Source: an uncultured Candidatus Saccharibacteria bacterium
Lineage (GTDB): Bacteria > Patescibacteriota > Minisyncoccia > Phycocordibacterales > UBA918
Direction: 5' to 3'
Assembly: GCA_964601615.1 (NCBI GenBank)
Contig: CAZRNZ010000001.1
Coordinates: 71,658-135,657, forward strand
DNA length: 64,000 nt
This document shows, one piece after another, positions 1-64,000 of the stretch. The position numbers and the translations under genes are program-made. Positions within the stretch are counted from its first letter, which is position 1. Each line of letters begins with the position of its first letter. The notes under the pieces were generated by a model. That model searched no databases, was not told where the DNA came from, and saw only the letters and a list, made by a program, of their open reading frames with translations.

Positions 1-395
1 CTTTCGGCGATAGACATTTTAATGAAACTACTCGCCAACTCACCTATTTCTCTATCGCTTTTATTAGAAACTAAAACCAAACGGGATTTTAGTGTTGGTA
101 ACAAAAAAGAAATATTTGGAATTACTAAATAATAAACTGCACCAGCAGGCGGTTCTTCCAAAAGTTTTAACAAAGAGTTTTGGGCCTCGGTATTTATATT
201 TTGTGTAAATATAATAAAATTTCTTTTCCCATCCCATCCGCGACCAGAGCTTTGGGCGATGAGTTGTCTAGAATCATCAATACTAAATCTGTCTCGGATA
301 AAATGAACTGTATCGAGACTTTCTGTTTTTAATTCTTCAACTAATTCTGAATCTAAAATAGATTTTGCTATCAGCAATTGGGCGTGGGTTGTCAT
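1..395 (-). CDS. holB: DNA polymerase III delta' (clamp-loader) subunit-like, N-terminally short; 3' end runs off window
   Basis: Edge-partial, so absent from the ORF track. Minus-strand ATG at 395-393 lies in the same frame as the upstream ORF, directly after its TGA-TAA. Translation MTTHAQLLIAKSILDSELVEELK...IDDSRQLIAQSS...KRNFIIFTQNINTEAQNSLLKLLEEPP... carries the clamp-loader 'LLKxLEEPP' box and a Walker-B-like IIF. No P-loop segment is encoded upstream. Confidence 0.6.
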   Translation of the reverse strand, partial: MTTHAQLLIAKSILDSELVEELKTESLDTVHFIRDRFSIDDSRQLIAQSSGRGWDGKRNFIIFTQNINTEAQNSLLKLLEEPPAGAVYYLVIPNISFLLPTLKSRLVLVSNKSDREIGELASSFIKMSIAE

Positions 396-407
396 TCCCT
401 TATTTTA

Positions 408-2108
408 TCACGATAAAGGTAACATCCTTTGTCTGGTCAAAACTTGTTTAATTACTCTACGTAAGTAATGTTCAAAACTTTCACCTAACTCATGAATTAT
501 TCCTTGTTCATAGCGCCAACCATTCATGTAATCGGTCAAACTTTGTTTAATTTGAGGAGTAGCACCTTCAAATCTGCCAGCGATCACAGCTGCCATTGGC
601 ATAGTAGAAAGTTGTTTATAAAGTGGGTGCTCTATTCCCTTTGGACCCATCCCAAGAAAACCGCTTGATTTAAACAGTGTCCATTCTGATAGAAGCTTCT
701 CTAATCCAGACTGAACCTCTGGAGAATTTAAATCAGTGATTGGCTTTTTTGATTCTGCTTCTCTTTTGGCAACTTCCTCACGAAGCTTAGACATTTTTTC
801 TGGCAAAGTCGTGGAATCCTTGAGAGATTTTAGTGATGCCCTATCATCTGATTTTTCGTCTTGGTTTTGTGTACCGATATTCAAATGACGCACAGAAGAT
901 TCTGCTGTCGTCTGTGGAGTTGCGGGGGCATTCTCTGTCTCTTCGTCAGATTTTCTTTTTAGCAAGCTAGACAATACTGGTTTCGCTTTTTTATTTTCTG
1001 CTTGATCAAGTAAATCAATCTCATCAATTGGTTTATGATATAGACCAGAAGTAACTCTAGGTTTTGCAATTTCTGGTTTAACTTCTTCTCTAACCTGCTC
1101 TACCTCTTCAGGTATGGATGTAATTTCTGGTTCGTTAATTTCCTCTGGTTCAACTACTGGAGTCTTTACATCTTCAGACTCAAGTTCGTTAGAATTCTCC
1201 CAGGTTACATTTTCAATTTCTTTTGTTGTCTCTGGTTCAGCTATTATTTCTTGTCTTTCGGTAACTTCTTTCTTAGGGAGATTTTTTTTTGTTGATACTT
1301 GATCAACTATAGTCAATGCTGACTTATAAGCATTTTCCAAACGATTAAGAGCTTCGTTTTGACTACCACCGCTGTTTAGTATCTTCATTGCATCAAGAAG
1401 TGCAGACATGTACTCGCGACCAATTAGTTCGTTTGTGCTGATTAAGTTTATTGGATTACCAACACGACCATTTATGTCACGTTTTATTTCATCAATTCTT
1501 GTGCGTAAATCACCAGAAACAGATCTGGTTTCTTCTACTTTAATTTCTTCCTGTGGTAATTCTTGAGGAATCTCTATTTTGCTTTCTTCTTTTACTTCGA
1601 TAACCTCTTCTTCTGGTTTATCCACTACTAGCGGCTCTTTAATTTCTGTTTCAGGTTTAACAGTCGGTTTTTCTACTTCTGCAATCGCTAGTGGACTTTC
1701 TGGAAGAGAAATATTTTCTTCTGCTTTAGTTTCTATTTCAATTTTTTTTTCTGGTTCAGCAACAAATTCCTCTCTGAAAGTTGGGATATTAAAAGTAGGA
1801 ACTCTTCTAAAAGAACCAGTGTTTGAATTTGTTTGATTCGGAGCTTCTTCTAGTGTCTTAGATGAAACTTTTGACTCTTGGACTATATTCAGAGTCGGTA
1901 AAATGTCCTTATATTTAGCTAACTTCTCTAAAATATCCTCCTTAAGTTGTGATCGTCTTGTTTCATCTGTTTCACCAGCAAAATCTAAAAAAAGATCACG
2001 AAAGACTCCCTTCTCTGTAGTTGGGATTGTGGAATTTCGTATCGTTGCTAATGTTTTTAAGATACTAGCTTCCGATTCAAAAATATCAAGAAGAACAGAC
2101 TCATCCAT
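408..2108 (-). CDS. hypothetical Glu/Lys/Pro-rich low-complexity (probably disordered) protein with short ordered N- and C-terminal regions
   Basis: 566-aa ORF with a long acidic repeat core (EEIKEPLVVDKPEEEVIEVKEESKIE...). Co-oriented with and 2 nt upstream of the holB-like ORF. No recognisable domain. Confidence 0.5.
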   Translation of the reverse strand: MDESVLLDIFESEASILKTLATIRNSTIPTTEKGVFRDLFLDFAGETDETRRSQLKEDILEKLAKYKDILPTLNIVQESKVSSKTLEEAPNQTNSNTGSFRRVPTFNIPTFREEFVAEPEKKIEIETKAEENISLPESPLAIAEVEKPTVKPETEIKEPLVVDKPEEEVIEVKEESKIEIPQELPQEEIKVEETRSVSGDLRTRIDEIKRDINGRVGNPINLISTNELIGREYMSALLDAMKILNSGGSQNEALNRLENAYKSALTIVDQVSTKKNLPKKEVTERQEIIAEPETTKEIENVTWENSNELESEDVKTPVVEPEEINEPEITSIPEEVEQVREEVKPEIAKPRVTSGLYHKPIDEIDLLDQAENKKAKPVLSSLLKRKSDEETENAPATPQTTAESSVRHLNIGTQNQDEKSDDRASLKSLKDSTTLPEKMSKLREEVAKREAESKKPITDLNSPEVQSGLEKLLSEWTLFKSSGFLGMGPKGIEHPLYKQLSTMPMAAVIAGRFEGATPQIKQSLTDYMNGWRYEQGIIHELGESFEHYLRRVIKQVLTRQRMLPLS

Positions 2109-2164
2109 AATTTCTTCAATTGTAACACTGAGTAGTGTTGTGGAGATGGTCTAGTTATTCACAC

Positions 2165-3178
2165 TTATCGCTTAGCGATGATTGTACGCTTGTAGGTGTC
2201 TAGGTGTTCAAGAGCAATTCCTGTTCCCTTGGCAACACAGAATAGTGCTTGATCAGCCAACTTTGCAGAAACACCAGTTCTTCTGCGAATCAATTCTGGG
2301 AAGTTACGAAGTTGTGAAGTTCCTCCTGTCATGATAATTCCGCCATCCATAATATCTGAAGCAAGTTCTGGTGGTGTGTCTTGAAAAACATCTTTGATAG
2401 CTTTTACCATTTCACGAAGCTCTTTGCCGATTGCTTGAACAATTTCGTTAGTCTTCACTTCTGTAACTCTTGGCAGTCCTGTTATTACGTCTATACCTTT
2501 AACGTCAATCGTAAGTTCTTCTTGTAGCGGAAGAGCTGAACCAATCTGGATCTTTACTTCCTCAGCTGTTTTTTCACCGATAGAAAGATTTCTGGTTTTC
2601 TTGATGTAGTCAATAATTGCGGCATCAATACGATTTCCTGAACACTTCACTGAGTTTGATGCAACAATTCCTCCGAGACTAATTACAGCAACATCGATAG
2701 TACCTCCACCACAGTCAACAATCATGTGTCCTTGTGGTTCATAAATAGGAACTCCAGCACCAATAGCAGAAAGAATCGGCTCTTTCACAACATAAGCATT
2801 TTTTGCACCAGCTTTGATAGCGGCCTCTACTACAGCGCGTTTTTCGGTTGAGGTAACCCCTGCAGGAACAGAAATAAGAACATCTGGTCTGAAGAAATTC
2901 CATTTCCCTAAAGCTTGTCGAATAAAATGTCCAAGCATTATTTCTGTAACTCGGTAATCAGCAATTACGCCATCTCGGAGTGGACGATAAGCGCGAATTC
3001 CGTCTGGGGTGCGACCAATCATTTCCTTTGCAGCTTTTCCAACAGCCAAAACCTGATTGTTGTCTGATACAGCTACTACTGACGGTTCATTTAGTACAAC
3101 TCCTTGTCCTGGAATAAATACCAAGATACTGGTTGTTCCAAGGTCGATACCGATTTTAGGGCTAAGGCGAGAAAACAT
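2165..3178 (-). CDS. mreB: rod shape-determining protein MreB (actin-like ATPase)
   Basis: IGIDLGTTSILVF, DCGGGTIDVAVISLGG, and IIMTGGTSQLRNF motifs; 337 aa. Confidence 0.9.
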   Translation of the reverse strand: MFSRLSPKIGIDLGTTSILVFIPGQGVVLNEPSVVAVSDNNQVLAVGKAAKEMIGRTPDGIRAYRPLRDGVIADYRVTEIMLGHFIRQALGKWNFFRPDVLISVPAGVTSTEKRAVVEAAIKAGAKNAYVVKEPILSAIGAGVPIYEPQGHMIVDCGGGTIDVAVISLGGIVASNSVKCSGNRIDAAIIDYIKKTRNLSIGEKTAEEVKIQIGSALPLQEELTIDVKGIDVITGLPRVTEVKTNEIVQAIGKELREMVKAIKDVFQDTPPELASDIMDGGIIMTGGTSQLRNFPELIRRRTGVSAKLADQALFCVAKGTGIALEHLDTYKRTIIAKR

Positions 3179-3227
3179 AATTCAGAATATTTCGTATAGC
3201 ATAGCAAATTTATTAAACATATTCGAC

Positions 3228-3243
3228 ATAGCATATATGCTAT
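3228..3243. promoter_or_regulatory. 16-bp perfect palindrome ATAGCATATATGCTAT in the mreB/murA divergent promoter; candidate operator for the HTH-MurA product
   Basis: Self-complementary 16-mer 14 nt upstream of the murA ATG. A related half-site GTATAGCATAGCA lies at 3194-3206. Confidence 0.45.
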
Positions 3244-3256
3244 ACTTTAATGGTAT

Positions 3257-4765
3257 ATGGAAAATAATATCGGCAAAAAAATAGCAGACTTACGTGAAGC
3301 CTCTGGCTTAACTCAGTCTGAATTAGCAAAGAAATTAAAAACCACTCAAAGTGCTGTTGCTCGCATTGAAACTGGTGGACAAAATGTTAGTACTGAAACT
3401 TTAAAAAAGATATCTAAAGCTTTGGGTAAAAACATCGTTACGCTTTCACCTGGAAGTTTAAATATAGAAATTGAGGGTGGATATAATTTGAGTGGAACTA
3501 TTGAGACTAACACTTCTAAGAATGGTGCTGTTGGTCTTTTGTGTGCTTCCCTTCTTAATAAAGGTCGTACTACCTTGCGTAGGATGCCCCGTATTGAAGA
3601 GGTTCATCGCATTATAGAAGTCTTGGAATCGATCGGTGTTAGTGTCGTTTGGCAAGGAAATGATGTTGTAATTACTCCAGCTAAGCAACTAACATTAAGT
3701 AAGATTGATACTGAAGCTGCTGTACGTACTCGCAGTATCATCATGTTTATCGGTGCTCTAATGCATAGATTAGAAAAATTTAGCTTACCGCAGTCTGGTG
3801 GGTGTAAGCTCGGTTCTCGTACAGTGCGACCACATTTTTTTGCTTTGGAAGATTTGGGTGTTGATATTAAAACCACTGAAAAAACTTTTGATATTACTGT
3901 TTCCAAGACTAATAAAAAAGAAAGAGAAATTGTTCTTTATGAATCTGGTGACACAGTTACTGAGAATGCTCTGTTCGCTGCGGCAATGACTTCTGGAGTT
4001 ACAACTATAAAGTACGCTTCTGCTAACTACATGGTGCAAGAGGTTTGTGCCTTCCTACAGGTTTGTGGCGTGAAGATTGATGGAATCGGTACAACAACTT
4101 TGATTGTTCATGGAATTGAGGATATTAATTCTGATATTGAATATACACTTTCAGAAGATCCAACTGACTCCATGTTTTTCTTGGCTTCTGCCATTGTAAC
4201 TAACTCAGAGATTACGATTACCCGCTGCCCGATTGATTTTCTAGAACTGGAATTACTGGTGTTAGAAAAAATGGGATTTAAGTACACTAAGAGTAAGACT
4301 TATCTTTCTCACAATGGTGTGACAAAGTTGGTTGATATCAAAACCAAGAAATCTAAGTTGGTAGCGTCTCCGGAAAAGGTTCATTCCAGACCATATCCAG
4401 GACTTAATGCTGACAACCTACCTTTCTTTGCTGTAATTGCTACACAGGCCGAAGGACAGACTTTAATTCACGACTGGATGTATGAAAAGCGTGCTTTGTA
4501 TTTTACTGAGCTTGATAAACTTGGTGCCGACACAGTTTTGGCAGACCCACATCGAATTTATATCACTGGCAAAACAACCTTGAAGCCAGTGGAGCTAATT
4601 TGCCCACCAGCTTTGCGTCCCGCTACAATCCTTTTGATTGCTATGCTCGGAGCTTCAGGAAGATCAGTATTACGAAATATTTACTCTATCAATCGAGGTT
4701 ATGAAAAATTGGTTGAACGTCTAAATTCAATTGGTGCGAAGGTGAAATACTTGGAAGAGTTTTAG
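3257..4765 (+). CDS. murA: UDP-N-acetylglucosamine 1-carboxyvinyltransferase (MurA) with an N-terminal XRE-type helix-turn-helix domain fused in-frame
   Basis: Residues 5-60 (IADLREASGLTQSELAKKLKTTQSAVARIETGGQNVSTETLKKISKALG) form an XRE HTH. The rest has the MurA/EPSP-synthase fold with the catalytic-loop Cys (QSGGCKLGSRTVRPHFFALEDLGV). Single uninterrupted 502-codon ORF. Confidence 0.8.
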   Translation: MENNIGKKIADLREASGLTQSELAKKLKTTQSAVARIETGGQNVSTETLKKISKALGKNIVTLSPGSLNIEIEGGYNLSGTIETNTSKNGAVGLLCASLLNKGRTTLRRMPRIEEVHRIIEVLESIGVSVVWQGNDVVITPAKQLTLSKIDTEAAVRTRSIIMFIGALMHRLEKFSLPQSGGCKLGSRTVRPHFFALEDLGVDIKTTEKTFDITVSKTNKKEREIVLYESGDTVTENALFAAAMTSGVTTIKYASANYMVQEVCAFLQVCGVKIDGIGTTTLIVHGIEDINSDIEYTLSEDPTDSMFFLASAIVTNSEITITRCPIDFLELELLVLEKMGFKYTKSKTYLSHNGVTKLVDIKTKKSKLVASPEKVHSRPYPGLNADNLPFFAVIATQAEGQTLIHDWMYEKRALYFTELDKLGADTVLADPHRIYITGKTTLKPVELICPPALRPATILLIAMLGASGRSVLRNIYSINRGYEKLVERLNSIGAKVKYLEEF

Positions 4766-4906
4766 AATTTATCTAAAATAGCGATCTACTGCGTTGAACT
4801 GCAGAAAAATCCGCTCACTGTATGTCTATATACAGCTCGCGGATTTTTCTTTGTTCGCCTTGTATCTCATCAATTTTAAATAAATTCTTTCACTGTTAGA
4901 TAAAAT

Positions 4907-4940
4907 AAAAGACCTCGTGATATTTCACGAGGTCTTATTT
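4907..4940. terminator. intrinsic terminator hairpin (AGACCTCGTGA...TCACGAGGTCT) flanked by A/T runs; bidirectional between murA (+) and the NUDIX gene (-)
   Basis: 11-bp stem, A-run upstream and T-run downstream. Confidence 0.6.
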
Positions 4941-5419
4941 TATTTAATTTGCCTAACGGCATATCTTGCTATCCGAGCTACTTCTGTATTATCGATTATA
5001 TCGTTTTTGTTTCTCCAAGCATATTCCAATAATTCCTTATTAAGCGAAGGATTTTTATTTGGTATTTGTCCAGTGAAAATAATAACAGTGTCCCTCTTCC
5101 CTTCTGTGTCTGTATAGTAAGTTGCTAGGTCATGTAATTCTGTGATTAGAATATCTAGTTCTTCTCTAACTTCACGAATAGCAGCTTGCTTAGCAGATTC
5201 TTTTTTTGGATTATATCCACCACCAGGAAGATTCCATAGTGATTTGTTGCCATAACTATGTCGCACAATCAGTATCTCGTCATTATTTTCTGGATTAAAT
5301 ATTAAAACCTTTACACCGTAAGTTTTAGGTTTAAATATCTTCCAGTAAGTATGAATCAACAAGAGTAAGGTTTCTCTAAAAAACATTGTTCGTAAAGTAT
5401 ATAATAAATTAAAAGCCAC
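4940..5419 (-). CDS. NUDIX hydrolase
   Basis: Nudix box GGGYNPKKESAKQAAIREVREELD (G-x5-E-x7-REVxEE). Confidence 0.75.
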   Translation of the reverse strand: MAFNLLYTLRTMFFRETLLLLIHTYWKIFKPKTYGVKVLIFNPENNDEILIVRHSYGNKSLWNLPGGGYNPKKESAKQAAIREVREELDILITELHDLATYYTDTEGKRDTVIIFTGQIPNKNPSLNKELLEYAWRNKNDIIDNTEVARIARYAVRQIK

Positions 5420-5494
5420 ACATTAATATTATGTAGCTTATGTTTTGAGTTTTTTCTAAAAAACCGCTCGTGTAATCACGGGCGGTTTTAGTTT

Positions 5495-5755
5495 TTAGAA
5501 GTCGAATTCCTTAACTTCATCGGCTGCTGCTTGGGCTGAAAGAATTGAATAGACAGCAACAGCTGCAATAAGAGCACTGCTGGGTATAGAGTTGGAGTCA
5601 TACCTTTTTACAAATTTTCGAACCTCGTTATATAAAAGAGGATTTTCTCTCTTAAATACCTTTAAAGCAGTTTGGCTGAAAACAGATTTATTGTCTCTGA
5701 TACTTTCCAAGACAGAAGCGAGTGTCTCGGCAGTGACTACCGGCAATTTAGACAT
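5495..5755 (-). CDS. hypothetical small protein (86 aa)
   Basis: ORF followed by the hairpin AACCGCTCGTG..CACGGGCGGTT at 5461-5492. No domain recognised. Confidence 0.4.
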   Translation of the reverse strand: MSKLPVVTAETLASVLESIRDNKSVFSQTALKVFKRENPLLYNEVRKFVKRYDSNSIPSSALIAAVAVYSILSAQAAADEVKEFDF

Positions 5756-5832
5756 CTCAGTCCCCTTCGTAAACTTTTCTGGTTTGGATTATGTGGTTTT
5801 TTTAACAAAAAGTAAATGTTTATATTAACTTT

Positions 5833-5917
5833 CCTATTTTCTGTGCAACATATCTGAAGGAAGCCCCGCAGTATAGCGAGGACTGGCTTTCTGAAGATAT
5901 GTTGTACAGAAAATAGG
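5833..5917. repeat. 85-nt imperfect inverted repeat (29-nt arms, about 26/29 pairing, 27-nt loop)
   Basis: CCTATTTTCTGTGCAACATATCTGAAGGA ... TTCTGAAGATATGTTGTACAGAAAATAGG. The loop itself has AGCC/GGCT pairing. No T-run follows on either strand. Confidence 0.5.
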
Positions 5918-5925
5918 TGTGTTTA

Positions 5926-6177
5926 TTAAATCTTATCTACTGTGATTATCCGGTAGGTAAATGAGTTGATTGTAGCTCGGATTCCTTTTTCTTGGTTTGA
6001 TATGTAAAAATTTTTGCCAATTTTTATAATATTTCTTTCCGGAACTTCTTTTATTGTTTCAAAGACTAGTTTTTCTATTTCAGATTTATTTAAATCTAGT
6101 TTTAGTTTCTTATTGATTCTTTTATAAACTAGTTCCGTATAACAGAGATTTTTTAGAATTTGGCTCTTTGTGTACAT
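5926..6177 (-). CDS. hypothetical small basic protein (83 aa)
   Basis: ORF only. No confident family assignment. Confidence 0.4.
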   Translation of the reverse strand: MYTKSQILKNLCYTELVYKRINKKLKLDLNKSEIEKLVFETIKEVPERNIIKIGKNFYISNQEKGIRATINSFTYRIITVDKI

Positions 6178-6296
6178 CTTTTTATTTTATCAGATTGGTT
6201 TCTATTGGGTGGGCGGCGAAGCCGCCTACCTATTCCTAATTTTCCGTAAAATTCCAGCTTTTAGCGGTTCCTCACTGATTTTGTTAAACTATATAA

Positions 6297-8189
6297 ATGC
6301 ATGTGATTGAGGTGGCACCGTTAATGAAAGGAGTTGGGGTTGAAAGTTTGTCTTATTACAGCTCGATTGATTATCCTCCAGGGACTCTCCTGACTGTTCC
6401 GGTTCGAAATAAAGAAATCAGAGCAGTTGTATTAAATAGTACCGAATTATCGGCTGCTAAAACTGCTGTTAGAGCAGCAACTTTTTCTCTTAAGCGTTTG
6501 CCGGCTCAGGCAAATACTTATCGTCTGTCTTCTGTTTTGGTAAATACCGCCAAAGAACTTTCCAAAAGAACCCCCTCTTCTTTTGGTGTAATTTTATTTT
6601 CAATGCTTCCACTGGAGATGCGTGAAGGTGATTTTTCTCCTTCAGATTCTTCTGAGATAAAAGAAGCCCTTGGTGAATATTCTGTTTCAGTTCTTACTGG
6701 TAGTAAAGAAGAGAGATATCTCGCATATAAAAGAAGAATTCGAGAGGCTTTTGCACATCGAGGTTCGGTAATTTTTGTATCGCCTACTGCTGAAGGATTG
6801 GCGCAAGCTGCGGAAGAATTAATGTCAGGGATTGAAGATCGATCAGTGATTCTTTCTAACGCCTTGCCAAAACGTGCCTTGAAAAAGTCTTATCAAAATA
6901 TCAATGACCTTTCTACTGCAAAACTGATACTAGCAACTCCTTCAAGATCAATTATTGATAGACCTGACATTACCGATATCATTATCGATGAATCCAGTAG
7001 CTCTCATTACAAGATGAAGCAAAGACCTTATATTAACTTTAAGGACGCTCTTTTGATTGGTGCAAAAATTTGCGGGAGAAGAGCTTTATTGGGAGATTTG
7101 GTGCATCGATCTGAAGATGAGTCTTTGCGTCGTTCTGAAATATTTTTAACTGAAGAAGAAGAACCTCATAGAATAAATTTGCCAAGCCAGCTTAGGATTA
7201 TTGATCAAAGTGCAAAAGTTGTTCTTGATAATTCATTCAAACTATTTAGTGATGAACTGCTAGAGGAAATAAAAAATAATCTAAAAAATAAACAAAATGT
7301 TTTTCTTTATGCAGCTAGGCGCGGTCTTTCGCCCGTTGTAACTTGTGGAGATTGTGGTTTTGTATTTCGGTGTCCAGACTCAGGTTCACCATATTCTTTG
7401 TTTAGCACAATGAAAGATGGTGAAGAAAAACGCTGGTTTGTCTCCCCTACTTCTGGCAGAAGGGTGCGAGCGGCAGATACTTGCCCGCAGTGCAACTCTT
7501 GGCGTTTGCGTGAGCGAGGAATTGGAATTCAACATATTCATAATGAACTTAGAAAACTTTTCCCTGAAGATAGAATATTTATCTTTGATCATTTAACTGC
7601 TTCTACTAAAACAAAAGCCAGATCAATCATTGGTGATTTTTATGAAAAGAAGGGCGCTATTTTGTTAGGTACTTCAATGGCACTGCCTTTTATTGAGAAA
7701 CCAGTTGCCTTGTCCGCTATTGTTTCTTTAGACGCCGTACGCTCAGTTCCGACTTGGCGAGTTGATGAACTTTCCTTTTCTTTGTTGATGCGACTTAGAG
7801 AAATTTCTACTGATACCGTAATTGTGCAAAGTAGGACTGAATCAGATGAGCTTATGTCGTGGGCAGCAACCGGATCAACCGAAAAATTCTTTGATAGTGA
7901 ACTTGCTTTAAGAAAAGCATTGCACTATCCGCCATTTTACAAATTGATTCATCTAACAATCGCTGGTTCTTTGGAGTCTGTGAGAAATCTTGAAGCAGAA
8001 CTCCTGCCTTTACTTGAACCATTTGGTTTTGCTTTTTATAGTGCACCAGATTCGGTAGCAAAAAAGACTGTTAGATATGGTTTGAGTCGTGTCGCTTATA
8101 CTGATTGGCCAGACAAGAAACTCTTGGAGGTTTTACGCAATCTCCCACCTTCAGTTCGAATAGAAATTGATCCAGAAAGAATAGTTTGA
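6297..8189 (+). CDS. priA: primosomal protein N' (PriA) homolog with degenerate helicase motifs
   Basis: PriA-like N-terminus and a Cys4 zinc-binding insertion (CGDCGFVFRCPD...CPQCNS). The Walker A position reads VLTGSKEERY where PriA has GVTGSGKTEVY. The DEEH box reads IIIDESSSSHYK. Confidence 0.75.
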   Translation: MHVIEVAPLMKGVGVESLSYYSSIDYPPGTLLTVPVRNKEIRAVVLNSTELSAAKTAVRAATFSLKRLPAQANTYRLSSVLVNTAKELSKRTPSSFGVILFSMLPLEMREGDFSPSDSSEIKEALGEYSVSVLTGSKEERYLAYKRRIREAFAHRGSVIFVSPTAEGLAQAAEELMSGIEDRSVILSNALPKRALKKSYQNINDLSTAKLILATPSRSIIDRPDITDIIIDESSSSHYKMKQRPYINFKDALLIGAKICGRRALLGDLVHRSEDESLRRSEIFLTEEEEPHRINLPSQLRIIDQSAKVVLDNSFKLFSDELLEEIKNNLKNKQNVFLYAARRGLSPVVTCGDCGFVFRCPDSGSPYSLFSTMKDGEEKRWFVSPTSGRRVRAADTCPQCNSWRLRERGIGIQHIHNELRKLFPEDRIFIFDHLTASTKTKARSIIGDFYEKKGAILLGTSMALPFIEKPVALSAIVSLDAVRSVPTWRVDELSFSLLMRLREISTDTVIVQSRTESDELMSWAATGSTEKFFDSELALRKALHYPPFYKLIHLTIAGSLESVRNLEAELLPLLEPFGFAFYSAPDSVAKKTVRYGLSRVAYTDWPDKKLLEVLRNLPPSVRIEIDPERIV

Positions 8190-8222
8190 AAAAACTGCTT
8201 AATAGTTATAAAGTTAGCCATT

Positions 8223-8738
8223 ATGTCTAAATTAGTAGCTGAAAATCACATTGCCCTACACTCGATTGCTGAGGAAGTAACCGAAGAAGAGATTCAGGAC
8301 GGGACTCTGTCTAAGATTGTTAAAAAGATGAAGGAGGCTCTTCGTGCCTATAATGCTGAAGGTTATGTTGGTGTTGCTATTGCTGCGCCTCAGATTGGGG
8401 TTTCTAAGAGGATTTTCTTGATTGAGGATCAGAGTAAGGATCGCGAGGACGATGTGCCAGAGATAGTGGCAGTTAATCCTCGTATCGTTAAAACTTCAAA
8501 GAAGCGAGAAGTTTTAGGTGAAGGATGTTTGTCTGTACCTGATAGGTATGGTGCGGTGGTTCGCTATACTAATGTGACACTAGAAGCACTCGACGAAAAC
8601 GGTAAACCCTTCACTCGCGGTGCCGGTGGTTTGTTGGCGCAGATATTTCAGCATGAATGTGATCACTTAGATGGAACTTTGTTTGTCGATGTGGCAGACA
8701 AGGTTTGGTTTAAAGAGGATATGGACAAACATCAGTAA
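8223..8738 (+). CDS. def: peptide deformylase
   Basis: GVAIAAPQIGVSKRIF, EGCLSVPD, and HECDHLDG motifs. Confidence 0.9.
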   Translation: MSKLVAENHIALHSIAEEVTEEEIQDGTLSKIVKKMKEALRAYNAEGYVGVAIAAPQIGVSKRIFLIEDQSKDREDDVPEIVAVNPRIVKTSKKREVLGEGCLSVPDRYGAVVRYTNVTLEALDENGKPFTRGAGGLLAQIFQHECDHLDGTLFVDVADKVWFKEDMDKHQ

Positions 8739-8739
8739 T

Positions 8740-9555
8740 ATGAAATTTATTTTCTTTGGAACACCATATGTAGCAAGGGATACTCTGGAAGCACTTCTAG
8801 AGAATGGTTTTAAGCCTGAGTTGGTAGTAAGTAATCCGGATGCGCCGCGCGGGCGTGGTCGCGTGATGACTCCGAGTGAAACTAAGGTTTTGGCAGAACA
8901 ACACAATTTGCCTGTGTACACGCCTATGCGGCTAGATGCTGAAGCTGTAGCAGAAATTAAGAAATACAATTGCGATTTTGCTATTGTGGTTGCTTACGGG
9001 AAAATCTTGCCACAAAGTTTGCTCGATATATTTCCGAAAGGAGTTTTTAATATCCATTATTCTTTGCTGCCAAAATATCGTGGCGCCTCACCAGTGGAAA
9101 CTGCACTTTTAAATAATGATGCTGAAACTGGAGTAACTATCCAAAAGATGGTTTTAGCAATGGATGCTGGTGATATTTTGGCACAAGAAAAAGTTGATGT
9201 TTTAAATGATGACAACACTACTTCCTTGCGTAAAAGATTAATTGATTTAGGGAATGAAATGTTAATAAAGGTTTTACCGGATATTCAAAGTGGAAATCTA
9301 GATTTGGTTCCTCAGGATTCTGATACTGTTTCTTTTGCTTCCAAGATGAAAAAGGAAGATGGGCTTATTTCTTTTGAAGATTCTGATTTAGAAAATTGGA
9401 GCAAATACCGAGCCTATGTTGAATGGCCAGGAACTTATTTTTTTGAGAACGGTAAAAGAATCAAAATTACTAAAGCTCACTTTGACAATGGAAAGTTTAT
9501 GATAGACAGAGTTATTCCTGAAGGTAAAAAAGAGATGGATTATAGGAGAGATTAA
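8740..9555 (+). CDS. fmt: methionyl-tRNA formyltransferase
   Basis: MKFIFFGTPYVARDTLEALLENGFKPELVVSNPDAPRGRG... The ATG at 8740 sits 1 nt after the def stop. The track ORF begins further upstream in the same frame inside def. Confidence 0.85.
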   Translation: MKFIFFGTPYVARDTLEALLENGFKPELVVSNPDAPRGRGRVMTPSETKVLAEQHNLPVYTPMRLDAEAVAEIKKYNCDFAIVVAYGKILPQSLLDIFPKGVFNIHYSLLPKYRGASPVETALLNNDAETGVTIQKMVLAMDAGDILAQEKVDVLNDDNTTSLRKRLIDLGNEMLIKVLPDIQSGNLDLVPQDSDTVSFASKMKKEDGLISFEDSDLENWSKYRAYVEWPGTYFFENGKRIKITKAHFDNGKFMIDRVIPEGKKEMDYRRD

Positions 9556-9592
9556 ACAAAACAGGCGCGCCCGAAGGGCGCGCCTGTTTTAT
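9556..9592. terminator. bidirectional intrinsic terminator AAAACAGGCGCGCCC-GAA-GGGCGCGCCTGTTTT (GAA-triloop hairpin family)
   Basis: 11-bp GC arms, GAA loop, A4/T4 flanks. Lies between convergent fmt and hpf. Confidence 0.8.
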
Positions 9593-9594
9593 CT

Positions 9595-9960
9595 CTACCG
9601 ATTCCAAATCATCATTTCTTTTATCTTTCTTGCTCCCCTTTTAAACAAAGTCTCTCTCTTTCCTTGAACACTTTGTAGTTTGTTCCAAAGTTCTTCTTTA
9701 GCTTTATCTAAAGCTTTTTCAAATGTTTCATCGGTAGCTTCGGTTCTGTGTAGATCTCCGTTAATCTGAAGATTTATTTCTACACGATGAATATTACCTT
9801 GATTGTGATGATTAGTAATTTTTTCAAATTCTAAATCACAAATTGAATGTGCCTCGCCAATAAATTTGCTAAGAGTAGATAATTTATTTTCAGCAATTAT
9901 CTTTAGATTTTCATCTACCTCAGCGTTAGTAATTTTGAAATTGATATTTGGAAATGACAT
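9595..9960 (-). CDS. hpf: ribosome hibernation-promoting factor (HPF/RaiA family)
   Basis: 121 aa. ...RVEINLQINGDLHRTEATDETFEKALDKAKEELWNKLQ... is typical of YfiA/HPF. Confidence 0.75.
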   Translation of the reverse strand: MSFPNINFKITNAEVDENLKIIAENKLSTLSKFIGEAHSICDLEFEKITNHHNQGNIHRVEINLQINGDLHRTEATDETFEKALDKAKEELWNKLQSVQGKRETLFKRGARKIKEMMIWNR

Positions 9961-9978
9961 AAAAAACTCATTAAATTA

Positions 9979-10203
9979 TTAATCAGTCTCAACAGAAAAC
10001 ATTTTGCTTAAAGAACGATGTCCACTTATTATTTTAACCTTTCCTTTCTGTAAACCAAGCTCATCAGCTAAAAGTTGCCTTACTCGAGTATTTGCCATAT
10101 TCCTCTCGGCAGGTTCTTTTACTTGAATTTTATAAGAAATATCACTTTCTTTAATAACCCTTTCTTTTTTGGAGTCAGGCGTTACCTTCACTTTTATGTG
10201 CAT
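9979..10203 (-). CDS. DUF167 (YggU-like) protein
   Basis: 74 aa. VKVTPDSKKERV...QVKEPAERNMANTRVRQLLADELGLQKGKVKIISGHRSLSKM matches the YggU/UPF0235 pattern. Confidence 0.6.
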   Translation of the reverse strand: MHIKVKVTPDSKKERVIKESDISYKIQVKEPAERNMANTRVRQLLADELGLQKGKVKIISGHRSLSKMFSVETD

Positions 10204-10432
10204 AATTCTTTTGTAGATACTCGATTATGTCATCTGATTCGTACATTTCTGTACCAGTATCTTCATCAACTAAATAAGGAACTTGACGCTTGCCACCACG
10301 ATTAATCAATTCTTCAGCTAGGCCCGAGTCTGAATTTATGTCGAGTAAAGTAAGTTGAACTCCCATGCTTTCACAGGCAGATAATACTTTCTGACAATAT
10401 GGACAAGTTGGTTTGTAGTAAAGAGTAAGTAT
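10175..10432 (-). CDS. glutaredoxin (CPYC active site); start codon uncertain
   Basis: The track ORF starts at ATG 10366. The in-frame codons just upstream encode LTLYYKPTCPYCQKVLSACES, a glutaredoxin N-terminus with the CPYC motif. Between the upstream TAA (10441-10439) and CPYC there is no ATG, GTG or TTG; ATA (10432-10430) and CTT are the only options. Confidence 0.5.
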   Translation of the reverse strand: MLTLYYKPTCPYCQKVLSACESMGVQLTLLDINSDSGLAEELINRGGKRQVPYLVDEDTGTEMYESDDIIEYLQKNYAHKSEGNA

Positions 10433-10583
10433 GTTTAGTTATTTATTTCTGCGTTTGATGTTTCTTTTTCTTGCGCAGGTGCGTGTGCACGTTCTATTAA
10501 TAAATACGCTGCAATGAAAATTGCTAAAAATGTTAGACCGAGTAATGCATAGGCACTTCTCATACTTTTGTATTATACATAAA

Positions 10584-11447
10584 TTATTTCTGGCAACTAG
10601 GGCAAAAATGCGTACCTCGACCAGCAACTCGGGTTTTTTGAATAGCTTCGCCACATTTTAGGCAAGGTTTTCCTTGACGAGCAAAAACTTTCAGTTTTGC
10701 AGTGTAGTTTCCTTTGTTCCCTGTGGAATCCTTAAAAGACTGGAAGGTTGTACCACCGCTTAAAATAGCTTCTTCTAGGACTTTAGCAGCTTCTTTGGCT
10801 AGACTTTTGGCTTCAGCAAGAGATAACGAATTAGATTTTCGGTCAGGTAGGATGTGGGATCGAAATAGTGATTCATCAACATAAATATTACCTAAACCAG
10901 CTATGAAAGTTTGATCTAATAATTTGGCCTTGATACTTTGCCCACTTTTTTGTAGTCCTTGGTAAAAATAATCAAAGTCAAAAGATTTTGCGTGTGGTTC
11001 AGGACCGAAGCGGGCACGAGCAAAGCCCATGCTTTCTTTGTCGACAACCTCCAAATAACCAAATATTCTTTGGTCATTGAAATAAAGCGTTGTTCCGTTA
11101 CTAAAATTTATTATTACTCTAGTGTGTCTGTTGGGTAAGGTGTGGTCATGCGGTGTTTCGTGTCCACCTTGCGCTTTTACCTTTCCTTTATTATCTACAA
11201 CAAAAAGCTGTCCTGTCATACGAAGGTGAGAAAGTAGAAACAAATCCTCTTTTTCTTTAAATGAAAAAATTAGTAGTTTACCAACTCGGTCTATATCTTT
11301 GATAGTTAATCCAAGTAACTTTCTACTAAAACCAGCATCGTTTTTAACCGATTTTTTATTTAGAACTTCAATTTTCTCAATCGACTTATTTTTGAGTCTT
11401 TGCCAAAGTTGTACTCGGACTGTTTCTACTTCTGGTAATTCGGGCAT
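10584..11447 (-). CDS. mutM: formamidopyrimidine-DNA glycosylase
   Basis: N-terminal PELPEVE with catalytic Pro2, H2TH, and a C-terminal zinc finger CLKCGEAIQKTRVAGRGTHFCPSCQ. Confidence 0.85.
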   Translation of the reverse strand: MPELPEVETVRVQLWQRLKNKSIEKIEVLNKKSVKNDAGFSRKLLGLTIKDIDRVGKLLIFSFKEKEDLFLLSHLRMTGQLFVVDNKGKVKAQGGHETPHDHTLPNRHTRVIINFSNGTTLYFNDQRIFGYLEVVDKESMGFARARFGPEPHAKSFDFDYFYQGLQKSGQSIKAKLLDQTFIAGLGNIYVDESLFRSHILPDRKSNSLSLAEAKSLAKEAAKVLEEAILSGGTTFQSFKDSTGNKGNYTAKLKVFARQGKPCLKCGEAIQKTRVAGRGTHFCPSCQK

Positions 11448-11493
11448 GGTTATTAAGTTTTAGCACTTTTTTGGTGATTATAGCAAAAACTGC

Positions 11494-12795
11494 ATGTTAC
11501 GATATATAGTGAATATAAATAATATGAAAGAACCAGATTTTCCCGAATTCGATATAAATTCAATCGCTAGTGACATTGCCAGAAATACCGAAGATCGAAT
11601 TCCACAGTTTCGCTCGCTACCGCTCGCTACTCGCAGCATGGTTTTTAATATTCTCTCACCAAATCTGCGACAAGAGATTTTATCTGAACTTTCTTTTAAC
11701 GAGGCAGTAGAACTGCTTGATCACTTGGACTTACGTCGTGTACATCACATTCTTTCCAAGATGAAAGATAAGCGTAGAAAAGACAGATTAGTTCGTCGTA
11801 TTAAAAGCGACCGTTTTGAAAAAATAGAATACTTCCTTCAGTTTTATCCAGACGCAAGTATTTCTTTAGTGCATTTGAACTATGTTTATTTGCCGGAAGA
11901 TTCTACTATTGGCGACACTGCTGTTGTAATAGAAGATCATATAAAAAATACCGGGAAAATTCCGGTTATTTTGGTTTCTAGAAACGGAGAGCTTGTTGGT
12001 GAAATCGGTTTTAGTACTTTAGTAAAAGAAAGAAATACAGCAAAACTTCGAAATCATTTTCATGAAGTTAAAGCTGTGGCTTTTAATGAAGACAAGGAAA
12101 AGATTCTGTCCTTATTTACTTCATCATCTCACGAGAAGGTTGTGATAACTGATATTGATGGCAGTGTTATTGGCTTGGTGTATTCTGATGATGTCTTGGA
12201 TATGATGGAGTCTCAACCAGCAGTTTCTCTTTACAACTTCGCTAGCGTTGAGTCGAGCGAAAGACCATTTGATGGACCGTTAAATAAAGTAAAAGGACGT
12301 TATAAGTGGCTAATTATAAATTTGTTTACTTGTTTTCTAGCTGCTGGAGTTGTCTCAACTTTTGAGAATGCTATTGATAAGTTTGTAGTTTTAGCTGTAC
12401 TTATGCCGATTGTGAGTGGGATGGGTGGAAACGCAGCTACACAGACTCTAGCAGTAATGGTTCGAGGTATTGCTATTGGTGAAATAAATCTAAAGAATGC
12501 TCGTCCAGCAATTATCAATGAAGTTCTAGCAGGATTGATGAATGGACTTTTGACAGGACTTATTTTAATTCCAGTAGTTATGCTGATGGGGATGCACTGG
12601 TCCGTCGCTTTACTTGGTGCTGGTGCGGTAGTGTTTGGTTTGGTAATCGCTGGTTTCTTTGGAGCAATAATGCCTCTTATTCTTAAACACTTTGGTAAAG
12701 ACCCGGCTACATCAGCGGGAATACTTATATCTACAGCCAATGATGTTTTGGTCTATTTGTTCTTGCTTGGTTTGGCTACTATCTTTTTCTTATAA
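11494..12795 (+). CDS. mgtE: magnesium transporter MgtE
   Basis: MgtE N-domain, CBS pair, and C-terminal TM domain with PIVSGMGGNAATQTLAVMVRGIA. Confidence 0.85.
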   Translation: MLRYIVNINNMKEPDFPEFDINSIASDIARNTEDRIPQFRSLPLATRSMVFNILSPNLRQEILSELSFNEAVELLDHLDLRRVHHILSKMKDKRRKDRLVRRIKSDRFEKIEYFLQFYPDASISLVHLNYVYLPEDSTIGDTAVVIEDHIKNTGKIPVILVSRNGELVGEIGFSTLVKERNTAKLRNHFHEVKAVAFNEDKEKILSLFTSSSHEKVVITDIDGSVIGLVYSDDVLDMMESQPAVSLYNFASVESSERPFDGPLNKVKGRYKWLIINLFTCFLAAGVVSTFENAIDKFVVLAVLMPIVSGMGGNAATQTLAVMVRGIAIGEINLKNARPAIINEVLAGLMNGLLTGLILIPVVMLMGMHWSVALLGAGAVVFGLVIAGFFGAIMPLILKHFGKDPATSAGILISTANDVLVYLFLLGLATIFFL

Positions 12796-12796
12796 A

Positions 12797-12832
12797 AGAA
12801 AAAGCCTTCTCGTTAGAGAAGGCTTTTATTTT
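12797..12832. terminator. intrinsic terminator AAAGCCTTCTC-GTTA-GAGAAGGCTTTTATTTT
   Basis: 11-bp stem plus T-run after mgtE. Confidence 0.7.
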
Positions 12833-13127
12833 ATGCTGCCGTCGAAACCAGTTGCAGAGCCGGTTTTTGACTCTCGAAATTGTGAACGGCTTCAGTCAAA
12901 AAGCGAAAGGTCGGTTCGACGAAAGTGGGGTCACCACCAGTGCCGATATTGTCGAGTTTCGACTTCGTGACAGAAATCATATTGTCGATATATTCACTAC
13001 CGATAGAAACAGTGGCAGAAATATCTCTGACGTATTTAGCAGACTCCATACTCTCAGGTCCGCCGAAATCAATGGAAGTAATCTGGCGAGTGAGATATTC
13101 GTGGAAGGCTACAAGTTTCGATGACAT
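12831..13127 (-). CDS. hypothetical protein (98 aa)
   Basis: Minus-strand ORF preceded by AAAAGAGG about 10 nt upstream of the ATG. Two antisense ORFs on the + strand over the same region are probably spurious. Confidence 0.4.
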   Translation of the reverse strand: MSSKLVAFHEYLTRQITSIDFGGPESMESAKYVRDISATVSIGSEYIDNMISVTKSKLDNIGTGGDPTFVEPTFRFLTEAVHNFESQKPALQLVSTAA

Positions 13128-13244
13128 CTAAAAAGAACCTCTTTTTTCCTAGACTATTCTAGGCTGCAGATTTTTAACACGTTTTTAATAAAAAGTCAAA
13201 AGTCAGTTTTACTGTAGGTAAAACTGACTTTTTACAAAGATTCT

Positions 13245-13637
13245 CTATTCACTAGTTACACCGTCGAAGTGCTCATCATCACCTTCCGCATCTTCTTTGG
13301 TTTTGTGAATTATTCTATCTTTGTGGTCTGGCGGAGTATAAAGTGTGTAGAGTTTCATTACTGTATCACCAGTGTTTATAATATTATGTTTCATACCAGC
13401 TGGTACAATTATCGCGCTCCCATCTTCAATTTTATGGGCTTGGTCATTTAAAATTGTTTGCCCTTGCCCTTGTTCAACTCGAAGGAATTGATCAACATCA
13501 TGCACCTCTTCCCCGATATCTTCTCCTGGCAAAAGTGACATTATTACAAGCTGGCAGTTTTTTGAAGTGTACAAAACTTCTCGAAAATTATTATTTTCTA
13601 GAGAAAGTTTTTCAATATTTTCTATATATCCTTTCAT
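13245..13637 (-). CDS. cupin-domain protein
   Basis: Cupin motifs GEDIGEEVHDVDQFLRVEQG and PAGMKHNIINTG. The downstream hairpin AAAGTCAGTTTTAC..GTAAAACTGACTTT at about 13197-13236 is its terminator. Confidence 0.6.
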   Translation of the reverse strand: MKGYIENIEKLSLENNNFREVLYTSKNCQLVIMSLLPGEDIGEEVHDVDQFLRVEQGQGQTILNDQAHKIEDGSAIIVPAGMKHNIINTGDTVMKLYTLYTPPDHKDRIIHKTKEDAEGDDEHFDGVTSE

Positions 13638-13703
13638 GATTCATATTGTAACATCATGCAAAAAATAGCTTGCTACTTTTTAAATAAGTTTTAAAATCAG
13701 ATT

Positions 13704-14213
13704 ATGTCAAACTACATAAAAACTCCAGCTTTCATATTTTTTGTGTTGGTAGTTATTGGTGGTGCTTATATTTACTTTCTTGAGAACAACAAAAAATACC
13801 CCGTTGTACCATCTGAAGATATTGAAATAGAAAAAATAAATATTAACAAAAATGGATACTCTTTTAGTTATCCTAAAAATGTAGATGGTGATTATCTGCG
13901 TTTAATTTCTGACCCAGAAATTACAGTTTTAAGTAATGATTTTATTTGTTTGGAAAGTATGCAAATGACTTCTATTCTAGGAAATCAATATTGTACTTCC
14001 ACTACGGAAGAAGGTGCTGCTGGAAGTATATTCAGTACTTATACTTATGTTTTTGATTCTTCAGACAAAAAATTAAGCTTAACTTTTACTACCAGAAAAC
14101 CACAGTGTTTAAATTATGATTCACCACAGGCTGATGAATGTCAAAAAGAAATATCTGTCTTTGACGCAGATAAACTATTTATTGTAGTAAAAAATTCTCT
14201 TAAATTTGATTAA
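13704..14213 (+). CDS. hypothetical N-terminally membrane-anchored protein
   Basis: TM helix FIFFVLVVIGGAYIYF followed by a Cys-containing extracytoplasmic region. Confidence 0.45.
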   Translation: MSNYIKTPAFIFFVLVVIGGAYIYFLENNKKYPVVPSEDIEIEKININKNGYSFSYPKNVDGDYLRLISDPEITVLSNDFICLESMQMTSILGNQYCTSTTEEGAAGSIFSTYTYVFDSSDKKLSLTFTTRKPQCLNYDSPQADECQKEISVFDADKLFIVVKNSLKFD

Positions 14214-14719
14214 GAATTAGACAATAATTCCTGTGGAATTACGAGTAGAGTTTTTGTTACTTCTACAGAAGGTTGTTCTGACATTGGATCATTTTCTTTG
14301 CGGTCCTTGTATGTTATCTCAACTGCACCAGTACCTTCCAAAATATTTGTTTTTGTTGGAATTATCCTGTCACCAACAAAGAACGCATTGGTTGGTGAGT
14401 AATTATTTTTTCCGTCATTTATAGCTGCTACAACATAGTAAAAAGTTCCACTCCCACCTCCATCGTTGGTTATCCAAAAAACAACATCTTCTTTTCCATC
14501 GTTATTTAAATCCCCTATATCTTCGTTTCCAAAATAACGTACTGTACCACTATTAGTTATAGAAATTCCGTCAGTCAAAGTGATTTTTTTATCATCTAGA
14601 AAAAAGGTTGAATTTCTTGGTATAAATTCTTCTGTGTCAGACAAGAAGAAAAACTTAATCCCAAAGAAGGTTGCTATTATTAAAACTATAGCGACAACTA
14701 TTAAAATAATTTTTTTCAT
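14210..14719 (-). CDS. hypothetical secreted/anchored protein with an FG-GAP-like Ca-binding motif
   Basis: Signal/anchor MKKIILIVVAIVLIIATFF and a DLNNDGKEDVV motif. It converges on the previous gene with overlapping stop codons (TTAA at 14210-14213). Confidence 0.5.
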   Translation of the reverse strand: MKKIILIVVAIVLIIATFFGIKFFFLSDTEEFIPRNSTFFLDDKKITLTDGISITNSGTVRYFGNEDIGDLNNDGKEDVVFWITNDGGGSGTFYYVVAAINDGKNNYSPTNAFFVGDRIIPTKTNILEGTGAVEITYKDRKENDPMSEQPSVEVTKTLLVIPQELLSNS

Positions 14720-14849
14720 AATTTAGATATCTTACTTAATTATGATTATAACCAATAAAATTATTAAGATCATAAAGATATAAACAGTCATTGTTTTTCA
14801 TATAAATATTAAGTATTATCAAGGTATATTTACTAGTTAAAATTTATCT

Positions 14850-15737
14850 ATGGAAATAATTCTTTCAATTTTGTCCCCTTTTATCTTGGCAATATTAATT
14901 TGGCTGGTTGCAACTTCCATTTTTATTGTTCGTGGTAAAACAGCGGCTGTGCTTGAGACTTTTGGTAAGCCTCATAAGCATGCACGCCTTTCTGGTTTGC
15001 AATTTAAATACCCGTGGCCATTTACAATCGTGCGTGCCAGGGTAAATCTGCAACTGCAAGAAATTAGAGCTGATGTATCTATTAAGACCAAGGACAATGC
15101 TTTTATGGTTTTGCCAGTTAAAGCACAGTATCGGGCAAGTGATAATCCAGAAGGTGCAGTTAAAGCACATTATGAATTAGAGAATCCTGAAACACAGATT
15201 ACTTCATATGTATTAAATAATGTTCGACAGACTGCTTCTGGAATGGATATGGTGGAACTATACGCTAATCGTGATGCGATGGAGCGTGAGGTACAAGATT
15301 CTCTGAGCGAACGTTTTGCTCGTTATGGTTATGTAATTGAGAATGTTTTGGTTGATGAGCCGCAGCCAAGTGTTGAGGTTCGTGATGCTTTCAATCGTGT
15401 TATTGCCTCTCAAAGATTGAAGGAAGCAGCTGAAAATGAAGCTGCTGCAGAAAGAATCAAGTTAGTAGGAATTGCACAGGCTGAAGCAGAAAGTAAGCGT
15501 CTGCAAGGTGAAGGAATGGCTCAGATGCGTGAAGCTGTAGCAAAAGGTCTTGAACAAGCTATGGCAACAATGACTCGTTCTGGATTAAGTGCTGAGCAAG
15601 CGATAGATTTTCTAAATGAAACTAACCGTCTAGATACAATTACCAATGCTGCCTCAAACGGCAATATGATTGTGGTAGATACGGCTGGAAATAAAAATAT
15701 TATCGATACTATTGCAGCAATAAAAGCAGTTAAATAG
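14850..15737 (+). CDS. SPFH/band-7 (stomatin/prohibitin-like) membrane protein
   Basis: N-terminal TM helix, then an SPFH domain and an Ala/Glu-rich coiled-coil tail. Confidence 0.8.
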   Translation: MEIILSILSPFILAILIWLVATSIFIVRGKTAAVLETFGKPHKHARLSGLQFKYPWPFTIVRARVNLQLQEIRADVSIKTKDNAFMVLPVKAQYRASDNPEGAVKAHYELENPETQITSYVLNNVRQTASGMDMVELYANRDAMEREVQDSLSERFARYGYVIENVLVDEPQPSVEVRDAFNRVIASQRLKEAAENEAAAERIKLVGIAQAEAESKRLQGEGMAQMREAVAKGLEQAMATMTRSGLSAEQAIDFLNETNRLDTITNAASNGNMIVVDTAGNKNIIDTIAAIKAVK

Positions 15738-15744
15738 GATAAAC

Positions 15745-15777
15745 AAAAAACCGGACAATTTTATTGTCCGGTTTTTA
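15745..15777. terminator. bidirectional terminator AAAACCGGACAATTTTATTGTCCGGTTTT (copy 1 of a duplicated 29-nt element)
   Basis: Identical 29-mer recurs at 16149-16177. Confidence 0.75.
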
Positions 15778-15781
15778 TTAT

Positions 15782-16066
15782 TTAATTAAGCATTTCTGTC
15801 GGTGGTTTTTCCATCTCATTTTCTGAAAAAGTAGTTGGTACTATGGCAATGTTGTTAGTTTTGTTTTCTTTGCCTAATCTTCTAGCATCAACCCAGGCTT
15901 CTTCTGGGGATGAGAATGGTGGTCCGATTACGGTAACTTGAAGTGTTTCAATCTCCTCCTCTTCTTCTTCAGCAAGTTGATCAACTTCTTCCTGAAAGGA
16001 AGTTGTGTCGTCGCCAAAGATAAAGCAAATCCCCGACCAATTTTCAATTTTTACTGAATTTTTCAA
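15782..16066 (-). CDS. hypothetical acidic protein (94 aa)
   Basis: ORF bracketed by the two identical 29-nt hairpins; E-rich. Confidence 0.35.
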   Translation of the reverse strand: MKNSVKIENWSGICFIFGDDTTSFQEEVDQLAEEEEEEIETLQVTVIGPPFSSPEEAWVDARRLGKENKTNNIAIVPTTFSENEMEKPPTEMLN

Positions 16067-16148
16067 TCTCAGCTCCCTCTAAAAGAGAAACAGTTCTAAA
16101 TGCAAGATACCATTTATATTTATATAATTAAAGTTTTGTTTATATATT

Positions 16149-16177
16149 AAAACCGGACAATTTTATTGTCCGGTTTT
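16149..16177. terminator. bidirectional terminator, copy 2 of the 29-nt element
   Basis: Exact repeat of 15749-15777. Confidence 0.75.
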
Positions 16178-16194
16178 AATTTTTTATAAAGATT

Positions 16195-17604
16195 TTATTG
16201 CTTACTTAGTACGCTCTGTCTTGTTGCTGGACCAAATCTACCGTTTGCTGGCGATATACCATTGGCAATCTGATATTTTGCTACTGCTTGGCGTGTTTTT
16301 TCTGCAAAATAGTCAGTTTCAAGTCCAATAGAGCCAGCTCCACTCTCGCCTACAATAAATCCATTTTGATTTAGGAATTTTTGTAATGCTAATACATCAG
16401 GACCAGTATCTCCAACGTAGAGATCTCTATAAAATACTGGCTGTTTTGATTGTAGTTCTTTAATTTGTTTTTGTAATTCAACAATTAATTCAACAATTTT
16501 TTTGGTAAGTTCTTCTTTTTCAGAAGAAGAAAGATTTTCAATATTTTTTGCATCATTTAATATTTCCTGAATTTTCTTCCCTAGGTCTGTTTGTTCAAGC
16601 TCTGTTTGTTTTGCTGGATTTCTTGATCCTCCAGAACTACCACTGCTTTGAGGTTTTTTACTTATATCTATTGTATAAGTAAAAGTATTTTCTGGAGAAG
16701 TCTGGTTCATATCGCCCCAAATATAATTGTCTTCTACCTGACTATTCTTTAATGCTAAGTAAAATGTTATTCCATTATCAGCAAGTATTTTTGTTATGTT
16801 TTGTCCAAAATCAATATTCCATTTTCCGTTTTGGTAACTTGCAGTAATTCCTTCATTAAGAAATGAGTCTTTATGCCCGGGTGTGTTGCCATAAACACCA
16901 TCTCCATTCACTGCATAAAGATGAAATTCTGGCAGGGTTCCTTCTAGAGAGTGGTCAACTTCTAAGGAATATAAATCATAATTAGTAAAGTTACCAGCGT
17001 CTATACTCAACTTAAAACTCTCATTGTGCTTTAAGTTTATTATCCCTGAAGATGGGTATATTGAAGGATTATTTAATATTGGATTTGAAAGGTTGAAGAC
17101 AAAAGTATTAGTGCTTGGTGTAGTTTTTTCAAGTATTCCGTTTGAATCGTAACCTAATATTTTAGTGTATGTATCTGGATTTGGAATGTTATCTTCTAAA
17201 TTAGCTATAAGTAAGCCAGCAGAAATTTGTACATCCCCCGTTATTCCTCTTAGTTTATTTCCAAAACTGATGGTCCAACCATCAGTATCTGAATATGCCA
17301 CACTACCACCAGCATCAACAAAAGAATTGTATGTAGGACCCCCAACAGCAAGTGGTGTGATTTCATTTCCCCATGCCCAGAAATCTAAATCAGTATCAGC
17401 AACATTCTTTGGGTCAATATCTACTTCTAGGCCAATGATTTTACCTGGAGTAAGAGTTATTCCAGAAGGTTTAATATTAATTGTAAGGTTGTCATTAACA
17501 GTATTGCTAGAAGTTACCTCTATTGATTGAGCGCTTGCTATAAAAGCAAACATAAATGAAAAACTCGCCACGCCAATTAAGGTAATAAATCTTCTGTAAA
17601 ACAT
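16195..17604 (-). CDS. secreted protein with a C-terminal peptidoglycan-binding (PG_binding_1-like) domain
   Basis: Signal peptide MFYRRFITLIGVASFSFMFAFIASA. Central coiled coil. C-terminus DTGPDVLALQKFLNQNGF...FAEKTRQAVAKYQIANGISPANGRFGPATR is typical of PG-binding domain 1. Confidence 0.6.
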   Translation of the reverse strand: MFYRRFITLIGVASFSFMFAFIASAQSIEVTSSNTVNDNLTINIKPSGITLTPGKIIGLEVDIDPKNVADTDLDFWAWGNEITPLAVGGPTYNSFVDAGGSVAYSDTDGWTISFGNKLRGITGDVQISAGLLIANLEDNIPNPDTYTKILGYDSNGILEKTTPSTNTFVFNLSNPILNNPSIYPSSGIINLKHNESFKLSIDAGNFTNYDLYSLEVDHSLEGTLPEFHLYAVNGDGVYGNTPGHKDSFLNEGITASYQNGKWNIDFGQNITKILADNGITFYLALKNSQVEDNYIWGDMNQTSPENTFTYTIDISKKPQSSGSSGGSRNPAKQTELEQTDLGKKIQEILNDAKNIENLSSSEKEELTKKIVELIVELQKQIKELQSKQPVFYRDLYVGDTGPDVLALQKFLNQNGFIVGESGAGSIGLETDYFAEKTRQAVAKYQIANGISPANGRFGPATRQSVLSKQ

Positions 17605-17764
17605 AGTTCTGTATTTAAATATTAATCTTTTTTAGTTTAAAAGATTAAACAGGTATATCAACCTTAGTACTACACATATGGGCAGTAGTCTTAATTATCT
17701 TTCAGTTGTCAAGGAAAAGGGTGATGTTTTATAAAACACTCAATTTCTTGAGTGTTTTAAAATG

Positions 17765-17836
17765 CTCCCCGGGCAGGATTCGAACCTGCGACCAATCGAT
17801 TAACAGTCGACTGCTCTACCGCTGAGCTACCGAGGA
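17765..17836 (-). tRNA. tRNA-Asn (GTT)
   Basis: 72 nt. Acceptor TCCTCGG/CCGGGGA, D-loop AGCGGTA, anticodon arm GTCGA-CTGTTAA-TCGAT, T-arm GCAGG-TTCGAAT-CCTGC. CCA is not encoded. Confidence 0.8.
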
Positions 17837-17898
17837 ATTTACTTGTTTGACCAAGTGCACCTATTTTACAGAAAAATAAGATTGTTTCAATAGGGCTG

Positions 17899-17969
17899 TG
17901 GACCCACGGAGAATCGAACTCCGACCTCTTCCATGCCATGGAAGCGTTCTACCACTATACTATGGGCCC
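17899..17969 (-). tRNA. tRNA-Ala (GGC) with G3-U70
   Basis: 71 nt. Acceptor GGGCCCA/TGGGTCC gives the G3-U70 Ala identity pair. Anticodon arm CTTCC-ATGGCAT-GGAAG, T-arm CGGAG-TTCGATT-CTCCG. The D-stem has one mismatch. Confidence 0.7.
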
Positions 17970-18018
17970 AAATTGTGCCTTAGAATATAACAGAAAAGTT
18001 GTTTTTAGAGAAGAAAAT

Positions 18019-18045
18019 TGCCCGACAGCGAAGCTGTCGGGCAAT
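18019..18045. terminator. hairpin TTGCCCGACAGC-GAA-GCTGTCGGGCAA downstream of the EEP gene (GAA-triloop family)
   Basis: 12-bp arms with a GCGAAGC core. Confidence 0.65.
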
Positions 18046-18051
18046 TGATTG

Positions 18052-18894
18052 TTATTCACACTCGAGAATTAATGGGCGGTGATCAGAAATTTCAGGGCTA
18101 GCCAAAGCTTCAAAAGAAGAAACTTTTACATTCTGGGACACGATGACAAAATCAGCTTCTCGTTCCTGTTTTTCATAGTAGCTGGTACGAGTGTCTGTGA
18201 TGCCGACTTCGTGGTTTAAGATTCTTCCTTTGTGATCAAAAGCAACACTGGAAGCCAGTGTATTAAGCGCTATAGTTTTTGATGTGAGGTTAAAGTCACC
18301 ACCAAGAATTATTTTTGGCTGAGCTGCAAAAGCGTTTCTGCTCTTGATTATCATGTTTGCTAAAAACAAATCAGCCTGATGAGATTGTCTTTCTCTTTCT
18401 GGAGTGTCTTCTTTATGTCCTCCGGTCCAGATTCCATGAAAGTGAGATACGATATATGCACTATTCCCTTTTCTAAAAGTCACTCCCTGAATAGCGCGAG
18501 ATGCTGGTGATCCATCATTGGTCGTGTTGTACTGACCAAATACCATATCTGAACTAAAGAAGGCGGATATATCTCTAGAAACGAACATAGCTATACCATA
18601 ACGAATTGGTAAATTGTGGCGTTCTAGATCGTGCAATAAATATTCACCATGTGCAGTGTAATATCCAGCATGATCAGGAAGCAGATTACACAGAGCTTGC
18701 CACTGACTGGCAAAAATATCTTTTTTACGGCTACCAGGAAGTGTGGGAGTAATATATTTTACTTTCACCCCTGGAATGTCATGGACTTCGGAAAAACAAA
18801 AAATATCAACTTTTGATCTATTATCCAAAATAAATTGACGAAGATCTTCCCAGAGTTCTCCGCCCCAAGTGTTAAGGAACATTATTCGCAACAT
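18052..18894 (-). CDS. endonuclease/exonuclease/phosphatase (EEP) family protein
   Basis: IILGGDFNLTSK and C-terminal SDHRPLILECE motifs. Confidence 0.7.
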   Translation of the reverse strand: MLRIMFLNTWGGELWEDLRQFILDNRSKVDIFCFSEVHDIPGVKVKYITPTLPGSRKKDIFASQWQALCNLLPDHAGYYTAHGEYLLHDLERHNLPIRYGIAMFVSRDISAFFSSDMVFGQYNTTNDGSPASRAIQGVTFRKGNSAYIVSHFHGIWTGGHKEDTPERERQSHQADLFLANMIIKSRNAFAAQPKIILGGDFNLTSKTIALNTLASSVAFDHKGRILNHEVGITDTRTSYYEKQEREADFVIVSQNVKVSSFEALASPEISDHRPLILECE

Positions 18895-19010
18895 TTATTT
18901 TCTCCTTGAGTTGGAATCTGGCGGCAACTATACGTATTTTTCGATTGAGTGTAAAGGGCGGCGTCGAAGTCGTCACCCTGATTGATCGTATATGATAAAA
19001 TCACTTTGTT

Positions 19011-19673
19011 ATGGAAGTTTCTATTGAACAAAGTTGGAAGAAAAGTTTAGCTTCTGAGTTTGAAAAAGAATATTTTAAGAATCTCACTACAAAAGTAAAA
19101 GAAGCTTATTTGTCATCTAGGGTTTTTCCTCCACCAAAGTTTGTTTTTAATGCGTTCAATTTATGTCCGATAAATGAAGTGAAAGTGGTAATAATTGGAC
19201 AAGATCCTTACCATGGTTTTGGACAAGCTCATGGCCTGTGTTTTTCGGTACAAGACGGAGTACCAACACCTCCTTCACTAAAAAACATTTACAAAGAAAT
19301 TAATGCTGATTTAGGTAAAGATATTCCGGTAAGTGGAAACCTCGAACACTGGGCTAAGCAGGGTGTGTTGCTTTTGAATGCTACTTTAACTGTTTATGAA
19401 TCAAAAGCTGGCTCTCATCAAGGTTGGGGTTGGGAGGAATTTACAGATGCAGCTATTAAAAAAGTCTCTGATGAAAAAGAAAATGTAGTATTTTTGCTTT
19501 GGGGAAAATACGCTCAAAATAAGTCGTTTTTGATAGATGAATCAAAACATCTAATACTCAAGGCTCCTCATCCTTCCCCGCTCTCGGCCTATAATGGTTG
19601 GTTTGGCTCTAAGCATTTTAGTAAAACAAATGACTATTTAAAGAGTGTTGATAAAAGTGAGATTGATTGGTGA
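19011..19673 (+). CDS. ung: uracil-DNA glycosylase (family 1)
   Basis: GQDPYHGFGQAHGLCFSV, GVLLLNATLTV, and HPSPLSA motifs. Confidence 0.9.
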   Translation: MEVSIEQSWKKSLASEFEKEYFKNLTTKVKEAYLSSRVFPPPKFVFNAFNLCPINEVKVVIIGQDPYHGFGQAHGLCFSVQDGVPTPPSLKNIYKEINADLGKDIPVSGNLEHWAKQGVLLLNATLTVYESKAGSHQGWGWEEFTDAAIKKVSDEKENVVFLLWGKYAQNKSFLIDESKHLILKAPHPSPLSAYNGWFGSKHFSKTNDYLKSVDKSEIDW

Positions 19674-19680
19674 AGATAAA

Positions 19681-19712
19681 AAATAGCGCCGCTCGAAGGG
19701 CGGCGCTATTTT
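19681..19712. terminator. bidirectional terminator AATAGCGCCGCTC-GAA-GGGCGGCGCTATTTT
   Basis: GAA-triloop GC hairpin between convergent ung and the GH18 gene. Confidence 0.8.
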
Positions 19713-19738
19713 AATTTTTACAAGATTCAACCTTGTGA

Positions 19739-20905
19739 TTAGAAGAGTTTCCAAATATCTTGATCTTCTTCTCCATCGATCTTAAAGAAAACTATTCCCT
19801 TTAGATTATACTTTTCTGCCAAATTAATTTTATCTTCGGCAGATTTAGCATCTGAATACCAAACAACATTTACCTCAACTGGTACTTTTGCCAAGTTAGC
19901 AAATAGAAGTGCTTTAGCAGCTGCTTCAAAACCAGTTCTGGTATTATCTGGAGTTGGTAGTGCGTTTAAGATGCTGAAAATTGAATCTTTATGGAAGAAA
20001 CTATAGCTTGCTTCTCCAGCATTGTTGCGACCAATTTCTACATCATAATCATCTGCTAGTTCTAATACGTCAGGCAAGTTGATAGCGCTTACATTACGAT
20101 ATTCTTTGTACCACTCTGGTTCAACGGTGAGTTTCCACTGACGTCCATATGTTGGAATTCCAAGCATTATTTTTTCTGCAGGAATTTCCTTCAAGGTTTC
20201 TTTAATAACTTTTTCTACCCAGTCATTGTCTGCAACTGGAATATATGGCTCACCTTTTTTTAGGTCATTCAAAAGTAGGTCAGCACGTTGTTGGTCGTAG
20301 GCCATTATTTCTACAACGTCACAGTGTTTACCTATTTCTTTGTAGTCGTTTGCATACTCAATCACAGCAGGAACTGTTCTCCAACGACTTTCCGCAGGCA
20401 TTCTAGCTTCAACAGCACAGGTTAGTTTTTTACCATTTAGACGCGCTTTAAGTTCCTTTAAGAAAAGAGAGAAATGAACTTTTGTTGCAGCAAGCTTTGA
20501 TTCGTAGTCAATATTAATTCCATCAAATCCACCAGCCTCTACTGTTCTAGCAATAAGTTCGATATGCAAAGCTCTCCAAGTCGGGTTACTTAAAACTTGG
20601 TGGATTTCAGCTCCATTAGTCCATAAAATAGAAGGGATTACTTCTACATCATTTCTGTCGGCTTTTTTGATTAAATCTTGCCACTTTCCCTCAGTCAAAT
20701 CAGCTTTATCTACTGGAATTCCAGCAGAAGTGACTTCGTAAGCAAAAGGATAAATAATATCTAATTTATTAAGGTTTTTATCGGCACTTTCAGTACCCAT
20801 AGTGTCCTGCCACCAAGGAATCCAGCCACCTACTTCTAGAGCAGCGCTTGATGTGTTTGGTAATAGTAAGATAGTTAGCGCAAAAGCGACAAAAATATTT
20901 CTCAT
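19739..20905 (-). CDS. secreted glycoside hydrolase family 18-like (chitinase/peptidoglycan hydrolase-like) protein
   Basis: Signal peptide. GH18 catalytic block GFDGINIDYE, i.e. DxxDxDxE with the second Asp replaced by Asn and the catalytic Glu kept. Confidence 0.65.
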   Translation of the reverse strand: MRNIFVAFALTILLLPNTSSAALEVGGWIPWWQDTMGTESADKNLNKLDIIYPFAYEVTSAGIPVDKADLTEGKWQDLIKKADRNDVEVIPSILWTNGAEIHQVLSNPTWRALHIELIARTVEAGGFDGINIDYESKLAATKVHFSLFLKELKARLNGKKLTCAVEARMPAESRWRTVPAVIEYANDYKEIGKHCDVVEIMAYDQQRADLLLNDLKKGEPYIPVADNDWVEKVIKETLKEIPAEKIMLGIPTYGRQWKLTVEPEWYKEYRNVSAINLPDVLELADDYDVEIGRNNAGEASYSFFHKDSIFSILNALPTPDNTRTGFEAAAKALLFANLAKVPVEVNVVWYSDAKSAEDKINLAEKYNLKGIVFFKIDGEEDQDIWKLF

Positions 20906-20915
20906 ATATCATTTC

Positions 20916-20971
20916 TGACGCACAAAGGGGAGATTTCTTTCACTTGTGAAAGAAATCTCCCCTTTGTGCGT
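20916..20971. promoter_or_regulatory. 56-nt perfect palindrome (27-bp arms) 11 nt upstream of the GH18 start codon, between divergent GH18 and SLT genes
   Basis: GACGCACAAAGGGGAGATTTCTTTCAC-TT-GTGAAAGAAATCTCCCCTTTGTGCGTC; arms are exact reverse complements. Confidence 0.6.
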
Positions 20972-21031
20972 CTAAAGTCTGGGAGGCTCAAATTAGCCAT
21001 ATTTTGGCTCTAAATCAAACGGAGTAGCACA

Positions 21032-21397
21032 TTGAAGTTGAATAAAATATGCGTTCTATTGGGGTTGGTCGTATCTTTTTCGACCATCGCCACTACAACA
21101 CATGCCGGACCTGTTGAAAAAGAAGTGCGGCAATATTTCGCTGATGTTCCGATTATGGCCACAATTGCTGGCTGTGAATCTCGTTTTCGTCAGTTTGACG
21201 AAAACGGTCGGGTTTTGAAAAACCCAAATTCCAGCGCTAGTGGTGTGATGCAGATTATGTCGTCGATTCATAAGCGAGAAGCTGCTCGACTGGGGTATGA
21301 TATCTATACCCTCGAGGGCAATCTTGCCTATGCTCGTCATCTTTATCGGAACGAAGGAACGCGCCCTTGGAATGCTTCACGGCATTGCTGGGGGTGA
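21032..21397 (+). CDS. small secreted lytic transglycosylase (SLT-domain-like)
   Basis: TTG start with an AACGGAG RBS 7 nt upstream. Signal peptide. Catalytic region TIAGCESRFRQ...SSASGVMQIM resembles the SLT E-S...GLMQ motif. Confidence 0.55.
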   Translation: MKLNKICVLLGLVVSFSTIATTTHAGPVEKEVRQYFADVPIMATIAGCESRFRQFDENGRVLKNPNSSASGVMQIMSSIHKREAARLGYDIYTLEGNLAYARHLYRNEGTRPWNASRHCWG

Positions 21398-21403
21398 TTT
21401 TGT

Positions 21404-21433
21404 GCGGGGATACCAAAGGTATCCCCGCTTTTT
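21404..21433. terminator. intrinsic terminator GCGGGGATACC-AAA-GGTATCCCCGC plus T-run
   Basis: Follows the SLT gene. Confidence 0.75.
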
Positions 21434-21540
21434 CTTTTTCTAGGTTATAATCGATTTTATGTTAAAAAGTCTTTTGCCTTGGATTTTGGGATTTATTGTT
21501 TTACTGATAATAAATGCTTATCTCTCTGGAAGATAAACTT

Positions 21541-22353
21541 ATGCCTAAATACGTAGTTTTAGAAAAGAGGGTCGGTCAGACTCCTTTAAATGTTATTGAA
21601 GAATATAAGCTGGCTTATCCTGAATACAAAGATGTGCCAATGGCTTACGCTGGACGCCTTGATCCGATGGCTGATGGAAAGCTTTTGGTTTTGCTTGGTG
21701 AGGAGTGTAAGAATCAGAAGAATTATCACTCTTTGGATAAAGAATACATTTTTGAAGTATTGTTAGGTTCTTCCTCGGATACTGGAGATGTTCTTGGATT
21801 GATTGAATGGAGGGAAGCTACGAGTTTTGAGGTGGCGCGGCTTCGCCGCGCCACCTTACCTCTCATTGGTAAAATCTCTCTTCCCTATCCAAAGTTCTCA
21901 TCTCGCACAGTTAAAGGAAAGCCATTACATGTTTGGACTCTAGAAAATCGACTTTCAGAAATAGAAATACCAAGTGCTGAAACTGAAGTTTATAAATTAG
22001 ATTTAATAAATCTACGCACAGAGAGAAAAACTGATGTCTATAAAGATGCCATGGATAGAATTTCACTTATTCCAAAAGTTACTGAAGAAAGCAAAGCTCT
22101 GGGAAGGGACTTTCGAAGAGATGATGTGAGGGCGACCTGGAATAGTTGGCTGAGCCAAGAAAAAGATGGATTGGTACAAATTGCGACATTTAGATGTATT
22201 TGTTCTAGTGGTACTTATATGAGGTCATTGGCTGAAGAAATTGGTAAAAACCTTGGAACTACTGGTTTGGCTTATGGAATCCATCGGTCAAAAATAGGCT
22301 TATACAAAGCCATTACTTTCGGCTTTAGCTTTTGGAAAAAGAGATTTGATTGA
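21541..22353 (+). CDS. truB: tRNA pseudouridine(55) synthase TruB
   Basis: Catalytic-Asp motif AYAGRLDPMADGKLLVLLGEECK matches HxGxLDPxAxGxL. CSSGTYMRSLAEEIG matches CSKGTYIRT. Start is either ATG 21541 or 21514. Confidence 0.75.
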   Translation: MPKYVVLEKRVGQTPLNVIEEYKLAYPEYKDVPMAYAGRLDPMADGKLLVLLGEECKNQKNYHSLDKEYIFEVLLGSSSDTGDVLGLIEWREATSFEVARLRRATLPLIGKISLPYPKFSSRTVKGKPLHVWTLENRLSEIEIPSAETEVYKLDLINLRTERKTDVYKDAMDRISLIPKVTEESKALGRDFRRDDVRATWNSWLSQEKDGLVQIATFRCICSSGTYMRSLAEEIGKNLGTTGLAYGIHRSKIGLYKAITFGFSFWKKRFD

Positions 22354-22389
22354 CCAAAATGCTTATTTCTGGTATCTTTCTAGCCACAT

Positions 22390-22569
22390 ATGTCACAGGA
22401 TAGACTAATTAAGCTGGTTTCTAAGGGAGACAAGAATGGTGTTGGAAAAGGTCATACTTACTACACTACTTTTAATAATAAGAACAAGAAAGACCCTAGT
22501 AAGAAGCACTCTGAGCGTAAGTTCAATCCAGTTGCTAAGACGCATACTGAATACGTACAGAAGAAATAA
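22390..22569 (+). CDS. rpmG: 50S ribosomal protein L33
   Basis: 59 aa, below the track cutoff. MSQDRLIKLVSKGDKNGVGKGHTYYTTFNNKNKKDPSKKHSERKFNPVAKTHTEYVQKK matches L33 (GTGHFYTT...KKFDPV..KHV.YKE). Terminator AAAAGCCGCCATTGGCGGTTTTTT at 22571-22597. Confidence 0.8.
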   Translation: MSQDRLIKLVSKGDKNGVGKGHTYYTTFNNKNKKDPSKKHSERKFNPVAKTHTEYVQKK

Positions 22570-22624
22570 GAAAAGCCGCCATTGGCGGTTTTTTGTTTCT
22601 GGTATATATTTATATAGCTTTGAA

Positions 22625-22898
22625 GATGGTCTTCACTGCTTTTCTATCTCAAGGGATATTTGAGAAATGAAGAAGTTCTTTTCGCACGAAACGATTCGGC
22701 AAGCCGCTCTGGCATCCTTGGGCGACATCAACAATTCCTCTGTGACCTCGGCCGCTTCTGACCCCTGGGACCCGTGTGCTGACCTGGCATCCGACAATAT
22801 CGAAGGCTTCAGCGGCTAGCTTTCGGTGTCGAAAGCAGCTGAGGTTTGACCTGCCTAAAACGGTCAGCCCGATTCTCGTAAGAGAATCGGGCTTTTTA
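22625..22898 (+). other. GC-rich island: candidate structured ncRNA and/or 50-codon ORF (22667-22819) with foreign codon usage, ending in its own intrinsic terminator (22867-22898)
   Basis: The largest gap without a called gene in the window (about 400 bp), and locally much higher in GC. Hairpins GCTTTCG-GTGT-CGAAAGC (22819-22836) and TGACC..GGTCA. Terminator GCCCGATTCTC-GTAA-GAGAATCGGGC plus T5. The ORF MKKFFSHETIRQAALASLGDINNSSVTSAASDPWDPCADLASDNIEGFSG has 22 of 50 codons ending in C. Confidence 0.35.
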
Positions 22899-22920
22899 TT
22901 TTTTATATGTGGTAAATAAA

Positions 22921-22950
22921 ATAAGGGCGCAGCAAAGCTGCGCCCTTATT
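22921..22950. terminator. terminator AAGGGCGCAGC-AAA-GCTGCGCCCTT downstream of fba (minus strand)
   Basis: GC hairpin with an AAA triloop and a T-run. Confidence 0.75.
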
Positions 22951-22965
22951 TTATCTCTCTACAAT

Positions 22966-23979
22966 CTATAGACTACCTTGATCAGCTTTACAGTTTCTTT
23001 CTAATACTTCAATAAGTTTTTGTTGGGCTATTAAAACATTTTCTGGTTTCCCTGCCCATGCTTCTTGTACCGGTTGCTCTATTCCGCGAGAAAATGAAAA
23101 GGCTAAAGGCCAATTTAAATTACCGTTTTCTTTTTCCATTTTTCCAATAGCGTTGAAGTTGATAGTTACCTGTTCTGGAGTTTGCCCGCCTGAAAGGAAT
23201 ACAACACCAGCTATTTCGTTTGGTACGCTTGCTTCTAAAGTACGAAGTGTAGCAGAAGCAACTTCCCCTGGAGTACTTTGGATTGGATTTTTATTGCCAG
23301 CTAATACCATGCTAGTTTTAAGAATCACACCTTTCAAATCAACTCTGTATTGATTCATAATGACAAAAAGAGTTCGAAGTGTCAGTGTCGTTACTTCTTC
23401 TGCTTTTTCAATGTTATGAATTCCTTCATATAAAACTTCTGGCTCAACAATTGGCACAATTCCAGCTTCCTGACAAAGTCTGGCGTAACGAGCTAAAAGC
23501 AAACAGTTAAACTTGATACTTTCTATTGCTGGTAAACCATTTGCTTCGTCAATCTTAATTACTGCACGCCACTTGGCTGCTCTGGCACCCATTTTGTAGT
23601 ATTCATCAAGTCTTTCACGAAGTCCGTCTAAACCTTCTGTAATCACTTCACCTTCAAAACCATCGAAAGGCACAGTGCTTTTATCTACTTTGATGATAGG
23701 GATAATTCCTTTAGCAATTAAATAATCAACAAAAGCAGTGCCGTCATCGGTATGATTGCGGATTGTGGCATCATAAAGAATCACACCTGTGATGTATTTT
23801 TCGATATTTGGAGCGGTAAAAAGCAATTGGCGATAAAGACGTCTAGTTTCAGCTTCAGGAGTGGCGCCAATTGCTTCTAGTTGCTTATTCATGGTGGAGA
23901 CACTTTGGTCAGCTGCCAAAATCCCCTTTCCTTCTGTCATTAGAAGCGAAGCGGTTTTGTAGAGATTTTCGTTATTCAT
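22966..23979 (-). CDS. fba: fructose-bisphosphate aldolase, class I
   Basis: KGILAADQS (class I GILAADES motif) with the Schiff-base Lys region; 337 aa. Confidence 0.85.
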   Translation of the reverse strand: MNNENLYKTASLLMTEGKGILAADQSVSTMNKQLEAIGATPEAETRRLYRQLLFTAPNIEKYITGVILYDATIRNHTDDGTAFVDYLIAKGIIPIIKVDKSTVPFDGFEGEVITEGLDGLRERLDEYYKMGARAAKWRAVIKIDEANGLPAIESIKFNCLLLARYARLCQEAGIVPIVEPEVLYEGIHNIEKAEEVTTLTLRTLFVIMNQYRVDLKGVILKTSMVLAGNKNPIQSTPGEVASATLRTLEASVPNEIAGVVFLSGGQTPEQVTINFNAIGKMEKENGNLNWPLAFSFSRGIEQPVQEAWAGKPENVLIAQQKLIEVLERNCKADQGSL

Positions 23980-23992
23980 GAGATAAGTATAT

Positions 23993-24027
23993 CAACACAA
24001 AGGGCGCCTTCGGCGCCCTTTGTGTTG
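23993..24027. terminator. hairpin CAACACAAAGGGCGCC-TTC-GGCGCCCTTTGTGTTG
   Basis: 16-bp stem between fba and the ABC permease gene. Confidence 0.65.
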
Positions 24028-24036
24028 ATATAAATA

Positions 24037-24798
24037 TTAGTTACGAATTTTCCAACCAATCTTAAACAGTCTTGTTACAATAAGTCCTAACAAAATTACT
24101 AGTCCAAAAATAACTGCAAGACCAATTAATGAATTTGCTTCACTGTATCCAATCATGCTACTTCTGATTCCGTCAGCAAAATAAAAGAATGGATTCACTC
24201 GAGTTATCATTTGTGCCAAAGGTGGCAAGAAAGTGATGGAATAAAATATTCCGCCAAGATAAGTAAGTGGAGTAATTATAAAAGTATTGAGAACTTGTAG
24301 TTGCTCAAAACTTTCTGCCCAAAGTGCAACAATAATTCCGAGCATAGCAAAAATTGCTGAAATGGCTGAAACATAAATCACAAACATTAGAGGATTACTC
24401 AAACTTACCGCTCCAAATAAAACTCCGACTATTAATATTAAGAACGCTACCAAAATTGATCTAGCAACTGCACTACCAACCAATCCAAGCAACATTTCTA
24501 AGTAAGAGAATGGCGCAATTAAAATCTCTTCAATACTGCGAGAAAAACGCATAAAGTAGAGATTACTCGAAGCAGAAGAAAACGACGCGTTAATTATTGA
24601 AAGCATCAAAATACCAGGAAAAACAAAGGAAATATAAGGTACTCCAGCAAAATCATCTATTTTTGTACCCATAATTGCTCCAAAAATAAAAATATATAAA
24701 GTTGCTGAAATTGTAGGCGCGACTAGAGTCTGAGTAGCTACACGAAAAGTTCTTTTAATTTCTCGTTGCAACATTGTTTGTAAACCAATCCAGTTCAT
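24037..24798 (-). CDS. ABC-2 type transporter permease
   Basis: Six predicted TM helices. Immediately downstream of the ATPase gene with a 1-nt spacer. Confidence 0.75.
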   Translation of the reverse strand: MNWIGLQTMLQREIKRTFRVATQTLVAPTISATLYIFIFGAIMGTKIDDFAGVPYISFVFPGILMLSIINASFSSASSNLYFMRFSRSIEEILIAPFSYLEMLLGLVGSAVARSILVAFLILIVGVLFGAVSLSNPLMFVIYVSAISAIFAMLGIIVALWAESFEQLQVLNTFIITPLTYLGGIFYSITFLPPLAQMITRVNPFFYFADGIRSSMIGYSEANSLIGLAVIFGLVILLGLIVTRLFKIGWKIRN

Positions 24799-24799
24799 A

Positions 24800-25537
24800 T
24801 TAGTTTTTCTGATTCTTAATTACTTCCAAATAAGTTTGCTCGACCGATTTCCCTTCTTTCATAAAGTCTTCTTTTGTACCTTCGGCTACAATTTTTCCAT
24901 TGTTAATAATCGCAATGTCGTTGCAAAGATATTGAATCTCTTCTAAGTAGTGAGAAGTAAGAATAATTGTTTTGCCACGCTCATTCATTTCTTTTAGATA
25001 CTGCCAAAGATCATGACGCTGTTCCACGTCTACTCCTGCAGTGGGTTCATCGAGAATTAGCAAATCTGGCGTGTGTACTAAGGCGCGACCAAGCATTGTG
25101 CGGCGTTTTAATCCACCAGAAAGTTTTTGGAATTTAACTTTACGATGATTTTCTAAATCAAAACGTTTTATTAGTTCGTCTATTCTCGTTAGTCTTTCTT
25201 CTTTAGGAATCCCGTAATAACCGCCCATGTAATTCATTAGGTCTTCTGGGGTTGAGAAAATATCAACGTTGTATTCCTGTGGAGAAAGTCCAACCTTTCT
25301 TCTAGCAAGTTTGTATTCTTTTACTACGTCTGTTCCATCAATTAAGATTTGTCCTGAGGTCGGTTGAGTAATTCCAGTAATACAATTGATGGTTGTTGAT
25401 TTTCCGGCGCCATTAGGTCCAAGTAAACCAAAAAAACTCCCCTTCGGAATTTTGAGTGAGATGTCATTTACGGCAGTTTTTCCTTCGTAAACTTTGGTTA
25501 GATTTTTTATCTCTAAAGCTAGTGTTGTTTCTGACAT
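24800..25537 (-). CDS. ABC transporter ATP-binding protein
   Basis: Walker A GPNGAGKST, signature LSGGLKRR, Walker B LLILDEPTAGVD. Confidence 0.85.
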   Translation of the reverse strand: MSETTLALEIKNLTKVYEGKTAVNDISLKIPKGSFFGLLGPNGAGKSTTINCITGITQPTSGQILIDGTDVVKEYKLARRKVGLSPQEYNVDIFSTPEDLMNYMGGYYGIPKEERLTRIDELIKRFDLENHRKVKFQKLSGGLKRRTMLGRALVHTPDLLILDEPTAGVDVEQRHDLWQYLKEMNERGKTIILTSHYLEEIQYLCNDIAIINNGKIVAEGTKEDFMKEGKSVEQTYLEVIKNQKN

Positions 25538-25570
25538 TTGTTAATTATAGCAAATGTGTCAAATGAAAAT

Positions 25571-25602
25571 AAAAAGCGCAGAGGCGAAGCCTCTGCGCTT
25601 TT
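25571..25602. terminator. terminator AGCGCAGAGGC-GAA-GCCTCTGCGCTTTT
   Basis: GAA-triloop hairpin with a GCGAAGC core, downstream of the minus-strand gene ending at 25607. Confidence 0.75.
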
Positions 25603-25606
25603 AAAA

Positions 25607-25864
25607 TTAAAGAAACCGACTCAACTTAATTTGCAAATAAAGACCGGGATCTTTCTTCAAAAGTTGATTCATCATTTTCTGAACATCAAAACTGCGATAT
25701 TTTCTCGCTTTGAAAAAAAGCTTTGGTCCAAAAAATAGCACCTGCCAAAAAGGAAGAGAAAAAATAAAACCAAGGCGTCGCTTTTGTTTATTTTTGATTT
25801 TATTCATCTCTTCCTCAATAAACTGAATAGATTCTCCGTAAGAGCTGGTTGCTGCCAAAGTCAA
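25607..25864 (-). CDS. hypothetical small protein (85 aa from a TTG start with a strong SD)
   Basis: AAGGAG 7 nt upstream of TTG at 25864-25862. A hydrophobic segment suggests membrane association. Confidence 0.4.
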   Translation of the reverse strand: MTLAATSSYGESIQFIEEEMNKIKNKQKRRLGFIFSLPFWQVLFFGPKLFFKARKYRSFDVQKMMNQLLKKDPGLYLQIKLSRFL

Positions 25865-25919
25865 AATATTTCTCCTTGACTAAAACTGTTCTAAATTGCA
25901 TAGTATCACTTAATAGATT

Positions 25920-26666
25920 ATGAATCAAGAAGAGAGATGGTTGTTGGAGGAAAAATTCGGAGGCGCGGAAAGCGAAGCTTTCCGCGCTGATTTATCGCTT
26001 TTGCGCTCAGGCACTCCCCTTGCCTATTTAATCGGTTCTGTACCGTTTTTAAACTGCAAAATACGCCTCGATTCAAGACCACTTATTCCAAGAGTTGAAA
26101 CTGAATATTGGGTTGAGAAAGCAATTGAAGAAATAAAGAAAGTGGGCGAAGCTTCGCTTCGCCCACTTCGAATCCTCGACCTTTGTTCTGGTTCTGGCTG
26201 TATCGGAGTATCAGTGGCAAAAAACATTCCAAGTACTTTGGTAGATTTTGCTGAGGTTGATTCATCTCACCTAGCAACGATTCTAAAAAATATTAAAGAA
26301 AATAATATTGATATTAAACGAACAAATATTTTAATTGGAGATTTGTTTGAAAATGTGACAGAGAAATACGATTTTATTCTTAGTAATCCACCATATATTG
26401 ATCCAGAAATTGATAGAGCTGAAGAAAGTGTAAAAACCCATGAACCTCATATTGCACTTTATGGTGGTAATGAGGGAATGGAAATAATTACTAAAATTAT
26501 TTCTGAAGCAAAAAATTACTTAACAGAATTAGGACAGCTTTGGATTGAGCATGAACCAGAACAGTCTGGAGATATTGCGACCATTGCAACTGGCGCAGGC
26601 TTCGCCCGCGCCACCACCCTTCCCGACCAGTACGATATATCGCGCTTCACTATTATTGTGAGATAA
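25920..26666 (+). CDS. prmC: release factor glutamine N5-methyltransferase PrmC/HemK
   Basis: SAM-binding LDLCSGSGCIG and catalytic NPPY. Contains three embedded GC hairpins (see findings). Confidence 0.8.
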   Translation: MNQEERWLLEEKFGGAESEAFRADLSLLRSGTPLAYLIGSVPFLNCKIRLDSRPLIPRVETEYWVEKAIEEIKKVGEASLRPLRILDLCSGSGCIGVSVAKNIPSTLVDFAEVDSSHLATILKNIKENNIDIKRTNILIGDLFENVTEKYDFILSNPPYIDPEIDRAEESVKTHEPHIALYGGNEGMEIITKIISEAKNYLTELGQLWIEHEPEQSGDIATIATGAGFARATTLPDQYDISRFTIIVR

Positions 26667-26673
26667 TAAAATC

Positions 26674-26877
26674 ATGATCGAATTGTTACTAGTTTTTGCA
26701 GAACTTGTTTTCTACTTTTCACTATTGTTATCAGTAATTTTTGCTTTGGTACTTGGTTATCACTGGTATCAGTATGGTACTAAAAAACGCCATGCCGCTA
26801 CCGCAGTAATTACTTTCTCAGTTGGCGCAACTTTATTTTTAGCAGTAATGGCTTTCTCTTTGATTTATGTTGGTTGA
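26674..26877 (+). CDS. small integral membrane protein (67 aa, 2 TM)
   Basis: Hydrophobic ORF overlapping the next gene by 11 nt. Confidence 0.4.
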   Translation: MIELLLVFAELVFYFSLLLSVIFALVLGYHWYQYGTKKRHAATAVITFSVGATLFLAVMAFSLIYVG

Positions 26878-27397
26878 TAGAATTGATTTAGAATCAGGTG
26901 AGAAATTAGTTGCCACTTCTCGTCGTCATAAATTTACTTTAATACTTGAACTTATAGGTCTGTCCTTGGTTTCATTAATTCCAATAGTTTTGCTGTTTGT
27001 TGCTCTTGCCTATCAAGAACTCCTACCTTTTGTTGTTTTAGATTACTTCTCTTTCTTCACCTATTTTTATGCATTTTGGTTGCTGATGATTTGGACAATA
27101 GTATTTACAGTTTTGAGTGAATATTATTTGGATGTTCTTATTGTGACAAATAAGCGCTTAATAATCGCTAATCAAAAAGGCTTTTGGCGTCGTAGTTTGT
27201 CTAGCTTTAGATTAGAGAGATTGCAGGATGTGAATGTAGAAATAAACGGTATTCTTGCAACGTTGCTAGACTTTGGAACTTTGCGCGCCGAAACAGCTGG
27301 TCATGGTGCAGAAAATTTCCATATGGACAATTTGCCAAATCCTCGCGCCCTCAAAGATAAAATAATGAACGCTCTTGATTCTGATAAAAGAGATTAA
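26867..27397 (+). CDS. membrane protein with a bacterial PH domain (YdbS/YdbT-like, bPH_2)
   Basis: Two TM helices, then YLDVLIVTNKRLIIANQKGFWRRSLSSFRLERLQDVNVEINGILATLLDFGTLRAETAG. Confidence 0.55.
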   Translation: MLVDRIDLESGEKLVATSRRHKFTLILELIGLSLVSLIPIVLLFVALAYQELLPFVVLDYFSFFTYFYAFWLLMIWTIVFTVLSEYYLDVLIVTNKRLIIANQKGFWRRSLSSFRLERLQDVNVEINGILATLLDFGTLRAETAGHGAENFHMDNLPNPRALKDKIMNALDSDKRD

Positions 27398-27420
27398 TTT
27401 ATTCACTTACGTAAGATAAA

Positions 27421-27456
27421 ACAAAAACCAGCGCCCTTCGGGCGCTGGTTTTTGTT
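27421..27456. terminator. terminator AAAAACCAGCGCCC-TTC-GGGCGCTGGTTTTTG
   Basis: Bidirectional, between convergent genes. Confidence 0.8.
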
Positions 27457-27472
27457 TTAATTATTTACTTGC

Positions 27473-27892
27473 CTATCTATTTCTCCAACAAGAAACTGCA
27501 ATAATAATTAATGAGATGAAGAAAAATAATCCGTATGTAAAAAGTATCAAAAATGGCACGATACTTATGTTAGGACCAAAACCACTGCCACGACCCCCCA
27601 TGACTATGGCTATATAAGTCAAAAATACAGTCAGTGGAGTTGCCCAGAAGGCAAACTTTTTCCAAGATTCAAATACTTTTGAATCTAATGGGTATGTAAT
27701 GAGTGAGGTGATTAAAAAAAGTATCGAAGGCCAAAAAGTAATCTTACCGATGTTGCCAATTAGTGACCAATTATCCCTACACCAAAGGTCATCATTACGA
27801 CCGCATGTTTCCTGAATTATTACTGCACCCATTGGTATTACTAAGAATAATAAACTTAGTAAAAATATTTTTTTCTTGGATAAAAATTTCAT
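27473..27892 (-). CDS. integral membrane protein (4 TM), co-operonic with the large secreted protein
   Basis: 139 aa. 4-nt spacer after the upstream 1035-aa gene. Confidence 0.45.
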   Translation of the reverse strand: MKFLSKKKIFLLSLLFLVIPMGAVIIQETCGRNDDLWCRDNWSLIGNIGKITFWPSILFLITSLITYPLDSKVFESWKKFAFWATPLTVFLTYIAIVMGGRGSGFGPNISIVPFLILFTYGLFFFISLIIIAVSCWRNR

Positions 27893-27896
27893 AACA

Positions 27897-30800
27897 TTAT
27901 TTTATACCTTGCTGTGCCTGTAGTAGTGTTATCAGTGTGTTTAGTATTGTTTGTAATTGGATTTTAATATTACTGTGCTGTTCTTTTGATATTTGATTTT
28001 CTAGTGAAGATAGAAATACTGTAATGGTTTGAATTTTTATTACCATATCAGTTAATTCTTTTAAATTAAGAGAAGTTTCTAAATTGTAAGGCTGTTTTTT
28101 GAAGTAGCCACTAGAAAAAGTCTTTTTTATAGACGAATCTGCAACTATAATGTCTGGTACTAGCACTGTTTGTCCTAATATCGGTGTATAATTCAAATCA
28201 ACAATGAAGTCACCATTATAATCGACTTCTAATATCCCGGCATTTTCTAGTTCATTTGTATTGAATTCTATGCTGGCAATTGTTGAAGTGCTAGTAGGTA
28301 TTGCTGAAAATGTACTACTAGCTATTATTTCATCATCTTCAAATTCTTTCATCTCTAGTGTGAAAGATCCCTCAGATTCACCTTTTAAAACAACTGTAAA
28401 TTTTATTCCTTTAGGAATGCTCAGTGTCTGCACCTCGCCATAGCGGGTGTAGATTGCACCGGGGATTGAAGAAGATTCTTTCCCTGTGATGTTTCCATTT
28501 TCATCAATGGCGGAAAGAGAAAGAGGAGAATGTAGAGTAAAGTTTAGACGGTCTGCACCCTCTATCTTCGGCACGTTTTCTAAAATATTTTCTGGTAAAA
28601 AATCTGAATTCTTGGTTAAGAGGTTATTAAGAATGAACGTTCGTAGTTCGTTTATTTCTAGTATGTCAGCATGTTTTGTTCGAAGAAAATCTAAACCTGG
28701 TATAGATTTGATAATGGTATTGTTATAATCTTGTAAGTTTACCCACCACCTATTAACATCTGGGTCTGAGTCGCTCATTGCCAAAGCGCTTGGTACAACC
28801 ACAGTACCGTCACCATCTAATACTATATTTGGTTCGTATGACAATGTATCTTCATATGTTTTGCATACAAATAATATATGAGACTTACATTTCTTTATGG
28901 TTTTATAGGTTATTCCAGCTAATGTTTGTTCACCTATGCCTGCAATTTGGTGTATCTCAATTCCTTCTGGCGGTTGCCAAGTCGAATTGATGCCTTGCTG
29001 AAAATTTTGAGCCTCTGATAAAAGTCCACTGTTTGCGAGAGATAAGTTATTTAAATCTTCATAACTAGGAGTACTTCGCCCCTCTTCTCCTGTAAGAAAA
29101 TCAAACAGTTCTCCAGAGGTTATTGCATAACCGTAATTATCAATAAAATTTTGTGTAGCTGATCCGTCTTCAAAGGTTACGTATGGTATTCCTATGGTTG
29201 CACCTGCACTATTGTAATAATCAGAAAAAGGCATTAATTGATAAATCATCGGCATATTTATCGCCAAATCTCTGGCACGAGATTCGGTTAGAACAAGTGG
29301 AAGATCAGTAGGTTTGCCAGCCTCATACCCATGCAGTAATGCACCAATAGCTTGGGGTGTGCCGAGTTGTGGTACTGCCACCAAAATAACTTTATCTATT
29401 AGTATAGATGCTTCATCTCCTAGTTTATTTATCAGGGCTTTGGTCAATAAGCCGCCATTAGAGTGTGCAACTATAGTCACCTTGCCAGATTTAGAACTTG
29501 CAGCCAATTCACGTAGAGTTTTTTCAATATATGGCTTGTTAGTAGAATTTCCATATTTAATAGTGTCGTCATTTTGTTTTGTTCCAGTATTTAATATGTC
29601 TGCGATAGAGAGACGCCAATCATACGGTACTGCCTCATAGTCATTTATAGTATTCGATGATTTAAGTGCATTTAAATCATTGATTAGTTTTTCGTATGCG
29701 TAATGATTGTCGAGTACATCTTTTGTAACTATGTTTGAATTTATACTATTTCCAGTTTCATCTAAATACAGCTTTTCAAACTCGCTGTCTCTAGTTAGTA
29801 GATTTGGTTCCCATATTTGATTATCACCCTCGTAAAGTCTTGAAGCCATGATTCCTGGCAGGAACATAATGTTAGAGTGGCAATCTATCTCGCAAAATTC
29901 AATGAGCCAAGGAGTGTAATATACATTGTCAGTAATCATATCTCCTGCACCTTGTGGATTTGTTGTTTCATGCTGTGGGCCACTTCTGTCACCCCAAAAA
30001 TTGTTTGAAGCATATATTGGTCCCGAACTATAAGCTTGTGCACCAATACTGTTTCCGCTTATGTGACTGTTGTTGATATTTAGTTGTCCATAATTAGCAA
30101 GTCCAATAGAATTATTTAAAATTTTACTATCTAATATCCCCGCCCTGCTTGCATAGTTGGCTATTCCATATCCAGAATTGTCTGTTATATCTAGATTTTT
30201 TCCATTAAGTATAGACTCGTTATATGTTACTAAACCATCACCTTTAAAATTATTTATCTTTGTATTTTTTATATCCAGTTCTGATTCACTAACAATAATG
30301 CCTTCTCCATCTCCACTTGTTAGTTCAGAGTCTTTTATTTGTACTGTACTGCTACTATATATAGCGATACCTGAGGATCTTGAATTTTCTATTAGAATAT
30401 TTTTTATATCAAGAATGCTGCCACTCGATAATATTCCACTTTTAATTGCTTCAATATTTTCTAAAGATGCATTGCTATCTAGTATTAAGATAGGATTAGA
30501 TTCTTCTACTTTTGAATCTCTTATAGACAAAATACTTCTATCTATAATCAAGGAATTATTATTTCTATAAAAGTAAGAGTCAGATATTGATAAAAAGCCA
30601 TTAATAACCTGTAGCCCATCTCTAGAATAAGAAGTTATTGTATTTGATATATTATTGCCACTAGAATTTAAGATTACAACACTCCAGGGATGGATCTCAT
30701 TATCGTTTGCGTTAGAGGTAAGATGAATCTTACTCTCCTTTGTTCCATTAGCAGTTAATTTGCCTGTCACTGCCAACCAGGTATCTGATTCGAATTTAAT

Positions 30801-31004
30801 CGTAACACCAGGCTCTATTGTTAGGTCTGCCGGACTATCTTCAGTACCTACAACAATTTGTTGTGTAATTATGTAAGGACTACCAGCTAAAGACCAGGTG
30901 GTGTCACCTTCTATGTTTCCAGATATTTCGGTTGCTCCAAGGGCAATCTGGCCGGCACTTAGGAGTGCTACGAACATGGCAATAGATATTCGCCATTTAT
31001 TCAT
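27897..31004 (-). CDS. large secreted multidomain protein: N-terminal right-handed parallel beta-helix repeats, central alpha/beta-hydrolase (lipase/PGAP1-like), C-terminal coiled coil
   Basis: Signal peptide MNKWRISIAMFVALLSAGQIALGA. PbH1-like repeats (NSGYGIANYASRAGILDSKILNNSIGLANYGQLNINNSHISGNSIGAQAY). Lipase nucleophile-elbow-like motif VTIVAHSNGGLL (GHSxG-type) preceded by FLPGIMASRL. Confidence 0.7.
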   Translation of the reverse strand: MNKWRISIAMFVALLSAGQIALGATEISGNIEGDTTWSLAGSPYIITQQIVVGTEDSPADLTIEPGVTIKFESDTWLAVTGKLTANGTKESKIHLTSNANDNEIHPWSVVILNSSGNNISNTITSYSRDGLQVINGFLSISDSYFYRNNNSLIIDRSILSIRDSKVEESNPILILDSNASLENIEAIKSGILSSGSILDIKNILIENSRSSGIAIYSSSTVQIKDSELTSGDGEGIIVSESELDIKNTKINNFKGDGLVTYNESILNGKNLDITDNSGYGIANYASRAGILDSKILNNSIGLANYGQLNINNSHISGNSIGAQAYSSGPIYASNNFWGDRSGPQHETTNPQGAGDMITDNVYYTPWLIEFCEIDCHSNIMFLPGIMASRLYEGDNQIWEPNLLTRDSEFEKLYLDETGNSINSNIVTKDVLDNHYAYEKLINDLNALKSSNTINDYEAVPYDWRLSIADILNTGTKQNDDTIKYGNSTNKPYIEKTLRELAASSKSGKVTIVAHSNGGLLTKALINKLGDEASILIDKVILVAVPQLGTPQAIGALLHGYEAGKPTDLPLVLTESRARDLAINMPMIYQLMPFSDYYNSAGATIGIPYVTFEDGSATQNFIDNYGYAITSGELFDFLTGEEGRSTPSYEDLNNLSLANSGLLSEAQNFQQGINSTWQPPEGIEIHQIAGIGEQTLAGITYKTIKKCKSHILFVCKTYEDTLSYEPNIVLDGDGTVVVPSALAMSDSDPDVNRWWVNLQDYNNTIIKSIPGLDFLRTKHADILEINELRTFILNNLLTKNSDFLPENILENVPKIEGADRLNFTLHSPLSLSAIDENGNITGKESSSIPGAIYTRYGEVQTLSIPKGIKFTVVLKGESEGSFTLEMKEFEDDEIIASSTFSAIPTSTSTIASIEFNTNELENAGILEVDYNGDFIVDLNYTPILGQTVLVPDIIVADSSIKKTFSSGYFKKQPYNLETSLNLKELTDMVIKIQTITVFLSSLENQISKEQHSNIKIQLQTILNTLITLLQAQQGIK

Positions 31005-31080
31005 TAACCAGTTTTGATGAATTTATTATAACCTATAATAATTGTATTTTGTGTGCTTTTCCCATACAATCATTAGCATT

Positions 31081-32385
31081 ATGGCTGAAAAACTATCGAC
31101 AGAACCCTATAAAGGGGTAAGGGACTTTTATCCAGAGGATATGGCTATCCAACAGCATATTTTTGATGTTTGGAGCAAAACTGCGGAGTCTTTTGGTTTT
31201 CAGCGTTACGATGCTTCTGTGCTTGAACCTTCTGAACTATATAAGAGTAAGGGTGCCGAAAATGAAGAGTTGGTAAATGAACAAACATATACTTTTTTGG
31301 ATCGTGGAAATCGTGAGGTTACTTTGCGTCCAGAGATGACCCCTACTGTCGCTCGTATGATCGCGTCTCGCCACAAAGAGCTTTCCTTCCCTGCTCGATG
31401 GTATTCAATTCCAAACTTGTTTAGGTATGAAAGAGCACAGCGCGGACGTGTGCGTGAACACTGGCAGTTGAACTGTGATATGTTCGGTTCTAATGATATT
31501 TCTTCTGATGTTGAAATGATTAGTCTTGCTCACAGTATATTGATTAATTTTGGTGCAAATCCAGAGATGTTTACAATTAAAGTTAATCATAAAAGATTAG
31601 CTGCGGAAGTTATTGACTACAATGTTAAAAAGGCTGGTTATTCAATTACTGAAGATCAGATTAATAAGGTTATAAGACTTACTGATAAAATTGAAAAAAT
31701 AGCTCCTAAGGACTTTGAAAGAATGATGACTGAAATAGTTGGTGAGGGAGTATCTAGTTCTGTTATGGAAATTTATAGTGAGGATAGAGAAGGTTTTCTG
31801 GATAGTGTCCACAAGACTGACTCACTTGAGAGATTACTTGAAATAATGAGGTCTTTAAGAGAAATGGGTATAAAAATTGAATACGATCCAACATTGGTTA
31901 GAGGGTTTGATTACTATACAGGGCTTATTTTTGAGATTTTTGATAACAATCCAAATAATAATCGTTCAATGCTTGGCGGTGGTCGCTATGACAACCTCAC
32001 TTCCCTTTTTGGAGACGAAGCTATTGGTGGGATTGGTTTTGGTATGGGTGATGTCACCATGAGAGATTTCTTGGAAACTCACGACTTGTTGCCACGACTT
32101 TCTAATAGTGCTTCTGTAGTAGTAATTCCGACAGAAGCATCACTTAATCTCGAGGCAGAAAAAGTAGCTCGTTCACTCCGAAAAATTGACTTATCAGTCA
32201 TGGTGGATATTTCTACTCGTAAGCTTGGTAAGAAGATTGCTAGTGCTGATTCTTCTGGTGCTGGTTATGTTTTGATTGTGGGAGAAGATGAGGTTACTCG
32301 CAATGAATTTGTTTTAAAAAACTTAGCTGATGGCACTGAGACTTCTGGTACAATTGAGCGTCTGGCTGAACAGTTTGTTGGTTAG
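31081..32385 (+). CDS. hisS: histidine--tRNA ligase
   Basis: Class II motifs FRYERAQRGRVREHWQ and GGGRYD. ATG at 31081 gives MAEKLSTEPYKGVRDF; the track ORF starts 13 codons upstream. Confidence 0.9.
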   Translation: MAEKLSTEPYKGVRDFYPEDMAIQQHIFDVWSKTAESFGFQRYDASVLEPSELYKSKGAENEELVNEQTYTFLDRGNREVTLRPEMTPTVARMIASRHKELSFPARWYSIPNLFRYERAQRGRVREHWQLNCDMFGSNDISSDVEMISLAHSILINFGANPEMFTIKVNHKRLAAEVIDYNVKKAGYSITEDQINKVIRLTDKIEKIAPKDFERMMTEIVGEGVSSSVMEIYSEDREGFLDSVHKTDSLERLLEIMRSLREMGIKIEYDPTLVRGFDYYTGLIFEIFDNNPNNNRSMLGGGRYDNLTSLFGDEAIGGIGFGMGDVTMRDFLETHDLLPRLSNSASVVVIPTEASLNLEAEKVARSLRKIDLSVMVDISTRKLGKKIASADSSGAGYVLIVGEDEVTRNEFVLKNLADGTETSGTIERLAEQFVG

Positions 32386-32392
32386 ATAATTG

Positions 32393-32415
32393 GAGGGCGG
32401 CAAAGCCGCCTTCCA
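32393..32415. terminator. hairpin GGAGGGCGGC-AAA-GCCGCCTTCC, 8 nt after the hisS stop
   Basis: 10-bp stem with one G-U pair. No strong T-run. Overlaps the 5' end of the next track ORF. Confidence 0.45.
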
Positions 32416-32443
32416 TACTTTGAATAGTTTAAAATCTGAAATC

Positions 32444-33019
32444 GTGCGTTACATTGTATTCGACCTGGAAACCCAAAATACTTTTGCTGATGTTGGCAGT
32501 AATGATTCTGTTAGCCTAGATATTTCTGTGGCCTGTTTTTATGATAGCGAAACGGATCAATATACTACGGTAACTGTTGATGAACTTTCTACTGTTTGGC
32601 CACTTCTAGAAAAAGCTGATGCTTTGGTTGGATACAATAGTAATCATTTTGATATCCCGCTTTTGAATAAATATTATCCGGGAGATTTGACTACCATAAA
32701 GAGTATTGACCTGCTTGAATCTATTCGTGCATCACTCGGCCGTCGTTTGCGATTGGATAGTGTGGCTGAGGCTACTATCGGTGCTAAGAAATCAGCGGAC
32801 GGCCTGCAGGCCGTCCGCTGGTGGCGTGAAGGAAAAATTGATGAAATCAAAAAATATTGTCAGCAAGACGTTAAGGTAACTAAGAAAGTTTTTGATTACG
32901 CAATGACTAACGGACACGTGAAGTTTAAGGACGGCTCTCGCAAGCGCGAAATAGTTCTCGATACTTCAACTTGGACTGAAAAGGAGGATTCTTCGATGAC
33001 TCACGCTCTGCCTTTTTAG
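32444..33019 (+). CDS. DEDDy-type 3'-5' exonuclease (DnaQ/RNase D-like fold)
   Basis: Exo motifs FDLET, YNSNHFDIPLL, YCQQDV. The likely start is GTG at 32444 (M-RYIVFDLET), not the track's TTG at 32390, which sits inside the hisS terminator hairpin. Confidence 0.6.
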   Translation: MRYIVFDLETQNTFADVGSNDSVSLDISVACFYDSETDQYTTVTVDELSTVWPLLEKADALVGYNSNHFDIPLLNKYYPGDLTTIKSIDLLESIRASLGRRLRLDSVAEATIGAKKSADGLQAVRWWREGKIDEIKKYCQQDVKVTKKVFDYAMTNGHVKFKDGSRKREIVLDTSTWTEKEDSSMTHALPF

Positions 33020-33123
33020 GATTGCGGTTTAGGATTTTTGTTGTAATATTCGCCATGGAAACCACCTCATTGTGAGATGGTTATTTGGTCGGAAAGTCCG
33101 ACTCTTGAAAGAAGAGGTGTGCA

Positions 33124-33882
33124 ATGGGTAACATTGTGAGCCAAATATCACGAGGTCAGGGTCATGAGCTTTTGAATAAGCTAGAAAGCGCTGGCCTTAC
33201 TCCAGAACTTGCTCAAAGGATCGTTGATTCTAAAGGAAATACAGCGGCCAAGAAAATGGTTGAGAGTATCAAAGGAGGGTTTACTACCTATAAAAAAGCG
33301 CGCGGCATTATGGGTAGAAACTTTTTTGGTACTGAGGATATGCTTTTTTATTTCAAAGGCTATTCTTGTACCAAGGAAGATATTAACTTTTTTGCTGAAG
33401 TTCCTTGGAGTGAGGATGTTTTGGAATCATGTAAAGATACTCATGTTTTAGTAGCGGTTCCGTCTGTATCTATCCACTATATTCAACAGTTGACAAGTTT
33501 AGAAGATATTTTTCATACTTCTGTAAATAATAATAGTCTTTACAAAGATTTTGTTCACAATCGTTGCATGGCTAGTTGGCAGCTTATAAAAAAGATACCA
33601 GTAACATGGTCAGAAGATAAGAATTATAGTGACCAACTAAAGGTTCTTTATCCAGATGAAGAGGTGCCAAGTGTTCAAGTTGTTGTTTATGCAATGGTCG
33701 GTCACTTCTTGAAAACAAAAGAAAGACTGTTTCGTGAAATTTCAGTCCGGACGTCAACGGTTGACTCAATTGGTCAATCTGTTGCTGTAGGTCACTTTAA
33801 CTCAAATGGCATGATTATTGGGTCATATGGTGACGGTCAGGTTTCTAATTTGGCTCTGGCTTCAGCCAAGAAGTTGATGTAA
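33124..33882 (+). CDS. hypothetical protein (252 aa)
   Basis: ORF with no recognised domain. Its leader (33060-33123) contains two hairpins. Terminator AGCCCCGCAA..TTGCGGGGCT plus T-run at 33888-33924. Confidence 0.45.
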   Translation: MGNIVSQISRGQGHELLNKLESAGLTPELAQRIVDSKGNTAAKKMVESIKGGFTTYKKARGIMGRNFFGTEDMLFYFKGYSCTKEDINFFAEVPWSEDVLESCKDTHVLVAVPSVSIHYIQQLTSLEDIFHTSVNNNSLYKDFVHNRCMASWQLIKKIPVTWSEDKNYSDQLKVLYPDEEVPSVQVVVYAMVGHFLKTKERLFREISVRTSTVDSIGQSVAVGHFNSNGMIIGSYGDGQVSNLALASAKKLM

Positions 33883-33935
33883 ATATAAGCCCCGCAAAAT
33901 AAATCTTGCGGGGCTGTTTTTATTTTCTCACTATT

Positions 33936-34751
33936 TTATTGTGAAGCTATTACTAAAAGTATTACTATGCTAGCTAAAACAATACGGTACCAAATAAATG
34001 GCCAAAGGCTATATTTGCGGACGAATGAAAGCATAAAATGAATAGCGAATAATCCAGCCAAGAAAGCAATTGTGGCAGCAATTATCAAACTTCCCCAGTC
34101 AAAAGAATTATTTAGGGACATCAAATCAACTAGCTTTTTGGCACCACTTCCAGCAATGATTGGAATTGCTAACAAGAAAGAAAAGCGAGCTGCTTCAGAA
34201 CGAGTAAGCCCCATCATCATTCCTCCCACTATTGAAGCACCACTTCGCGACATGCCAGGCAAAAGTGCTAAACATTGAAAGAGACCAATCTTAAATCCTT
34301 TTTGAATTGTCATTTTTTCATCTCTTGGATTATTGGTGTAGTGCCATTCAGCAAACATGAATAAGATAGACCCAAGAATTAAAATTACTCCGACAAATAA
34401 TGGATTGCGAAAAATCGTTTCCATATATGACTCAAGGAATAGTCCCATTATGACAGCAGGAATTGTACCTATCATCAGTGCGTAAGCCAATGTGATTTCT
34501 TTTTGATTTACTGGTAGGCGGGACATTTTACGTAGAACAGCATTTGTCATTGTTAGTAAATCTTTATGAAAATAAATTATTACTGCCAAAACTGTCGCGA
34601 GTTGTAGTACGGCATCAAAGGCTAAATCATTCTCGCTAGCTCCCAAAAATGAGTGTAAAAGCACTAAATGGCCTGTAGATGATACTGGTAAAAATTCCGT
34701 AAAGCCTTGTAGTAGGCCAAAAAATATACTGTTTACAGCTTCCATTGCCAA
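33936..34751 (-). CDS. uppP: undecaprenyl-diphosphatase
   Basis: GFTEFLPVSSTGHLVL and PGMSRSGASI motifs; 8 TM helices. Confidence 0.85.
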   Translation of the reverse strand: MAMEAVNSIFFGLLQGFTEFLPVSSTGHLVLLHSFLGASENDLAFDAVLQLATVLAVIIYFHKDLLTMTNAVLRKMSRLPVNQKEITLAYALMIGTIPAVIMGLFLESYMETIFRNPLFVGVILILGSILFMFAEWHYTNNPRDEKMTIQKGFKIGLFQCLALLPGMSRSGASIVGGMMMGLTRSEAARFSFLLAIPIIAGSGAKKLVDLMSLNNSFDWGSLIIAATIAFLAGLFAIHFMLSFVRKYSLWPFIWYRIVLASIVILLVIASQ

Positions 34752-34780
34752 ATATTATATCATGGTAAAATATTGGTTAT

Positions 34781-35515
34781 ATGAATGATATAAACCAAAG
34801 TCAGACTTCTAGAAATAACAACGGTAGTTCTTTGGCTATTCCAATTGCTATTGTAGTTGGTTTTGGCCTAATTGCTTCTGCTATTTATTTTGGAGATTCT
34901 GGAAAAAAAGTTGTCGATATACAGAATAATCAAGGTCAGCAACAGCAAGCTAATTTAGAAGCAATTAATCCAATTACAGCCGAGGATCATATCAAGGGAA
35001 ATCCAAATGCTGAAATAGTAATTGTTGAATATTCTGATTTTGATTGTCCTTTCTGTCGTAATTTCCATACTACTTTGAATAAGGTTATGGATGAATATGG
35101 AGCAACTGGAAAAGTTGCTTGGGTTTATCGTCACTTCCCTCTAACTTCATTGCATCCAAGTGCAGCTCATATTGCTGAAGCTTCTGAGTGTGTGGCTGAG
35201 CTTGGTGGTACAGATGCTTTCTGGACTTTCTCTGATCTAGTATTTATGGAGAGAGGTACCAACGAGCCAACTAATATTGCTCGTTTGCCGGAGTTTGCTA
35301 CAACCGCTGGTGTTAATGCTGATGATTTTAAATCTTGTCTTGATAGTGGAAGAAATAAACCAAAGGTTGTGGAAGACTTCAATAACGCTGTTGCAATCGG
35401 TGGCACAGGTACTCCTCATTCGATAATTATTGCTGGTGATCAAAAGTTTGTTATCGAAGGTGGTGCACAGCCTTACGAGGTTGTTAAATCTTTGATTGAT
35501 GGTTTGTTGGAATAG
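34781..35515 (+). CDS. DsbA-like thiol:disulfide oxidoreductase (thioredoxin fold, CPFC)
   Basis: N-terminal TM anchor; EYSDFDCPFCRNFH. Confidence 0.75.
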   Translation: MNDINQSQTSRNNNGSSLAIPIAIVVGFGLIASAIYFGDSGKKVVDIQNNQGQQQQANLEAINPITAEDHIKGNPNAEIVIVEYSDFDCPFCRNFHTTLNKVMDEYGATGKVAWVYRHFPLTSLHPSAAHIAEASECVAELGGTDAFWTFSDLVFMERGTNEPTNIARLPEFATTAGVNADDFKSCLDSGRNKPKVVEDFNNAVAIGGTGTPHSIIIAGDQKFVIEGGAQPYEVVKSLIDGLLE

Positions 35516-35534
35516 TTTTTTTAATTAGAATAAA

Positions 35535-35568
35535 GAAAAAGAGCGCCGGCGAAGCCGGCGCTCTTTTT
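35535..35568. terminator. bidirectional terminator AAAAAGAGCGCCGGC-GAA-GCCGGCGCTCTTTTT
   Basis: GCGAAGC-core hairpin with A5/T5 flanks. Confidence 0.8.
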
Positions 35569-35581
35569 ACTTCCTTAACCT

Positions 35582-38524
35582 CTAAACTACAAATTTCTCC
35601 CCTGAAATTATCTCCTTAGAAACATGAATAATCACTTTCTTCAGTTCCTCAATTTCTTCATCTGTGACAATAAAAGAATGTTCTACTACTTCCCCGCTTC
35701 TTTCTTTTGGTTCGACGAAAGAAAGAGTAAAGTTTGGAGATTCTGACATTTCTGGATTTTGCAACTTAAGTAATAATGCATAAAAAACTAATTGTCGCTT
35801 ATATGCCCCACTACTACTTTTAGTTAAGCCTTCAATATCATTTCTGGATTTTGGTTTTCCAGTTTTGTAATCTACAACTTTTATTACCTGACCTTCTTTG
35901 TTGAAATCTAGTCGGTCAATTTTTCCTGTCAAAGGAATTTCTGGTAGATCAACATCTCCGGTTTCTAGTGTGACATGAACAGCTTGCTCGGTTCTAGATT
36001 GCTCATTAATGCCCTCAATTATGTAATTAATATAAGTAACTAGTGCAGGGAACGATTTTTCATGAAGAGAAACTTCATCGCTTTGGCTAAGAGGAAGTTT
36101 TTCTAGAGCATTATGTAGGTATTCAGAAATAACTTTTTCGTTAGGTTTAGTGTTTTCTCGGATATAAAGTCCAACTACTTTTTCCAAAACTTCGTGCACA
36201 GCCTCACCCTTTAGAAGCGACAAAGACCTTGGTTGAGGCTTACGTAAAAGATTCGCGAAGTAATACTTCATCGGATCTTCGATGTAGTTATTTAGATGAG
36301 TGACAGAAAGTCCGCGGGATAAAAATATACTTCTAATTAGTTCAGAATCAATTTTGATTGTTGGTAGTGGTTTTTTGAGAATATTGCTCGGGTCAAAATC
36401 ATTGCCTTCTTTCTCGGTAGAAATCACTTCCAACAAATCGGTTTCAATATCGTTTATAAAACGTGATGGTTCTTTTAGTTTTCCACTAGGATCATTTTCA
36501 CTACTAGATATATATAGACTCTTTTTGGCACGCGTCATTGCTACATAGAATAATCTACGATCGTCATCTTCTGGCCCAAAAGCTGAAATAGGTTCATGAC
36601 TCATTAGTGGCAACTTAAATAAGTCTCTTTTCGATGCTTTGCCAAAAGCATCATCACTGGCTCTCGGTATAAAGACAGTTTCAAATTCCAGTCCTTTTGA
36701 TTTGTGAGCTGTCATTACTTGTACTGCACTGCGGTCATTGTTGATAAATGGTGCGATCAAAGCCAGGTTGTGTAATCTGCGATACTGAAGTTCTCTAGCA
36801 ACATCAAGAGTGGTTGCTTTGCCGTTGGTGACAACCAAGTTTTCTACCTCATCATAAAGGCGACGTAGTATTCTAGTTCCTTCGATTGGCTCGTGAGTCA
36901 TTACATGGTCAAGTAAACCGCTCTTTTCAATTAAAAACTGTAGGACAAGGTGTGGCGAGGTTGCTGTGGTTTTTTTACGAGCCTCATTCAGTAGGTCACC
37001 AATTTGCAGAATTGAATCAATATCAGATACTCCGATTTCTTCTAGTTTCTCTCTGTTATTTATTAATCTAAAAATCGGCCAATATCTATTGCGGGCAGAT
37101 AAAACTAAAGCAATATCATTTCCGCTAGCCTTTAGCCAGCCACCAATCAATACCTCAAATAGACTTTCTTCAGTAAACGAACAGGTAGCAGAAAGTAAGC
37201 TCTCAACTGCTTTTGTAATTGGATGCTCAAGAATGTCACTATCCGCTGATGGGTTTACATCAATGTTATGACGACGAAGTAGACTAGCAATACCTTCCAC
37301 ATCAATATTTCTTCGTACGATTACTGCAATTTCATTAAGTGGAACTTTATTTTCAATTTGTTTATTTATTTCCACCACTAACCAGTCATTTTCAACTGCC
37401 TCGTGAGCAAAATAGCGAAATGAAGGTTTTATATTACTTTCTTCTCGAGCTGAGTTAAGTGGAATGCGCAGTCTAGAGATTTCTTCATCGTCAGATTTAA
37501 TCAAAGAATGAGCAGCGTCTAGTATCGCTTGTCCTGAGCGATAGTTTTCGGTTAAACCAACAACCTCTGTATCTTTGTAATGATCTTCAAAAAATAAGAA
37601 GTTATCCAAGGAAGCACCTTGGAAACGATAAATAGCCTGTTTTTCATCGCCTACCACAAATAGATTTGGTGAATCGTGATAAGAAGCTAGTGTCTCTAAA
37701 ATCTGATTTTGGGAAGAGTTTACATCTTGATGTTCGTCTGCCAAAATATATTGATAAGTTTCTTGTATATCACGAAGCATGTCTTCGTTATTTTGTAGAG
37801 CAGAAACTGTCTCAATAATCATGTCTTCAAAGTCAAAAAGTTTTTGTTCTCTGAGAACTGTTTGATACTGACGATAAACCTGACAAAGTTCTGTTAGTTT
37901 AGTGATACGCTTTTCCATATCAGCGTAAGCACCTCGCACCTTACCTTTATGGGCACCTTTTTCATGAAATTTTGGCTCATCATCAAGAATTTTTTGTAAT
38001 TCAGAAATACGCTCCGAAAAAATATCTGGAGTTATATATTCTTTCTTTAGCTCGTTAATAGCTGAAGGAATTTTTTTGACATAATAAAGTGGGTCACCAT
38101 GAGGTCGAAGACTAGGAAATTGTCCGCTGTCTATGATGTTTTGAATAATAGACAGCTTGTCTATGTCGTTACTTGGTCGTCCACCAATAATAGAAGGATA
38201 AGCATCTGGATATTGGCGAATGAGACTACCTGCAAAGCTGTGAAAAGTATTTACAGCAACTTTGTAACTAGCGTCGCCAATGTAGCGTCTAAGGCGCTCA
38301 CGCATGGCGTGAGCGCCTGCATCGGTAAAAGTAAGTGCCAAGATATTCTCTGGCTTTGTATCTGTCTTTAAGAGGATGTTTGCTATTCTAAGAGCCAGAA
38401 TTTCAGTCTTACCTGTTCCTGGCCCTGCTATTACCATTACAGGTCCTTCGGTCGTGTCCACTGCCTTTTTTTGCTGTTTATTGAGGTTTTTATAGGCCTT
38501 TTCAAAAGCTTCAGAGGTAATCAT
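35582..38524 (-). CDS. UvrD/PcrA-family helicase fused to a C-terminal PD-(D/E)xK (RecB-like) nuclease domain
   Basis: N-terminal Walker A AGPGTGKTE. UvrD motifs throughout. C-terminal GKIDRLDF...VVDYKTGKPK nuclease motif. 980 aa. Confidence 0.8.
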   Translation of the reverse strand: MITSEAFEKAYKNLNKQQKKAVDTTEGPVMVIAGPGTGKTEILALRIANILLKTDTKPENILALTFTDAGAHAMRERLRRYIGDASYKVAVNTFHSFAGSLIRQYPDAYPSIIGGRPSNDIDKLSIIQNIIDSGQFPSLRPHGDPLYYVKKIPSAINELKKEYITPDIFSERISELQKILDDEPKFHEKGAHKGKVRGAYADMEKRITKLTELCQVYRQYQTVLREQKLFDFEDMIIETVSALQNNEDMLRDIQETYQYILADEHQDVNSSQNQILETLASYHDSPNLFVVGDEKQAIYRFQGASLDNFLFFEDHYKDTEVVGLTENYRSGQAILDAAHSLIKSDDEEISRLRIPLNSAREESNIKPSFRYFAHEAVENDWLVVEINKQIENKVPLNEIAVIVRRNIDVEGIASLLRRHNIDVNPSADSDILEHPITKAVESLLSATCSFTEESLFEVLIGGWLKASGNDIALVLSARNRYWPIFRLINNREKLEEIGVSDIDSILQIGDLLNEARKKTTATSPHLVLQFLIEKSGLLDHVMTHEPIEGTRILRRLYDEVENLVVTNGKATTLDVARELQYRRLHNLALIAPFINNDRSAVQVMTAHKSKGLEFETVFIPRASDDAFGKASKRDLFKLPLMSHEPISAFGPEDDDRRLFYVAMTRAKKSLYISSSENDPSGKLKEPSRFINDIETDLLEVISTEKEGNDFDPSNILKKPLPTIKIDSELIRSIFLSRGLSVTHLNNYIEDPMKYYFANLLRKPQPRSLSLLKGEAVHEVLEKVVGLYIRENTKPNEKVISEYLHNALEKLPLSQSDEVSLHEKSFPALVTYINYIIEGINEQSRTEQAVHVTLETGDVDLPEIPLTGKIDRLDFNKEGQVIKVVDYKTGKPKSRNDIEGLTKSSSGAYKRQLVFYALLLKLQNPEMSESPNFTLSFVEPKERSGEVVEHSFIVTDEEIEELKKVIIHVSKEIISGEKFVV

Positions 38525-38622
38525 TGCTCAATTATATCACCCTATTTAGTACTAGATAAAACTTGCGATTTTTAACGAGAGGAGTACCATAACACCTTCG
38601 TTTTTAGTTAATTTAAAGAATT

Positions 38623-40719
38623 ATGTCCTCTATTCCATTGCTGTTGATGATTTTTCTCATGCTCAGCTTATCTTCATTGGCTGTTTTTTGGGCTAGACGT
38701 CTTGGTATCCCTCACACAGTATTATTGGTAGCCCTAGGTGTGGCTATTGGTTTTATCGCAACAATACCAGGATTTTCTTTTCTTAATGCTCTTCAGTTAA
38801 CTCCTGAGCTTTTGTTTTATGTATTTTTGCCTACCCTGATCTTTGAGTCAGCGTATAACATCAATTTACGTAAACTATATGAGGATAAAATGCCGGTAAT
38901 ACTACTTTCAGTTATCGGTCTTTTAATTTCTGCTGGTTTAATTGGATTGGCGCTTTACTTTATTTTTGGATTTTTAGGATTCCATGTGCCGCTTATTATT
39001 ACACTGCTTTTTGGGGCTTTGATTTCAGCTACTGATACAGCAGCGGTATTGGCTCTCTTTAAAGAGTATGGTGCACCTAGAAGATTGGCTTTAATTTTTG
39101 AAGGCGAAAGTCTATTTAATGATGCAACTGCAGTAGCTTTATTTTTGATTTTGTTACAAATTGCTGTGGTTGGTTTTTCTGGTTTTTCAACAGTTATGGA
39201 AGGTTTTATTGCCTTTACCCTCATGATGGTGAACGGAATTATTTTTGGTTTGATAGCTGGTGTGATTTTTTCAGAGTTGGTTGGTAGAACTCGTGATAAT
39301 GAAGCAGCAAGTATTACTCTCACAATTGTTTTGGCACACGTCACTTTCTTGTCAGCAGAGCTAATTTCTCATTATTGGGTTATTGGCGGACAACATATTT
39401 ATGTAGCCCCAATAATTGCTACCACAGTCGCATCTTTGGTGATGGGTAATTTTGGTCGTTCAAAAATTCATCCTAGAGCTGAGGAATTCGTTGAAAAACT
39501 CTGGAGTCAGATGGCATTTATTGTCAATTCAGTCATTTTCATTTTGATTGGTTTGTATTTTGTTTCTGTTCCTTTGGATCAGCCAGTTGTGTTAGTTTCA
39601 ATTATTATAGCTATTGTTGTTGTAGCTTTGGCTCGCACTCTTGCGGTTTACCTGCCGATTGGTGCTTTTAATTTCTTCGCTTCTCCAGAAAGAAAGGTTC
39701 CAAGAGAATGGCAGCATCTTTTGTCTTGGGGTAGTTTGCGAGGTGCCTTTGCGGTAGTTTTGGTTTTGATGGTGCCAGAAGATTTGACTGTTGCTGGTTG
39801 GAACTTCCCTATTAGTTTGCATGACTTTTTGCTGGCTTTGACACTTGGTTGTATTTTTGCCACAACCTTCATTAAGGCAACTTTGATGCAGAAAGTAATG
39901 AAGAAGCTAAAGCTCGATGTTCCAACTGATATTGAATCATTAGAATATCAAGAGGCTCGTGCTTTGATACACCGTACTGTAAATGAACGTTTAACTTATT
40001 ATAAAGATAGAGGTTATGTGAGTGAATTGGCTTTTGTTGAGCTAAGTCGTTCACATGCTAAAGAATATGATGAGGCGGTTTCGTTGGTAAAAAAACTGGA
40101 TAGTGGTTTGCTTGATGATTTAACTAAAAGAGTTATTCGCATATATGCTATTGGTATCGAAAAACGTCACTTGAAAGATTTATATCATTATGATGAAGTC
40201 AGTGAGTTTGTCTTCAAACGAATTATGCATAAACTCTCTCTTCAGCTTGAGTCTATCGAGCGTGGTGATATTGAATCCAGTGCGCGCATACACACAGATG
40301 GAGCTGGAGATATTATTGATAGCATTGTTATGCGTATTGCTGCATTCTTCTCGCCAAGGTCAAAGGAAGATAAATTCCTCGATTCTTATATGTACTATCG
40401 AGCCCAAGCAATAGTTTCACGAAAAGTTCTCAAAGAGTTGGGTGAGCTTAGTTCAGATGATGCTGAGAGCATCTTTACAAAAGAAGCTTATGAACATGCG
40501 ATTTATATTTACAATTCATTCCGTGATCAAACTAAGTCAAAGATTGATTTGATGAGTAATGAGTGTCCAGCTGTTGTAGAAAAAATTGAACGTGATCTAG
40601 CTGTTCGTGGAGTAGAAAAGGTAGAAGAAAAGACTCTTGACGAACTTTATGAGCGTGAACTTGTGACTCCAAAACTATACTTAAATCTGAAGAAAGAGTT
40701 AAATATTAGACATTCTTAA
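38623..40719 (+). CDS. Na+/H+ (cation:proton) antiporter, CPA1/NhaP-type, with a large C-terminal cytoplasmic domain
   Basis: 12-13 TM helices; conserved SATDTAAVLALF (NhaP ATDPVAV-like). Confidence 0.8.
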   Translation: MSSIPLLLMIFLMLSLSSLAVFWARRLGIPHTVLLVALGVAIGFIATIPGFSFLNALQLTPELLFYVFLPTLIFESAYNINLRKLYEDKMPVILLSVIGLLISAGLIGLALYFIFGFLGFHVPLIITLLFGALISATDTAAVLALFKEYGAPRRLALIFEGESLFNDATAVALFLILLQIAVVGFSGFSTVMEGFIAFTLMMVNGIIFGLIAGVIFSELVGRTRDNEAASITLTIVLAHVTFLSAELISHYWVIGGQHIYVAPIIATTVASLVMGNFGRSKIHPRAEEFVEKLWSQMAFIVNSVIFILIGLYFVSVPLDQPVVLVSIIIAIVVVALARTLAVYLPIGAFNFFASPERKVPREWQHLLSWGSLRGAFAVVLVLMVPEDLTVAGWNFPISLHDFLLALTLGCIFATTFIKATLMQKVMKKLKLDVPTDIESLEYQEARALIHRTVNERLTYYKDRGYVSELAFVELSRSHAKEYDEAVSLVKKLDSGLLDDLTKRVIRIYAIGIEKRHLKDLYHYDEVSEFVFKRIMHKLSLQLESIERGDIESSARIHTDGAGDIIDSIVMRIAAFFSPRSKEDKFLDSYMYYRAQAIVSRKVLKELGELSSDDAESIFTKEAYEHAIYIYNSFRDQTKSKIDLMSNECPAVVEKIERDLAVRGVEKVEEKTLDELYERELVTPKLYLNLKKELNIRHS

Positions 40720-40740
40720 GTTGGTTGAGGTTGTAAAATA

Positions 40741-40775
40741 AACAGCGCCGCCCAAAGGGCGGCGCTGTTTTATAA
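40741..40775. terminator. bidirectional terminator AAACAGCGCCGCCC-AAA-GGGCGGCGCTGTTTT
   Basis: 12-bp GC stem with A/T flanks. Confidence 0.8.
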
Positions 40776-40783
40776 AATCAATT

Positions 40784-42130
40784 TTAGTAACTCTTTAGTC
40801 GTCTAGCTTTTTCGTGCTGACGTATCTTCTCAAGAGCCTTAGCTTCAATTTGACGAATACGTTCACGAGTAACTCCAAATTCTGCACCAACTTCTTCAAG
40901 AGTGTGGTAAGTGCCATCAATCAATCCGTGACGCATCTCCAAAATCTTTCTTTCCTTTTCAGATAATGTGTCCAAGATTTCTAGAATTTGATCAGTTAAA
41001 ATACTGTGCGCAACTTCTTGATCTGGTGAAGTTATCTTGTCGTCGGCAATAAAGTCAGACAATCGTGAGCGATCATCATCATCACCAACTGGTAGCTCAA
41101 GAGAAATAGTGTCCTGACTGATTTTCTCAATCTGGTAAACCTTCTCAACTTCAACTCCCATCTCAGTAGCAATTTCCTCAGGCATTGGATCGCGACCTAA
41201 GTCTTGAGCTAGACGACGGCTAACTTGCTTGTACTTCGCCATAGTTTCCACCATGTGTACTGGAATACGAATAGTACGAGACTGGTCAGCTAGAGCACGA
41301 GTAATAGCTTGACGAATCCACCAAGTTGCGTAAGTAGAAAACTTAAATCCCTTAGTAAAGTCAAACTTATCTACAGCTTTGAATAGACCAAGGTTTCCTT
41401 CCTGAATAAGGTCAAGAAGAGTTAGGTCTGGTGAACGTCCAACATACTTCTTAGCAATAGAAACTACCAAGCGAAGGTTTGCTCGAGCTAGAAGGTTTCT
41501 AGCTTCGTCATCCCCATCGACAATTCTTTTAGCAAGCGTACGTTCTTCAAGTGCGCTAAGAAGTGGGTATTGTCCAATCTCGCGAAGGTACATTTGAATA
41601 GAATCGTAACCACTATCTTGACGACGATATGAATTTTTTTGAGCGATCATCTCATCGCTGTTGTCGCTAGAAAGAAGGCCACCATTTTGGAGAATATCCA
41701 CATTGGCAACACTAAATCTCTCGTATAAATCTTCTAGGAAATCAATATCCTTCTCAATCGTTGGGAAGAATTTTAAAATATCATCGTAAGTTACATAACC
41801 ACGATCTCTACCGATTTTTAGAATATCTTCAGCTTTATTGTTTCGGTCGATCTCAGCTTTCGTTAGCTTTTTAGGTTTTTTAGGAACCTCTTTTTTAACT
41901 GCTTTAGCCGGAGTTTTCTTAACTGCAGTTTTGCTAACTTTTTTGGTCGTGGTCTTTTGTGTAGCCTTCTTTGCTGTTTTCTTAACAACCTTCTTTGCTA
42001 CTTTTTTGGCAGGTGTTTTTTTTGATGCCGCAGTCTTCTTAGACGTTGTGGCCTTTTTTACTGCCTTCTTGGCGGTCTTTTTAACCGCTTTAGTTACCGT
42101 TTTTTTTGTCGCTTTTTTCTGCGCAACCAT
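40784..42130 (-). CDS. rpoD: RNA polymerase sigma-70 factor RpoD with a Lys/Ala-rich histone-H1-like N-terminal tail
   Basis: Region 2-4 motifs ([59 protein letters not shown]). The first 90 aa or so are [10 protein letters not shown]-type repeats. Confidence 0.9.
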
Positions 42131-42181
42131 AGGTGCGCCAACTATACATTATAGGAAACATTAGTCAATCATTGTCTGTGA

Positions 42182-43897
42182 TTAACTTATTTTGCTACGT
42201 AGCTCATTTAGGTAAGAAAGTAACTCCAACATCTTTGCTTCGTTGCCATTTCTCTCAGCTTCAATCAAATCATTCTTTGTGCTAATAATTGATTCTTTTA
42301 TTACTAGATCACTAAGTTGTTTTAATTTATCTCCCCACTCTTCTTTTACAAATTTTGGGTTTATTTCACTGAAGTGTTGCTCAACTTTAAAAGTAGCTTC
42401 ACTAAGTTTTTCTACCGGGATTTCTTTTTTAACTTCCTCAATATTTTTATTAAGTATCGTTGCAACTTCAGATTTTATAGTTTCGTATTCTGCGTCAGCT
42501 ACTACTCCATCACAAGCAATCAAAAAAGCTACTAAATCTTCCTTTCGTCCCGATGGTTGTTTTGGTTTTGATGGTTCCATTTGAGGTTTTGAATTTTCAG
42601 TTGTCGTTGTTTTTCTTTCTGGCTCAGTTTTATTTTCTATGCGAGATAACTCGAGTCTAATGGAATCCACTGTTGTATCTATTGCTTTAGCAACAATGCC
42701 AGCAAAATGATCGCGTTCAATACTACTTTCTATCTGCATTAAGTATGGCAATATTTCGTCACGAGCACGAATCTTGTACATACGTTCATCTTTAGCTTCT
42801 TCTTTTAAAACAGCTAGAAGAAATTCGATTACATGATTAGCTTCGCCGATATCTTTTTTTAGAAGTTTTGGGTCTTCTTTTACTAGGTCTGCTGGGTCTT
42901 TACCACCATGGAGTCTGGCTACTTTTAGATCAATTCCACGAGGAAGCATTACACCAGCAGCACGTTTAACCGCACTCACTCCTGCCCTGTCAGCATCAAG
43001 AGCTAGTACGAAGCGATTAGAAAGTCTTTGCAAGAGTGACACATGTCCTGGCGTAAGCGCAGTCCCAGATACCGCTACGGCATTTACGTATCCCGCCTGA
43101 TGAGATAAAACTACATCAAACTGACCTTCTACTATCAAAGAAAAATCTAATTTATGAATACCATGCTTAGCTTTATCGTAACCAAAAAGCGCCTCTGATT
43201 TATTGAAGAGTTCTGTTTCTGGGCTGTTTACATACTTTGGACTGTCGGTGTCTTTGGTTAAGATTCGACCAGAAAAGGCAATTACCTTTCCTGATGAATC
43301 CATAATTGGAAACATAATGCGGTCACGAAATACATCGTAAGGTTGCTTACCTTGGTCTGTTTGTTTGATTAGACCTGCAGCTAGTAAAATATCATCTTTG
43401 TAACCTTTGTGATTTAAGTATTCTTTTAGTTGTCGCCAGTCATTTGGGGCAAAACCAATACGCCATTTCTTAATGGTGTCATCTTGGACGCTACGGTCTT
43501 TTACATATTGATACGCAGCTTCATTTTTTGGTAGTTGTGTTTCAAAAAATAATGTTGCCTCTTCTAGTACTTGGAAAAGATTTTCTCGATGGCTACGTTT
43601 TTGTGGGTCTTCAGGTACAAGCTCTACGCCAGCTTTGTCTGCCAAAATTTTTAAAGCTCCTTTAAAATCGACCCCTTCCATCTTTGAGACAAAAGTAAAC
43701 ATGTCGCCTCCTTGAGATGATGAAAAACAAAAGTACATCCCGCGGTCGGGTGAGACATAAAATGATGGGGTACGTTCGTTGGTAAATGGAGACTTACCTT
43801 TGAAATTTTTGCCAGCTTTGTGTAGTTCAACGTATGGAGATATAACGTCTACGATGGAAAGTTTTTCTTTGATTTTCTGTACTGAATCGGAAGACAT
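42182..43897 (-). CDS. dnaG: DNA primase
   Basis: CHC2 zinc finger (...PFTNERTPSFYVSPDRGMYFCFSS...) and TOPRIM (IVEGQFDV). Confidence 0.9.
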   Translation of the reverse strand: MSSDSVQKIKEKLSIVDVISPYVELHKAGKNFKGKSPFTNERTPSFYVSPDRGMYFCFSSSQGGDMFTFVSKMEGVDFKGALKILADKAGVELVPEDPQKRSHRENLFQVLEEATLFFETQLPKNEAAYQYVKDRSVQDDTIKKWRIGFAPNDWRQLKEYLNHKGYKDDILLAAGLIKQTDQGKQPYDVFRDRIMFPIMDSSGKVIAFSGRILTKDTDSPKYVNSPETELFNKSEALFGYDKAKHGIHKLDFSLIVEGQFDVVLSHQAGYVNAVAVSGTALTPGHVSLLQRLSNRFVLALDADRAGVSAVKRAAGVMLPRGIDLKVARLHGGKDPADLVKEDPKLLKKDIGEANHVIEFLLAVLKEEAKDERMYKIRARDEILPYLMQIESSIERDHFAGIVAKAIDTTVDSIRLELSRIENKTEPERKTTTTENSKPQMEPSKPKQPSGRKEDLVAFLIACDGVVADAEYETIKSEVATILNKNIEEVKKEIPVEKLSEATFKVEQHFSEINPKFVKEEWGDKLKQLSDLVIKESIISTKNDLIEAERNGNEAKMLELLSYLNELRSKIS

Positions 43898-43994
43898 GTT
43901 GGTTATATTTTACACTATATTTTTTATGTTGACATATTTAGATTTTAGTGCAAAATATCGCGGTAACCAAGTTCTTTCCAGGGAGGTATGGAAA

Positions 43995-44195
43995 ATGAAA
44001 AAATCCTTTCTATACGCTGTTCTTAATTGTTTTATTCTAGGTATTTCAGCTGGTCTTACGTGTTTTAGTTACCTATATAGTGGGAATATCATACTTACTT
44101 CAGTTGGAGTTGGAGTTATTGTAGCTTTTAGTTTACTACTCATTATTTCTAATTTGTATGGAATTGTTAAAGTCATACACACTAAACCTGACTGA
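43995..44195 (+). CDS. small membrane protein (66 aa)
   Basis: GGGAGG RBS 8 nt upstream of ATG 43995; two hydrophobic helices. The track ORF is extended upstream into dnaG antisense. Confidence 0.4.
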   Translation: MKKSFLYAVLNCFILGISAGLTCFSYLYSGNIILTSVGVGVIVAFSLLLIISNLYGIVKVIHTKPD

Positions 44196-44248
44196 CATAA
44201 CTTCAAACCTAGACAATTCATTTGCCGGGGTTTTATTTTTTCTTGAGT

Positions 44249-44284
44249 TGGCGGCGGCGAAGCGAAGCTTCGCCGCCTTTTTCT
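44249..44284. terminator. terminator GGCGGCGAAGC-GAA-GCTTCGCCGCC plus T-run (two GCGAAGC cores)
   Basis: 11-bp arms with a GAA loop. Confidence 0.75.
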
Positions 44285-44352
44285 TTATCTTGCCAATTTG
44301 CCCTATTTTGTTATTGTTGCGACAGATTCGGCACATTAACTAGGAGGTGAAA

Positions 44353-44862
44353 ATGCTTAAAATCATCATCTCTTCCGAAGTTGTCGGGAAGGCTCTGATG
44401 TACGAGTATCTTGGTAAGAAAGGTGATCGTAAGTTTGTTCCTACTTATCAAGTGTATGTGTACGACGGTTCTCACTGTATTTTTAAATTTACTGTCACCA
44501 GACAATCTGCTAAAGAGGTTTTTCGTCAAGGTGAAGCTTTAGATTATGGAGAAAATGGAGAATGTCCGCCAGCTGATTTCTACCTAGGTAGAATCACTGA
44601 GTCAGGCAGACTTGGCTTCTCCATAATGCTTTATGAGAATTGGTGTCCAGCTAAAGAATCTTTGATTGGACGTTCGCATTTTATCCGAAAAGGCGTAAAG
44701 ATTCATAAAGGACCAGGTTCATCACTCGGCTGTATGATGGTTGCTGGTGGACAGCGTGGTTATAAAAGATTTGTCAAAGCTTTCACTCGTATCAATGAGA
44801 TTCATGGTCATATATTTCGTGTGGTTGTGGAAGATAGAGGTTTACTAAAAACCCCTGCTTAG
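44353..44862 (+). CDS. hypothetical protein with an H...S-x-G-C motif reminiscent of L,D-transpeptidase-like (YkuD/Tlde1, DUF2778-like) catalytic domains
   Basis: AGGAGG RBS 5 nt before ATG 44353; the track's GTG 44347 overlaps the RBS. No signal peptide. ...HFIRKGVKIHKGPGSSLGCMMVAGGQRGYKRF... Own promoter region and flanking terminators. Confidence 0.4.
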   Translation: MLKIIISSEVVGKALMYEYLGKKGDRKFVPTYQVYVYDGSHCIFKFTVTRQSAKEVFRQGEALDYGENGECPPADFYLGRITESGRLGFSIMLYENWCPAKESLIGRSHFIRKGVKIHKGPGSSLGCMMVAGGQRGYKRFVKAFTRINEIHGHIFRVVVEDRGLLKTPA

Positions 44863-44892
44863 GCTGGGGTTTATTTTTTAAGTAAACAAACA

Positions 44893-44926
44893 AAAAGAGG
44901 CGCGCCCTTTGGGCGCGCCTCTTTTT
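44893..44926. terminator. bidirectional terminator AAAAAGAGGCGCGCCC-TTT-GGGCGCGCCTCTTTTT
   Basis: Lies between the LDT-like gene and rpoC. Confidence 0.8.
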
Positions 44927-44934
44927 AATCAACT

Positions 44935-47900
44935 TTAGTTAGTCTCCTCAGAAACTGACTTAATCATGTCGTACTTTCTTGATCCCTTGAATCCAGAACC
45001 AGCTGGAATTAGGCGACCAATAATAACGTTTTCCATTAAGCCAGAAAGAGTATCCTTACTTCCCTTCACTGCAGCGTTAATCAAAACACGAGTTGTGTTC
45101 TGGAATGATGCGGCAGATAGGAATGACTTACGTGAAAGTGAAGTCTCGGTAATACCAAGGATAAGTTTATCAGCCTTAGCAGTTTCCTTTCCTTCATCCT
45201 TAAGTTTCATGTTTGCTTCTGCAAAGATCCACTCTTCTATTACTTCACCGATTGTAAAGTTAGAATCACCAGTTTCAGTAATCTTAACTCGACTCATCAT
45301 CTGCTTAACGATAAGTTCTATGTGCTTACGAGCGATGGTTACACCCTGAAGTTCATAAATCTTGTTAATTTCAGAAATGATGTAATCCTGAGTCATTTCA
45401 CGTCCACCGTACTTAAACAATTCTGGCAAGTGAGCAGAACCGTCAGTCATAAGTTGGCCTGGATAAATTGTGTCGCCAATAGAAACTGTCACAACACGAC
45501 GGTAGCTAACTTCGTACTCTAGATTATCAGAAGTCTTCTTAGCGTACTTAGCACCCTTTTCTGGAGTAACTACGATTACCTTCTCGCGTCCTTCACGACG
45601 AATGTCAGTAACAATACCGCCTGTCTTAGACACGATAGCCGGAATCTTTGGCTGACGTTTTTCAAATACTTCTTCTACACGAGGAAGACCCTGGGTTACG
45701 TCTCCACCAACTGACGCGGCACCTCCGGCATGCTTAGTGTTCATCGTAAGCTGAGTACCTGGCTCACCAATCGCTTGAGCAGCCACTGTACCTACAGCTT
45801 CTCCTATATCAACAACTTGATTAGTCGTAAGGTCGTGTCCATAACACTGCTGACAAACTCCACGCAAGGTTGCACAAGTCATTGGAGAGCGTACTACTAC
45901 AGATGCAGCAGTAGATCCTTCAAGAGCAATAGCGTCGCGACGTGATAGTAGATGTCCTTTCTTGAATAGAACGTTACCCTTTGTATCAACAGCATCTTCT
46001 GCTAGTACGCGGCCCTTAATTGCCTTTGAGAAAGCAATCTCGATACCAGAAGCAGAAATACGACTGATCTGAGTTCCGTTCTTAGTCTTACAATCAGCTT
46101 CAGTAACGATAGCGTCCTGTGCAACCACGAAGAGACGACGAGTCAAGTAACCAGCCTTTGCCGTCTGCAAAGCGGTGTCGGCTAGACCTTTACGAGAACC
46201 GTGAGTAGTAATGAAGTACTCAAGTGGTGTCATACCTTCCTTCATAGAAGATAGAACTGGGAACTCAAGTGTCTCACCACGAGTGTTTACAATAAGACCC
46301 TTCATACCAGCCATCTGACCGATTTGTCCAAGAGAACCACGAGCACCAGACTTCCACATTTCAAAAGCAGAACCGTTTTCGTCTAGAGTCTCAGGAAGGA
46401 TTCCTTCTAGCTCGCTCTTAGCTTGGTGCCAGATTTCTACAATCATACGACGACGTTCATCACGAGAGATAAGTCCTTCGTCAAAGTGAGCGAATACTTC
46501 TAGTTCGCGATTACGAGCCTTAGTAATGATTTCAGGCTTCTTCTCAGGAACAACCACTTCATTGATTCCCCAAGTTGTACCTGATTGAGTAGCATAAGTG
46601 AAACCAAACTTCTTCAAGCGGTCAACAATCGGAGGTACAGCGTCTGTTCCTCGGTCATCGATAATATCAATAATGATATTGAACAAAGTCTTTTGCACAA
46701 TAACATCGTTGATGAAATCATAATCACTTGGAAGTACACTGTTGAATAGTAGACGACCTACTGATGTTTCAAACAACTTCCCTTCGTATTGCTTGTATTT
46801 TGGTGTATCAGTAGCAAGAACTTTAATCTTGGCACGGAAATCAACTATACCGTAATCGTAAGCGTTGATGGCATCGTTTGGTGATGAGAAGAACTTTCCT
46901 TCACCTTTAGCACCTTCAATAGTCTTAGTCATCCAGTAAGCACCAAGAGCCATGTCTAGTAGCTTTTCAGAAACTACCGGCTCAGATGAACCTGGCTTTA
47001 GAATGTTCTTGTTAGCAGAAATAATTTCCTTTGCTTCAAGTTGAGCTTCTTCTGAAAGTGGTACGTGAACAGCCATCTGGTCACCGTCGAAGTCGGCGTT
47101 GAAAGCGCGACAAACTAGTGGGTGAACCTGAATAGCATTACCTTCAATAAGTACCGGACGGAAAGCCTGGATACCCTGACGGTGAAGAGTTGGAGCACGG
47201 TTTAGAAGTACGTGCTTGTTACGAATAACATCTTCTAGAATTGCCCAAACTTCTGGAACCCCGTCTTCGATAAGACGACCAGCTCCGCGAATGTTGTAAG
47301 CAAGTTCTTGCTTCAAGAGTTCAGATATGATGAATGGACGGAACAATTCCAGTGCCATGTGTTTTGGTAGACCACATTGATCAAGATCAAGGTCTGGACC
47401 AATAACAATCACTGAACGTCCAGAATAGTCCACACGCTTACCAAGAAGATTTTGACGGAAGTAACCCTGCTTGCTCTTTAGGTAGTCAGAAAGTGACTTC
47501 AAAGGACGACGTTGTGCCTGACTCATCATTGAGTAAGCACTATTGCCGTGACGGATTGAGTTATCAATCAAAGCATCCACAGCTTCTTGCAAGATACGCT
47601 TTTCGTTACGCAAGATAACGTCTGGCGCCATGATGTCGATAAGCTTCTTTAGGCGGTTGTTTCGGTTGATAACACGACGATAAAGATCGTTTAGATCTGA
47701 AGAAGCGTGACGTCCACCTTCAAGAGCAACCATCGGTCGAAGTGCTGGAGGGATAACTGGTAGACGATTTAGGAACATCCATTCAGGGCGAACACCTGAG
47801 TTAACCATTCCCCTTACTAGACCAAGACGCTTATCAAGCTTTGCTCGTTCAAGAGCACCAGCTTTTTCACGCTGTTCTTCTAGGCGGTTTTGTAGTTCCT

Positions 47901-48627
47901 TAAGATCAATTTGCTTGAATAGTTCAAACACGCTTTCAGCACCAATCTTGGCTTCAAAAAGAGTTCCGTACTTGATAGAAAACTTGTGATATTTGTTTTC
48001 ATCAAGAACTGTCCCCTGCTGCACAGAGTTAATTTCTTTCTTAACAGCATCCATTCTTTCCTTAAGTTCAGCCAAAGCATTTTCGTTTGAAAGCTCTTTT
48101 GACTTAACTTTGAATTCAGTACTCAGCTCAGCAAGTAAACGAGCTCTTTCTGATTCAGAAACTTTAGTAACGATATATCCAGCGAAGTAGATAACCTTTT
48201 CGATATCTGCTGCTGAGATTCCCAAAATAAGGGCGATACGTGAAGGAACTCCACGCAAGAACCAAATGTGAGATACTGGTACACAAAGCTCAATGTGTCC
48301 CATGCGTTCACGACGAACGATAGCGCGAGTAATTTCTACTCCACACTTCTCACAAGTAATTCCCTTGTAACGGATACCACGGTATTTCTTACAAGAACAT
48401 TCGTAGTCCTCAACTGGACCGAAGATTCTTTCGTCGAATAGGCCATGCTTTTCTGGACGTTGAGTTCGATAGTTGATGGTTTCTGGCTTAGTTACCTCAC
48501 CGAAAGACCAGTCAAGGATTTTATCTGGACTAGCTAGCTTCAAAGATATTTCAGAGAAAGCTTTTTGTGCTCCGCCTTTGCGTGGTGCAAATCCACGGTC
48601 ACGCTTTGTTTTGTTTTCTGTTTCCAT
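44935..48627 (-). CDS. rpoC: DNA-directed RNA polymerase subunit beta'
   Basis: 1230 aa; zinc-binding CxxC...[13 protein letters not shown] catalytic motif. Confidence 0.95.
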
Positions 48628-48648
48628 AATTAATTTGTGAGGTAACTA

Positions 48649-51600
48649 TTAATCTTCATCAGCATCATTTCTTGATAAATCGACATCAAGTGACAATCCA
48701 CGAAGCTGATTTACTAACACGTTGAAAGCGGCCGGTGTGTGTGGATGACTAATTCTTTCGCCACGAACAATCGCATCGAAAGCTGCTGAACGACCAACAA
48801 TGTCGTCAGACTTGATAGTTAACATTTCGCGTAGGGTGTAGGCAGCTCCATAACCAAGAAGTGCCCATACTTCCATCTCTCCAAATCTTTGACCTCCCAC
48901 CTGTGCTTTACCACCAAGTGGCTGTTGAGTAATAAGTGAGTAGGGTCCAATTGAACGCATATGAATCTTGTCTTCAACCATGTGATGAAGTTTCAAGATG
49001 TACATGTATCCAACTGCTGTTTTCTTAGCAAATTCTTCTCCTGTACGTCCATCACGAAGTTGGATCTTTCCATCTTCTGGAAGACCAGCAGCTACTAGTT
49101 CTGCCTTAACGTCGTCTTCAGTTGCGCCTGAGAATGGTGGAACAACAGCTTGGTAACCAAGTGTGTTTGCAGCCATACCAAGGTGAAGCTCAAGAATCTG
49201 ACCAAGGTTCATACGAGAAGGAACACCAAGTGGAGTCAAGATAACATCAACTGGGCGACCATCTTCTGTAAATGGCATATCTTCTTCTGGAAGAATGCGA
49301 GAGATAACTCCCTTGTTTCCGTGACGACCAGCAAGCTTGTCACCAACTGAAACGTTACGAACCTGAGCTACAGTAATGTGGATACGCTTGATAACTCCGC
49401 TCTCTAGATGATCACCTGCTTCGCGAGAGAATACCTTTACACCAATAACACGTCCACGCTTTCCTGCTTCAAGTCGAAGTGAAGTGTCCTTAACATCCTT
49501 AGCTTTTTCACCAAAGATAGAACGAAGCAAACGCTCTTCTGGAGAAAGTTGGGTTTCTCCCTTTGGAGTAACTTTACCGATAAGAATATCGCCAGGACGA
49601 ACTTCAGCACCAATACGGATGATACCGTTTTCATCTAGGTTACGTAGTTTAAGTTCAGATACGTTTGGAATATCTGGAGTTGTTACTTCAGGTCCAAGTT
49701 TTGTATCACGTACAGCTACATCAAACTCTTCAATATGAACTGTTGAGAACTTACTTTCTTTTACAAGACGTTCAGAAATAATAATCGCGTCTTCGTAGTT
49801 GGCACCAGACCAACTCATGAAAGCAACAAGGGCATTTTGACCTACAGCAATCTGACCATTATCTGTTGATGATGTGTCAGCCAACAAATCTCCGCGCTTT
49901 ACCTTGTCACCAACTGTAACAGCTGGGCGATGATTGAAAGCTGAGAAATCGTTTGTTCTCTGAAGTGGAGTAAGTGTGTATGAGCGATTCTTGCCCTCCT
50001 TGTTTTTAACAACGATGTGCTTTGAATCACACTCAACAACTTCACCAGCTTCATGAGCGATGATTACACGAGCAGTGTCGGCAGCTACCATCTTCTCTAT
50101 ACCTGTCGCTACCAAAGGAGCTTCAGGAATAAGACAAGGTGTTGCCTGCTTCTGCATGTTTGAACCCATCAGAGTACGGTTGGCATCGTCGTGGTTCAAG
50201 AAAGGAATCATTGAAGTTGCTACAGAGAAAGCCTGGTTGGTAGCAATGTCCATATAGTGAACTTCTTTTTTGTCGATAGTTAGAGGTTCACCGTGCTTAC
50301 GACAGTCAACATAATCAGATTTGATTTTACCGCTCGCATCAACTTCAATCGCTGCGTGTGCAATGTTGAAGTTTTCTTCTTCGTGAGCATTTAGGTAAAC
50401 AATCTCACCAGTCACAACTCCCTTTTCTACCTTAGCGTAAGGAGTTTCGATAATACCAAAACGGTTTACACGAGCGTACATTGATAGACGCAAGATAAGA
50501 CCGATGTTTGGTCCTTCTGGAGTATGGATTGGACAAAGACGTCCATAGTGAGATGTGTGAACGTCACGTACATCGAAACCAGCTCTTTCACGAGTAAGAC
50601 CGCCGGGTCCAAGTGCTGAAAGAGTACGAAGGCCTTCCAATTCTGCCAAGATGTTCTGCTGAGGCATGAACTGTGACAACTGGTTGGTAGTGAAGAACTC
50701 CTTAATAGCTGCTTGAAGTGGACGTGGGTTGATGATTTGCATCGGAAGTGATGTTTCGGCCTCGATAGTAGACATTCTGTCCTGAATGTTTCTCTTCATA
50801 CGAGTCATACCAACGCGAACGCGCTGAATCATCATTTCACCGAAGTAACGCACACGACGGAATCCAAGGTGGTCAATATCGTCTGGAAGTGCGTCTGGAG
50901 TGTGGTTTTGCTCAATTATGTGGGTAGTGATAATGCGCAAATCCTCAAGAGAAACAGTTCTCTCATCTGTTGCCTTCTTGTCCAAAGGACGATTGAAGCG
51001 CTCGTTAAAGTGATGACGACCAATTTCAGAAAGGTCGTAACGTTCTGGAGTGAAAATTGAATCAACGAACTCACGAGCATTGTCGATTGTTGCCAAGTCA
51101 CCGTCACGCAAACGTTTGTAGATTTCTAGGTAAGATTCATCGGTAGATTTTGCTGTATCTTTCGCAATAGTTGCTTTGATACATTCTTCTGCATTCTCTA
51201 CTCCCTTAACCAAAGCAAGCATTTGCTCTTCTGTCTCAGCACCAAGAACACGTAGAAGTGAAGAAAGTGGGAACTTTTTCTTACGATCAATTTTTACATA
51301 GATAACATTATCTGCTTCAGATTCGATTTCAATCCAAGCACCACGAGCAGGAATTATCTTTGCTCCAAAGTGAGTCTTCCCCTTGCTTTCAGAAGCGGTG
51401 AAGAAGATTCCGTATGAACGAGCAAGTTGAGGCACGATAACACGCTCCACACCGTTGATGATGAAGGTTCCGTGCTCAGTCATTACAGGAATATCGGTCA
51501 AGAAAATCTCTTGATCTTTTTCGCTATCGAAAGACTTATTCTTTAAAATAATGTTAGCTCTAAGTGGAGCTTCGTAAGTAAGTTTATTTTCCTTAGCGAA

Positions 51601-51861
51601 TTCCGGAGTTGTTTTTGGTTGTCCAACTTCGTAATTTTTGAAGACTAATTCAAACTTCTTTTCTGAATAGTCAGCAATTGGTGAAAATTCTTTAAAAACT
51701 TCTCCAATAGCTTTTTCTACAAACCACTTGTAAGACTCAAGTTGTGGTTCGATAAGGTTTGGTACTGGTACCAATGGCTCACGGAATTTAGAAAAAACCT
51801 TTGGCGGCAATGAGCCGATAGATTTTCCCTCGTGAACGGCGCTTTTTAGCTGTTTCTCCAT
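48649..51861 (-). CDS. rpoB: DNA-directed RNA polymerase subunit beta
   Basis: 1070 aa; conserved rpoB blocks. A 21-nt spacer separates it from rpoC. Confidence 0.95.
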   Translation of the reverse strand: MEKQLKSAVHEGKSIGSLPPKVFSKFREPLVPVPNLIEPQLESYKWFVEKAIGEVFKEFSPIADYSEKKFELVFKNYEVGQPKTTPEFAKENKLTYEAPLRANIILKNKSFDSEKDQEIFLTDIPVMTEHGTFIINGVERVIVPQLARSYGIFFTASESKGKTHFGAKIIPARGAWIEIESEADNVIYVKIDRKKKFPLSSLLRVLGAETEEQMLALVKGVENAEECIKATIAKDTAKSTDESYLEIYKRLRDGDLATIDNAREFVDSIFTPERYDLSEIGRHHFNERFNRPLDKKATDERTVSLEDLRIITTHIIEQNHTPDALPDDIDHLGFRRVRYFGEMMIQRVRVGMTRMKRNIQDRMSTIEAETSLPMQIINPRPLQAAIKEFFTTNQLSQFMPQQNILAELEGLRTLSALGPGGLTRERAGFDVRDVHTSHYGRLCPIHTPEGPNIGLILRLSMYARVNRFGIIETPYAKVEKGVVTGEIVYLNAHEEENFNIAHAAIEVDASGKIKSDYVDCRKHGEPLTIDKKEVHYMDIATNQAFSVATSMIPFLNHDDANRTLMGSNMQKQATPCLIPEAPLVATGIEKMVAADTARVIIAHEAGEVVECDSKHIVVKNKEGKNRSYTLTPLQRTNDFSAFNHRPAVTVGDKVKRGDLLADTSSTDNGQIAVGQNALVAFMSWSGANYEDAIIISERLVKESKFSTVHIEEFDVAVRDTKLGPEVTTPDIPNVSELKLRNLDENGIIRIGAEVRPGDILIGKVTPKGETQLSPEERLLRSIFGEKAKDVKDTSLRLEAGKRGRVIGVKVFSREAGDHLESGVIKRIHITVAQVRNVSVGDKLAGRHGNKGVISRILPEEDMPFTEDGRPVDVILTPLGVPSRMNLGQILELHLGMAANTLGYQAVVPPFSGATEDDVKAELVAAGLPEDGKIQLRDGRTGEEFAKKTAVGYMYILKLHHMVEDKIHMRSIGPYSLITQQPLGGKAQVGGQRFGEMEVWALLGYGAAYTLREMLTIKSDDIVGRSAAFDAIVRGERISHPHTPAAFNVLVNQLRGLSLDVDLSRNDADED

Positions 51862-52084
51862 TACGTTTACTTATTAATACCCACAAATACGAAAAAATCG
51901 ACGCAGAAGCGCCCTTTGTCATAATTTGCGGTTACACTATTAAAATTTGCATTACACTTTCGTGTTTACCCACCTAGAGATTTGGCTGGCTGACAACCGC
52001 AACACATTCACCACCAAATCACAAGTGCGCATAACTTACCATAAAAATGGTTATTTTGCAATATATCCCCGTGGATAAATTTTA

Positions 52085-52750
52085 TTATTCTCCACGTTGT
52101 TTTTCGATTTCTTTGTGGTTTCCACTGAGATAAACTTCTGGGACTTTATAAGTCTTTCCTTTGTGTTTAAAAGTTTCTGGGCGTGTGTACATTTCACCGC
52201 TTGAGACCCTCTGGTCTTCAAGAGATTCAAAGGTGCCGAGTACACCAGGTATTTCCCTACTCACTGCATCAATTATAGTGAGGGCCGGAAGTTCTCCACC
52301 AGTTAATACAAAATTTCCTACTGATATTTCTTCAGCCTCAAGGATTTCTTTGACGCGAGAATCGATCCCCTCGTACCTCCCAGAAATCAGTACCAAATTG
52401 TCGTATGTGGTAGCGAATTCTTTGGCAACAGATTGATCAAACATTCTGCCGCGTGGAGACATAATGATGGTTTTTACACCTTTTTTCTTTCTACCCACAG
52501 CTTTATTCCAAGCTTTCAAAACTGGCTCTGCTTTCATTACCATTCCCGGCCCTCCACCGTATGGGCGGTCGTCGACTTTTTTATGTTTGTCGTCTGAATA
52601 ATCTCGGGGATTAAAATATGAAACTGAGATTTTTTTGCCGCGTACTTTTGCTCCTTTACCCTTTTCGGTTTTTTGAGCACGACCAATCACACTGGCGTCT
52701 GTGTACGCTTGGCAGATTTCTGGGAAAAGTGTGATGACGTGGAAGTTCAT
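52085..52750 (-). CDS. trmD: tRNA (guanine37-N1)-methyltransferase
   Basis: NPRDYSDDKHKKVDDRPYGGGPGMVM and the SPOUT knot region. Confidence 0.9.
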   Translation of the reverse strand: MNFHVITLFPEICQAYTDASVIGRAQKTEKGKGAKVRGKKISVSYFNPRDYSDDKHKKVDDRPYGGGPGMVMKAEPVLKAWNKAVGRKKKGVKTIIMSPRGRMFDQSVAKEFATTYDNLVLISGRYEGIDSRVKEILEAEEISVGNFVLTGGELPALTIIDAVSREIPGVLGTFESLEDQRVSSGEMYTRPETFKHKGKTYKVPEVYLSGNHKEIEKQRGE

Positions 52751-52772
52751 AGGATTAGCTTATAGTGAAAGG

Positions 52773-52812
52773 TTGATATAAACAAGAGTGGGCGGAACCG
52801 AAGGTTCCGCCC
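52773..52812. terminator. hairpin AGAGTGGGCGGAACC-GAA-GGTTCCGCCCACTCTTTT
   Basis: 15-bp arms with a GAA loop, between the KH gene and trmD. Confidence 0.7.
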
Positions 52813-52830
52813 ACTCTTTTATTCGACAAT

Positions 52831-53175
52831 TTAGATTTTCAGGTCGTCGATAGCTTGGTCTAGAGATTTAGACTCATTAGAAGAATTTTCTTCTGTTAAA
52901 GATGAGGTTTGCTCATGATTTACTCGTCCACCTTCTGGTTCGTTAATTTTTAGGTTAACGCGAGCATCATGCTTCATTCCAACTACACGCAATAGAGTAC
53001 GGATAGCCTTGGCAGTATTGCCAGAGCGACCAATTATTTTACCCATATCGTCAGCGTGTACATCGAGTGTCAAAAGTACTCCCATTTCATCCACTGTGCG
53101 ATTAGTTCTTACCGCTTCAGGATGATCAACCAAGGCCTTCACTAGAGTCTCCAAAAATTGCTGGTCTTCTTGCAT
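52831..53175 (-). CDS. KH-domain RNA-binding protein (KhpA/YlqC-like)
   Basis: MGKIIGRSGNTAKAIRTLL matches the GxxG KH motif. Confidence 0.75.
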   Translation of the reverse strand: MQEDQQFLETLVKALVDHPEAVRTNRTVDEMGVLLTLDVHADDMGKIIGRSGNTAKAIRTLLRVVGMKHDARVNLKINEPEGGRVNHEQTSSLTEENSSNESKSLDQAIDDLKI

Positions 53176-53282
53176 ATTATAATTTTAGTTTCCGATTAAT
53201 TCCAAATGCAGCCGATTACAAATCGTTGCTATATAAATGATAGCAGTTGTCCTGTGTCACGCAATAAAGACGTGTGGGTTAC

Positions 53283-53708
53283 TTAAGCCGGAGTTTCCTC
53301 TGATGGAGTTTCTGTAGCAGGTGTTTCTTCTGCTGGAGTTTCAGCTGCAGCTTTTGCTGCTTCTTCAGCCTCTTTGGCAGCAGCTTCCGCAGCAGCCTTA
53401 GCTTCGGCTTCCGCCTTTAGCTTTGCTTCGTCAATGATAGGAGATTTCTTTGGAAGAACGTTTACCTTCTTTCCTTCAATAACCTTTCTTGAAACCAATA
53501 GGTTGTGAACAGTTGGTGAAGTTTGAACTCCCTTAGAAATCCAACTCTTTACCTTTTCAGAATCAACTTCAAAGCTATTCATCTTAGCGTTGTAAGAACC
53601 AATTTGGTCGATATGACGATTGCTTTTTGGGCCTGTACGAGAATCTGTAACAACCACGCGGTAAGACGGGTCGTTTTTACGTCCAATTCTCTGTAATCTC
53701 ATCTTTAA
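53283..53708 (-). CDS. rpsP: 30S ribosomal protein S16 with an Ala/Glu/Lys-rich C-terminal extension
   Basis: MLKMRLQRIGRKNDPSYRVVVTDSRTGPKSNRHIDQIGSYNAK... The start is most likely at the MLKMRL Met; the track ORF begins 13 codons upstream. Confidence 0.85.
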   Translation of the reverse strand, partial: LKMRLQRIGRKNDPSYRVVVTDSRTGPKSNRHIDQIGSYNAKMNSFEVDSEKVKSWISKGVQTSPTVHNLLVSRKVIEGKKVNVLPKKSPIIDEAKLKAEAEAKAAAEAAAKEAEEAAKAAAETPAEETPATETPSEETPA

Positions 53709-53807
53709 CATAATTGCGCACAAAGATAACAAATTAGCGGTATTTGTCAAATTATGTTACGGTACACGGTATCATTTATGTCAAATAAAACTTACGAAGG
53801 AGTGCTG

Positions 53808-55712
53808 ATGGTGCGTGGAAAAGGCACTGGATTTATCAAGTTTCCTGATTTTGAGGAAGATATAATCATCGCTCCAGAGAAACTAAATTTCGCTCTAGAT
53901 AGCGATGTTGTGGAGTTTGAGATTCTAGAAAAGAACAAAGATGGTCGTCATGAGGGACGTGTCGTGCGAGTTATTGAATCTGCTCGTGAAGAGTTCATCG
54001 GAACTGTGAAAGAAAAGTTTGGTCGTGGTGCTAAGGATTATTATTTCCAGCCTGACAATAAGCGTATTCATGTCCGTTTTTCTCTTAAGTCAGAAGATGC
54101 TGATAAGCTTGGTATGAAGGTTGTGGCTAAGATTGCGCGTTGGAGTGATTCTACTCGTGATCCTCTTGGAGTAATTACTGAAGTTATTGGAAAAGCTGGC
54201 GAACATGAGGTTGAGATGCAGGCGATTATTCGTAGCGGTGGTTTCTCCGAAAATTTTCCTGCTTCAGTTGCAGAAGCGGCTCAAAAACTTTATACAGATA
54301 AAGAGGTTATATTTGCTGAAGCTATAAAAGACCCTAAGCGTCGCGATATGCGAGATGTCACTACTTTTACTATTGACCCGAAGGATGCTAAGGACTTCGA
54401 CGACGCTCTTTCGTTTCAAGTTTTAGAAAATGGCAATATTGAAATCGGCGTTCATATTGCTGATGTGTCACATTATGTTCGTGAAGGAGATGATATTGAT
54501 AAAGAGGCGCAAGATCGGGCTACTTCTATTTATTTGGTAGATAGAGTAATTCCGATGTTGCCAGAGGTTTTGTCTAATGACCTTTGTTCTCTTCGTCCTA
54601 ACGAAGACAGACTTTCTTTTTCAGCTGTTTTTGAGATGACAAAAAATGCCGAAGTTGTAGGCGAATGGTATGGCCAGACTGTCATTCATTCAAACCGCCG
54701 TTTTACTTACGAAGATGCACAAGAAATTATTACAAATAATTCTGGTGATTATCTAGCAGAGTTAAATGAGATGATGAGACTCTCTCGTATTATTCGCAAA
54801 AATAGATTTGAAGAAGGAGCGATTGCTTTTGAGCAACCAGAAGTAAAGTTTGAGTTGGATGAGACTGGTAAACCAATTCGTGTTTATACCAAGGAGCGCA
54901 CTGAGACAATGATGATGATTGAGGACTTTATGCTTCTGGCTAACCAGAGTGTTGCTACCTATGTTCATAAAAAAACTAAAGCCAAAGGCAAAGATGCTGT
55001 TTATGTTTATCGTATTCACGATGTACCTGATCCAGAAAGAATCGAAGATCTTGCGGTATTTATTCGAGCACTTGGTTATGAATTTAAAACTGAGGGAGGA
55101 ATTGTTGATGCGCGCGATATAAATAAGATGTTAAAAAGTATCGAAGGTAAGCCTGAAGAGGCGCTGATTAAAACTGCCACAATTCGTTCAATGGCAAAGG
55201 CTATTTATTCCACCAAGAATATTGGACACTTTGGTTTGGCGTTTAAATTTTATGCGCACTTTACTTCCCCAATTCGTCGTTATCCTGATGTGATGGCACA
55301 CAGACTCCTACGTCGTCATCTAGATGACTCACATATTTCTGGACAGGAAATTGCCAAGTTTGAAAAAATGTCTGAACATTCTTCTCAGAGAGAAATGGAA
55401 GCTGTTCGTGCTGAAAGAGATAGTATTAAGTACAAACAAGTTGAATTCATGTTGCCAAAACTTGGTCAAGAATTTGATGGAACAATTTCTGGTGTAAGTG
55501 ATTGGGGTATTTATGTAGAAGAAAAAGAATCTCGTGCAGAAGGAATGGTGAGACTTTCTTCAATGAAAGATGACTTCTATGAACACTTGGCTGCCGCATA
55601 TTCTATTAAAGGTCAAAGAAACGGCAAGGTATTCCGACTTGGAGATAAGGTTCGATTTAAGATTGTTCGTGCTGACTTAGAAGAAAGACAGATGGATTAC
55701 GAGTTGATTTAA
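53808..55712 (+). CDS. rnr: ribonuclease R (RNase II family; CSD-RNB-S1)
   Basis: GAAGGAG RBS before ATG 53808 (MVRGKGTGFIKF). RNB motifs HFGLA...YAHFTSPIRRYPD. C-terminal S1. Confidence 0.85.
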   Translation: MVRGKGTGFIKFPDFEEDIIIAPEKLNFALDSDVVEFEILEKNKDGRHEGRVVRVIESAREEFIGTVKEKFGRGAKDYYFQPDNKRIHVRFSLKSEDADKLGMKVVAKIARWSDSTRDPLGVITEVIGKAGEHEVEMQAIIRSGGFSENFPASVAEAAQKLYTDKEVIFAEAIKDPKRRDMRDVTTFTIDPKDAKDFDDALSFQVLENGNIEIGVHIADVSHYVREGDDIDKEAQDRATSIYLVDRVIPMLPEVLSNDLCSLRPNEDRLSFSAVFEMTKNAEVVGEWYGQTVIHSNRRFTYEDAQEIITNNSGDYLAELNEMMRLSRIIRKNRFEEGAIAFEQPEVKFELDETGKPIRVYTKERTETMMMIEDFMLLANQSVATYVHKKTKAKGKDAVYVYRIHDVPDPERIEDLAVFIRALGYEFKTEGGIVDARDINKMLKSIEGKPEEALIKTATIRSMAKAIYSTKNIGHFGLAFKFYAHFTSPIRRYPDVMAHRLLRRHLDDSHISGQEIAKFEKMSEHSSQREMEAVRAERDSIKYKQVEFMLPKLGQEFDGTISGVSDWGIYVEEKESRAEGMVRLSSMKDDFYEHLAAAYSIKGQRNGKVFRLGDKVRFKIVRADLEERQMDYELI

Positions 55713-55740
55713 GTCTTGGATAGAGGGATTTAAATAACAA

Positions 55741-55772
55741 AAGTGCGGCGCCTTCGGCGCCGCACTTTTGTT
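55741..55772. terminator. bidirectional terminator AAAGTGCGGCGCC-TTC-GGCGCCGCACTTTT
   Basis: 12-bp GC stem between rnr and smc. Confidence 0.8.
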
Positions 55773-55782
55773 ATTTAGAATT

Positions 55783-58047
55783 CTATTTTGCACTCTCAAG
55801 TGCTTGGTCTAATTTTACTGATAGGAGTTTTGAAACTCCGTCGCCCATCATAGTTACTCCATAAAGTATGCCAGCTCGCGACATTGTCTCGCGGTTGTGT
55901 GTAATAAGTATTAGTTGTGATTTCTGGGAAAGTGCTTCAATCATATCCCCATAGCGACGACTATTAGCTTCATCTAGTGCTGCATCAGTTTCATCTAGAA
56001 TCACAAATAGTGGTGGATTTACTTGACTCATGGCAAAGATAAGAGCGATAGAAACTAAAGCTCTTTCTCCACCAGAGAGCATATCAAGACCTTTTACTCT
56101 TTTGTTTGGTAGTTTAACACCAATCTCAATTCCCTCTTCTTTTGATTCTTCTTCAATTTCATCGTTTTCTTCTCCAAGAGACAAGTCTTCTAGGGAAGTT
56201 TTTTTCTTATTCTTTATTTTCACTTTTTGTAATTCGGCCTCTCCACCACCAAACATAAGGCTAAAGAATCTATTAAACTCTGAATTTATTTTTTCAATAC
56301 CAACACTAAAGCGTTCATTAAGTTGGTCACTTAAGTCGGAAATAAGTTGCTCAAGTTTGTTTACTGATTCAGTTAAGTCGGTAATTTCACGTACAAGAAA
56401 ATCATCGCGTTCTTTAACGGTTTGGTATTCTTTAATAATATCGTCGTTTGCTCCACCAAGCTCTTCTAAGCGGATTTTCATTTTCTCTAAATCACGTCTA
56501 CGAGAGCGCTGTTTATCACGTGATTCTTTAACAATAGAATTTTTCTCTAAAGTCTTTCCGTCTTCAATTATTTCGTAAGTAAAATAATCTGAAGCTGCTC
56601 TACCGATTAGTGCCACAGCTTCTTGGAGTTCACGCTTAAATTCATCTCTATCTCTAAAGATGACTTCAAGTTCGTATTCAAAACGAGAAAGATTATTTTC
56701 GTTTTCGCGGCGCTCGTTTACGATACGGAATACCTCTCTCTCAGCTTCGCGACTTTCACCTTGATCATTTTCTATCGATAGGCGAACTTTATTGTATTCA
56801 GTCTCTGCCTTTTCTTCTGCTGTTGAAACAGCAGATAACTTTTTATCTAGTTCTGCCTTATCTTTTTCGAGTGAAGTTTTCTCTTTTTCTTCAGCTATAG
56901 TATCTGAAGAAGGATTTTCAATTGTCCTAGCTAAGAAGTGTTTTAGTGAACCAATTATATCTTGTAGTGAACGTCGAAGTAGTGGCACGTCCTCAAGTTT
57001 TATTGCTCTTTCTACTTCTTTTTCGGTATTAGAAACTAATTTCTCTATTTCCGAATAAGGGATTGAGATATTGGCATGACTCACAGTACTCTTTTGAGTC
57101 AAACGTCTATCAATAAAAGCAATTTGACCTTCGACAGCACCAATCTGTCTAAGTAGCTCCTGACGCTCATTTCTGGCTTCTCTGAGGTTCTTTTCAACCA
57201 AGATGAGGGCATCTCTTTGTTCGTCTTGTTTTTTGCTTTCCAGAACAGATTTAGCTTTTACCAAAAGCTCATCTAATTCTTCCAGCTTCTTCTTAATCGG
57301 ATTTATTTCTTTAGCTAGTCTATCTTGCTCGAAAGCCAAATAAACATCTTCTCTTTTTAAATACTCAGCGTAGGCACCGCGAAGGCTGTCACGCAGTTCG
57401 GTCGCTTTTTCTATTTTCTTTACCTGTTTTTCTAGGAAGCGTAAATGAGGGGCGACTTCGCGACGCAATCCTTCAACTTTATTTATATTTTCGCGCGTTT
57501 TATTAAGTTTCTTTTCTGCTTCGGTACGCTTAAATTGATACACCTTAAGACCAAGGGCATCCTCAATCATTTCTCTACGTTCTTTTGAAGAAGCAGAAAG
57601 GATTCTGTCTGCTTCACCTTGAGAAATAATATGGTGTCCAGAAGGGCCAATATTTGCCGCTGCCAGCAATTCCTGAACATCTTTTAGTCTTACTTGGCTG
57701 CCGTTTATTTGATATTCGTTAACTCCATCTCTATGAACAATTCTCTCTAAAATTATTTCATCAAAATCTAATGGAAAAACACGATTTTTGTTATTTAAAG
57801 AAATAGATACAGAAGCACGGTTTCCTCTAGATACTTGGTCAGAACCGCCCCAAATCAAATCCTCTCCACGCTTTCCACGCATTCTTGATGGAGATTGTTC
57901 GCCTAAAACAAAACGAAAAGACTCCGCAACGTTTGATTTTCCTGAACCATTCGGACCAACAATTGCTGTAATGGAAGAAGAAAATTCTAACTCGCTCTTT
58001 TTAGCGAAAGATTTAAATCCATTAATTGTCAGGTCTTTGAGATACAT
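55783..58047 (-). CDS. smc: SMC-family chromosome condensation ATPase, compact form (754 aa)
   Basis: Canonical SMC head N-terminus (MYLKDLTINGFKSFAKKSELEF...GPNGSGKSNVAESFRFVLGEQS). C-terminal signature LSGGERALVSIALIFAM...LFVILDETDAALD. About two-thirds the usual SMC length. Confidence 0.75.
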   Translation of the reverse strand: MYLKDLTINGFKSFAKKSELEFSSSITAIVGPNGSGKSNVAESFRFVLGEQSPSRMRGKRGEDLIWGGSDQVSRGNRASVSISLNNKNRVFPLDFDEIILERIVHRDGVNEYQINGSQVRLKDVQELLAAANIGPSGHHIISQGEADRILSASSKERREMIEDALGLKVYQFKRTEAEKKLNKTRENINKVEGLRREVAPHLRFLEKQVKKIEKATELRDSLRGAYAEYLKREDVYLAFEQDRLAKEINPIKKKLEELDELLVKAKSVLESKKQDEQRDALILVEKNLREARNERQELLRQIGAVEGQIAFIDRRLTQKSTVSHANISIPYSEIEKLVSNTEKEVERAIKLEDVPLLRRSLQDIIGSLKHFLARTIENPSSDTIAEEKEKTSLEKDKAELDKKLSAVSTAEEKAETEYNKVRLSIENDQGESREAEREVFRIVNERRENENNLSRFEYELEVIFRDRDEFKRELQEAVALIGRAASDYFTYEIIEDGKTLEKNSIVKESRDKQRSRRRDLEKMKIRLEELGGANDDIIKEYQTVKERDDFLVREITDLTESVNKLEQLISDLSDQLNERFSVGIEKINSEFNRFFSLMFGGGEAELQKVKIKNKKKTSLEDLSLGEENDEIEEESKEEGIEIGVKLPNKRVKGLDMLSGGERALVSIALIFAMSQVNPPLFVILDETDAALDEANSRRYGDMIEALSQKSQLILITHNRETMSRAGILYGVTMMGDGVSKLLSVKLDQALESAK

Positions 58048-58054
58048 TGTTTAT

Positions 58055-58432
58055 TTAGTCAGCACAGTTTCCTGCACTTATTGTTTCTTCCGTCATTTCT
58101 CTGGTACCAGTTAATCTAAAGCAGTTTCCTTCATTCTCATAGTTATAAACATACACTCCTGTGCTTGTAGGGTCAGTAGGAACCTCTCTAAAAAGTCCTG
58201 CTGTAACCAAATCATTCAATGAGCTTGGATATTGACCTTGTGATGCACCGTAAATAGCGACTGAGGCTGCAATTTCTTGAATATCAGACATACGTTTTGT
58301 GTCACGAGCTTTTTTTCTTGAGTCTTCAAAAGATGCAAAAACAATCATTGCTAAAATTCCCATGATCGCTATTGCAACTAATATTTCTACTAGAGTAAAA
58401 CCTCGCTTTGTATTTAATAGATATTTCATCAA
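58055..58432 (-). CDS. type IV pilin-like protein (prepilin N-terminal cleavage/methylation domain)
   Basis: MMKYLLNTKRG/FTLVEILVAIAIMGILAMIV class III signal. C-terminal Cys pair. Confidence 0.7.
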   Translation of the reverse strand: MMKYLLNTKRGFTLVEILVAIAIMGILAMIVFASFEDSRKKARDTKRMSDIQEIAASVAIYGASQGQYPSSLNDLVTAGLFREVPTDPTSTGVYVYNYENEGNCFRLTGTREMTEETISAGNCAD

Positions 58433-58506
58433 ACTAATTTTAACTTAAATTAGCAGGTTTGGTAGGGTTTGTTGTGTATGTAAACCTTATAAGGCGAAAT
58501 TTATAA

Positions 58507-58542
58507 AAAACGAGCGGTGCCTTCGGCGCCGCTCGTTTTATT
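58507..58542. terminator. terminator AAAAAACGAGCGGTGCC-TTC-GGCGCCGCTCGTTTTATTT
   Basis: GC hairpin with a T-run, between rnc and the pilin gene. Confidence 0.75.
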
Positions 58543-58555
58543 TACTCCACTCTAA

Positions 58556-59248
58556 TTACCATCCCTTTTCCTCAATCGCATTTTCAGCAGCATCTTGTTC
58601 CGCTTCTTGCTTTGATCTTCCTTTACCGTCAGCAATCTTTTCATTCTTAAGAAAAACGCCAATCGTAAAAACTCTGTCGTGATCAGGTCCTTCTTGAGAG
58701 ATTAATTCATAAGAAGGAGTAACTGAAACCTTGTCTTGAGCTAATTCCTGAAAACGGCTTTTTGGATCTTGCCAAAGTTTTTTCTCAACAATTTTTTCAG
58801 TTTTATTGAAAAGTTGATTTGCAATAAAACCTTTTGCTGCCTCATAACCTTGGTCAATATAAATGGCGCCAATACAAGCCTCAAAAGCGTTGGCAAGAAT
58901 GTATTGCCTTGCTCGTCCAGTATCCTTGGCTTCACCTTTGGACATCAACATAAAATCATTGAGTCCAATTTTGGTGGCAGCATCAGATAAAGAAACTGTA
59001 TTTACCAGCGCTGCTCTAATAGCAGTAAGTTCTCCTTCTGGTTTTTCTGGGTATTTACTAAACAAGAAATCAGTAGCAACTAACTCCAAAACAGCATCGC
59101 CCAAAAACTCCAATCTTTCATTGTGTTCTTGGGTAGCTTCTCTGTGTTCATTCAAATAAGAACGATGTGTTACTGCAGACAATAAATGATTCTGATCACC
59201 AAAAGTAACACCAAGGATTTTTTCTAATCTGGGTAGATTTGTATCCAT
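58556..59248 (-). CDS. rnc: ribonuclease III
   Basis: Signature ERLEFLGDAVLELV plus a C-terminal dsRBD. Confidence 0.9.
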   Translation of the reverse strand: MDTNLPRLEKILGVTFGDQNHLLSAVTHRSYLNEHREATQEHNERLEFLGDAVLELVATDFLFSKYPEKPEGELTAIRAALVNTVSLSDAATKIGLNDFMLMSKGEAKDTGRARQYILANAFEACIGAIYIDQGYEAAKGFIANQLFNKTEKIVEKKLWQDPKSRFQELAQDKVSVTPSYELISQEGPDHDRVFTIGVFLKNEKIADGKGRSKQEAEQDAAENAIEEKGW

Positions 59249-59329
59249 AAGTTTAAATTTAATAGGTCAAAATCCGAAATCATAAATAAAAATCGGTGCT
59301 TTTGATTTATGATCTTGGATTTTCTGATT

Positions 59330-60253
59330 TTAAGTATCTTTAGCTACGAGCATTGTAACTGCTTTTGTAACTATCGGCAGTATATCCTCATAGAAGTTCA
59401 GGTCAAGTATTTCGGTGATTTTGAACCACTTTGCATCATCTAAACCTCCCTTTTTTTCCATAGAAAGTTCAGAATAATCAGATTTTGCCAGGAAATAGTT
59501 GACCTGCTTGCGATGTTTGCCAATCTCTGGTTTGTTGGCTACATACTCATTCGAACCAAGTTCAGATTCAATTGTGATATCTAAACCAGTCTCTTCTCTG
59601 AGCGCTCTTTTTGCACCTTCTTCCAAAGTTTCTGTTTCTGCAACCTTACTTTTAGACAGAGTCCAGTGACCAAAAATATCATGCACCAAGGCTAAGTAAA
59701 TGGATCCTTCATGAATTGTGTAAACTACAGCACCAGACATGCGAACTATAGGCATTTTTTCAAATGGCAAATCCTTTCTTTTTTTGGTTATTTCTTCCTT
59801 TCCTGGTTCACCAATTTCTTTATAAACAGCACCTAATACACCGTTCACAAAACGACCAGAATTTTCGCCACCAAATTGCTTAGCGAGTTCAATTGCTTCA
59901 TTGATAGCTACTTTGGCTGGAACTTCTTTTCGATCTGAGAAAAGAAGTTCATAAAGTCCGAGTCGAAGAATATTTCTATCAACTGGAGAGATTCTATCGA
60001 TAGGCCACTCTGGAGCGGCTTTTTCGATTACTAGGTCAAGTTCTTTTTGTTTCTGCAGGACACCATCTAAAACCTTTTCCATAAAAGGCAGGTCGCTTTT
60101 GTTTTTTGCGAATTCTTCAACGTTACGAGAAAGAACCTCCAGGGACTCGTTTTTGTCGATTCCACTTTGATCCCATTCGAAAAGTGTTTGAAGAATTATT
60201 GATCTTGAAAGGTGCCTGTTTGCCATTTTTGAACTTATTATCCTAAACTTCAA
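59330..60253 (-). CDS. nusB: NusB (transcription antitermination) domain fused in-frame to a C-terminal NUDIX hydrolase domain
   Basis: N-terminal half ...LRLGLYELLFSDRKEVPAKVAINEAIELAKQFGGENSGRFVNGVL (KVAINEAIELAK identical to E. coli NusB). C-terminal half has the Nudix box AETETLEEGAKRALREETGL. Single 307-codon ORF. Confidence 0.75.
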   Translation of the reverse strand: MKFRIISSKMANRHLSRSIILQTLFEWDQSGIDKNESLEVLSRNVEEFAKNKSDLPFMEKVLDGVLQKQKELDLVIEKAAPEWPIDRISPVDRNILRLGLYELLFSDRKEVPAKVAINEAIELAKQFGGENSGRFVNGVLGAVYKEIGEPGKEEITKKRKDLPFEKMPIVRMSGAVVYTIHEGSIYLALVHDIFGHWTLSKSKVAETETLEEGAKRALREETGLDITIESELGSNEYVANKPEIGKHRKQVNYFLAKSDYSELSMEKKGGLDDAKWFKITEILDLNFYEDILPIVTKAVTMLVAKDT

Positions 60254-60306
60254 ATATCATAACATATTAAAATAAACAAAACTCCCCAATTGGGGAGTTT
60301 TGTTAA

Positions 60307-60597
60307 TTATTTGTTATCTTCTTGAACTTTTGATTCTGCTGGAGCTTCAGGTGTCATGTCTGTAACTGGAGCCTTAATAGCATCTTTCTTTTGGCGCATT
60401 CTCTCTGTACGAGCTTCTTTCTTTGCTGCCAAATCAATTACTTGACGACCTTTGTACCAACCACATTCTAGACACATATTGTGCGGACGACGGGTCGCGC
60501 CACAGTTACTACAAACAGCTAAAGCCGGCGCCTTAAGGGCGTGGTGACTTCTTCTGTTCGCGGTGTGAGCGCGTGTATGTCTCATTCGGACTACCAT
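60307..60597 (-). CDS. rpmF: 50S ribosomal protein L32 with a C-terminal extension
   Basis: [53 protein letters not shown]; Cys4 knuckle. The start is at the MVVRMRH Met; the track ORF begins 13 codons upstream. Confidence 0.8.
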
Positions 60598-60678
60598 AAT
60601 GGCGAGTACTATACCAGATTGGCTTTTAAATAGCAACTATTAAGATAAAAGGCCGACATAGAGTCAGCCTTCTTGGGT

Positions 60679-60906
60679 TTATTTTATAGAAACCAGCAAT
60701 TCGTGAAATTTAGAAACAGTCATGTCTCTACCAGCATCTGATTCTTCGATCAAACCCTCGTCTTCAAGTTTATCAAGAGCATCTAATACATCTAGGATGT
60801 CAGTATACTTCCCGGACATAAGAGAATCGACTGGTTTGTTAGAAAAATCATGTTTTGTCACCAAAACTGAGATTGATTTGGTGAATTCCTCTAGATTAAA
60901 GAACAA
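60679..60906 (-). CDS. hypothetical small acidic protein (75 aa)
   Basis: ORF between rnhB and rpmF. No Cys, so not YceD/DUF177-like. Confidence 0.35.
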   Translation of the reverse strand: MFFNLEEFTKSISVLVTKHDFSNKPVDSLMSGKYTDILDVLDALDKLEDEGLIEESDAGRDMTVSKFHELLVSIK

Positions 60907-60958
60907 TAGTAAAAACTCCTTTGTTTACTTCTCCTATCATATTAACATTAAAAATGAT

Positions 60959-61555
60959 TTATGTCAATTTTGTACAAAATGATCTTCGGTGAATATTACA
61001 AAACCCGTATTTCTTTATTGATTCTCGATGTGTTTTAGTTCCATAGCCTTTGTGTTTGGCAAAGTCATATTCTGGATATTTTACTGAAATTTTCTCCATA
61101 TAGCGGTCACGAGTAACTTTTGCCATGATTGAAGCTAGTCCAATACATAGTTCTTTAGCATCACCTTTGATGATAGTTTCTTGGTTTGGGAAGTTAGACG
61201 GCGCGCGAAGCGCGCCGTCTAGTTTTATTACAACCTCCTTCTCACCAAAGCTATTTCTTTTTTTTAAATTATTTAAACAGTTCAACATTGCTTTATTGAT
61301 AGATGGAACAATGCCAATTGTGTCAATGTCTTTAGCGCTCGTCATGGTTACATGAAAGTCTAAAGAGCCGTTTTTCTTCAAAATTTCTGCTTGTCCAAAA
61401 ACTGCTTCGCGGTTCTTTGGTGTTATCTTTTTACTGTCCCCTACCCCTAAAATCATTCCCCAATCAAAATCTTTCTTTACCAAAACCACTCCTACCGCAA
61501 CTGGTCCAGCTAGTGGTCCTCTGCCAGCTTCATCAATCCCCAACAAGTATTTCAT
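60959..61555 (-). CDS. rnhB: ribonuclease HII
   Basis: MKYLLGIDEAGRGPLAGPVAVGVVLV with the DEDD active-site start. Contains an embedded 25-nt GC hairpin at 61195-61219. Confidence 0.85.
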   Translation of the reverse strand: MKYLLGIDEAGRGPLAGPVAVGVVLVKKDFDWGMILGVGDSKKITPKNREAVFGQAEILKKNGSLDFHVTMTSAKDIDTIGIVPSINKAMLNCLNNLKKRNSFGEKEVVIKLDGALRAPSNFPNQETIIKGDAKELCIGLASIMAKVTRDRYMEKISVKYPEYDFAKHKGYGTKTHRESIKKYGFCNIHRRSFCTKLT

Positions 61556-61578
61556 AATTTGTTACAATGTTACCATCT

Positions 61579-64000
61579 ATGAGCGAAAAGAAGTTATCAT
61601 CCGATTTTATTCACCTACATGTCCACTCGCATTACTCACTTCTAAATGCTCTCCCTACCCCAAAAGAGTTGGCAGCTGCAGCTAAAAATGATGGTCAGCA
61701 AGCTCTGGCAATTACTGATAACGGCACGCTTTATGGAGCGATTGATTTTATTAAAGCTTGCGAAGCGCAAGATATAAAACCAATTATTGGAGTAGATGCT
61801 TTCTTGTCGCCTCGAACTCGTTTTGATAAAGATGCAGGAATTGATAAGCCCCGTAGCCGGGTAGTTTTGTTGGCAAAAAATGAAACTGGTTACAAAAACC
61901 TGATTGAGATGGTGACTCGTTCGTACATTGATGGTTTTTATTATCGCCCACGTATTGACCAGGAACTTTTAGAAAAACATCGTGAAGGCCTTATTGTTAT
62001 TGCTCCATCTTTTGCTGGTGAAATTGCTCAAGCTCTAAAAGAAGGAAATACTGAACGCGCTGGTGAGAGGTTAGATTGGTATAAGAGAGTTTTTTGTGAA
62101 GATTTTTATCTAGAAATTACTAATCATCCAGAAATCCTTGATCATAATGAGAATCAAGAAAAAATTAAGAAACTAGCCAAAAAAAATAATGTTCCACTTG
62201 TAGCGGCGCATGATGTTTATTATTTGAAACCAGGAGATGCTATCGCTCGTGAGACGATGATTAAAATTCAGAGTGGTGGAATTGTTGATACTAGTGGCGT
62301 AATGGATGGTGGCGAAGATTTTTCTTTCTTGACTCAAGAAGAAATCAAAAAACGTTTTGCTGATGTGCCAGAAGCTATTTCGAATACTGTAAAGATTGCT
62401 GAAGCTTGTAATGTTGAAATTGTGTTAGGGCAAGATGCTTGGAAGTTCCCTAACTATGTTATCGAAAGTGGTAAAGAGCCAGATGATGAATTACAGGACT
62501 TGGCATACAAGGGTGTTACTTGGCGTGGCATGTCTTTGGATGATAAGGAAACAAAAGAACGTCTAGATTACGAACTTGATGTTATTAGAATGAAAGGTTA
62601 CGCCAAGTATTTCTTGGTGGTAGGAGACTTGCTTCGAGAAGCGCGAGAAAGAGGAATTTTGACGACAATTCGAGGTTCGGTGGCAGGTTCCCTTACTACT
62701 TATGTGTTGGGTATTACTAACGTAGACCCTATTGAGTATAAGTTGCCATTTGAGCGTTTCTTAAACCCAGAACGTCCGTCTGCTCCCGATATCGATATGG
62801 ACTACGCCGATAATCGGCGTGATGAAATTATTGAATATACTAAACAAAAGTACGGTGAGGATAAGGTGGCACAGATTGGTACTTTTGGAACTATGATGGC
62901 GCGTGCTGCTGTGCGTGACGTGGCTCGCGCACTTGGCCATGCTTACACAGTAGGAGATAAAATCGCCAAGCTTATTCCGATGGGTAGTCAGGGATTTCCG
63001 ATGACTATTAAGAAAGCAATGGAGATTGAGCCTGAGCTTGCCAAGCTTTATAAAAGTGAGCCGGAATCTCGTGAAGTTATTGATCTTGCAATGATGATTG
63101 AGGGTCGCGTACGACACCTTGGAGTACATGCTGCTGGTGTAGTGATTTCACCAGAGCCACTTAATCAGTTTGTGCCAGTACAGCCCGACCCGAAGACTGG
63201 AAAACTTATTACGCAATATGAAATGCGTTCTGTTGGTGAAGACGGAGTTGGTCTTTTGAAGTTCGACTTTTTGGGAATTAAAAACCTAGCGATTTTGGCT
63301 GATGCTGTTAAGCGTGTAAAAAAGATTCGTAATATTGATGTGGATATTGAGAATATTCCACTTGACGATAAGAAGACTTTTGAAATGCTTGCTCGTGGTG
63401 AGACTATGGGTCTTTTCCAACTTAACGGTTCAGGAATGACTGCTTTTTTGAAACAGCTAAAACCTTCTACAATTCACGATATTAATGCGATGGTGGCTCT
63501 TTATCGCCCTGGACCGATGGAATCTATTCCGCAGTATATCGAGCGCAAACATAATCCAAGTTTGGTGTCTTATCTCGATCCACGTTTGGAGAATATTTTG
63601 GATCGTTCTTACGGAGTTATTACTTATCAGGACGACGTGATGATGACAGCAATTACGCTGGCTGGTTACTCTTGGCTTGATGCAGACAAGCTCCGTAAAG
63701 CGATGGGTAAAAAAATTCCCGAGGTGATGGAGGCCGAGAAAGATAAGTTGATGAAAGGATTTACAGAATTTGGAAATCTTCCTCCTAATAAGGCAGATCA
63801 ATTATGGAAATTGATCGAGCCTTTTGCAGCGTACGGATTTAACAAGGCTCATGCAGCAAGTTATGGACGTGTAGCATACCAAACTGCGTATATGAAGGCT
63901 AACTTCCCTGTTGAATACATGTCGGCTGTTTTGACTGCTGACTCAGGGGACACAGAAAAGATTTCTGAAATTATCAATGAGTCAAAACGAATGGGGATTG
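61579..64000 (+). CDS. dnaE: DNA polymerase III alpha subunit (5' portion; continues beyond window)
   Basis: Edge-partial, so absent from the ORF track. PHP domain N-terminus (HLHVHSHYSLLNALPTP), then the polymerase core (GVHAAGVVIS, FDFLGIKNL, RPGPME...YQDDVM...FAAYGFNKAHAASY). The antisense track ORFs 62761-63129 and 63457-63801 lie inside it. Confidence 0.9.
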   Translation, partial: MSEKKLSSDFIHLHVHSHYSLLNALPTPKELAAAAKNDGQQALAITDNGTLYGAIDFIKACEAQDIKPIIGVDAFLSPRTRFDKDAGIDKPRSRVVLLAKNETGYKNLIEMVTRSYIDGFYYRPRIDQELLEKHREGLIVIAPSFAGEIAQALKEGNTERAGERLDWYKRVFCEDFYLEITNHPEILDHNENQEKIKKLAKKNNVPLVAAHDVYYLKPGDAIARETMIKIQSGGIVDTSGVMDGGEDFSFLTQEEIKKRFADVPEAISNTVKIAEACNVEIVLGQDAWKFPNYVIESGKEPDDELQDLAYKGVTWRGMSLDDKETKERLDYELDVIRMKGYAKYFLVVGDLLREARERGILTTIRGSVAGSLTTYVLGITNVDPIEYKLPFERFLNPERPSAPDIDMDYADNRRDEIIEYTKQKYGEDKVAQIGTFGTMMARAAVRDVARALGHAYTVGDKIAKLIPMGSQGFPMTIKKAMEIEPELAKLYKSEPESREVIDLAMMIEGRVRHLGVHAAGVVISPEPLNQFVPVQPDPKTGKLITQYEMRSVGEDGVGLLKFDFLGIKNLAILADAVKRVKKIRNIDVDIENIPLDDKKTFEMLARGETMGLFQLNGSGMTAFLKQLKPSTIHDINAMVALYRPGPMESIPQYIERKHNPSLVSYLDPRLENILDRSYGVITYQDDVMMTAITLAGYSWLDADKLRKAMGKKIPEVMEAEKDKLMKGFTEFGNLPPNKADQLWKLIEPFAAYGFNKAHAASYGRVAYQTAYMKANFPVEYMSAVLTADSGDTEKISEIINESKRMGI

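Follow-up and report, generated by a model that had tools for sequence, protein, structure and literature searches.

Introduction

Palindromic DNA is known from the coding regions of reduced genomes, in the form of the Rickettsia palindromic elements and the in-frame MITEs of Coxiella and other bacteria. Coding palindromes have also been described from the mitochondria of Nematomorpha, where they are either perfect or absent; the authors discuss whether one arm converts the other or is copied from it by template switching, and whether the palindromes may be parasitic (PMC6649704). In Proteobacteria, template switching has been found to conserve perfect inverted repeats (Lavi et al., 2018; PMC5941160), and the same process is reported to both create and maintain RNA hairpins (Monttinen and Loytynoja, 2022; PMC8794818). 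The d(GCGAAGC) mini-hairpin, which is held by two G-C pairs and a sheared G-A pair, has been described in the context of phage and plasmid priming origins rather than of coding sequence (Kimoto and Hirao, 2026; PMC13037366).

The palindrome in this study lies within a truB gene on a stretch of 64 kb, with a GC content of ~38%, the whole of which is referred to here as the window. A literature search turned up no account of intragenic or coding palindromes for Patescibacteria. The kind of object is already known, and it is the bacterial, GC-rich and positionally conserved version of it that appears to be new.

Results

The palindrome and its host gene

The initial annotation of the window had placed a perfect hairpin with 11-bp arms at 21831-21855, and the sequence GGTGGCGCGGC-TTC-GCCGCGCCACC is found at exactly this position, with the coordinates and the translation both correct. 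The perfect stem is even one pair longer on each side, giving a 12+3+12 hairpin of 27 bases (21830-21856), and the GCGAAGC heptamer that had been noted on the complementary strand is present. The features of the locus are the following.

21541..22353, plus strand: host gene, TruB-family tRNA pseudouridine synthase, 270 aa (Pfam and NCBIfam matches)
21830..21841, plus strand: left arm of the palindrome, AGGTGGCGCGGC, perfect complement of 21845-21856
21842..21844, plus strand: loop TTC, which is GAA on the minus strand and, with the closing pairs, gives GCGAAGC on that strand
21845..21856, plus strand: right arm of the palindrome, GCCGCGCCACCT, pairing with the left arm

Ten of the 12 stem pairs are G-C. 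Folded as DNA, the two strands reach -17.8 and -17.7 kcal/mol, and as RNA the hairpin reaches -28.4 kcal/mol in sense and -26.1 kcal/mol in antisense, with a z-score of about -6 to -7 (about -6.9) for either strand and either nucleic acid; both strands of the palindrome fold equally well. A scan of the whole window against Rfam 15 returned two tRNA hits only, and the truB hairpin had no covariance-model match at gathering score. An assembly artefact was ruled out by the recurrence of this register and core in independent Logan, ENA, JGI and NCBI assemblies.

The identification of the host gene as truB was borne out by a match of the 270-codon ORF to Pfam TruB_N (1.3e-20), alongside a match to TIGR00431 TruB (1.2e-22) that is under that model's cut-off. 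The protein has 3190 homologs at E<=1e-10, and those that are named carry the labels Kaiserbacteria, Paceibacterota, Patescibacteria or tRNA pseudouridine(55) synthase. An L33 gene (22390-22569) lies downstream of truB, and also follows truB in syntenic loci. The palindrome makes up codons 97-106 (E97 to L106) and, to judge from the intact and conserved ORF, would be translated as EVARLRRATL. It is located between the catalytic-Asp motif RLDPMA (residues 39-44) and CSSGTYMRS (residues 221-229), as the initial annotation had stated, and its description of this part of TruB as variable also agrees with the orthologs; D41 of the first motif and S223-G-T-Y of the second are invariant across 34 orthologs. 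In an AlphaFold model of the protein (pLDDT 91), the palindrome codons form a helix spanning residues 98-108. The protein matches the TruB structures 1R3E and 1K8W in the PDB, and the palindrome-coded helix aligns with residues about 94-107 of T. maritima TruB (1R3E).

The third positions of the codons within the hairpin are G or C in 8/10 cases, versus a GC3 of 0.29 elsewhere in the gene, and all four stem pairs that join one third position to another (4/4) are G:C. In the window as a whole, CGG accounts for 1% of Arg codons, GCG for 8% of Ala codons and CGC for 16% of Arg codons; by this codon usage, the joint probability of the codons that encode VARLRRAT, given the peptide, is ~1.6e-8.

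Inheritance and paired change among orthologs

Ortholog DNA was fetched where the peptide resembled ARLRRA. Six other orthologs, which share 43-66% protein identity and have a gene GC of 0.45-0.62 where this was computed, carry palindromes in the same register as that of the window, with the loop on CTT/CTG-CGC.

L081: GGAGGAGGCGCGGC-TGC-GCCGCGCCTCCTCC
L082: GGGAGGCGCGGC-TTC-GCCGCGCCTCCC
L083: GAAACACGaC-TGC-GcCGTGTTTC
L167: GCGGCGCGGC-TTC-GCCGCGCCGC
L170: GGCGGCGC-TTC-GCGCCGCC
L061: TGCGGCGC-TGC-GCGCCGCA

Across the seven sequences, 7/12 stem pairs have changed on both sides (13 cells), and one-sided changes are found in 0/84 cells. When the sequences were shuffled (n = 500), the both-sides count was reached twice and the covariation score never. 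Pairing amounts to 88% in the register of the window versus 29-55% in slid registers, a paired fraction that is inflated by the orthologs having been picked as Watson-Crick hairpins. Where an amino acid is identical between the window and L081 or L082, the same codon is used in 6/7 and 6/6 cases, respectively, inside the hairpin, compared with 54/160 and 52/160 outside it, and the rare codons of the hairpin are identical in two distant orthologs. On the evidence of the aligned sequences, the truB palindrome is heritable, with arms that change only together.

The initial annotation had proposed to compare syntenic truB genes of sister genomes for presence or absence of the palindrome. Among the orthologs studied here, it is present in some truB genes and absent from most, including the closest one (L084, 68% identity), which has an unrelated peptide at the site. 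The same annotation had also envisaged that orthologs might encode the same residues in DNA that is not palindromic. This is not what was found, as the ARLRRA-like peptide, which recurs in several orthologs, is encoded in them by the same palindrome, and orthologs without the palindrome have unrelated residues. Close relatives (72-83% identity) show either a near-perfect palindrome or no trace of one, and 20/24 strong intragenic hairpins are perfect.

Registers, hot spots and insertions in truB

The 160 truB orthologs came from one scan of a genome collection and one of a metagenome, supplemented by individual look-ups. In these orthologs, 23 palindromes have 12 pairs or more, with nine at residues 26-29, 14 at residues 95-106 and none elsewhere. 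Several registers (at least five) and both loop orientations occur at residues 95-106. The commonest of these registers has its centre 10 nt upstream of that of the window, and is found in eight orthologs with stems of 13-21 bp that all differ in sequence, as in L101 (GGACGCGCCGGATGTTAGC-GAA-GCTAACATCCGGCGCGTCC); here, in a group likewise picked as Watson-Crick hairpins, 16/19 pairs have changed on both sides, and one-sided changes occupy 2/152 cells. The loops of the orthologous palindromes vary (GAA, GAG, ACT, CAC, GCA, TGCA), and in the register of the window the 3-nt loop is seen only as TTC or TGC among orthologs.

Strong folds, counted over a fixed alignment segment (69 nt in the window) at a threshold of -25 kcal/mol or lower, were present in 23/160 orthologs at residues 90-112 and in 20/158 at residues 16-38, and numbered 0-4 in each of five control truB regions. 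The palindromes occupy only two of several sequence-variable parts of truB, a clustering for which tolerance alone may not be the full explanation.

Whether the palindrome is an insertion, which the initial annotation had suggested testing by ortholog alignment, can be answered for this genome. There is no gap at the palindrome site in an alignment of 34 orthologs, and the window's truB has here the length that is commonest among 160 distinct orthologs. The truB palindrome of this genome is not an insertion, because there is no indel relative to the 160 orthologs. The insertion idea does hold for the truB site in other lineages, which carry long, hairpin-forming, in-frame insertions there. The length variation of truB is mainly located at the two palindrome spots, with a range of -2 to +37 aa at residues 86-112 and two orthologs with +41 or +42 aa at the first hot spot (residues 26-29); elsewhere, there are only 1-residue differences and isolated outliers, and no indel in 3/5 other truB regions tested.

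The long insertions at the palindrome site (L029, L135, L139, L026, L149 and L125) all fold as long hairpins. L026 carries the apical core GGCCTAGCGGCC of the longer hairpin at this same site in the opposite orientation to L029 and L139, and spacer inversion is a described product of template switching in at least one account of the process (PMC8604942). The core of the L029-type insertion had no match in a viral-contig scan. The same type of scan with the 19-nt core of the truB hairpin gave four matches in GC-rich phage contigs, all unrelated.

Palindromes elsewhere in the window and in related genomes

The window contains seven intragenic perfect stems of at least 10 bp, versus 0.15 in codon shuffles, and no such stem occurs in 90 kb of coding DNA from E. 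coli. The host genes are truB, a methyltransferase gene (with two), and genes for an RNase H-like exonuclease, a UvrD-type helicase, RNase HII and an SLT-like protein, all of which have Pfam support, with the SLT match below Pfam's cut-off. The intragenic palindromes outside truB include the following.

25963..25987, plus strand: perfect palindrome in the methyltransferase gene, GCGCGGAAAGC-GAA-GCTTTCCGCGC
26140..26168, plus strand: second palindrome in the same methyltransferase gene, 13+3+13
26591-26613: third palindrome in the same methyltransferase gene, with one mismatch
32793..32820, plus strand: palindrome in the RNase H-like 3'-5' exonuclease gene, 12+4+12
38292..38318, minus strand: palindrome in the UvrD/AddA-type helicase gene, 12+3+12, encoding AGAHAMRERL
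61195..61221, minus strand: palindrome in the RNase HII gene, 12+3+12, with sense loop TTC

In L034, a homolog of the methyltransferase with 53% identity carries, at the site that corresponds to 25963, a palindrome with another stem and the same GAA loop. The AGAHAMRERL of the helicase is presumably part of the conserved TFTxxAAxEMxxRL motif of the UvrD family, and if the palindrome does lie in a conserved motif, then tolerance of protein change would not be the whole story.

In 452 kb of coding DNA (the window and 84 loci), there are 37 stems versus 2.55 in shuffles, a few of the 37 sitting in doubtful short ORFs. The excess over codon shuffles ranges from 15- to 45-fold across the window and the related loci, and is an excess of GC-rich stems, with AT-rich 9-bp stems at about chance level by a rough estimate. 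Many of the window's hairpins have the GC-GAA-GC core at their tip.

Discussion

Maintenance of the palindrome

The evidence points to a structure that is kept at the nucleic-acid level, independent of TruB function. This is because the arms are perfect, the pattern is binary, paired change is rapid and lacks one-sided intermediates, and the two strands fold equally well, and also because several registers occur at one site, there is growth into long hairpin insertions, and a hairpin core has been inverted. The best explanation, to which we give about an even chance of being right, is a self-maintained coding palindrome with no dedicated function, kept perfect by arm-to-arm copying (template switching). 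That the copying works by template switching, and that no dedicated function exists, is what we infer from these patterns, and the palindrome is probably dispensable for TruB.

Under this explanation, RNA polymerase and the ribosome would read through the palindrome, with no stop in transcription. Where DNA becomes single-stranded in replication or repair, the arms would fold back on each other, with the GC-GAA-GC turn at the tip presumably nucleating the fold-back, and one arm would act as the template for the other (intrastrand template switching, alias quasipalindrome correction). A mutation in a single arm would then be either erased or copied to the opposite arm, and the stem would therefore evolve only by paired changes. 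In a tolerant helix, the protein sequence would follow the symmetry of the DNA. The GC richness within an AT-rich genome could arise if self-maintenance requires a minimum stability, or if conversion is GC-biased; unbiased arm-to-arm copying does not explain a stem that stays 80% GC, and that remains GC-rich at freely changeable third positions, in a gene with a GC3 of 0.29. A stem kept GC-rich in this way suggests that stability is selected for, that conversion is biased towards GC or that the palindrome was acquired recently.

Alternative explanations

An RNA structure in the truB mRNA whose pairing is under selection, for ribosome slowing between folding units, as a block to an exonuclease or as a processing or binding site, is the strongest of the alternatives, albeit an unlikely one. 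It would fit the conserved synonymous sites and the rare GC-rich codons that persist against AT pressure, as well as the conserved register with its paired changes and the strength of the RNA fold (-28.4 kcal/mol, z about -6.9). Window terminators, whose RNA function is known, are equally perfect, and since terminators that act as RNA are perfect palindromes too, perfection and a scarcity of G-U pairs are compatible with an RNA role. For this same reason the G-U test on the sense strand is a weak one; it gave no sense-strand excess of G-U pairs at the truB site (63 vs 71), and mismatches showed no G-T preference. However, one-sided G-U changes are nearly absent in both registers (0/84 and 2/152 cells), and antisense folds as well as sense. 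Most orthologs, including the closest (L084), do without the palindrome, and the strong fold at the truB site, seen in only 23/160 orthologs, is spread over at least five registers and both loop orientations. Objects of the same kind are also found at unrelated positions in unrelated genes, and there is no match in Rfam.

Rather less probable is a functional element at the level of DNA. A hairpin or cruciform, extruded where the DNA is single-stranded or supercoiled, could for instance mark a site for primase or for the exclusion of SSB (of the GCGAAGC mini-hairpin type), make the replication fork pause or help to structure the nucleoid. Such an element could account for the perfect Watson-Crick symmetry of both strands, for the recurrence of the GC-GAA-GC core among the window's hairpins and for a GC richness kept against mutational pressure; d(GCGAAGC) is moreover a DNA mini-hairpin of extraordinary stability that occurs at priming origins of the phage G4 type (PMC13037366). 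The orientation of the loop, compared with GC skew as a test of a role in lagging-strand priming, is mixed, though, with GAA on the plus strand ~9 times and TTC ~5 to 8 times by a tally from listings, and lacks a consistent strand bias across a window in which the cumulative GC skew is mostly rising. Presence among orthologs is patchy, and no sequence is conserved beyond the loop, which in many orthologs is itself ACT, CAC, GCA or TGCA.

An in-frame insertion into truB by a small mobile palindrome of the RPE, MITE or REP kind is very unlikely. No other part of truB is as indel-prone as this site, the long insertions found there are all hairpins, and one insertion core occurs in both orientations. 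In addition, a hairpin at 6208-6230 (GGTGG-GCGGC-GAA-GCCGC-CTACC) loosely resembles the truB one, and hairpin arms in the window are slightly more alike than shuffled arms, with four pairs at 9/11 matches or more versus 0.67 expected, although none of these pairs includes the truB arm and the similarity may reflect no more than GC-rich dinucleotide bias, since the shuffle did not preserve dinucleotides. Against this, the truB of the window has no extra residues, and a unit of 25-27 nt becomes a multiple of three only when its flanks are included. The initial annotation had regarded the hairpin as a copy of a repeated element, but the 25-mer is unique within the 64 kb, even with three mismatches allowed, and only its 13-nt core recurs, once, at 6213. 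Neither target-site duplications nor a GTAG/CGTC tag were found at the truB palindrome, and its register is inherited across orthologs while the sequence drifts.

The chance is slimmer still that the palindrome is an intragenic intrinsic terminator or attenuator, truncating truB transcripts or halting antisense transcription. A scan for consensus terminators listed two hairpins that flank the gene, and did not list the one within it.

21404..21428, plus strand: terminator-like hairpin upstream of truB, 11+3+11 followed by TTTTTCTTTT (terminator scan)
22570..22594, plus strand: terminator-like hairpin after the L33 gene, likely the end of the truB-rpmG transcription unit (terminator scan)

The match to the intergenic terminator family that was claimed in the initial annotation holds for stem and loop, in that the GC stem and the GC-GAA/TTC-GC triloop in truB resemble many intergenic hairpins of the window. 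The Rho-independent terminators of this genome likewise have GC-rich, perfect stems of 11-22 bp and a 3-nt loop (GAA, TTC, AAA or TTT), and the GC closing pairs are often common to both. The match fails for the A- and T-tracts that extend the terminator palindromes, and for their position after stop codons; the truB hairpin has neither, being located at codons 97-106 of a 270-codon ORF, not past a stop codon or in a leader. The 10 nt past its stem read TACCTCTCAT in sense and CAAAACTCGT in antisense, without a T run on either strand. An intrinsic terminator would have a U-rich tract of about 7-9 nt directly 3' of its stem, and the window's terminators mostly have 5-9 T in the corresponding 12 nt. 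T-tracts are absent from the orthologous truB palindromes too, and a U-tract is needed by mycobacterial RNA polymerase, at least as that enzyme is presented in PMC3993855. Going by its sequence, the truB hairpin is not a canonical terminator, because there is no T-tract after it on either strand.

That the palindrome arose by chance, or merely in the wake of selection on the ARLRRA peptide, can practically be dismissed, since although ARLRRA-like peptides are found in several orthologs, they always come with the palindrome and orthologs without it have unrelated peptides, the exact stem pattern has 0 expected matches in shuffles, the codon choice given the peptide is so improbable (~1.6e-8) and palindromes are 15- to 45-fold more frequent than in codon shuffles.

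Other candidates were set aside in the course of the analysis. A palindromic operator for a sequence-specific dimeric protein was ruled out, because the sequence of the stem drifts freely while its pairing persists. Mimicry of the T-loop for TruB autoregulation was dropped, the loop being of 3 nt versus the 7-nt T-loop and the orthologous loops being different.

Implications

Taken more widely, GC-rich perfect coding palindromes may be a lineage-wide heritable feature of Paceibacteria/Kaiserbacteria-like genomes of the candidate phyla radiation. They would lie at fixed positions in housekeeping genes (truB, methyltransferase, UvrD-type helicase and RNase HII), survive deep divergence with arms that change together, grow into long in-frame hairpin insertions and dictate amino-acid sequence. 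This proposal is put forward tentatively, with somewhat more doubt than belief. If true, it would be the first bacterial counterpart of the mitochondrial coding palindromes, as far as the literature shows, and would suggest either that these reduced genomes maintain their DNA in an unusual way, with fold-back copying that is efficient, nucleases that are weak on hairpins and conversion biased towards GC, or, alternatively, a still unknown use of stable hairpins within genes. A tie to missing hairpin nucleases or exonucleases would give specific insight into genome maintenance in the candidate phyla radiation.

On the explanation preferred here, a process of DNA symmetry and not protein function writes part of an essential enzyme, with the ARLRRA helix arising from palindromic DNA. 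The many genomes involved offer a natural system in which to follow the creation, perfection, movement and expansion of palindromes in bacteria, and to test GC-biased conversion. For annotators, the implication is that terminator-like hairpins in these genomes also occur inside genes, and for phylogeneticists that palindromic segments may evolve by clustered, paired changes.

Comparison with known systems

The d(GCGAAGC) mini-hairpin (Kimoto and Hirao, 2026; PMC13037366) is matched as an exact heptamer at the tip of the truB hairpin, on the minus strand. REP sequences are extragenic and multicopy with a GTAG or CGTC tag, whereas the truB palindrome is intragenic, untagged and unique in the window. 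The Rickettsia palindromic elements and MITEs are similar in being translated in frame at tolerant surface positions, but they are multicopy insertions of 100-150 bp that add residues, and the truB palindrome neither adds length nor has a multicopy family within the 64 kb window. Elements of the Rickettsia type also lose the identity of their repeats over time (PMC6649704), whilst the truB arms stay perfect. The long insertions that other lineages carry at the truB site are closer to this type of element.

The inverted repeats attributed to template switching (PMC5941160, PMC8794818) share with this locus long perfect arms in excess of null models, conservation across species, paired changes without intermediates and the same proposed mechanism. 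The first of these studies covers only proteobacterial non-coding regions and the second RNA sequences, whereas the repeats here are protein-coding and would reshape the protein.

The coding palindromes of Nematomorpha are likewise perfect inverted repeats in functional coding genes, with both arms translated and the length of the gene unchanged, and they show the same binary pattern of perfect or absent, with gains and losses between related species. They are, however, mitochondrial and up to 284 bp long, in contrast to the 25-45 bp on a bacterial chromosome seen here. The palindromes of this lineage also differ in being strongly GC-rich within an AT-rich genome, with triloops that are often GC-GAA-GC, in being concentrated in indel-tolerant segments of proteins (with an exception in a helicase gene), and in keeping their register over deep divergence, at 43-66% protein identity.

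Long insertions in truB orthologs

The truB genes of six related loci from other assemblies possess long in-frame insertions at the two hot spots, which lengthen the protein by 14 to 42 amino acids and form hairpins of 80–160 nt on folding. Four lie at residues ~90–112 (L029, L135, L139, and L026) and two at residues ~26–30 (L114 and L124). The core GGCCTAGCGGCC is common to the insertions of L029, L139, and L026, being inverted in L026, and a related core is present in L135. The insertions of L114 and L124, ~125 nt in length, are homologous to each other.

The related loci that include L010, L012, and L069, together with several labelled as Saccharibacteria, carry record titles of Azotimanducaceae, Acidimicrobiales, Chitinophagaceae, or Saccharibacteria. 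These titles are at odds with the truB genes on their contigs, which are 46–60% identical to that of the window, and the bins are probably contaminated or mislabelled.

Intergenic and ORF-flanking hairpins

Intergenic and ORF-flanking palindromes and hairpins of the window
5833–5917: near-perfect hairpin of 85 nt (−50.5 kcal/mol, z −9.0)
6208–6230 and 32391–32415: pair of GC-rich hairpins whose arms are alike, GGTGGGCGGC and GGAGGGCGGC
15746–15776 and 16146–16180: two near-identical hairpins, AAAACCGGACAAT-TTT-ATTGTCCGGTTTT
20917–20972: perfect palindrome, 26+4+26, GACGCACAAAGGGGAGATTTCTTTCA-CTTG-..., 56 nt, 46% GC, the longest in the window

The longest perfect palindrome is located in the divergent intergenic region between a GH18 gene on the minus strand and an SLT-like gene, the latter being directly upstream of truB, and no T-tract flanks it. 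The hairpin at 5833–5917 had no Rfam match, and could represent a small RNA or else another long palindrome of this type. The hairpins at 15746–15776 and 16146–16180 are a duplicated terminator-like pair, situated one on either side of a small ORF (15782–16066). The two GC-rich hairpins each contain one G-T mismatch and have no T-tracts; that at 6208–6230 resembles the truB hairpin, differing by one base per arm.

Palindromes in other coding regions

Palindromes within genes other than truB
25963–25987, 26140–26168, and 26591–26613: three GC-rich palindromes in a methyltransferase gene
38292–38318: palindrome in a UvrD/AddA-type helicase gene, coding for AGAHAMRERL
L030, 560–603: perfect palindrome, 20+4+20, GGTGACGGCAGAGCGGCCGC-GGTT-..., within an 861-nt ORF adjoining truB

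The palindrome in L030, another related locus, is a further long coding palindrome in a gene other than truB. In the window, a single methyltransferase gene (25920–26666) was observed to hold three, of which that at 26591–26613 has one A-C mismatch; at the site of the palindrome at 25963–25987, the homolog in L034 (5146–5955) has a different palindrome. The stretch encoded by the helicase palindrome is presumably the conserved TFTxxAAxEMxxRL motif, in which case constrained residues would be encoded by both of its arms.

Follow-up and report, generated by a model that had tools for sequence, protein, structure and literature searches.

A GC-rich island between rpmG and fba in a candidate-phyla-radiation genome probably holds an unannotated gene for a small acidic peptide

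Between rpmG and fba an AT-rich genome carries a short GC-rich island without an annotated gene, and the question is what such an island is for: a structured RNA, a foreign mini-gene, or a gene of the genome's own. The gap extends from the rpmG stop codon (22569) to the fba stop codon (22966). An earlier, sequence-only reading had described it as the most GC-rich stretch of the window, that is, of the 64,000 nucleotides of DNA analysed here, and this is borne out, as 22692-22841 has a GC content of 59.3%, compared with 38.3% on average in the window (sd 5.2% among 150-nt windows), and the island ranks first at each of four sizes (100, 150, 200 and 250 nt). Further gaps are present in the window when ORFs are mapped at a length of at least 130 aa, such as 5420-6296 and 9556-10583. 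A replication terminus or dif site was rejected here, given the mixed gene orientation in the window and the absence of a GC-skew switch at this place, as were further copies of the unit in the window, where two other TGACC..GGTCA matches both lie within long ORFs. From sequence evidence, the island is probably a monocistronic gene, missed by annotation, whose product would be an acidic and disordered peptide of 50 residues, and which is conserved at the rpmG/fba locus in related Kaiserbacteria. The hairpins, terminator and 50-codon ORF of the earlier reading were all found where it had placed them, whereas its interpretation survives in part: a small gene is supported, but a structured GC-rich body and a foreign origin are not.

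The unit is encoded on the + strand between two other terminators, and its parts are arranged as follows.

22570..22594, + strand: intrinsic terminator of rpmG (context), an 11-pair stem GAAAAGCCGCC-ATT-GGCGGTTTTTT that separates the unit from rpmG
22582..22610, + strand: promoter-like site TTGGCG-17-TATATT, from a consensus scan only
22621..22635, + strand: 5'-proximal stem-loop UGAAGA-UGG-UCUUCA, read from the sequence
22651..22656, + strand: Shine-Dalgarno-like AAGGGA, 10 nt before the ATG
22667..22819, + strand: 50-codon small ORF with its stop codon, MKKFFSHETIRQAALASLGDINNSSVTSAASDPWDPCADLASDNIEGFSG
22806..22845, + strand: hairpin A, GCUUUCG-GUGU-CGAAAGC (22819-22836), with an 8-pair outer helix (22806-22813/22838-22845), from the MFE fold of the tail
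22847..22866, + strand: hairpin B, UGACC-N10-GGUCA, in which TGACC (22847) pairs with GGTCA (22862), and which bears the recurring UGACC motif
22866..22905, + strand: intrinsic terminator of the unit, a 12-pair stem (22866-22893) with a GUAA loop and a T-rich tail, from the sequence and the MFE fold
22924..22946, - strand: terminator hairpin of the convergent fba (context), with an A-run and a T-run on its flanks

The promoter-like boxes proposed earlier correspond to the site returned by the consensus scan; an extended -10, TGGTATATA, can be recognised by eye at 22600-22608, and transcription would start at about 22615-22617. The proposed hairpins and intrinsic terminator are equally recognisable, as stems at 22819-22836, 22847-22866 and 22866-22893 with a T-run behind the last. 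Five inner pairs of the 5' stem-loop (22622-22634) are present in the MFE fold, and the ORF stop codon (22817-22819) stands at the foot of hairpin A. Because of the two runs on its flanks, the fba terminator hairpin is probably bidirectional and would probably seal the unit off from fba. With regard to direct repeats, CTGGCATCC does occur twice (22709 and 22784), both copies standing in the ORF frame and coding for L-A-S, whereas CTGACC, counted three times before, was found twice (22758 and 22779). The shorter TGACC is present four times within the unit, at 22743, 22759, 22780 and 22847.

The same arrangement is encountered in Candidatus Kaiserbacteria, a candidate-phyla-radiation lineage whose fba genes are 80-82% identical to that of the window. 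A comparable unit lies between rpmG and fba in seven lineages besides the window, and two related lineages are without it, so that the unit is dispensable. The order truB, rpmG, unit and convergent fba is found in L001, L002, L003, L087, L088, L091/L102, L097, L108 and L109; the L092/L102 lineage has an inverted rpmG, and there too the unit has its own promoter. Each of the relatives' units possesses a promoter, a Shine-Dalgarno box, an ATG-initiated ORF of 24-62 codons in a constant place between the promoter and hairpin A, 3' hairpins with UGACC, and a terminator. Their promoter, TTGACT-17-TGTGTATAAT, is conserved in the same relative place and is much stronger than that of the window. A hairpin equivalent to the rpmG terminator stands 3' of rpmG in all related loci, and a second hairpin of the fba-terminator kind again follows the unit. 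At the place of the 5' stem-loop, the L087, L097 and L109 units have a hairpin with other stem sequences and a UGG-containing loop (by eye), and at the stop codon or directly behind it a hairpin likewise recurs with other stems (GAUCGC/GCGAUC, GAUCGC/GCGGUC, CGAC/GUCG). The context AAGGGA..TTGA(G)AAATGA is also seen in L088 (AAGGGACTTGAAATGA) and L091 (AAGGGAGTTTTGAATGA).

At the level of the primary sequence the relationship is less direct. A comparison of the window unit with the DNA of the first relatives by nhmmer gave no similarity, and a covariance model built on 3' tails of the L087 type recovers L003 (22 bits) but matches the window tail out of register (11.7 bits), so that homology of the window unit rests on position, anatomy and short motifs. 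When metagenomes were scanned with an aldolase profile, most of the aldolases recovered were distant and non-syntenic. The locus is moreover a mosaic: L088 and L097 differ by a dS of 0.03 in rpmG but 0.87 in fba, and between L091 and L102 the difference is 1.2% over promoter and ORF but 14-22% in the tail. Units may therefore have been exchanged among relatives by recombination.

The presence of an open frame is in itself of little weight, since a stop-free frame of 49 codons would arise at the island's composition with p ~0.19 and the ORF alone is thus not significant. The base composition of its codon positions, on the other hand, departs from that of stop-free shuffles in the window (chi2 17.4, P = 0.009), and a codon periodicity (G1/C3, with A avoided at position 3) is found in 9 of 10 elements (pooled chi2 203, p = 5e-41) and is carried by the ORF frame of every lineage, while the tails have no codon-type periodicity (p = 0.2). 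This G1/C3 pattern is strand-symmetric; the choice of strand depends solely on the promoter, the Shine-Dalgarno box, the ATG and the terminator. Open antisense frames are expected from the same symmetry; coding on that strand was rejected, as the frames lack both a start codon and a Shine-Dalgarno box, and an antisense DUF5837 match in the window is weak (16 bits against a cut-off of 25) and is not repeated in eight antisense translations. In 11 of 11 related ORFs the ATG is preceded, about 5-10 nt upstream, by a purine-rich box, and four of the ORFs (P0121, P0122, P0123, P0126) had been predicted as genes in public assemblies.

Frame and substitutions were tested on four sequences (L087, L088, L097 and L109), none of them close to the window. 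Their ORFs of 60, 48, 53 and 47 codons (180, 144, 159 and 141 nt) run in frame to a common C-terminal Q-L-E and stop; of the nine variable sites in the first 12 codons six are third positions, and one 3-nt deletion occurs there; and dN/dS is 0.45-0.85 in all six pairs, compared with 0.04 for fba. Over the whole ORF substitutions are equal among the three codon positions, so that there is hardly any constraint on most of the peptide. The option of a small gene is backed by both comparative and periodicity evidence. Another ORF, found in the long tails (K-E-E/K-T/S-D-Q-Q-P), was rejected as coding, because L091 and L102 do not both keep it open and its end differs in L108.

The peptide itself is acidic, with 7 D/E against 3 K/R, and the AlphaFold2 model (pLDDT 56) has one helix (residues 7-21) and a remainder without secondary structure. 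The relatives' peptides are also acidic, fast-evolving and predicted to be disordered, with low-confidence AlphaFold2 models. Their hydrophobic N-terminus, of the form M-K/R-x-(S)-F-F-S, is semi-conserved. The window peptide aligns poorly with those of other lineages. No family in Pfam, NCBIfam or PADLOC matches the peptides, in agreement with the earlier statement that the product belongs to no recognisable family. An EF-hand-like loop in the L097 peptide (a weak XopAW match) is absent from other members and was taken as coincidence, and a type I toxin-antitoxin system was discarded because the peptide is acidic and hydrophilic and lacks a transmembrane stretch; on the opposite strand of the unit, neither an ORF with start codon and Shine-Dalgarno box nor a promoter-like site was seen.

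Precursors of pheromones and class II bacteriocins (ComC-type double-glycine leaders, Phr, SHP) resemble the unit in having 40-60 residues, a conserved N-terminal part, a variable remainder and a recombining locus, and the unit's hydrophobic-hydrophobic-G-(D/A) motif loosely recalls their GG/GA cleavage site. In the unit, however, the distance of this motif from the C-terminus varies between 1 and 30 residues, which gives no consistent split between leader and core; dN/dS is below rather than above 1; and no gene for a C39-peptidase transporter, processing enzyme or sensor is found nearby. The ABC-2 transporter beside the locus is present too in relatives without the unit, as are truB, rpmG and fba. 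A double-glycine or RiPP precursor was rejected on these grounds, namely the varying distance of the G-D/G-A motif from the C-terminus and neighbours that also occur without the unit.

If the GC-rich island were instead a structured RNA, as the sequence-only reading had proposed in the first place, its body should fold better than chance, and it does not: the ORF region of the window compares with dinucleotide shuffles at z = +1.0, and the last 88 nt of the unit, its tail (z = -5.9), are the sole structured part. In the related elements z is between +1.0 and -2.4 for the ORF, positive in 8 of 11, and between -3 and -8.7 for the tail. The known RNA families (6S, SRP, RNase P, tmRNA, riboswitches, leaders) are excluded by the scans. 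At the gathering threshold Rfam returned two tRNAs and no other match in the whole window, and in E-value mode the best match in 22500-23000 scored 28 bits against a cut-off of 45 and lay on terminator hairpins. These are all that the sub-threshold matches (STnc40, RybB, STnc320, L20_leader) cover, STnc40 and STnc320 being on the fba terminator hairpin. Rfam gave no match on the units of five relatives, and ARAGORN found no tmRNA in the sequence. The families named earlier (6S, SRP, RNase P, tmRNA, ribosomal leaders) are comparable to the unit as GC-rich islands with their own terminator in an AT-rich genome, but the unit reaches no gathering score and has an unstructured body. In the MFE fold, 22620-22900 forms a series of local hairpins with unpaired 5' and 3' ends, and a 6S-like RNA was rejected for want of a rod-like fold, in addition to the unpaired ends and the z of the body.

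A purely non-coding transcript (a new sRNA or a 6S-like RNA), its ORF an accident of GC-rich, stop-poor sequence, is accordingly very unlikely. It would agree with the unit's own promoter and terminator, with a GC-richness that stable RNAs often have in AT-rich genomes, with the chance expectation for the open frame and with a mostly unconstrained peptide, but besides a body as stable as its shuffles, a fold without a rod and the lack of a matching Rfam family, it is at odds with a strong 3-nt periodicity restricted to the ORF, with in-frame length changes, N-terminal third-position variation and dN/dS below 1 in 6/6 pairs, and with an ATG and Shine-Dalgarno box in 11/11 units. That translation of a rare-codon ORF controls the downstream hairpins and terminator, as in a leader-peptide attenuator or other cis-regulator, seems scarcely credible: the codons are atypical for the host, and in all units the stop codon is at the foot of hairpin A or at most ~20 nt away, a position in which a terminating ribosome would melt the hairpin, yet there is no co-oriented downstream gene to control, fba being convergent behind a second, probably bidirectional terminator here and in the relatives, and the fold offers no convincing anti-terminator alternative. 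The third candidate, a recently acquired foreign mini-gene whose excess of GC at third positions is the not yet ameliorated signature of a donor, starts from an observation that is correct. The codon usage is alien to the host, with 22 of 50 codons ending in C (C3 0.44) and a GC3 of 0.70, unlike that of any real gene of the window, rpmG included; the host mean is 0.28 (sd 0.04) and the maximum for any 50-codon window in 40 long ORFs is 0.56. The absence of the unit from two related lineages and the mosaic locus (L088/L097, L091/L102) point the same way. Nevertheless, position, anatomy and GC3 excess recur in seven other lineages, the unit's GC3 being 0.65-0.94 while that of the host fba varies from 0.27 to 0.70, which argues against a recent foreign origin and makes the bias a family trait rather than the mark of one transfer. 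Comparison by blastn with 50,697 phage and 72,556 plasmid records gave no match to the unit, and since PADLOC gave none either, a phage, plasmid or defence origin was rejected. The flanks are without repeats or mobile-element genes, no donor-like close copy was found, an exact copy of the peptide is absent from the records, and the sole aldolase more than 82% identical is P0001 (100%), taken as the window's own genome. Horizontal acquisition, as suggested earlier, is thus highly improbable.

An alternative of greater weight, though still unlikely, is that of a dual-function transcript, in which a translated ORF is joined to a 3' domain (hairpin A, the UGACC hairpin B and the terminator) that acts as a riboregulator or protein-binding RNA. 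Known transcripts of this type, SgrS/SgrT, RNAIII/hld and SR1/SR1P, are like the unit in their length of ~200-500 nt, their small 5' ORF, their short conserved 3' motif by the terminator and a peptide more variable than that motif. The unit has no sequence or Rfam relationship to them, and its conserved motif is just 5-7 nt and is paired in the window. In favour of a functional 3' domain, TGACC occurs in 7/7 lineages (13 observed against 3.4 expected, z = 5.2), always shortly 5' of the terminator and usually with a GGUCA pairing partner to one side or the other, and hairpin B is invariant in the four subfamily members, the middle of whose ORF is ~60% identical. The 3' helices are 97.8% paired with six pairs altered on both sides, a result matched by 0 of 500 shuffles on an alignment that was fitted to the model. 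The longer tails of L001, L091/L102 and L108 have a common block, GGAG..CUGACCAACAACCCUG, in which a CCCUG/CAGGG helix is replaced by CCCAG/CUGGG in L108. The four TGACC copies of the window fall in three codon phases, which points to a signal at the RNA or DNA level as well. Against this, the window's motif has a length of only 5 nt and is part of a stem, hairpins beside a terminator may just protect the 3' end, the window tail is not linked to the others by the covariance model, and the codon periodicity of the body is left unaccounted for. A bolder proposal, which must be considered rather unlikely, is that of a Kaiserbacteria-specific bifunctional transcript at a recombination-prone locus, combining a translated, fast-diversifying acidic peptide and a conserved UGACC 3' domain, with its C-ending bias actively maintained against AT mutation pressure for a new reason at the level of RNA or translation. 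If so, the reasons for the bias could be the avoidance of A/U-rich nuclease sites or UGACC protein-binding repeats within the coding sequence.

This returns us to the small-protein gene, which is the best reading of the unit: lineage-specific, and ordinary in kind apart from its GC-rich codons. The GC-richness is due to the amino-acid make-up (Ala, Asp, Ser, Gly) together with an unexplained preference for C-ending codons, and not to RNA folding. Many characterised bacterial small proteins are hydrophobic membrane helices, whereas the product of this unit is acidic and predicted to be disordered, its third-position GC is far over that of the host and its sequence is mostly near-neutral. The unit is nonetheless comparable to unannotated bacterial small proteins of 50 aa or fewer, such as the E. 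coli and Salmonella sets reviewed in PMC11429745 and PMC10117436, in being a stand-alone short ORF with promoter, Shine-Dalgarno sequence and terminator of its own that was missed by annotation, is lineage-restricted and is without family match. Under the small-protein reading, the unit's own promoter would produce a transcript with both ends protected by hairpins, and this would be translated into the acidic, intrinsically disordered peptide. Selection would act on the M-K/R-x-(S)-F-F-S N-terminus and on the hydrophobic-hydrophobic-G-D motif, while the rest would drift almost neutrally, with in-frame insertions and deletions. By analogy with other bacterial small proteins, the most likely action would be the binding and modulation of a larger partner, for which the N-terminal motif might provide the anchor and the acidic tail an electrostatic part.

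In bacteria of the candidate phyla radiation, genomes are small and many of the genes have no known function; to our knowledge, hardly any of the small proteins and regulatory RNAs of this group have been mapped. The unit described here, which appears to be strongly expressed, is conserved in position and missing from annotation, would add one family. A further point is that GC-richness of an island within an AT-rich genome need not mean a structured RNA. The codon anomaly, if real, would offer a compact test case for synonymous sites that are held against mutation bias, possibly by selection on the mRNA, by embedded motifs or by a recombination-linked bias.

The GC-rich gap element between rpmG and the convergent fba gene is most likely an unannotated, lineage-specific small-protein gene; the unit is not a known RNA and, in its GC-rich body, not a structured RNA. 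The layout described in the sequence-only reading (GC peak, ORF, both hairpins and terminator) was confirmed, except that CTGACC occurs twice rather than three times, while the pentamer TGACC occurs four times in the window unit. A truB-like gene lies upstream of rpmG and the unit, and the features are as follows.

Features of the unit and its neighbours in the window
22390-22569 (+), rpmG, left neighbour of the unit
22570-22594, rpmG's own terminator
22582-22610, promoter-like site after the rpmG terminator
22667-22819 (+), small ORF coding for 50 residues
22819-22836 and 22847-22866, hairpins of the unit
22866-22893, unit terminator of 12 pairs
22924-22946, second hairpin, the fba terminator
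22966-23979 (-), fba, class I fructose-bisphosphate aldolase, convergent right neighbour

No known RNA family was matched by the island or by the units of five relatives. At gathering thresholds, Rfam 15 returned two tRNAs only from the whole window; a permissive scan of 22500-23000 gave only sub-threshold matches, aligned to terminator hairpins; ARAGORN found no tmRNA; and the units of five other genomes had no Rfam match either. Further stretches without an ORF of at least 130 aa lie at window positions 5420-6296, 9556-10583 and 61556-64000, likewise with no Rfam match at gathering thresholds. The putative transcript is predicted to fold as a string of local hairpins rather than as a 6S-like rod. 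The suggestion of a novel structured RNA fails for the GC-rich body, since dinucleotide shuffling does not lower the predicted stability of the ORF regions (z = +1.0 in the window, and positive in 8 of 11 elements). The 3' tails, meaning the part after the ORF with its hairpins and terminator, are stable against such shuffles (z from -3 to -8.7).

The aldolase marks the window as coming from a Candidatus Kaiserbacteria-like genome, within a candidate-phyla-radiation lineage; the closest other genomes show 80-82% identity in the aldolase protein. Relatives' loci (L numbers) were gathered via aldolase homologues and via the small peptides themselves. The gene order truB, rpmG, gap, fba is kept among them, and a gap of ~300-680 nt houses a comparable unit in L001 (=L094/L095), L002, L003, L087, L088, L091-093/L102-106, L097-101, L108 and L109. 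The unit is missing from L089/L090 and L107, as judged from an rpmG-fba distance of 38-55 nt and from what is apparently one common terminator hairpin used by both genes. One lineage, L092/L102, has rpmG inverted with respect to truB and the unit, but the unit retains its own promoter and is thus an independent transcription unit. The inverted rpmG lies at 4168-4347 in L092 and 24-203 in L102, and is also found in L093 (DBEA01000015 and relatives); L091 and L092 carry N runs exactly at the inversion junction, so that the assembly there may be uncertain. DNA similarity between the window unit and the others was not detectable, and the resemblance is instead one of position, anatomy and short motifs.

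Likenesses among the units
promoter, TTGACT-17-TGTGTATAAT in most relatives
5' hairpin
start context AAGGGA..TTGA.AATGA
N-terminus MKKFFS versus MK(R/H)SFFS and MRQSFFF
motif hydrophobic-hydrophobic-G-D
hairpin at or just past the stop codon
UGACC/GGUCA hairpin, then terminator

In L109 only, ~140 nt (690-815) separate the rpmG stop codon from the rpmG terminator.

The + strand small ORF is likely, though not proven, to be translated. In the ATG frame G is favoured at position 1 and C at position 3, where A makes up just 5%, and this periodicity is significant in the window (P = 0.009 against shuffles likewise stop-free) and individually in 9 of 10 elements (pooled chi2 203, p = 5e-41); the tails have no codon-type periodicity (p = 0.2). 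Such a pattern is symmetric between the strands, and the antisense frame is open too, but antisense coding was rejected: the antisense strand has neither a start codon nor a Shine-Dalgarno box, and no promoter or terminator for it was seen, nor any reproducible family match. Four of the small ORFs had already been called by gene callers in public assemblies. The comparative coding test was limited to the one alignable subfamily, L087, L088, L097 and L109, whose ORFs of 60, 48, 53 and 47 codons run in frame to a common Q-L-E and stop. Within their first 12 codons, third positions account for six of nine variable sites and the sole deletion is of 3 nt, and each of the six pairwise dN/dS values falls within 0.45-0.85, compared with 0.04 for fba. 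Over the whole ORF, though, changes are spread equally over the three codon positions, which implies almost no constraint on most of the peptide.

Ala, Asp, Ser and Gly are abundant in the peptides, most of which are net acidic. No member matches any Pfam, NCBIfam or PADLOC family, and a profile run against 1.84 billion proteins added no credible short member, giving just low-complexity matches in long proteins. AlphaFold2 pLDDT is ~56, with a single helix at residues 7-21 of the window peptide and nothing more. Within the window ORF, CTGGCATCC (L-A-S) is repeated in frame, suggesting that the ORF grew by internal duplication.

The alien codon usage noted from the sequence was borne out. The segment 22692-22841 has 59.3% GC against a window average of 38.3%, ranking first at each window size tried, and the small ORF has a third-position GC fraction (GC3) of 0.70 and C fraction (C3) of 0.44. 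The 40 long window ORFs average a GC3 of 0.28 (sd 0.04), 50-codon stretches inside them never exceed 0.56, and C3 is 0.14 in the ribosomal gene rpmG. A small foreign gene had been proposed; a small gene is indeed most likely, but it does not have the look of a recent foreign acquisition. Among relatives small-ORF GC3 is 0.65-0.94 in every one while fba GC3 varies from 0.27 to 0.70, so the bias is a trait of the small-ORF family and no trace of one recent transfer into the window genome; a search of phage and plasmid collections found no unit-like sequence.

The locus itself is uneven. Between L088 and L097 rpmG is near-identical (dS 0.03), fba has diverged (dS 0.87) and the ORF middle is ~60% identical; between L091 and L102 the promoter and ORF differ by 1.2%, the tail by 14-22% and fba by 3.7%. 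The truB-rpmG-unit-fba locus is clearly a mosaic between related genomes, and this pattern suggests that homologous recombination is frequent, with breakpoints within the unit or close to it. Exchange of the cassette between relatives, or a bias linked to recombination, may contribute to the GC bias, but third positions strongly favour C over G and T over A, which a symmetric GC bias would not predict. Genes for tRNA-Asn(GTT) and tRNA-Ala(GGC) lie 5 kb upstream of the unit (17764-17836 and 17898-17969, -). Since a tRNA-Ala with the GGC anticodon decodes GCC and GCU, this AT-rich genome does supply a cognate tRNA for at least the C-ending Ala codons in the small ORF.

A live rival, that the unit is a dual-function RNA, draws on the 3' domain. 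Four tail helices covary, being 97.8% paired across five relatives with six pairs altered on both sides, a level that no shuffle or slid register attains, in an alignment that was fitted to the structure model and so favours the structure. Every one of the seven lineages carries TGACC (13 observed versus 3.4 expected, z = 5.2), always shortly before the terminator, with its partner GGUCA on the upstream side in some units and on the downstream side in the rest. The window small ORF contains three more copies at 22743, 22759 and 22780 (+), at intervals of 16 and 21 nt and differing in codon phase, and the sole GGTCA able to pair with any of them is at 22862; the copies could serve as alternative pairing partners or as binding sites. 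The long tails of L001, L091/L102 and L108 have a common block, GGAG..CUGACCAACAACCCUG.

Long-tail block
GGAG(G/A)AG(A/U)CUGACCAACAACCCUG, at L001 5150-5330, L091 ~3560-3700 and L108 3230-3345 (all on the - strand)

The L108 version is GGAGGUGACCGACCGACGACCCAG. A hairpin and CAGGG (CUGGG in L108) follow, and the flanking helix changes in a compensatory manner from CCCUG/CAGGG to CCCAG/CUGGG. A strong Shine-Dalgarno-like box lies in the block, yet no ORF is conserved across these loci; the block has the look of a distinct RNA motif under conservation, one missing from the window's short unit. For the unit as a small-protein gene, the curiosities are its maintained GC3 bias and its UGACC-bearing 3' domain.

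Follow-up and report, generated by a model that had tools for sequence, protein, structure and literature searches.

The prmC gene in the window, meaning the whole 64,000-nucleotide stretch of DNA that was analyzed, carries three GC-rich triloop hairpins within its coding sequence, and the first of them (hairpin 1) looks, from comparison of orthologs, like a selected RNA structure within the coding sequence and not an inserted element. We favor a two-layer explanation, to which we assign a probability of about 0.55, in which hairpin 1 is a selected mRNA stem-loop and hairpins 2 and 3 are younger coding palindromes. At hairpin 1, an RNA helix and a protein would compete for the same nucleotides with the helix winning, which makes it an unusually clean natural case and a tractable system for gauging how far protein sequence space is given up to mRNA structure. 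In the literature, we found no paper describing such prmC hairpins.

Three stem-loops in the prmC coding sequence

The prmC coding sequence (positions 25920 to 26666, forward strand) encodes a release-factor N5-glutamine methyltransferase of 248 amino acids, which was identified as PrmC by NCBIfam TIGR03534 (E value of 6.9e-58) and has an AlphaFold model with a pLDDT of 94. PrmC homologs with identities of 50% to 67% are present in Kaiserbacteria/Paceibacteria-type MAGs, and a second public assembly, independent of this one, matches the sequence over 1307 nt with 0 mismatches. A consensus scan identified a promoter-like TTGACT-17-CATAGT upstream of prmC (25876 to 25904, forward strand), and the leader between this site and the ATG is about 8 nt long, without a Shine-Dalgarno (SD) sequence. 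Most prmC orthologs possess TTGAC-17-(g)CATAGT(a) ending 10 to 13 nt before the ATG, again with no SD sequence, and the mRNA appears to start about 5 to 10 nt ahead of the AUG.

Hairpin 1 (25963 to 25987, forward strand), GCGCGGAAAGC-GAA-GCTTTCCGCGC, has 11 perfect pairs; counting an outer G·U pair (25962/25988) brings the stem to 12 and its span to nt 43 to 69 of the coding sequence. It is codon aligned, as codons 15 to 18 pair with codons 20 to 23 (15 with 23, 16 with 22, 17 with 21, and 18 with 20) and codon 19 (GAA) forms the loop, and its RNA minimum free energy (MFE) is -21.3 kcal/mol (z of -4.1). Hairpin 2 (26140 to 26168, forward strand), AAGTGGGCGAAGC-TTC-GCTTCGCCCACTT, has 13 perfect pairs over codons 74 to 83 and an RNA MFE of -23.3 kcal/mol (z of -6.0), and it lies where helix 59-78 joins strand beta1, a junction of variable length. 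Hairpin 3 (26591 to 26613, forward strand), TGGCGCAGGC-TTC-GCCCGCGCCA, is a decayed codon-aligned palindrome at codons 224 to 232, with Phe228 (TTC) as its loop; of its 10 pairs, 9 are retained, the exception being an A·C mismatch on the sense strand, where the folding energy is -15.6 kcal/mol, compared with -21.1 kcal/mol on the antisense strand. The first-pass annotation had located all three hairpins, and the translated stretches that it gave over them agree with ours; hairpin 2 is at the position it gave but is longer than its 26142 to 26166.

That annotation had also judged the hairpins unlikely to arise by chance, which is borne out. When a hairpin was required to have a 3-nt loop, 9 or more pairs (8 or more of them G-C), and no more than one mismatch, prmC held three, while 29 of 5000 synonymous-codon shuffles held one and none held two or more; a single hairpin occurred in only 1 of 5000 codon-order shuffles. 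A scan of 25400 to 27000 against Rfam 15 (E≤1) gave no match at any of the three hairpins, and in the whole window, two tRNAs and nothing else reached the gathering score. Sub-threshold Rfam matches at 25564 to 25657 fall on an intergenic terminator.

Base pairing at hairpin 1 across orthologs

Of 141 orthologs from Paceibacteria-type genomes, 105 have hairpin 1 at the same codons, and 55 of the 141 have the perfect 12-bp stem. The site is without structure in 21 of the 141 (z of -0.1), so hairpin 1 is dispensable in some lineages. The mean MFE of the region across orthologs is -19.6 kcal/mol, compared with -12.0 kcal/mol in synonymous shuffles. There is no length difference from orthologs at this site, and the arms vary by lineage with their complementarity kept. 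The first-pass annotation had named orthologs with the same amino acids encoded by nonpalindromic codons as evidence against its reading; the opposite is seen at hairpin 1, where the residues differ and the palindrome stays.

Compensatory double changes, among them AGC/GCT, TGC/GCA, ACC/GGT, GCG/CGC, ATG/CAT, and GTG/CAC, were seen at 10 of the 12 pairs of hairpin 1. The number of double-change cells was 110, compared with 40 ± 4.8 in shuffles (none of 500 was as high) and 21 to 60 in slid controls, which preserve the relatedness among sequences. The proportion of cells that are paired was 85%, compared with 72.9 ± 0.8 in shuffles, and an NJ tree requires at least 132 switches between different Watson-Crick (WC) pair types. 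The pattern was reproduced in a second, independent metagenome set of 63 sequences. Residues 16 and 22 are reverse-complement compatible in 109 of the 141 orthologs, compared with 58 in shuffles (maximum of 72), and the residue pairs across the hairpin include Ala/Arg, Met/His, Val/His, Thr/Arg, Gln/Leu, Glu/Phe, Lys/Phe, Ser/Ala, Cys/Ala, and Thr/Gly. Amino acid pairs co-vary as reverse-complement codons over a whole bacterial class. The base pairing seems to be kept at the cost of the PrmC protein sequence, in that when one arm changes, the partner codon would turn into its reverse complement. The 25 nt of hairpin 1 are identical in four genomes in which the other synonymous sites are scrambled, and the protein identity of the relatives sharing these 25 nt is 60% to 66%. 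In 106 hairpin-bearing sequences, RNAalifold predicted hairpin 1 as the sole conserved structure in the first 180 nt; in a run on all 79 sequences, it returned no pairing at all, since the stem is vetoed by about 20 sequences that lack the hairpin. A larger structure across the prmC 5' region was sought and not found.

The pairing at hairpin 1 also follows a strand-specific rule. In informative columns, the observed/expected ratio was 0.63 for G·T and 0.22 for A·C, and Phe21 is encoded by TTC in 2 of 97 cases with A as the partner base, compared with 21 of 38 with G (baseline of 0.25; P value of 2.6e-12). The non-WC pairs in hairpin-1-bearing sequences comprise 32 G·T and 3 A·C pairs, those in the second sequence set comprise 36 and 6, respectively, and some orthologs have three to five G·U pairs in the stem. 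The acceptance of G·U and avoidance of A·C points to the sense strand, although this asymmetry is partly confounded by coding constraints and would also be compatible with a hairpin in single-stranded DNA of the sense strand. The proposal in the first-pass annotation that the hairpins are relevant at the nucleic acid level is upheld. Two further candidates were rejected. Frameshifting or slippage at the run of A residues in the consensus stem was dismissed on inspection, as this run is enclosed in the stem, is missing from the window, and does not have a slippery X XXY YYZ frame. An antisense RNA from the 5'-UTR of the divergent upstream gene was dismissed because each wobble would read as A·C on that strand and because the window carries a different upstream gene.

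Coding sequences are reported to show unusually strong folding at nt 30 to 70, which is proposed to slow early elongation (PMC7063772). Since the leader is short and has no SD sequence, hairpin 1 lies just past the footprint of the initiating ribosome, and judging by its position and conservation, it probably throttles early elongation or affects mRNA fate. It may act as a fixed roadblock that is melted by the first elongating ribosome or RNA polymerase, which would slow the clearance of the start site and limit PrmC output; alternatively, it may set the mRNA lifetime or serve as a protein or RNase site. Hairpin 1 hints at posttranscriptional control in CPR bacteria, for which few regulators are known, on an mRNA that is of the leaderless, SD-less type. 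In a more ambitious reading, which we regard as improbable, hairpin 1 is a dedicated riboregulator in the Paceibacteria prmC ORF that is read by a trans-acting factor setting PrmC levels, such as PrmC itself, a release factor, or an RNase. The RNA constraint would then have outweighed the protein sequence over hundreds of millions of years, and the additional palindromes of prmC would belong to the same control; if true, bacteria with minimal genomes would have a new class of regulatory RNA embedded within a CDS. Hairpin 1 also carries two warnings for annotation and for the use of covariation methods, namely, that protein coevolution signals at spacings of i/i+2 to i+8 may stem from nucleic acid pairing and that noncoding RNA finders that mask coding sequences miss elements of this kind.

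Other palindromes in prmC and competing explanations

Homologous copies of hairpin 2 are found only in the orthologs L005 and L081, each copy showing two compensatory changes plus a single sense-strand A·C mismatch. Hairpin 2 is missing in L083 and L084, in which the loop is 4 codons shorter, and the loop in the window is 6 residues longer than that in Escherichia coli PrmC. In L002/L013, L003, L029, L050, L051, L073, and L079, the same loop holds palindromes of 8 to 20 bp that have no kinship to hairpin 2, including 40-nt palindromic insertions in L029, L073, and L079. L084/L086 has a perfect 12-bp hairpin 3, GGTGGCGCGGGC-TAT-GCCCGCGCCACC, at the same codons as in the window, L083 and L081 have none, and L008 and L011 have a palindrome near this site that is displaced by one codon; there is no length change relative to orthologs at hairpin 3. 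L086 also possesses a palindrome within a 6-codon insertion in the 128-137 loop. A degenerate quasi-palindrome in the VDFxEVD motif (26241 to 26261, forward strand), GTAGATTTT-GCT-GAGGTTGAT, has three WC and five G·U pairs in the window, and its fold is not significant (z of -0.01). In some orthologs, this site is a perfect coding palindrome of 14 to 20 bp, with L008, L015, and L065 having 19-bp perfect stems whose outer sequences differ. Neither site 111 (VDFxEID) nor site 30 (RLAxGEPL) proved to be a further universal hairpin, as long perfect stems occur there in about 3% to 10% of orthologs and the overall excess pairing is small. The mismatches in prmC hairpins other than hairpin 1 comprise 15 G·T, 29 A·C, and 52 others, and these palindromes mostly have perfect cores with random mismatches in their flanks. 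The rule of accepting G·U and avoiding A·C holds at hairpin 1 and fails at hairpins 2 and 3.

Palindromes are concentrated in prmC. Perfect hairpins of at least 10 bp occur at 1.1 per kb in prmC, compared with 0.07 per kb in adjacent genes (16-fold), and 80 prmC genes contain 83 perfect hairpins of at least 8 bp, compared with about 8.5 after synonymous shuffling. A lower-level excess is seen in the neighboring genes, which have 22 perfect coding palindromes of at least 10 bp (about 2 expected), and in the window as a whole, which has 20 perfect coding palindromes (7.3 expected). Hairpins in truB and an rnh2-like gene are, as are hairpins 2 and 3, gained and lost among related species. Under the two-layer explanation, hairpins 2 and 3 and many other prmC palindromes would be younger and patchy, located at helix-loop junctions and in indel-tolerant loops, and tolerated or under weak selection. 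Hairpins 2 and 3 most likely arose by template switching during replication, in which the reverse complement of one arm would be written into the other; template switching is documented to create and repair perfect stems (PMC8794818; PMC5941160). The two-layer explanation does not account for the 16-fold hot spot in prmC.

The same process could also weaken the argument for selection at hairpin 1. Concerted evolution of the arms by template switching could mimic compensatory substitution, and concerted evolution without RNA function has been argued for the coding palindromes of nematomorphs (PMC6649704). All three hairpins might then be functionless, self-perpetuating coding palindromes, each from a template-switch event, in which later mismatches are erased or copied onto the other arm by template switching and which cannot be removed by deletion because they encode an essential protein. 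We consider this the strongest of the alternatives, while still rather unlikely. The prevalence of perfect stems even at hairpin 1, the patchy coming and going of the other palindromes, and the excess in the neighboring genes and the window agree with it, as do the preference for the codon-symmetric phase, which is shared with the nematomorph mitochondria from which this model comes (PMC6649704), and the overconservation of perfect inverted repeats in Proteobacteria, which is ascribed to template switching (PMC5941160). The other prmC hairpins show no wobble preference, and hairpin 3 and the relatives of hairpin 2 have sense-strand A·C mismatches, which also count against the two-layer explanation. 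However, DNA conversion should treat G·T and A·C alike, whereas hairpin 1 avoids A·C even at free synonymous sites and has several G·U pairs in several orthologs. Its position is fixed over a class-level clade while the other palindromes are scattered, and adjacent genes in the same replication context are far poorer in palindromes than prmC. The prmC hairpins allow selection on RNA pairing to be told from template-switch "conversion" as the means by which perfect stems are kept up.

Termination is a quite improbable function for the three hairpins, either as attenuators of sense prmC transcripts, as the first-pass annotation had suggested, or against incoming antisense transcripts. Its comparison with the intergenic terminator family is correct for the architecture but not for the sequence: the Rho-independent terminators of this genome (25572 to 25602, 27417 to 27459, and 35536 to 35568), which are often bidirectional, share the GC-rich perfect stem, the GAA/TTC triloop, and the C-G closing pair, but they are flanked by A-runs and T-runs. 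By the intrinsic-terminator criterion of a stem-loop plus a U-tract, none of the three hairpins qualifies on the sense strand, orthologs included, and only hairpin 2 does on the antisense strand; as no hairpin has a sense U-tract, sense attenuation is unlikely. On the minus strand, hairpin 2 was flagged as terminator-like, its stem of 14 pairs being followed by the tail CTTTATTTCT; its two homologs also have T-rich antisense tails and mismatches that become G·U if read antisense, and the rnhB hairpin has a T-rich antisense tail, so that hairpin 2 may also terminate antisense transcription. Against this, the antisense T-tract of hairpin 2 is merely the Lys/Glu codons of PrmC, a consensus scan found no antisense promoter-like site inside prmC, and the hairpins in truB and a helicase gene, like hairpin 3, have no T-rich tail on either strand. 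The wobbles of hairpin 1 indicate the sense strand, on which the U-tract is absent.

In-frame element insertion had also been proposed; insertion of a mobile palindromic element (Rickettsia palindromic element- or MITE-like) is very improbable for the set as a whole. The proposal retains some force at the hairpin 2 loop, given its variable length relative to L083, L084, and E. coli and the palindromic insertions there and in the 128-137 loop of L086, but the added length at this site is 12 nt, compared with 29 nt for the hairpin itself. It fails at hairpins 1 and 3, where the length is unchanged, and no sequence is common to the palindromes. A search of the window with the hairpin 1 core at up to 3 mismatches matched only itself, across 166 loci, the consensus 25-mer was confined to its place in prmC, without dispersed copies, and hairpin 1 is maintained over the whole class without decay. 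A last explanation, in which the palindromes are DNA sites for a dimeric binding protein, a restriction-modification (R-M) enzyme, or a recombinase, or form cruciforms, seems the least probable of all. The palindromes are perfect in DNA, d(GCGAAGC)-type triloops are very stable in DNA, and prmC adjoins a divergent promoter region with a short spacer. Nevertheless, it is the complementarity alone and not the half-site sequence that is conserved, G·T is accepted only on the sense strand, the stems are much longer and more variable than R-M sites, and hairpin 1 is retained in the window, although the divergent neighbor gene is not the same as that in relatives.

Comparison with known systems

Rickettsia palindromic elements are a dispersed family of 100- to 150-bp repeats that add tens of residues to a protein and decay over time. 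The prmC palindromes resemble them in being translated within a functional protein at surface or junction sites and differ from them in having no repeat family, in the absence of added length at hairpins 1 and 3, and in the undecayed state of hairpin 1. The hairpins of RNA genes that are attributed to template switching (Mönttinen and Löytynoja 2022, PMC8794818; Lavi et al. 2018, PMC5941160) share with the prmC stems one-step perfect stems and multibase compensation, and perfect inverted repeats in bacteria are overconserved (Lavi et al. 2018, PMC5941160). Those cases concern rRNA and noncoding RNA genes and noncoding inverted repeats, whereas the prmC stems are in an ORF, and therefore each template-switch event must also pass selection at the protein level. 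Hairpin 1, at nt 43 to 69 after a weakly folded start, is also similar to the early-elongation ramp (Peeri and Tuller 2020, PMC7063772) in its location and in the proposed role of slowing early elongation. However, the ramp signal is a weak average over genes that acts via synonymous sites, while hairpin 1 is a distinct helix of 12 bp that belongs to a single gene family and shows nonsynonymous compensation.

The nearest analog of the prmC hairpins is the coding palindromes of nematomorph mitochondria (PMC6649704). In both systems, perfect inverted repeats are located in ORFs and both arms are translated into a functional, conserved protein, codon degeneracy tunes the pairing, and the codon-symmetric phase is preferred. 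Maintenance by template switching or conversion has been proposed, and many of the palindromes are patchily gained and lost, as are prmC hairpins 2 and 3, in contrast to the position-fixed hairpin 1. The nematomorph palindromes reach 284 bp, whereas the prmC stems are 8 to 20 bp long with loops of 3 to 4 nt, reside on a bacterial (CPR/Paceibacteria) chromosome, and are concentrated in one gene. Moreover, nearly all nematomorph repeats are perfect, which may agree with the mostly perfect cores of the other prmC palindromes but not with hairpin 1, some stems of which contain G·U. Hairpin 1 combines tolerance of G·U with a position that is fixed across a class-level clade.

The prmC hairpins and similar structures in the window

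A release-factor glutamine methyltransferase of 248 aa, PrmC/HemK (TIGR03534; E value, 6.9e-58), is the product of the ORF at 25920 to 26666, and in this gene, in a window with a G+C content of 38%, three GC-rich triloop hairpins lie at the sites described in the first-pass annotation. Hairpin 1 (25963 to 25987) has 11 perfect pairs and a GAA loop; hairpin 2, whose extent is corrected to 26140 to 26168, has 13 perfect pairs and a TTC loop; and hairpin 3 (26591 to 26613) forms 9 of 10 pairs, with one A·C mismatch, around a TTC loop. Their RNA folding energies are -21.3 (z -4.1), -23.3 (z -6.0), and -15.6 (z -2.6) kcal/mol, respectively, with hairpin 3 being stronger on the antisense strand (-21.1 kcal/mol). 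An identical sequence was found in an independent public assembly. The earlier judgment that three such hairpins were unlikely by chance agrees with synonymous-codon shuffling of prmC, in which a comparable hairpin appeared once in 29 of 5,000 shuffles and more than once in none. In an AlphaFold model (pLDDT 94), each hairpin is predicted to run from the end of a helix across a loop into the beginning of the following element.

A scan of the window found 23 GC-rich triloop hairpins, most of them intergenic and between an A-run and a T-run, and from their sequence these intergenic hairpins look like bidirectional terminators. The terminator-like set (9558-9590, 18016-18046, 19680-19712, 22916-22954, 23988-24032, 25572-25602, 27417-27459, 35536-35568, 40740-40770, 44253-44277, 44892-44926, 52784-52818, 55731-55777, and 58507-58539) has GC-rich perfect stems and GAA, TTC, or AAA triloops, and its members have an architecture in common but not a sequence. 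The same is true between this set and the prmC hairpins, so that the proposed kinship holds for build and not for sequence. A terminator-like 38-nt hairpin (AAAACCGGACAAT-TTT-ATTGTCCGGTTTT) occurs as two 95%-identical copies 402 nt apart (15747-15784 and 16149-16186), and the unit between them carries a 94-aa Glu-rich minus-strand ORF (15782-16066). The intergenic DNA that separates the minus-strand gene at 19739-20905 from the ORF at 21032-21397 contains a perfect palindrome (20917-20972; GACGCACAAAGGGGAGATTTCTTTCA-CTTG-...) with a stem of 26 bp and a loop of 4 nt; it is far longer than the terminator hairpins and is without a T-run.

Conservation and covariation of hairpin 1

PrmC homologs with 50 to 67% identity were found in Kaiserbacteria, Nomurabacteria, and other Paceibacteria-type metagenome-assembled genomes, and codon alignments were made from 80 genomic, four closest-relative, and 80 metagenomic loci (designated by L and a number). 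The hairpin 1 site falls on the same nine codons in all orthologs. A perfect 12-bp stem is present in 33 of 79 sequences of the first set and in 22 of the 63 new sequences of the second; overall, 105 of 141 orthologs carry the hairpin (mean minimum free energy of -19.6 versus -12.0 kcal/mol after synonymous shuffling), with the stem starting at nt 43 to 46 in 91 of these 105, and structure is absent at the site in 21 of 141 (z -0.1). The stem varies by lineage through changes in both arms, next to the loop (AGC/GCT, TGC/GCA, ACC/GGT, and TCC/GGA) and farther out (GCG/CGC, ATG/CAT, GTG/CAC, ACG/CGT, CAG/CTG, TTG/CAA, ATT/AAT, and GTA/TAC). In alignment A2, 85% of cells are paired, versus 72.9 ± 0.8% in shuffles, and 110 are double-change cells, versus 40 ± 4.8 in shuffles, a number reached by none of 500; slid controls, which keep relatedness, gave 21 to 60. 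Parsimony on a neighbor-joining tree made from the remainder of PrmC requires 132 or more changes from one Watson-Crick pair type to another, a number that is indicative only, given the crude tree.

The covariation extends to the protein. The peptide GAESEAFRA aligns with the consensus G-x-K-S-E-A-F-x-A, and the residues flanking its central Glu resemble reverse-complement codon partners; of the 141 sequences, 109 have reverse-complement-compatible residues at positions 16 and 22, versus 58 in shuffles (maximum, 72). The 25-nt hairpin is identical in four genomes whose PrmC proteins are only 60 to 66% identical and whose synonymous sites elsewhere are scrambled. The first-pass annotation had named, as evidence against its ideas, orthologs encoding the same amino acids by nonpalindromic codons; the opposite was found here, with the residues varying and the palindrome kept. 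In L032, an orthologous locus, an 18-codon insertion lies exactly within the loop (codons 18-19; locus positions ~3049 to 3102), and the arms GGTGAAAAAACT ... GATTTTTTTACT are still largely complementary despite it.

Non-Watson-Crick pairs among the carriers are mostly G·T, with 32 G·T versus 3 A·C in the first set and 36 versus 6 in the second, and observed/expected ratios in four informative column pairs are 0.63 for G·T and 0.22 for A·C. The cleanest test is provided by Phe21, where the choice of synonymous codon is free: the codon is TTC in 2 of 97 sequences with partner base A, which would give an A·C pair, and in 21 of 38 with partner G (baseline, 25%; Fisher P = 2.6e-12). The choice between GGT and GGC at Gly15 opposite Ala or Thr at position 23 behaves in the same way. 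As read from these sequences, the wobble pattern is a signature of sense-strand pairing, for which pairing in the mRNA would be the simplest reading, and a hairpin in sense-strand single-stranded DNA may also account for it. This signature disfavors a duplex-DNA protein site and an antisense RNA element, and also a purely DNA-level conversion, because such conversion should not distinguish G·T from A·C.

Other palindromes in prmC and neighboring genes

In the AlphaFold model (pLDDT 94), hairpin 2 is predicted to cover the final part of helix 59-78 and the loop that leads to strand beta1, in a length-variable region that is 6 residues longer than in Escherichia coli PrmC. L005 and L081 alone carry homologous copies, both of which show one A·C mismatch and two compensatory changes; unrelated palindromes of 8 to 20 bp occupy this loop in L002/L013, L003, L029, L050, L051, L073, and L079. 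Its antisense strand was flagged as terminator-like, and both homologs also have T-rich antisense tails; hypothetically, hairpin 2 may serve as an antisense terminator. Hairpin 3 is a decayed copy: its codons form a perfect 12-bp version in L084/L086, it is absent in L083 and L081, and a palindrome displaced by one codon is present in L008 and L011.

Eighty prmC genes contain 83 perfect hairpins of at least 8 bp, versus ~8.5 after synonymous shuffling, with peaks at residues 19 (42 hairpins), 76-81 (14), 111 (7), and 128-137 (6). The density of stems of at least 10 bp is 1.12 per kb in prmC versus 0.071 per kb in neighboring ORFs (311 kb), which still exceeds the null of ~0.005 per kb. The relative L086 has four perfect hairpins in prmC versus three in the other ~17 kb of coding sequence, and prmC of the relative L085 retains hairpin 1 alone. 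At sites 111 (VDFxEID) and 30 (RLAxGEPL), perfect stems are limited to a few lineages, where they reach 14 to 20 bp. The VDFxEID motif, which is conserved and corresponds to beta2 in the methyltransferase fold (residues ~105-117; window 26241-26261), is itself reverse-complement symmetric and is stretched to 18- to 20-bp perfect palindromes in L008, L015, L053, L065, and others, with differing outer sequences and residue pairs such as Met/His, Val/His, Arg/Ala, and Glu/Leu. Outside hairpin 1, mismatches in prmC hairpins (15 G·T, 29 A·C, and 52 other) display no wobble preference.

Coding sequences of the window hold 20 perfect hairpins of at least 8 bp, versus 7.3 expected from synonymous shuffles. 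Long GC-rich palindromes with 11- to 12-bp perfect stems lie in truB (21830-21856), an RNase_H_2-like gene (32793-32820; ORF 32390-33019), and, on the minus strand, a UvrD-type helicase gene (38292-38318) and rnhB (61195-61221), with further coding palindromes at 21182-21206 and 59920-59950. These genes show patchiness like that seen in prmC. L086 keeps the RNase_H_2-like palindrome, the helicase palindrome, and the truB hairpin, the last with a compensatory change from T-A to A-T. In L085, the truB hairpin is absent and SADGLQAVRW, the same RNase_H_2-like peptide, is encoded by nonpalindromic codons; the helicase site lies outside the L085 locus.

Proposed origin and possible role

From comparative sequence evidence, a selected mRNA stem-loop is the best explanation for hairpin 1. 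For the younger prmC palindromes, hairpins 2 and 3 among them, the best explanation is template-switch mutation, with its products tolerated where the site is permissive; such switching is known both to create perfect stems and to repair them (PMC8794818; PMC5941160). The chief competing explanation treats hairpin 1 as one more coding palindrome that does no more than maintain itself, a model put forward for mitochondrial genes of nematomorphs (PMC6649704); the strand-specific wobble pattern, fixed position, and gene specificity of hairpin 1 make this less likely. The in-frame element insertion suggested in the first-pass annotation is contradicted at hairpin 1, whose peptide aligns without an insertion, and at hairpin 3, which shows no length difference from orthologs. 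It stands in part for hairpin 2, where the loop varies in length and is 4 codons shorter in the relatives L083 and L084, which lack the hairpin; insertion of a mobile element is poorly supported as a source of the prmC hairpins, as are sense attenuation and DNA recognition sites at them.

prmC is usually the first gene beside a divergently oriented gene, with a spacer of 20 to 140 nt. In the 60 nt upstream of prmC in L001 to L166, a promoter-like element, TTGAC-17-(g)CATAGT(a) (25876-25904 in the window), ends 10 to 13 nt before the ATG in most orthologs, and a Shine-Dalgarno motif is missing from nearly all of them; the prmC mRNAs of the clade are therefore probably near-leaderless. In the window, 382 nt (25538-25919) separate prmC from the ABC-transporter ATPase gene. 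The corresponding distances in L085 and L086 are 108 and 28 nt, respectively, and the extra DNA, with the terminator hairpin at 25572-25602 and an 85-aa minus-strand ORF (25607-25864), looks like a small inserted gene.

Consensus folding of 106 hairpin-bearing genes over their first 180 nt yields hairpin 1 alone, which begins ~25 nt past the 3' edge of the initiating ribosome's footprint. Hairpin 1 might slow early elongation; other candidate roles would be to stabilize the mRNA, to serve as a site for an RNase or another protein, or to make RNA polymerase pause. Rfam has no family matching the prmC hairpins, and a full-text literature search found nothing on coding hairpins in prmC or in CPR bacteria. 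Strong folding at nt 30 to 70 of coding sequences is reported as a weak general trend and proposed as a brake on early elongation (PMC7063772); hairpin 1 would be a discrete and extreme case. Conserved RNA structures in coding sequence and coding palindromes are known kinds; the prmC variant, which is bacterial, short, codon aligned, and conserved across a class, with forced amino acid covariation and concentration in one gene, is undescribed.
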